Counted from the stretch's first letter, positions 1 to 14,883 are shown. The stretch is DNA of 14,883 nt from a bacterium (GCA_043800755.1 JAZDMQ010000122.1:1-14883); one strand, 5' to 3'. A program made the numbers and translations. The notes: generated by a model not told the origin, from the sequence alone.

Positions 1-14
1 TACGATGAAAGGGC

Positions 15-42
15 TTGACAACGCCTTTCTTGTTTCCATAAT
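15..42 (+). promoter_or_regulatory. sigma70-type promoter of NYN cassette copy 1 (TTGACA-N16-CATAAT)
   Basis: TTGACA at 15-20 and CATAAT at 37-42. Spacing and position relative to the hairpin and NYN start match the perfect-consensus copy at 4260-4287. Confidence 0.7.
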
Positions 43-48
43 TAGAAT

Positions 49-103
49 CGAATTTGCTCCCCGTCCGATACGCCGCAAGGCCCGGGCGGGGTTATCTTTT
101 TTT
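49..103 (+). ncRNA. putative structured leader/small RNA with terminator-like U-tract, copy 1 (5' end approximate)
   Basis: Stem CCCCGTCCG (59-67) pairs with CGGGCGGGG (83-91) and encloses hairpin GCC-GCAA-GGC (72-81, GNRA loop). It is followed by TTATCTTTTTTT (92-103). Homologous to 4294-4360. Confidence 0.55.
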
Positions 104-114
104 GGGGGGTCATC

Positions 115-405
115 ATGCCTGCTGATCCCCTGATCAAACGCAGGGTTTCCTTCGTCGACGGTCAGAACCTGTACCACTCCGCCCGTGAGTCCTTCGGCTA
201 TACCTACCCCAACTACGACATCGTTGCCCTGTCTCGCGCCATCCGTCGGGAAAGGGACTACCGCAACCGCATCGGGAAACTGTTAGATGGCACCGAACGG
301 AATCTTGTGCTCCCCAATCCAATAATGAATCGCTTGCCCTCCATTGCAGGAAAGGGGAGAGGGACTCATATCCTACTCGCCCAGACGAAAAATGATACAG
401 ACTGA
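115..405 (+). pseudogene. NYN-domain nuclease remnant, paralog of 4373-5023
   Basis: 31 of the first 43 residues match the intact NYN (FVDGQNLYH, RESFGYTYPNYD). An in-frame loss of ~45 codons follows (Y49 aligns to Y94; YRNRIGKLLDGTE vs YRNRLVKLPDGTE). Homology ends near nt 309, before the EKGVD and SQDQD catalytic motifs. Confidence 0.9.
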
Positions 406-416
406 AATGCACAAAA

Positions 417-430
417 CGCTTCATGAAGCG
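417..430. repeat. perfect 14-bp palindrome CGCTTCATGAAGCG
   Basis: Read directly from the sequence; function unknown. Confidence 0.6.
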
Positions 431-561
431 ATTTCGAACGCAGACGAAACACAGAATCGTTTCAAGGAAAGCATTTCCATTGATTTGCAGTAAGGCGCCG
501 CCCTATTGGGTTTCATTCAGAGAAGCCAGAAAGATCGAGGTTCTGCGGCGCCATAAGGTAG

Positions 562-697
562 GACATGTCGCCACTGATGGCACATCCAGATAATATGTCG
601 AAACTATCCACGAACATCGACATATCATTGCGACATGTCGATGATTTCGACCTATTGAGGGGAACATGTCCAAATTGCATCCTTCTTTGGACATATC
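562..697. repeat. two tandem ~70-bp units of ATGTC/GACAT half-sites, each containing an ATGTC-N19-GACAT inverted repeat
   Basis: GACATGTC-like motifs start at 562, 592, 619 and at 632, 663, 690 (spacings 30/27 and 31/27). Inverted repeats: ATATGTCGA 593-601 / TCGACATAT 617-625, and ATGTCCAAA 666-674 / TTTGGACAT 686-694. Confidence 0.65.
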
Positions 698-890
698 GCT
701 TCGAGATGGTGGCGGCTTGTAGGAATTCGGTGGAGCTCGACCACGGTAGCTAACAAATCAATTGTTCCCGTCGGGCAAATTGAGGAACGTTCTTATGATC
801 GAGATAGGTCGATCTATCGATGATTGCACCTTGATTCCAGGCGTGCATTTCCTATACCTCCCCAAACGTTTCCTGATGGCTTTGAAGAAT

Positions 891-898
891 TAAGGAGG
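891..898 (+). promoter_or_regulatory. ribosome-binding site TAAGGAGG
   Basis: Consensus Shine-Dalgarno sequence 5 nt upstream of ATG 904. Confidence 0.85.
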
Positions 899-903
899 CT
901 CTC

Positions 904-3828
904 ATGGGTGTCTTCAGCGGATGTAAACCACGCAAGGAGGTTCTCAAAGGGGATTTGAGCGATGCCATCTTTGCCGCCGATTTCGGAGACCTGATCTCAG
1001 GCAAGGCTCCAGCTGTCTATGGAGACGCCGAGACCTTCTTCCAGAACACCCATCCAGCGAAGCAACTCTGCAAAATCGTGGAGACAGTATTCGACCGCCT
1101 TGCAGATCCGAAGGAGGGAGGGGCGACCATTCGCCTGAGCACGGGTTTTGGAGGGGGAAAGACCCACACTCTCATGGCGCTTTGGCACCTCGCTCAGCAT
1201 ATCGACGACCCCGCCCTCGGAATCGACCTCTTGCCCGCCGCGGGCCGGCCTAAGAAAGTGACGGTTGCGGCAATCGATCTGGGCAAAGCAGGCGTCCCCA
1301 TCTTTGCTCGCCACGGAAAGCTCGAAATCCGAAGCCTCTGGGGAGAACTGGCGTTTCTGCTCGGGGGAGAGAAAGGACTCAGAACACTCGGCGATGCGGA
1401 CGACGCAGAGCGACAACCCGACGAAACTTTGCTGGAACGCCTTTTCCCCACCGGGCCAGTTCTTCTCCTCTTGGATGAGATCGTCGTTTACATGGCCACG
1501 CTGTCGGAGCGAGGCCAGGGGAACCTCCTTGCCTTCCTGAATAAGCTCTCTTCCCTGGTGGGAAAACGGCGCCATACCGTCCTCGTGGTGACAGATCCTG
1601 CCGATCAGAGGGCTTACGCCAAAGAGGCCATGAAAGTGGGCGACAGCCTTGCGGCGGCGGCCGTGAAACTGGATGATCTATTCGGCCGCAGAATGACCGA
1701 CTTCGATCCCATTGGCGAGGAGTCTGCACGGGTAATCATCCGCCGCCTCTTCCAGCAGGTGAATTCGGCTTCGGCTCAGGCGGCCTCCGCCTCGTATCAT
1801 GCCCTTTATGAACGGGTGATGCGGGAATGCCCGGGCTCACTTCCGCCCGCGGCTGCCACTTCAGAGTATGCCCGGAGGATCGTGGAATGCTATCCCTTTC
1901 ATCCCCGGCTCCTCGACACGGCCCAGGGACGATTGGGGGCACTCCAGGAGTTCCACAAGAGCAGGGGGACCCTTCGCCTCTTCGCCCGGATCCTGAGGAC
2001 GGTTTGGGAGGCCAAAAGAGATCTCGAGATCATCACTGCCGGCGATATGGACTGGTCGAGCGACCGCATCCAGGCAGATCTGCTTCAGCGGCTCAGCCGG
2101 GATAATTTCAAAGCGGTCGTCATGGCTGACATCGAAAAGCACGCCGCAGAACTGGATGGAGGGGTGCCGCGTGGAATTCACGTGCGGGTTGCCTCCGCTC
2201 TCCTCCTGGAGAGCATTCCCATGCAGTCCAACAGCGGCCTCGATCCTGCAGAATTGGCCCTGGCCGTTCTTCGTCCAGAGGACGCAGGACCTGAGCCGGC
2301 GGAGGCTCTGGATCGTCTGGCAGGGGTTTGCTGGCATACCTATCCCATGCCCGGAGGCCGGGGCTGGCAATTTCGCTACGAACCCAACATCGTCAAACAG
2401 ATCGAAGAACGGATGGGGCAGGTTCCGATCGAGGATGCCAAGAGCCGCGTCCTCGCCGAGGCCCAGGGCTATTTCTCGGGACCCGCTTTCAAACTCGTTT
2501 CCTGGCCGGCGTACACCAAGCAGGTCCCTGAATCCGCCGAACTTCAGCTCGTTCTGTGTGAAAACGAAGGAATTGCCAAGGCTGTATGCGCCTACGCAGA
2601 CGATACCAACCCCAAGGCGCCCATCCCGAGGCGTTTTCAGAATGCCATCCTTGCCGTGACCGCCACCAGTGAGGCCTTCAATAAAGCGATGGACCGTGCC
2701 CAGCGCTTGCTTGCTGCGGAGGCGATCGAGCGGGAACACCGGACAGGCGAGGCCAACAAGCTCGTTCGAGAACAGCTGCAGCGAATCAAGCCAGAACTGG
2801 TGAAGCAGTTTCGGGTCGAGACCTGTCGCACTTTCGTTCGCATCGTGCTATCAGGCGGGATCTCTTATACCCTGGAGGAGCAGTTTCAGGTCTCTGAAGA
2901 GCAGATGCTGCAACGTCCTCATGGTCAATCCTCGATCAGGCGGTTCCTCGAAAGCAAGGGGTTGATCTATCTGCAAGGGGATGCGCTCGATGTCGGTCGC
3001 TTCTTGAAGGATGTCCTTCCAGGAACCACGCCCATCGTTGACCTGCCCGAGGTGTATACGGCAAAGGCCGTGCACGAACGCTTCCTGGGGGCACCCGGGC
3101 TTCGCCTGATTCCGGATGGAGGGGTGGTCCGGGAGACCCTTCTTAAGGCGGTGGCTGAAGGGAAGATCCTGGTTCGGCTCTCGGATGGGCGAACCTTTGA
3201 TGCAGGAGGATGCATCGAGGGGCCGGAGGGGAAAAGGCGCCGCGTCGGGAGCACACTGACCACCTTGACACTCGATGATTCGGTGCATATCACACGCCCT
3301 GGGTCGAGTTACGGGGTTCTCTGGGTAAAGGAAGACCCGGCGGAGTATGGCGGGGAAAAGGGAAAGAATGGCGGAATAACCCCTCCGCCTCCCCCTGCCG
3401 CCTCCCGGATGACGGCTACAAACTGGGAAAAGATACTTGAGCTTTCGGCAGATCGTCCCCTCTTGGAGTTCCACCTCATTGCGGCCAACCCCGCCTCCGC
3501 CGCCTCCCTTTTGCCTCTCGTTCAGCCCCTCGGGGCAGAGACGCTCAAGCTCTCGGTCGCCGTCAGTGGGAATTTGAAGGAAGGGGGGACGATCAACTTT
3601 GCCGCCAATGAGGTCAAGGTGACCCATCCGACCAAGCCCCTGGCTATCGCCCAGACCCTGTTCACCGCCCTGGGAGAAAACGCCGCCTTTGAGGCGGAGC
3701 TGGCCCTCGATTTTGGAGAGGCGGGCCGGAGGGAAATGGAAGAGCATCTGCGGCGAATTGCCTCCGACGCTCCGGAAGGGGTATCGCCGCGGGCCACTTT
3801 CGGCAGACCCACTGGAGCCCGAGAATGA
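904..3828 (+). CDS. DUF499-family AAA+ ATPase (BrxC/PglY-related), 974 aa
   Basis: Walker A GFGGGKTHT, Walker B LLLLDE, and family-typical YPFHP and RGTLRL motifs. N-terminal FAADFGD..FFQNTHP; Pro-rich linker before a C-terminal domain; strong RBS. Confidence 0.9.
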   Translation: MGVFSGCKPRKEVLKGDLSDAIFAADFGDLISGKAPAVYGDAETFFQNTHPAKQLCKIVETVFDRLADPKEGGATIRLSTGFGGGKTHTLMALWHLAQHIDDPALGIDLLPAAGRPKKVTVAAIDLGKAGVPIFARHGKLEIRSLWGELAFLLGGEKGLRTLGDADDAERQPDETLLERLFPTGPVLLLLDEIVVYMATLSERGQGNLLAFLNKLSSLVGKRRHTVLVVTDPADQRAYAKEAMKVGDSLAAAAVKLDDLFGRRMTDFDPIGEESARVIIRRLFQQVNSASAQAASASYHALYERVMRECPGSLPPAAATSEYARRIVECYPFHPRLLDTAQGRLGALQEFHKSRGTLRLFARILRTVWEAKRDLEIITAGDMDWSSDRIQADLLQRLSRDNFKAVVMADIEKHAAELDGGVPRGIHVRVASALLLESIPMQSNSGLDPAELALAVLRPEDAGPEPAEALDRLAGVCWHTYPMPGGRGWQFRYEPNIVKQIEERMGQVPIEDAKSRVLAEAQGYFSGPAFKLVSWPAYTKQVPESAELQLVLCENEGIAKAVCAYADDTNPKAPIPRRFQNAILAVTATSEAFNKAMDRAQRLLAAEAIEREHRTGEANKLVREQLQRIKPELVKQFRVETCRTFVRIVLSGGISYTLEEQFQVSEEQMLQRPHGQSSIRRFLESKGLIYLQGDALDVGRFLKDVLPGTTPIVDLPEVYTAKAVHERFLGAPGLRLIPDGGVVRETLLKAVAEGKILVRLSDGRTFDAGGCIEGPEGKRRRVGSTLTTLTLDDSVHITRPGSSYGVLWVKEDPAEYGGEKGKNGGITPPPPPAASRMTATNWEKILELSADRPLLEFHLIAANPASAASLLPLVQPLGAETLKLSVAVSGNLKEGGTINFAANEVKVTHPTKPLAIAQTLFTALGENAAFEAELALDFGEAGRREMEEHLRRIASDAPEGVSPRATFGRPTGARE

Positions 3829-4253
3829 ACATCCGTCAGGCCTCCTTTGCCCTTCGCGTGGTCCGACGCCGCACGGGCGATGCGGCCATTTTCTATCGCC
3901 GGCGCCTAACGGCCAGAGGAGGGGAGCGGCTGGATCGCATTGCACCCATCTCCCCCCTCACCTTCTCCGCCGGTGCGTCTCTTCTTCGGGCAGCGATTCG
4001 TCAAATGGGAGGCGCCTCGGCAAGGCTCACGACCGGTCCTTTTCATCCCCTCGATGAGGACTGGGGGGCTCGGGTAGGGTGTTACGCCCTGGTGGCCTCC
4101 GGCCTTCGCAGCCCCGAGCGCCTGCACCGGGCGGCCCTCCATCTCCAGCATGCAGACGGCGCCGAGGCGGCCTGGTGGCTCGGCCTGATGACCCGGCCGG
4201 GCGGCAAGCGCGCCATTCGAGCCTTGAGAATACTAACAGAGGCAGTCCAATGA
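3825..4253 (+). CDS. DUF3780-like small accessory protein, 142 aa
   Basis: ATGA overlap with the ATPase stop; lies between the DUF499 and DUF1156 genes. C-terminal EAAWWLGLMT...RAIRALR resembles the DUF3780 E-x-x-WWL-x-x-MT...ALR pattern as I recall it. The gene is likely real; the family call is tentative. Confidence 0.7.
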   Translation: MNIRQASFALRVVRRRTGDAAIFYRRRLTARGGERLDRIAPISPLTFSAGASLLRAAIRQMGGASARLTTGPFHPLDEDWGARVGCYALVASGLRSPERLHRAALHLQHADGAEAAWWLGLMTRPGGKRAIRALRILTEAVQ

Positions 4254-4372
4254 AGGGACTTGACAACCCCTCTATGTCCGCTATAATAGCATCAGACTTG
4301 CTCCCCGTTCGACAAGCCCGAGGGCGACGAGCCCAAAGGCCTCGGACGGGGTTATTTTTTAGGGGGGCGTAA
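4250..4372 (+). CDS. possible 40-aa leader ORF (MKGLDNPSMSAII...RTGLFFRGA) spanning the promoter and RNA element
   Basis: Starts at an ATGA overlap with the upstream stop and ends TAA directly before the NYN ATG. Copy 1 has an equivalent open frame at 5-133 that also starts MKGLDN. Confidence 0.3.
   Translation: MKGLDNPSMSAIIASDLLPVRQARGRRAQRPRTGLFFRGA
4260..4287 (+). promoter_or_regulatory. internal consensus sigma70 promoter (TTGACA-N16-TATAAT)
   Basis: Perfect -35 at 4260-4265 and perfect -10 at 4282-4287, in intergenic DNA of a GC-rich locus; conserved in copy 1. Confidence 0.85.
4294..4360 (+). ncRNA. putative structured small/leader RNA upstream of NYN, copy 2 (three-way junction; 5' end approximate)
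   Basis: Stem CCCCGTTCGA (4303-4312) / TCGGACGGGG (4342-4351) encloses two hairpins, GCC-CGAG-GGC (4316-4325) and GCC-CAAA-GGC (4331-4340). Substitutions relative to copy 1 preserve pairing. Confidence 0.6.
4303..4360 (+). terminator. intrinsic terminator/attenuator-like structure between the promoter and the NYN gene
   Basis: GC-rich 10-bp stem followed immediately by TTATTTTTT (4352-4360). The branched loop is atypical for a simple terminator. Confidence 0.55.
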
Positions 4373-5023
4373 ATGCCTTCCGAGCCTTCCCTCAAGCGGA
4401 CGATTGCCTTTGTGGACGGACAGAATCTATATCACGCCGTCCGGGAATCCTTCGGCTACACCTACCCCAACTACGACGTTGTCGCTCTCTCTCAAGCCAT
4501 GTGCCGGAAGATGGGTTGGGAACTCATTCAAGTGCGCTTCTATACAGGAGTGCCGGATAAGAATGATGACCTGTTCTGGCACGCCTTCTGGGAAGCCAAA
4601 CTGCAAACCATGCGGTGGCAGAAGGTCCAGGTTTACTCACGGCCCCTACGATATCGAAACCGCCTAGTGAAGCTCCCCGACGGAACCGAGCATAGCTTTC
4701 TGGCGGGCGAGGAGAAGGGCGTCGATGTGCGCATCGCCCTGGACATCATCAGGATGGCCCACCGAAAGGAATGGGATGTGGCGCTGGTCTTCAGCCAAGA
4801 TCAGGACCTTTCCGAGGTGGCATCCGAGATCAGGACCATCGCCCAGGAACAGGGTCGCTGGATCAAGATGGCATGCGCCTTCCCGCTGAGCCCCACCACG
4901 CGCAACCGCCGCGGCATCGACCAGACGGATTGGATCATTATCGACCGCACCACCTATGATGCCTGTATCGACAGGCGCAACTACAGGCCGAGGCCCTCAG
5001 ATCCAGGAGACCGCAAGGCATGA
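4373..5023 (+). CDS. NYN-domain (LabA/DUF88-like PIN fold) ribonuclease, 216 aa
   Basis: Motifs FVDGQN (D15), VRFYTG, EKGVDV (D118) and FSQDQDL (D143/D145, an SGDxD equivalent). All acidic catalytic positions are intact; ATGA overlap with the methyltransferase start. Confidence 0.9.
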   Translation: MPSEPSLKRTIAFVDGQNLYHAVRESFGYTYPNYDVVALSQAMCRKMGWELIQVRFYTGVPDKNDDLFWHAFWEAKLQTMRWQKVQVYSRPLRYRNRLVKLPDGTEHSFLAGEEKGVDVRIALDIIRMAHRKEWDVALVFSQDQDLSEVASEIRTIAQEQGRWIKMACAFPLSPTTRNRRGIDQTDWIIIDRTTYDACIDRRNYRPRPSDPGDRKA

Positions 5024-8013
5024 ACCATCCACGGGTTTTAATCGAGGAATGGCTGCCGGCGGCGGCGATCGGCGTGGAGTGCATTCGGGAACGCTCCACA
5101 GGACAACAACCTCCAGATAAGCGTCTTCATGTCTGGTGGGCCCGCCGTCCCCTGACCGTCTCCCGGGCCGCGGTCCTGGGCTCTCTATTGCCGGCCGATT
5201 TCCCCCACGAGGTCTTCGAGCGGCTGTTGGGGTTCTGGGGAAGTTCTCAAGATTTGATAAGAGCCCAGGAAATAGTGGACTGGGCTAGGCAATCGAATGC
5301 GAGAGTAGACAACCCTCACGGGGAAAGGGCCTTCAGGCGCAACCCGAGAAAGGAAGATCTTGCACGAGCTAGTGATGCTGCCATGAGCCTTTGGGGTCCC
5401 CAGATTTCCGTAATGGATCCCATGGCGGGGGGTGGTTCAATTCCTTTCGAATCAGCCCGCCTTGGATTTCGTACACTTGCGAACGAATACAATGCGGTAG
5501 CATGCTCTGTTCTCGAAGCAACTGTCCACTATCCCTTTCACTTTGGAGAAGAGCTTGCCAAGAAATGTTCAAAATGGGGCGAAAGGTTTCGTGATCGCTT
5601 CAACAAACGCACGGAAGGGCTTTATCCCAAGAGCGGTTATTTGACTCCTCATTGTTACATCTTTGCCCGCACCGTTCCTTGCCCGGATACCCAGTTCCAT
5701 ACCCCCCTGGTTCCGGATTGGCACTTGCTCAAACCCAAATCGGGCCGGCAAATTGTTGCGGAGCCCATAGTGGACAGGGCAAAAAGCACATGGTCGGTCA
5801 ACGTCCGGGAGATCGGGAACCTGGCAGGCCAGCTCCGTGAAGCTCCAAAGCCCACTTATAGCGATGGCAAAGGCATCTCCCTCTTCACCGGTCGACAGAT
5901 CCCGGCGGACTACATCAAAGCCCAGGCCCAAGCCGGGGAGATGAAGAGCGCCCTCTATGCGGTAGTGATCAAGACGCCGCAGGGCTTGAGGTTCCAGCCC
6001 CCCGAGCCAGCCGACCTGAAGGCCTTAGAGGAGGCCGAAAAGGAGCTCGGCCGCCTGCGTCCGGGATGGGAAAGGGCGAATATCATACCAATCGAAATGT
6101 ATCCCGAGGTGTCGAGTGACGAGAGGCCGAGACTATATGGAATGCCTCGGTGGGCAGACATGTTCTCTCCCCGCCAGCTCCTCTGCGCCGGAGTCCTGGT
6201 TGAGGAATTGCGAAATCTCCGGCCCGAGATAGTCAGGGCTGAAGGCGCCGAGATGGGGGAGGCAGTGGCGCATCTACTCGCCCTCGTCTTTGATAAGCTT
6301 GTGAATTACAACAGTTTGCTCGGCTCGTGGCACGCCCCTCGCTCCGTAATGCGGAGTGTTTTTGACCGCCATGATTTCTCCTTCAAACCTGCGTTTGCGG
6401 AAATGGCCCCTTGCAATAGCGGCGCGGGGCTCGAATGGGCGATCGATAATGTCCTGGAGGCCTATGAGGAATTGAGCAAGCTTCCCCGTCATCCCTCAGC
6501 CAGGCCGGTTGAGATCTCTCTCGGCTCCGCCACCAGCCTGCCCCAGATTCCAGACGGCAGCATCACAGCCGTGGTGGTGGATCCGCCCTATGCGGATAAT
6601 GTGCAGTATTCAGAGCTGGCCGATTTCTTCTATGTCTGGCTCAAGCGGACCCAGGGGCATCGCCGGCCGGAATGGTTCTCTACCTATCTGTGCGAACACG
6701 ATCGGGAGGCAGTGGTCAATGTCAGCCGCCACCGGGAGGACGGCCCAAGACCTTCCAGGACAGGGAAACGCGATGGGAAGACCACCGAGGCGAAGGCCAG
6801 GGCGCATGCCTTCTACCAAGAGATGATGACCGAGACCTTCAAGGAGTCCCGCCGGATCCTCCGAGACGACGGAGTCCTCACGGTGATGTTCACCCACAAG
6901 AAACAGGAGGCCTGGGAGGCCCTCTTTACCTCTCTGATCCAATCTGGATTCACGATCACCGCCACCTGGCCGGTGAAGACCGAAAGCGAGCATTCCCTCC
7001 ATCAGGCGAAGAAGAATGCGGCCCAGAGCACGGTGATCCTGGTGGCCCGAAAACGACCCCAGGGCACCGGTATTGGTTACTTCGACAGCGCCATGCAGGG
7101 AGAGATTCGAAACAGGGCTCGTTCGACCGCCGAAAGGCTCCAGCATGAGGGCCTGAACCCGGTGGACCAGCTGGTCGGCTCCTTTGGCCCGGCCATGGAG
7201 GCCTATAGCCGCTACGGCGAAGTCCGCACGGACACGGGGATGCCGGTGGGGGTGAGCCGGGCGATCGATGAGGCCTCGGATGCCGTGAGTGCCTGGCGCA
7301 TCGAGCAGCTCGCCAGCCGCGGGCTCGAGGGCGTGGAGCCGGAGGGCCGCTTCGCCCTCCTTTGCTGGGATGTCCTGGGGGCCGCGGAGTTCCGTTTCAA
7401 CGAGGCGAAGCTCTTGGGGAACGCCGTGGGGATGGATGTGGATCAGCTGGTCTCGGCAGGGCTGGTTGCGAAATCAGGGGACAAGGTGAAGATGCTCTCC
7501 GCCAGGGAGAGGCGCCGGGAGAGGGCGCTGGAGCCGGATGAAGTGACGCAGACCCTGTTTGGTGCGGTCCTCATGCCCAGAAAGCGCACCCGGAAACAGA
7601 TTTTGAAGATCCATCCCAACGACCCCCAGTTTCGCACCGTTCTCGATGGCTGCCATGCCCTGGCGCTCCGCTACCTCGAGGCAGGGGGAGGCTCAGGCGG
7701 CATCGGCTCGGCCAGGGCCCTTGCCCGGCAGCAGCGCTGGACCAAGGATTCAGCCGTGGCCCGGCTGATGGAGGCGCTGGTTCATGCCGCTCCGGTAGCC
7801 CTCCGTTTCGAGAAGGGAAAGGCCTCTGCCGCTGCCCAATTTCCCGAATTTCGGGCCTGGCATGCCCTGCTGGAGCCCCTTTTTGAGATCAGGCCGCCGG
7901 AATGGGTGGAGGAGCGACCTCCGCAGGGACTTCTGTTCCCCAGCCCCTCCGAGGATCTGGACGACCTGGAGGGAAGCCTGGAGGAAGAGGAAGAAGTTGA
8001 ACCCGAGGAATGA
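5020..8013 (+). CDS. DUF1156-family DNA amino-methyltransferase (probably m6A), 997 aa
   Basis: N-terminal LIEEWLP...LHVWWARRP DUF1156 signature, SAM-binding DPMAGGGSIP, catalytic VVDPPY..N..YSEL.DFFYVWLKR, and acidic C-terminal tail. Confidence 0.92.
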   Translation: MNHPRVLIEEWLPAAAIGVECIRERSTGQQPPDKRLHVWWARRPLTVSRAAVLGSLLPADFPHEVFERLLGFWGSSQDLIRAQEIVDWARQSNARVDNPHGERAFRRNPRKEDLARASDAAMSLWGPQISVMDPMAGGGSIPFESARLGFRTLANEYNAVACSVLEATVHYPFHFGEELAKKCSKWGERFRDRFNKRTEGLYPKSGYLTPHCYIFARTVPCPDTQFHTPLVPDWHLLKPKSGRQIVAEPIVDRAKSTWSVNVREIGNLAGQLREAPKPTYSDGKGISLFTGRQIPADYIKAQAQAGEMKSALYAVVIKTPQGLRFQPPEPADLKALEEAEKELGRLRPGWERANIIPIEMYPEVSSDERPRLYGMPRWADMFSPRQLLCAGVLVEELRNLRPEIVRAEGAEMGEAVAHLLALVFDKLVNYNSLLGSWHAPRSVMRSVFDRHDFSFKPAFAEMAPCNSGAGLEWAIDNVLEAYEELSKLPRHPSARPVEISLGSATSLPQIPDGSITAVVVDPPYADNVQYSELADFFYVWLKRTQGHRRPEWFSTYLCEHDREAVVNVSRHREDGPRPSRTGKRDGKTTEAKARAHAFYQEMMTETFKESRRILRDDGVLTVMFTHKKQEAWEALFTSLIQSGFTITATWPVKTESEHSLHQAKKNAAQSTVILVARKRPQGTGIGYFDSAMQGEIRNRARSTAERLQHEGLNPVDQLVGSFGPAMEAYSRYGEVRTDTGMPVGVSRAIDEASDAVSAWRIEQLASRGLEGVEPEGRFALLCWDVLGAAEFRFNEAKLLGNAVGMDVDQLVSAGLVAKSGDKVKMLSARERRRERALEPDEVTQTLFGAVLMPRKRTRKQILKIHPNDPQFRTVLDGCHALALRYLEAGGGSGGIGSARALARQQRWTKDSAVARLMEALVHAAPVALRFEKGKASAAAQFPEFRAWHALLEPLFEIRPPEWVEERPPQGLLFPSPSEDLDDLEGSLEEEEEVEPEE

Positions 8014-11000
8014 GCATGGGAAATAGATCGAATCCTGCGAACGGTCAACGGTTGTCCCCTTCAGGCTCGGGTAGTCTGCGCCGACATGCCTGGCGGCGGT
8101 TTCTGCGGGGACCCGATCCCTCGCTGCTCGACGGACTCTATGTGCCGGCCCTCGCCGAGGCCGTACGCTACGATCGCTGCTGTGCCTATTTCTCCAGCAC
8201 GGCCCTGGCGGCAGCAGCACGGGGCTTTGGCGCGCTCATTGAAAGACTGGAGGCAATGGGAGAGAAAGCTCCAAGACCTTCCGTGCGCCTGGTGGTCAAT
8301 GAGGAGATGGAAGAAGAGGACGTCCGGGCCATGATGGAGAAGGGGGACCTCTCGCGGCTCGAAGAGAAGCTCAGACGCCGCTTCAAGACACCCAAGGATG
8401 TGCTGGAGAAGGCGCGGCTGGCCATGCTCGGCTGGCTGGTGAAGAAGGGCCTCCTCGAAGTCCGGGTGGGCGTGATGCGGCGGGGAGAGGGGATCGTCCA
8501 TGCCAAATTCGGCGTGGTAACCGATGGGGCAGGTGAGGCGATCGTGTTCAGTGGAAGCAGCAACGAATCGGCTCAGGGTCTTCTCGGGAATTACGAGCGC
8601 CTGGAGGTCTCCACTTCATGGGACGATCCGGAAAGGTATCAGGAGTATGCGGGGGAATTCGAGGCCCTCTGGGGGGATATCCATCCGGATGTCCATACGG
8701 TCCCTCTTCCCGAGGCCCTTCGGCTGCGCCTGATCAAATTCGCTCCCACCAAGGCGCCCACCGTAGAGCCCTCGAATGCCCTGGCCCGCCAGAAGGCAGC
8801 CATGATCTGGCAATTCATCTGCGAGGCGCCCTATCTGCCCCATGGAGATTCGGCCTGTGACGAGACGGCAATGGTGGATCTCTGGCCCCATCAGGGCCAT
8901 GTGGTGGAAGAGACGGCCCGGGCTTGGCCCGAGGGGAGGCTCCTCTGCGACGAGGTGGGGATGGGGAAGACCATCGAGGCGATCCTGGTTCTGCGACGCC
9001 TGATGGCCGGCCGCGGGGTCAGACGAGCGCTCATCCTTCTTCCGGCAGGCCTCCTCCGGCAGTGGCAATCCGAACTCAGGGAGAAGGGAGGGATGGTCTT
9101 TCCCCGGCTCGAGGGCACCAATGCCCTGATCTGGCCTGATGATCGGGTCGAAAAAGTGAATGGGATCGCCGAGGCCCTGGAAAGGGATGCCCTTCTTATG
9201 AGCCGGGAGACTGCACGGACGGAGAACAACCTCCCGCTGATCCTTTCGGCAAAATCCTGGGACCTGGTCCTTCTCGATGAGGCCCACGCGGCGAGGCGGC
9301 GCAAGCAGGAAGAGGGGGAATTCAATAGCGGAACGCTCCTCCTCGATCTCCTCCGCCAATTGCAGCTCCGACGCAAGACCCGGGGGATCCTCCTTCTGAG
9401 TGCCACCCCCATGCAGACCCATCCTTGGGAGCCCTGGGATCTTTTGGCCGTCCTCGGCGAGGGTGGCCTCTGGCTTTCGGACTTCAATTGGATCCGGGAT
9501 TTCTATACCGCCGTGGCTGCGGTTGGAAGAGGATCCTGCGATCTCTCCCTCGCGCGCAGGGTGGCGGAGACTATCGCGGCGGACCCCTGCTTCCCTCCGC
9601 TCGATGGGGAAGGCCCCCTTGCTCGCGACAAGAACGAGCTTGCCCGAAGGCTTGCCTTTGTCCCGCCCACCAAGCGCGAGCCGTTAGCGCAATGGCTGCG
9701 CACCGGATCCCCCCTCGCCCGGCGCATGCACCGAAACACGCGAAACACTCTCAGCCATTACTACGAAAGGGGCCTACTCCCCTCTCCTCCACCCCGCCGG
9801 GGCATTCAAGACATCGTCTTCGATTACCAAGACCAAGAGGAGAGGGAAATCTACAACGCGGTGAGCCGCTATATTGAGAAGCGCTTTGACGAGTTGGAGA
9901 GCGAGAGGCCGGGCAAGGGATTTGTGATGACCGTTTACCGCAGACGGGCCAGCAGCTCCCCTCTCGCCCTGGAACGAAGCCTTGGTCGGCGGCGAGAGGC
10001 CCTGCGCACGATCAGCGAACGGAGAGCTTACGATGTCGATCTTTCAGCCTCCGACGTGCCTGAGGGCTTGAGCGAAGAGGATCTTCCGGAAGAGGCAACG
10101 GAGGCCAAGGTCTCTGCCGCCCTTCCTCAGGATCCTCAGGTCGCCCGCAGGGAGCTCGCCGAGATCGAATCCCTCCTGGACCATCTGCGATCGCTCCAGG
10201 GAAGGGACACCAAGCGAGATCGCTTCTTCGATGCCCTCCGCCGCATCACCGAAGACGGGCGCTCAGTCTTGATCTTTACGGAATATGTTGACACGCTCGA
10301 ATACCTGCGGGAGGCTCTCGTTGAATTCTATCGAGGCAGCCTGGGATGTTACAGCGGGGCGGGGGGCAAGAGATGGGATGGGGTGGCGTGGCAATCCGTA
10401 ACCAAGGATGCGATCACCAGAGCCCTTGCCAGTGGCGAGCTTCGGGCCCTGGTTTGCACCGACGCGGCCAGTGAGGGCCTCAATCTGCAAGCGGCCGGAG
10501 CCCTGATCAACTACGATCTTCCCTGGAACCCCAGCAAGGTTGAGCAGAGGATCGGCCGGATTGACCGGATTGGTCAGAGGCTTCCAGAGATCAGGGTCAT
10601 CAACCTGTTTCTCCACAACAGTGTGGATGAAAAAGTGTACCAGGCCCTGCGCAGGCGCTGCGGTCTTTTCGAGCATTTCGTGGGCTCCATGCAGCCGGTC
10701 CTGGCCCGGGCACGGCGCATGCTCCTCGGCCAGGAAGAGTTAGATACAGCGAGGATCGAGGCGGCCGCCTCTGAGATCGAGGGAGATCCGTTGCCGGGAG
10801 AAATCTACCTGGAAGGCCGGGCGGTGGCCCACGGCAAGGGGGGATCCGTACTCTCCCGGGCCCAGATTGAGGCATCTCTTAGCTATTTGAAAGAGGAGTT
10901 CGGCTTTCGGGTGAGGGGAGACAGAAGGGATAGATCTTATCTTGTCTCCGGTCCTGGCATTTCCAAAGCTCTCTTCACGTCTTCGGTGGAGGTGCTGGAG

Positions 11001-11330
11001 CATGATGCGGCGGCCCGTCCGCTCTCTCCACTCGAACCAAGAATTCATGAGCTCGTAACATCCCTCTCTCGCCCGGGTGAGCACCTGCCCCTTGCTATCG
11101 GAACCTATCAAAGCGTAGCCTTCCGGAGGTCGGTCGTGTACTGGGTCAGTGAGGACAAGATCGAGCCGATTGAATCATTTGAAGACCTCAAGGGCCGGGT
11201 TGATTCATGGAATGGAGATTATCCTGATCCCGGCCATTGGCTCGGGGCCCAGAAAAGGCGCAGCAAGAGGCTGAGGAACAAATCAGAGTCCTCGAGCAGG
11301 AGGCCGTTTGTCGGGAGGAGGATGGATTAA
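8010..11330 (+). CDS. PLD-nuclease + SNF2/RapA-like helicase fusion (main frame; true C-terminus probably continues in the -1 frame to 11650)
   Basis: PLD motif HAKFGVVTD...SGSSNES. SNF2 motifs: LLCDEVGMGKT, DEAH, LLLSATP, TDAASEGLNLQ, NYDLPWNP..VEQRIGRIDRIGQ. ATGA overlap with the MTase stop. Confidence 0.92.
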   Translation: MSMGNRSNPANGQRLSPSGSGSLRRHAWRRFLRGPDPSLLDGLYVPALAEAVRYDRCCAYFSSTALAAAARGFGALIERLEAMGEKAPRPSVRLVVNEEMEEEDVRAMMEKGDLSRLEEKLRRRFKTPKDVLEKARLAMLGWLVKKGLLEVRVGVMRRGEGIVHAKFGVVTDGAGEAIVFSGSSNESAQGLLGNYERLEVSTSWDDPERYQEYAGEFEALWGDIHPDVHTVPLPEALRLRLIKFAPTKAPTVEPSNALARQKAAMIWQFICEAPYLPHGDSACDETAMVDLWPHQGHVVEETARAWPEGRLLCDEVGMGKTIEAILVLRRLMAGRGVRRALILLPAGLLRQWQSELREKGGMVFPRLEGTNALIWPDDRVEKVNGIAEALERDALLMSRETARTENNLPLILSAKSWDLVLLDEAHAARRRKQEEGEFNSGTLLLDLLRQLQLRRKTRGILLLSATPMQTHPWEPWDLLAVLGEGGLWLSDFNWIRDFYTAVAAVGRGSCDLSLARRVAETIAADPCFPPLDGEGPLARDKNELARRLAFVPPTKREPLAQWLRTGSPLARRMHRNTRNTLSHYYERGLLPSPPPRRGIQDIVFDYQDQEEREIYNAVSRYIEKRFDELESERPGKGFVMTVYRRRASSSPLALERSLGRRREALRTISERRAYDVDLSASDVPEGLSEEDLPEEATEAKVSAALPQDPQVARRELAEIESLLDHLRSLQGRDTKRDRFFDALRRITEDGRSVLIFTEYVDTLEYLREALVEFYRGSLGCYSGAGGKRWDGVAWQSVTKDAITRALASGELRALVCTDAASEGLNLQAAGALINYDLPWNPSKVEQRIGRIDRIGQRLPEIRVINLFLHNSVDEKVYQALRRRCGLFEHFVGSMQPVLARARRMLLGQEELDTARIEAAASEIEGDPLPGEIYLEGRAVAHGKGGSVLSRAQIEASLSYLKEEFGFRVRGDRRDRSYLVSGPGISKALFTSSVEVLEHDAAARPLSPLEPRIHELVTSLSRPGEHLPLAIGTYQSVAFRRSVVYWVSEDKIEPIESFEDLKGRVDSWNGDYPDPGHWLGAQKRRSKRLRNKSESSSRRPFVGRRMD

Positions 11331-11650
11331 AATGGCAGGTGGCGGCCGCTCGCCTGAGGCTTCAGTCGGAGCTGGGACGGTATCTTGTCTGCCTGGGTGA
11401 GGGAACAGAAGATATGAATGGGCTGCTTCACCGACAGATGACCCGCGATATCGCCAGTGCTCATCGATTGAGACAGGCGCTTGACAAGCTGGGGGGATAT
11501 CCTGAATGGTCATCCGGATTGGTTCAGGATCTCGAGAACTTTTTCTCCCACCTCACCGAGAATCAACGAAAGGCCCGCCTTCTCGGCAAAGAGCTCGACG
11601 CTGCCCTCGCCGATCCCAGGTGGATGGCTGGGGCGGCGCTTAGTCGCTAA
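11237..11650 (+). pseudogene. frameshifted C-terminal segment of the PLD-SNF2 helicase
   Basis: Overlaps the helicase 3' end in the -1 frame, with a TTG start and no clear RBS. Reads as a plausible helical/coiled-coil stretch (KAQQEAEEQIRVLEQEA...), whereas the main frame degenerates (KRRSKRLRNKSESSSRR). One extra base near AAAA 11253-11256 would give a 1213-aa fusion. Confidence 0.7.
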
Positions 11651-12019
11651 CGGGATGGACGGGGGGCGACGGGACGTAGTTTCTGAAGGGATTCCCCCAT
11701 CGCAGATGCCTGCTACATGTAAGTCCGGAAACCTGATCCCCTTTATCCCTTCGGAATTGCTGCTGGCGGCAGTACCTCCCTTGGAATTCTGAAGCAACGG
11801 CTGCAGAGGGTGGCCGACTTCGCAAGGTCTCAGATCTGACTCCTCTTGGCCGTCGATGCAGCTGGCGAGGGCCCCCTCCTCAGTCTTTTAGGAGCCATCG
11901 GGCGCCTTGGCGCTCCTCCGGCAATCCCAAAAACCGCTATCGTCCGTACCTATCGCGCCGCTTGATCCTCTTGCGTCCAACCCCCCAACCTCCCGTTGTG
12001 GATTCTATTGAAAAATATC

Positions 12020-12050
12020 TTGCATTTCCGATAATGCAATATTATATTGC
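12020..12050 (+). promoter_or_regulatory. promoter TTGCAT-N17-TATATT overlapped by two palindromes (putative autoregulatory operators)
   Basis: -35 at 12020-12025 and -10 at 12043-12048. Inverted repeats TTGCATT-N6-AATGCAA (12020-12039) and GCAATAT-T-ATATTGC (12036-12050). RBS AGGAGGAGG precedes ATG 12072. Confidence 0.7.
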
Positions 12051-12071
12051 TTTCTGAAAAGGAGGAGGACT

Positions 12072-13196
12072 ATGGCCATCAATCGCCAGCGGAGCTTCAA
12101 TCTCATGGTTGGTGAAAGGGTGAAGGCGGCTCGCAAGGCCCTGGGAATGACCCAGCAGGAGCTTTCTAAAAGGCTCGAGGTCAAGCACCGTCAAATTCTC
12201 TTCAATGTCGAAAGCGGGCAGAGGAAGGTGTCCTCGGATGAGTTGCTGGCTTTGATGCGAATCCTCGGGAAAAGCCTGGATTACTTCACCGATCCCTTCT
12301 TGCTTCTCGAACCCAAAGTCTTTTCCTGGCGCACCCAAGCCCCGCCTTCAGTGATCGATGCCTACGAGAATAAGGCCAGGAATATGGTCATGGCCTTTCG
12401 GCGATTCTCCGAGCAACTGGGAGAGAGGTTCTCGCCCCTCACCTTCAAACTTCACTTGTCCAAGAGGAGTACCTTCGAAGAAGCCTGGGAAGCCGGCGAA
12501 GCCCTTGCAGAGAAGTTCGCCTTAGGGGATACGCCGGCGGCAAAACTACACAAGACGGTGGAAAGGGAGATGAACATCGTCCTCCTGTATGTGGATCCCC
12601 CCGAGTCCATCTCCGGCGCTGCCTGCAGATTACCCGAGTTCAATGCCGTCCTCATCAACCGGAATGAAGTCCCCGGACGGAGGAACTATGATCTGGCCCA
12701 CGAGGTATTTCATCTTCTTACCTGGGATACGATGCCTCCTCCGCCGCGTGAGATGATGTATGACGATCCCCGGAAGGGACCTCGGGTGGAGCGTCTGGCT
12801 GAAAATTTCTCCGCGGGGCTCTTGATGCCAAGAAAATCCCTTCAGACGAAATGGGAGCACAAGGGAGGTGGCGACCTCCACGAGTGGATTACGAATACCG
12901 CAAGGGAGTATTGTGTTTCCGCCAAGGCCCTTTTCTATCGTCTGCTGAATTTGAATTGGTTGTCCTACAGTGATATCCAGCGAATCAACTTGGAGAGGTT
13001 GACAATGGCCAAAGACACCTGCGGGGAGGAGTCGAGGCCTAAACTCTACTCCCAGGTCTTCGTGGATCGTTTGCGGCGGACTTTGGAGAGAGGCCTGGTC
13101 AGTGTCAGAAGGGCTGCGAGCCTGCTCGATTGCACCATTGAGGATCTCGAGGACCTCTTCAAGGGCTACAGCATGAAAGTGCCTTTCGACCTATAG
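12072..13196 (+). CDS. XRE-family HTH fused to an ImmA/IrrE (DUF955, COG2856) zinc metallopeptidase, 374 aa
   Basis: N-terminal VGERVKAARKALGMTQQELS...VESGQR HTH. RRNYDLAHEVFH (HExxH) with downstream ERLAENFSAGLLMP. C-terminal VSVRRAASLL HTH-like segment. Confidence 0.92.
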   Translation: MAINRQRSFNLMVGERVKAARKALGMTQQELSKRLEVKHRQILFNVESGQRKVSSDELLALMRILGKSLDYFTDPFLLLEPKVFSWRTQAPPSVIDAYENKARNMVMAFRRFSEQLGERFSPLTFKLHLSKRSTFEEAWEAGEALAEKFALGDTPAAKLHKTVEREMNIVLLYVDPPESISGAACRLPEFNAVLINRNEVPGRRNYDLAHEVFHLLTWDTMPPPPREMMYDDPRKGPRVERLAENFSAGLLMPRKSLQTKWEHKGGGDLHEWITNTAREYCVSAKALFYRLLNLNWLSYSDIQRINLERLTMAKDTCGEESRPKLYSQVFVDRLRRTLERGLVSVRRAASLLDCTIEDLEDLFKGYSMKVPFDL

Positions 13197-13208
13197 GGAA
13201 GGCGACCG

Positions 13209-13709
13209 TTGATCGACTCAGGGGTCCATATCTTGGTGGATACTAACGTGGTAATCGAAGCACATCGGACCCGATGCTGGAAGGCGCTCTTGGGTCGATA
13301 CAGACTGGATACCGTCGAACAGTGCCTCATAGAGCTTGTCTCGGGGAATCAAATGCGGAGGGGCTATGTTCCGGTGGATGCCGATGAGATTCGTTCGGCC
13401 CTGCGGCCCAAATCAGTTACCGAGAAGCAACGGGCTGAATTTCAATCTTTGCTGGCAAACAGGGTGGACCTCGATCCGGGAGAGAGTGATTTGCTCGCCT
13501 ATGCGCGGACCTTACAGGAAGGGACCTACTTTCTATGTTCCCCTGACAAACCGGCTTTATGGGCTACGAGAATCATCGGTGTATTGGACCAAGTGGTTAG
13601 CCTCGAGGAGCTGCTGGAAGGTACGGGTGTGGGCCCTCCTCTCCGAGAGCAGTACACGAAGAAATGGCTGGCGCGTGAAAAGATAAAAATAAGGCTGGAG
13701 GTCCTATGA
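13209..13709 (+). CDS. PIN-like domain protein (putative toxin/RNase), 166 aa
   Basis: PIN-type acidic motifs ILVDTNVVIE, ELV, LDPGESD and SPDK. TTG start with GGAAGG RBS, 12 nt after the XRE-ImmA stop. Confidence 0.75.
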   Translation: MIDSGVHILVDTNVVIEAHRTRCWKALLGRYRLDTVEQCLIELVSGNQMRRGYVPVDADEIRSALRPKSVTEKQRAEFQSLLANRVDLDPGESDLLAYARTLQEGTYFLCSPDKPALWATRIIGVLDQVVSLEELLEGTGVGPPLREQYTKKWLAREKIKIRLEVL

Positions 13710-13797
13710 GCAGCCCCGCTGTTTCCTGCGTACGGCATCTGATGGAAGAATACCGGCGCTTCCTGTATAGCCTGCGGGTAGAAGATTTTCCCAAGGC

Positions 13798-13829
13798 GCC
13801 TGCCTGTGCGTCACCGCACGCAGACAGGC
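13798..13829. repeat. short palindromic element GCCTGCCTGTGCGTCACCGCACGCAGACAGGC
   Basis: GCCTG 13798-13802 / CAGGC 13825-13829 enclose GTGCG-TCAC-CGCAC (13806-13819); intergenic, no U-tract. Confidence 0.5.
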
Positions 13830-13875
13830 CACCGAAACCGGGGCAGTTAGGCCTGTTCGGCCAGGAGTCAGAACT

Positions 13876-14332
13876 GTGAAGGAGAAGCCGACCAGCATTT
13901 CGAAAAAAGAAAGGGCGCCTTTGTATGAGCGTATCCGGCAGATCCTCGAATCGGCCCGGACCAGCATGGCCCGAACGGTCAACACCACCCAGGTGGTGGC
14001 TAACTGGTTGATCGGGAGAGAAATCGTTCCGTGGATAACCTGGAGATGTTCCGCCGCTTCTACTATGAGTATCCGGCCCTGATTTCCGAAGCGATGTCTC
14101 GGAAATTGGATGTGTCGGTAATTTCCGACGCACCGCGTCGGAAATCCCCATCCGAAAAAAGCTCGCCCGGATTGTCGATTGGCTACACACTGCGTGACCA
14201 ATCTTGGCAACCAGGTAAACTCCACCCCAATCTGTCCTGGACCCATTACCGAACCCTCCTGCGCATAGATTGGAGCGATGCCCGCGCCTTCCATGAAATC
14301 GAGGCTATCCAGAACAACTGGTCGGCGCGCGA
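13876..14332 (+). pseudogene. yhcG: YhcG/DUF1016 N-terminal domain remnant (internal frameshifting deletion, 3' truncated)
   Basis: Frame 1 reads LYERIRQILESAR...VNTTQVVANWLIGREIV to 14028. Frame 2 from 14031 reads VDNLEMFRRFY...LSWTHYRTLL...ARAFHEIEAIQNNWSAR. The usual intervening EEEQ..RA.YG..GFS segment and the C-terminal PD-(D/E)xK domain are missing. Confidence 0.85.
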
Positions 14333-14378
14333 CCCCAGCTTTCGCCCCCGGATGCCTTCCGGGGCCGGATTGGTGACG
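14331..14378 (-). repeat. composite REP-like palindrome D
   Basis: Shares TTTCGCCCCCGGATG (14340-14354 = 14487-14501), TCCGGGGCCGG and terminal TGACG with element B. Confidence 0.7.
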
Positions 14379-14418
14379 TGGGAAGGGGTCGAGTGAGGGC
14401 ATGAGGGCATCTTTTTGT

Positions 14419-14446
14419 TGTCATTCCGGCGTAGGCCGGAATCCAG
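14419..14446 (+). repeat. REP-like palindrome A: TGTC-ATTCCGGC-GTAG-GCCGGAAT-CCAG
   Basis: Perfect 8-bp stem (14423-14430 / 14435-14442) with a 5' TGTC tag; 22/28 identical to the reverse complement of 14831-14858. Confidence 0.85.
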
Positions 14447-14474
14447 TGGCTTTGTTAAGTAGAGGATGCACAAA

Positions 14475-14529
14475 CTCGACTCCGGTTTTCGCCCCCGGAT
14501 GGAAGCCCTCCGGGGCCGGCTTGATGACG
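14475..14529 (-). repeat. composite REP-like palindrome B with an inserted inner hairpin
   Basis: Begins CTCGACTCCGGTTTTC, like element C (CTGGACTCCGGTTTTC). Carries an extra CCCCGGA/TCCGGGG hairpin (14493-14499 / 14509-14515) and ends TGACG. Confidence 0.7.
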
Positions 14530-14542
14530 AGACACTACGGCC

Positions 14543-14830
14543 ATGAAGCAACCCTGTGTCTACATACTTGCGAGCAGGAGAAACGGCACTCTCTATGTGG
14601 GGGTAACATCCGACCTGATTAAGCGGGTATCGGAGCACAAGAATGACCTCATGGAAGGCTTCACCAAACGGTACGGGGTTCATATGTTGGTGTGGTTCGA
14701 GACCCACGAGACAATGCTTTCAGCAATTGCCCGAGAGAAGGAAATCAAAGAATGGAAACGACGGTGGAAGTTGGAATTGATAGAACGTTCAAACCCGGGA
14801 TGGGGAGATTTATATCCTGATCTGTTGTAG
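14543..14830 (+). CDS. small stand-alone GIY-YIG endonuclease, 95 aa
   Basis: CVYILAS..NGTLYVGVTSDL..RV.EH, FT.RY, AI.REK.IK.W.R.WK..LIE..NP.W.DL: canonical small GIY-YIG pattern with the catalytic Arg and Glu present. Confidence 0.93.
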   Translation: MKQPCVYILASRRNGTLYVGVTSDLIKRVSEHKNDLMEGFTKRYGVHMLVWFETHETMLSAIAREKEIKEWKRRWKLELIERSNPGWGDLYPDLL

Positions 14831-14858
14831 CTGGACTCCGGTTTTCACCGGAGTGACA
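14831..14858 (-). repeat. REP-like palindrome C: CTGG-ACTCCGGT-TTTC-ACCGGAGT-GACA
   Basis: Perfect 8-bp stem starting right after the GIY-YIG stop; inverted relative to element A. Confidence 0.85.
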
Positions 14859-14883
14859 GATGAGCCGCGGCCTGGAAATCCAC

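Follow-up and report, generated by a model that had tools for sequence, protein, structure and literature searches.

A widespread hairpin RNA upstream of NYN ribonuclease genes and its possible role as an RNA antitoxin

What is the function of a promoter and a structured RNA that stand directly ahead of a predicted ribonuclease gene within a bacterial defence locus? The question is raised by a stretch of bacterial DNA of 14,883 nt (the window), in which an RNA-NYN pair is nested in an Hma-type system, between the HmaC-like and HmaB-like genes recognised by PADLOC. An original prediction, made from the window sequence, read the layout as promoter, structured RNA, terminator and RNase gene. Comparable promoters and terminators across related loci bear this layout out, and the overall antitoxin-like interpretation of the prediction is partly supported. 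In this study, we propose tentatively, at close to even confidence, that an uncatalogued and widespread structured RNA is the constant partner of one family of NYN (PIN-like) ribonucleases, and that this RNA would bind and restrain NYN as an antitoxin and attenuate its expression in cis.

Results

Two copies of the RNA motif in the window

The features of the window are as follows.

15..42, + strand: promoter of RNA copy 1 (TTGACA 15-20, 16-nt spacer, CATAAT 37-42), from sequence reading and a promoter geometry script
52..103, + strand: RNA motif copy 1, consensus form (invariant A at 52, ATTTGCT 52-58; 71.4 bits with the R1 covariance model)
115..405, + strand: NYN remnant, a 96-aa ORF in which aa 1-46 alone are homologous to NYN (32/46 identical, 70%), the remainder being lost or diverged
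904..3828, + strand: DUF499/HmaC-like ATPase (PF04465, 6.2e-19; HmaC, 3.2e-69 in PADLOC), giving the context of an Hma-type defence system
3825..4253, + strand: DUF7680 protein (PF24728, 9.2e-08), its stop codon 6 nt upstream of the copy-2 -35 box
4260..4287, + strand: promoter of RNA copy 2 (TTGACA 4260-4265, 16-nt spacer, TATAAT 4282-4287), from sequence reading and the promoter geometry script
4296..4360, + strand: RNA motif copy 2 (invariant A at 4296, CTTGCT 4297-4302; 62.4 bits with the R1 model)
4361..4372, + strand: 12-nt gap between RNA copy 2 and NYN, with a Shine-Dalgarno-like GGGGGG; a separate promoter would not fit
4373..5023, + strand: intact NYN (LabA/DUF88-like) gene, 216 aa (PF01936; HEC-09, 3.6e-16), its stop overlapping the start of the next gene
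5020..8013, + strand: DUF1156 DNA methyltransferase, HmaB-like (Pfam; HmaB, 6.5e-80)
8010..11330, + strand: PLD and SNF2 helicase (PLD_Helicase/HmaA-like; Pfam and PADLOC profile matches)

In copy 2, the GC-rich P1 stem of 10 bp is formed by CCCCGTTCGA (4303-4312) and TCGGACGGGG (4342-4351). Inside it, GCC (4316-4318) pairs with GGC (4338-4340) as P2 and closes a lineage-specific 19-nt loop (4319-4337), where relatives have a tetraloop. The U tract, TTATTTTTT (4352-4360), directly follows P1, and the NYN ATG at 4373 lies 12 nt past it. RNAfold assigns this copy -31.1 kcal/mol (z -3.87), a value equalled by 0 of 200 shuffles. The perfect TTGACA-N16-TATAAT promoter, the 10-bp closing stem with its U tract and the intact NYN gene 12 nt downstream were thus described correctly in the original prediction, as were the differences between the copies at stem pair 6 (U.G versus U-A) and pair 7 (C-G versus U.G).

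In copy 1, P1 pairs 59-67 with 83-91 and leaves A68 unpaired (a gap at alignment column 62), P2 joins GCC (72-74) to GGC (79-81) across a GCAA loop, and TTAT (92-95) leads into a U tract that runs to 103. The 96-aa ORF of the NYN remnant has no Pfam match, and 94-nt direct repeats lie on both sides of this module. By itself copy 1 folds unexceptionally (z -0.22; 82 of 200 shuffles do equally well). We counted this fold, no better than shuffles, against the reading of RNA and NYN as a pair; the main support for an RNA element is comparative and does not come from single-sequence folding.

Conservation of the RNA across NYN loci

The comparison covered 80 loci retained out of 151 NYN relatives (57-79% amino acid identity; many phyla). 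An element of about 50 nt occupies the equivalent position in all 80 (R1 45.6-85.3 bits) and also in 12 of 12 NYN loci on viral contigs (21.7-76.9 bits). Structure, loops, promoters and terminators were counted in an alignment of 82 sequences, in every one of which the RNA is one hairpin. Bases pair in 98.7% of the cells, and 9 of the 13 pairs show compensatory, two-sided changes; these values were reached by 0 of 500 shuffles, and slid controls pair in just 33-53%. The comparison thus strengthens what the original prediction had observed. The signal is strand-specific, because the G.U and U.G pairs would be mismatches if the opposite strand were read. Sequence identity is 83% over the motif and 88% in the paired columns, whereas the third codon positions of NYN reach 43% and the flanking sequence 31-38%.

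P2 is a single hairpin in 81 of the 82 sequences, mostly with a GNRA tetraloop, and the 19-nt loop is found solely in copy 2 of the window. Two details of the original prediction did not hold. What it took for two tandem GCC-N4-GGC hairpins is a nested insert in RNAfold, in which GCC...GGC encloses GGGC-GACGA-GCCC. Nor does the inner hairpin behave as a repeat of variable number, since Tandem Repeats Finder (minimum score 30) returned 0 rows for 4200-4420 and the other 81 sequences carry the one P2.

The RNA-NYN cassette is mobile and patchily distributed, and most loci of the family lie outside Hma systems. The motif stands 5-38 nt from the ORF in most loci. Neighbouring genes vary by locus, and no conserved protein partner was found among the 128 ORFs of L001-L040 that were scanned, out of 258 listed for L001-L080. 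NYN lies directly upstream of the methyltransferase gene in the window and apparently in a few other Hma-embedded loci, L012 and L021 (by Pfam) and L062 and L070 (by ORF size only); the two genes overlap in all of these except L012, where NYN is 14 nt upstream.

Such mobility, together with the 94-nt repeats that bracket the copy-1 module, would suit a passive element, that is, a mere strong terminator, insulator or recombination site that came with the recent spread of a mobile NYN cassette and lacks any specific RNA function. We consider this hardly credible, since the motif is still 83% identical where codon position 3 and the flanks are saturated, its pairing is kept by compensatory changes with strand-specific G.U pairs, its distance from the -10 box is fixed, and its conserved single-stranded flanks are unneeded by a generic terminator.

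The NYN protein

Pfam PF01936 is the sole family that matches the NYN protein of the window (residues 10-154; E 1.1e-10; 42.7 bits against a cut-off of 24.2). Its predicted active-site Asp residues are D15, D118 and D143, which do not vary among 60 homologues, and D124 and D145, whose conservation is 90% or higher. The AF2 model (pLDDT 89.1) has its best PDB match in 2qip (E 6.1e-07; TM 0.47/0.59), which we take to be a LabA-like NYN protein, and the remaining structural matches are generic Rossmann-like folds. The model thus indicates a NYN/LabA-like fold. PF01936 is also present in the homologues listed, under the names LabA/DUF88 or NYN. In PADLOC the protein matches HEC-09 only, at a moderate level (3.6e-16, 57 bits), and neither PADLOC nor Pfam gave a match of the ToxN/AbiQ, CptN or TenpN type.

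Promoter and terminator geometry

In 59 of 82 sequences the -10 box ends 8-10 nt upstream of the invariant A, and the boxes match the consensus at a mean of 4.3 of 6 (-10) and 4.9 of 6 (-35) positions. On the 3' side of P1, at least 6 of 9 nt are T in 79/82, and TTAT comes right after P1 in 76/82. The T-poor exceptions are L006, L044 and L071; two of them were inspected along with L029, and a second hairpin follows in L044 and L029.

A promoter, an immediate terminator and an effector gene within a defence island would also be the layout of a sensor of phage antitermination or of altered transcription. Constitutive short terminated transcripts are familiar from lambda PR'-tR'; here NYN would be made only when a phage renders RNA polymerase resistant to termination, and the RNA would have no protein partner. 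We think this very improbable. It leaves unexplained why the stem, the internal loop and both flanks (UUAU and CUUGCU) are near-invariant across phyla, and why GGGGUUAU is kept in variants whose U tract is given by a separate second hairpin (L029, L044, L094 and M. bullatum).

Motifs without NYN, additional units and phage copies

A motif-first search, with a pattern that required an intact motif, found 90 loci, 81 of them informative. NYN was intact in 45, disrupted in 17 and absent in 19; the contig ended in 4, and 5 left no room for the gene. An intact motif therefore stands beside a broken or missing NYN in 36 of the 81 informative loci, an asymmetry that is confounded because the pattern demanded an intact motif and because mutations strike a motif of 38 nt far less often than an ORF of 650 nt. 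No intact NYN lacking the motif was seen among the loci examined. L079 carries two tandem promoter+RNA units ahead of a single NYN; L075 and the window each have a unit of promoter, RNA and truncated NYN beside one full module. Orphan motifs with no recognisable promoter lie within phage head-gene modules (L094 and L120). Orphan motifs may be no more than recent remnants. Taken together, the constant presence of the RNA with intact NYN, the many RNAs without it, the extra units and the phage orphans give indirect support to an antitoxin-like role in trans.

It is also conceivable that NYN activity depends on the small RNA as a cofactor or activator, the two forming a ribonucleoprotein enzyme in which the RNA is a structural or targeting subunit and not an inhibitor. 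The strict co-occurrence of NYN and RNA and the sequence conservation of both stem and flanks would agree with this. On the other hand, the invariant 7-nt tail offers no variable guide, and RNAs without NYN, including the phage-borne ones, are hard to account for, so that we regard a cofactor as improbable. In the NYN mRNA no conserved or enriched site complementary to the 5' tail was found (AGCAAG ranks 52nd of 60 permutations), which speaks against a targeting subunit and leaves an antisense mode unsupported.

The strongest rival is a leader that acts only in cis as an autoregulatory attenuator, in which the hairpin ends most transcription, the NYN level is set through binding or cleavage of the leader by NYN itself or by a host factor, and the short RNA has no role in trans. 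NYN lacks its own promoter and follows the motif closely, so cis attenuation is part of the design in any case. In favour of this rival, terminator features are kept across the loci, Hma-embedded loci place the element within a probable operon, and an operator bound by protein would show sequence-specific conservation too. In addition, among distant NYN genes (23-32% identity), 4 of 5 examined are preceded, at 10-25 nt from the start codon, by a strong but unrelated terminator hairpin (M. nodulans, Granulicella and two E. coli plasmids), which points to a general requirement to keep NYN expression low. However, the tandem units of L079, the extra units on dead NYN genes in the window and L075, and the orphans of phage head operons that lack a recognisable promoter have no gene to regulate, although all could be neutral remnants. 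A purely cis-acting leader is therefore a real contender that we nevertheless consider unlikely.

Discussion

We describe a new RNA-NYN pair and take it as probable that the RNA binds NYN and restrains it, in the manner of type III antitoxins or AbiF/RCd22. What we observe is the conservation, the structure, the promoter and terminator geometry and the linkage to NYN, whereas efficient termination, RNA binding, inhibition, the toxicity of NYN and its trigger are inferred. A strong promoter of the sigma-70 type would start transcription within a few nt of the invariant A. The transcript would begin with a 7-nt single-stranded 5' tail (A-CUUGCU), followed by the 10-bp GC-rich P1, within which an asymmetric internal loop (3 nt versus 1 nt) would lead to the small capped P2 hairpin. 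Since its 3' end is UUAU with a run of U, the hairpin is predicted to double as an intrinsic terminator, and most transcripts should then stop as an RNA of 50-65 nt. NYN, which starts 10-20 nt beyond the RNA, lacks a separate promoter and would therefore depend entirely on read-through transcripts. The plentiful short RNA may bind NYN and hold the nuclease inactive, as an RNA antitoxin does, and the same hairpin, as an attenuator in cis, would keep the RNA:NYN ratio high. The nuclease would be released once the RNA is lost, for instance when transcription is shut off during infection, and the RNA copies borne by phages would serve as decoys.

Several other points were counted against this reading of RNA and NYN as a pair, among them the lack of defence reported for HEC-09 in E. 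coli in the accessible part of that work, the position of the hairpin within a probable operon at Hma-embedded loci, as for a plain attenuator, the absence of a repeat array, the confounding of the asymmetry between motif and NYN, and the finding that the sequence is present in no RNA sequencing run. A bolder reading, which is possible but which we lean against, is that the pair founds a new class of RNA-protein toxin-antitoxin or abortive-infection systems, in which a single-hairpin RNA that is also its own terminator checks a PIN-like NYN. This class would have spread horizontally through many, mostly uncultivated, phyla and prophages, with the orphan RNAs of phage late operons as decoy antidotes. 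If so, the distant NYN subfamilies with unrelated terminator-leaders would be sister systems, and NYN genes would form a large hidden reservoir of RNA-controlled nucleases.

The RNA itself appears to be uncatalogued, as the original prediction had supposed. Rfam 15, which includes abiF and the type III antitoxins, gave nothing on the motif at E values up to 10 in the window and four loci. With the motif alone, the best score was 16.7 bits against a gathering threshold of 39, and the matches are chance terminator-like ones far below gathering. The searchable literature yielded no description of an RNA-NYN element and no report that joins NYN with type III toxin-antitoxin systems.

Comparison with known systems

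VapC and other PIN toxins of type II are likewise PIN-like metal-dependent RNases with acidic active-site residues, carried in mobile modules. They are neutralised by a co-transcribed protein antitoxin, whereas no conserved protein partner was found beside NYN among the ORFs scanned. RNase III and RNase E (rnc, rne) have structured 5' leader hairpins that their own enzyme recognises for feedback control, but these leaders are not known to be promoter-proximal intrinsic terminators or to occur as orphan or duplicated promoter+RNA units.

HEC-09 (Hma-embedded candidate 09, PADLOC-DB) is, like the protein studied here, a NYN-domain protein within an Hma helicase-methylase-ATPase system. According to the accessible part of its description, a related HEC-09 representative was cloned together with the native sequence ahead of it and did not protect E. 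coli from the phages tested, and the terms 'non-coding' and 'ncRNA' are absent from that text (bioRxiv 10.1101/2024.01.29.577857). The match to HEC-09 is moderate, however, and most RNA-NYN loci, unlike HEC-09, are found outside Hma systems.

Type III loci, as set out in the accessible part of PMC3401426, have one constitutive promoter, a non-coding RNA, an intrinsic terminator, which governs the ratio of RNA to toxin, and an endoribonuclease gene. The type III antitoxin is a tandem array, processed by the toxin, of repeats of about 36 nt that fold into pseudoknots, and truncated toxins beside intact RNA are reported for these systems too. Like these systems (ToxIN, CptIN, TenpIN and AbiQ), the loci described here have -35 and -10 boxes at the RNA start and a terminator before the RNase gene, and both occur in defence, plasmid and prophage settings. 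Unlike them, the NYN RNA is a single unrepeated hairpin and itself the terminator; it starts just 8-10 nt past the -10 box. The protein has a NYN/PIN-like fold unlike the ToxN/AbiQ, CptN and TenpN toxins, in a system that is known from sequence. The absent repeat array and the NYN-only protein matches rule out membership of the ToxIN, CptIN or TenpIN families.

AbiF and RCd22 (abiF motif RNA, Clostridioides difficile) differ in that the protein here is NYN and not Abi_2/AbiD/F, the RNA does not match Rfam abiF, and the pairing with NYN is read from genomic sequence. Nevertheless, they offer the best functional analogy, with a conserved structured RNA just upstream of an effector. [quoted passage not shown]

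Results

A promoter-driven RNA hairpin in front of the NYN gene

The window holds two copies of a short RNA motif, one upstream of an intact NYN gene (copy 2, 4296-4360) and one upstream of a NYN remnant at 115-405 (copy 1, 52-103). The original prediction of a promoter, a stem, a U tract and, 12 nt on, a NYN gene at 4250..5024 was borne out on reading the sequence. The copy 2 promoter consists of TTGACA (4260-4265), a 16-nt spacer and TATAAT (4282-4287). Eight nt past TATAAT lies an A (4296), followed by CTTGCT, a 10-bp closing stem (P1; 4303-4312 with 4342-4351) and TTATTTTTT (4352-4360), and twelve nt including GGGGGG lead to the NYN start codon. Copy 1, at 15-103 with its own promoter (TTGACA 15-20, CATAAT 37-42), is followed by an ORF that is a NYN remnant, its NYN homology being confined to the first 46 residues (32/46 identical). 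Close relatives of copy 1 at two other loci (L172, L174) retained the promoter and the RNA; their ORF diverges past the first nine residues (MPADPLIKR), which the window's remnant also has.

Single-sequence folding evidence was mixed, because copy 2 (-31.1 kcal/mol, z -3.87) was equalled by 0/200 shuffles and copy 1 (z -0.22) by 82/200. Two details of the predicted structure did not hold. Copy 2 had been described as carrying two tandem GCC-N4-GGC hairpins, but RNAfold nests the inner part instead. The proposal that the inner hairpin is a repeat unit of variable number was rejected, because the 19-nt loop of copy 2 is unique to it in an 82-sequence alignment.

The surroundings of copy 1 extend onto a second contig. 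The reverse complement of contig C129 (25,137 b; locus L084) overlaps window 1-141 exactly, so the locus probably continues upstream of the window. Moving away from the window, C129 carries a DUF4258 gene, a nitroreductase/ferredoxin gene on the opposite strand and housekeeping genes. The 3' end of the window has a word in common with contig C19. A 94-nt direct repeat (83% identity; window 389-482 and C129:217-308) brackets the copy-1 promoter-RNA-NYN remnant: one repeat copy precedes window position 1 by about 75-166 nt, and its partner directly follows the remnant. It may be the footprint of an insertion or recombination that duplicated the module.

The element is conserved and covaries upstream of NYN homologues

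NYN relatives were collected by a back-translated pattern search with one genome per species, and the best 80 of 151 were kept (57-79% amino acid identity). They come from metagenome-assembled genomes labelled as Nitrospirae, Acetothermia/Bipolaricaulota, Gemmatimonadota, Acidobacteriota, Planctomycetota, Chloroflexi, Proteobacteria and others. The RNA element lies directly 5' of NYN in 80/80 loci, with the consensus A-CTTGCT-CCCCGYYCGA-CAC-GCC-GAAA-GGC-C-TCGGGCGGGG-TTATTTTTT.

Covariation upstream of NYN homologues, proposed as a check on the structure, was found. Across the 82-sequence alignment, 98.7% of the cells in P1 (10 bp) and the inner hairpin P2 (3 bp) were paired, and two-sided changes occurred in 9 of the 13 pairs (35 cells). 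None of 500 column shuffles reached any of the five measures, and sliding the 3' partners by 1-3 columns as a control brought pairing down to 33-53%. U.G and G.U pairs are frequent in the motif. Their complements could not pair, which identifies the NYN sense strand as the one that folds. At 83% identity the motif is on a par with the second codon positions of NYN (81%), neutral sites being saturated.

Mean pairwise identity among 60 loci
Motif: 83%
Motif paired columns: 88%
NYN codon position 1: 73%
NYN codon position 2: 81%
NYN codon position 3: 43%
Immediate flanks of the motif: 31-38%

A covariance model of the motif (R1) recovered both window copies and 80/80 loci, the latter at 45.6-85.3 bits, plus two extra copies, in L075 and L079. 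Within the window's own genome it matched only the two window copies and the identical sequence at the overlapping end of C129. A separate search of viral contigs, starting from the protein, yielded 12 loci, all 12 with an upstream R1 match (21.7-76.9 bits). We hold with high confidence that the element is a real structured RNA under selection, functionally coupled to the window-type NYN family.

The question of novelty was settled in favour of the original prediction as far as Rfam 15 is concerned: scans of the window, four loci and the motif alone gave nothing above chance, the highest score on the motif being 16.7 bits against a gathering score of 39. At title and abstract level, the literature on NYN, LabA/DUF88, antitoxins, phage and structured or small RNA contained no description of the element, and no paper was found that combines 'type III toxin-antitoxin' and 'NYN'. 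The element is thus absent from Rfam, and no description of it was found in this literature.

Promoter and termination signals across loci

A sigma-70-like promoter precedes the motif, with mean matches of 4.3/6 positions at -10 and 4.9/6 at -35. In 59/82 sequences the distance from the end of the -10 hexamer to the motif's invariant first A is 8-10 nt, with spacers of 16-18 nt, so the transcript is expected to start within a few nt of that A. A look-up of RNA-seq runs for window 4230-5030 gave none, which has no bearing on whether the region is expressed. TTAT follows P1 directly in 76/82, and at least six of the nine nt after P1 are T in 79/82. Most sequences cap P2 with a GNRA tetraloop (GAAA 27, GCAA 17, GAGA 11, others) and four with UUCG; P2 is longer in a few (L010, L015, L072). 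Because some variants lacking the U run (L029, L044, L094, Methylobacterium bullatum) retain GGGGUUAT and then a second hairpin, the conserved hairpin and termination appear to be two separable functions. The gap from motif to ORF is mostly 5-38 nt, and NYN expression therefore depends on read-through. In L079 a single NYN is preceded by two units in tandem, both with a promoter and U tract of their own, and in L075, as in the window, a promoter-RNA-truncated NYN unit stands beside a complete module.

The NYN protein and its distant relatives

The NYN protein matches Pfam NYN above the gathering score. Among 60 homologues, D15, D118 and D143 never vary, and D124 and D145 hardly do. Its AF2 model (pLDDT 89.1) has 2qip as the closest PDB structure match (E 6e-07, TM 0.47/0.59); a search of the PDB by sequence gave no relative. 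The protein is most probably an active metal-dependent RNase. A search for the family at E <= 1e-10 gave 5583 proteins (one per 90%-identity cluster), and all of them have unspecific names like 'LabA/DUF88 family' and 'NYN domain-containing'. No NYN match was found in a phage GenBank collection.

The RNA motif is absent from distant NYN genes of 23-32% identity, namely those of M. nodulans pMNOD01 (L231), Granulicella pACIX905 (L232), two small E. coli plasmids (L217, L218) and Acidovorax (L233). All except that of Acidovorax have their own unrelated two-hairpin leader that closes with a strong intrinsic terminator, 10-25 nt upstream of the start codon (z -2.9 to -7.4); the first hairpin of the Granulicella leader contains GCCGCAAGG. 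A promoter-RNA-terminator-NYN theme may thus be general to NYN subfamilies. These leaders fit a general need to throttle NYN expression equally well as family-specific RNA antidotes, which weighs against an antitoxin-like role. A purely cis-acting attenuator or autoregulatory leader is held to be a somewhat less likely account of the element than an antitoxin-like RNA.

The conserved unit and its copies without NYN

The neighbour scan covered 128 of the 258 ORFs listed for the homologue loci (L001-L080), those of 40 loci (L001-L040), the other 130 belonging to L041-L080. Neighbours vary by locus and include parts of Hma, the helicase-methylase-ATPase defence system (L012, L021), type I restriction-modification genes (L011, L034), GmrSD (L032, L039), AbiE parts (L011, L017), integrases, TIR and PIN proteins, and housekeeping genes. 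No conserved protein partner was found among these neighbours, and the gene 3' of NYN is often on the opposite strand. The conserved unit is therefore promoter, RNA and NYN.

A motif-first search for an exact pattern yielded 10 viral loci and more than 120 metagenome matches; the 90 loci listed, 10 viral and 80 metagenomic, were classified.

Region downstream of the motif in the 90 loci listed
Intact NYN: 45
NYN cut by contig end: 4
No room downstream of the motif: 5
NYN disrupted (frameshift, in-frame stop or internal deletion): 17
No recognisable NYN: 19

Among the matches listed, 36 of 81 informative loci have an intact RNA without an intact NYN, whereas no intact NYN examined was without the RNA. 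Such an asymmetry is expected of a toxin and its antidote, with two reservations: the pattern required an intact motif, and the ORF is a target roughly 15 times larger than the motif. Our tentative reading is that the RNA is inhibitory and antitoxin-like and also attenuates NYN transcription.

Some copies lie in phage-like contigs. In two prophage-like contigs (L086:3953-4664; L090:11006-11722, minus strand) the complete promoter-RNA-NYN module occupies a moron-like position, flanked by the large terminase gene on one side and the portal gene on the other. Orphan motifs lie between an ORF and a head scaffolding gene in the same orientation (L094:1660-1724, minus strand), after a head protease gene where no promoter was evident by eye (L120:659-724, minus strand), and, also without NYN, in L087, L092 and L093. 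One orphan, in L093, has no U tract and belongs to a larger element that carries ParB, DNA polymerase, helicase and methyltransferase genes. The phage-like orphan copies are candidate decoy RNAs, or remnants.

The module is nested in an Hma-type system

The window, which is the entire contig C50 of a 2.43 Mb assembly, encodes an Hma-type defence system with the NYN gene nested inside.

Genes of the Hma-type locus in the window
904-3828, +, DUF499/HmaC-like ATPase
3825-4253, +, DUF7680 protein
4373-5023, +, NYN protein (216 aa)
5020-8013, +, DUF1156/HmaB-like methyltransferase
8010-11330, +, PLD+SNF2 helicase

Scores of the Hma-like genes against the NCBIfam 'anti-phage-associated' equivalogs were far under the cut-offs, so these genes are relatives rather than members. 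The nesting site may be recurrent, because other loci resemble the window. L021 mirrors its order (DUF499, a 142-aa ORF, promoter-RNA-NYN, DUF1156 methyltransferase, whose start overlaps the NYN stop), a DUF1156 gene is also 3' of NYN in L012, and L070 and L062 have large downstream ORFs, putative methyltransferases. In Hma-embedded loci NYN lies immediately 5' of the methyltransferase; it overlaps the methyltransferase start in the window and L021, and that of the putative one in L062 and L070. Here the hairpin is probably inside an operon, which again weighs against an antitoxin-like RNA.

Two further features of the window were noted. Downstream of the helicase lies an HTH_3 + Peptidase_M78 (ImmA/IrrE-like) protein (12072-13196; PADLOC RmrA models, 3.1e-26) that could be a regulator or an additional defence module. 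Non-coding sequence separating the NYN remnant from the DUF499 gene holds a cluster of GACATRTC words (562-697) with four sites, two of them palindromic GACATGTC; six strand-matches were found against 0.48 expected, and 0/200 shuffles reached six. These sites are possible operators for a regulator of the Hma genes.

Discussion

Several specific modes of action were considered. Antisense action of the 5' tail was rejected: the complement AGCAAG occurs 21 times in 80 NYN mRNAs (rank 52/60 permutations) at no conserved position. A leader peptide was suggested by a TTG-initiated frame seen by eye through copy 2, and it was rejected because a one-base indel at alignment column 62 (20/82) shifts the frame among homologues. 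In the window GCUCCCC could form an anti-Shine-Dalgarno pairing with GGGGGGC; the pre-start region is not conserved, and many loci have no SD. A boxB/N-like antitermination hairpin is unlikely, as P2 loops include UUCG besides GNRA. A cofactor, an antitermination sensor and a passive cassette part share the probability left by the antitoxin-like and purely cis-acting readings.

A covariation-supported RNA partner provides a concrete, testable mechanism for a large NYN family and adds an RNA absent from Rfam. Should the RNA prove inhibitory, the range of RNA-antitoxin systems would widen from tandem-repeat pseudoknots and ToxN-like toxins to include PIN-like nucleases. Orphan copies among phage head genes point to a possible counter-defence, which is open to direct test.

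The window NYN matches the PADLOC model of Hma-embedded candidate 09 (HEC-09) at 3.6e-16. The accessible text on HEC-09 describes a NYN/MARF1-like putative RNase with three conserved aspartates that gave no protection against the phages tested; 'non-coding' and 'ncRNA' are absent from that text, supplementary tables aside (bioRxiv 10.1101/2024.01.29.577857). Inactivity in this screen, as reported there, is evidence against the antitoxin-like reading. The apparent inertness may also have another cause, if activity requires a suitable phage trigger and depends on the state of the linked RNA.

[quoted passage not shown] It fails for the proposed antitoxin, which is not a tandem repeat, and for the putative toxin, which falls outside the ToxIN, CptIN and TenpIN families; the module is therefore no member of these. 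In the AbiF/RCd22 system, according to the accessible preprint text, a conserved non-repeat RNA upstream of the Abi effector neutralises it in cis and in trans (bioRxiv 10.1101/2025.04.15.648962). By analogy, the NYN module would resemble a type III or AbiF-type system in its working.
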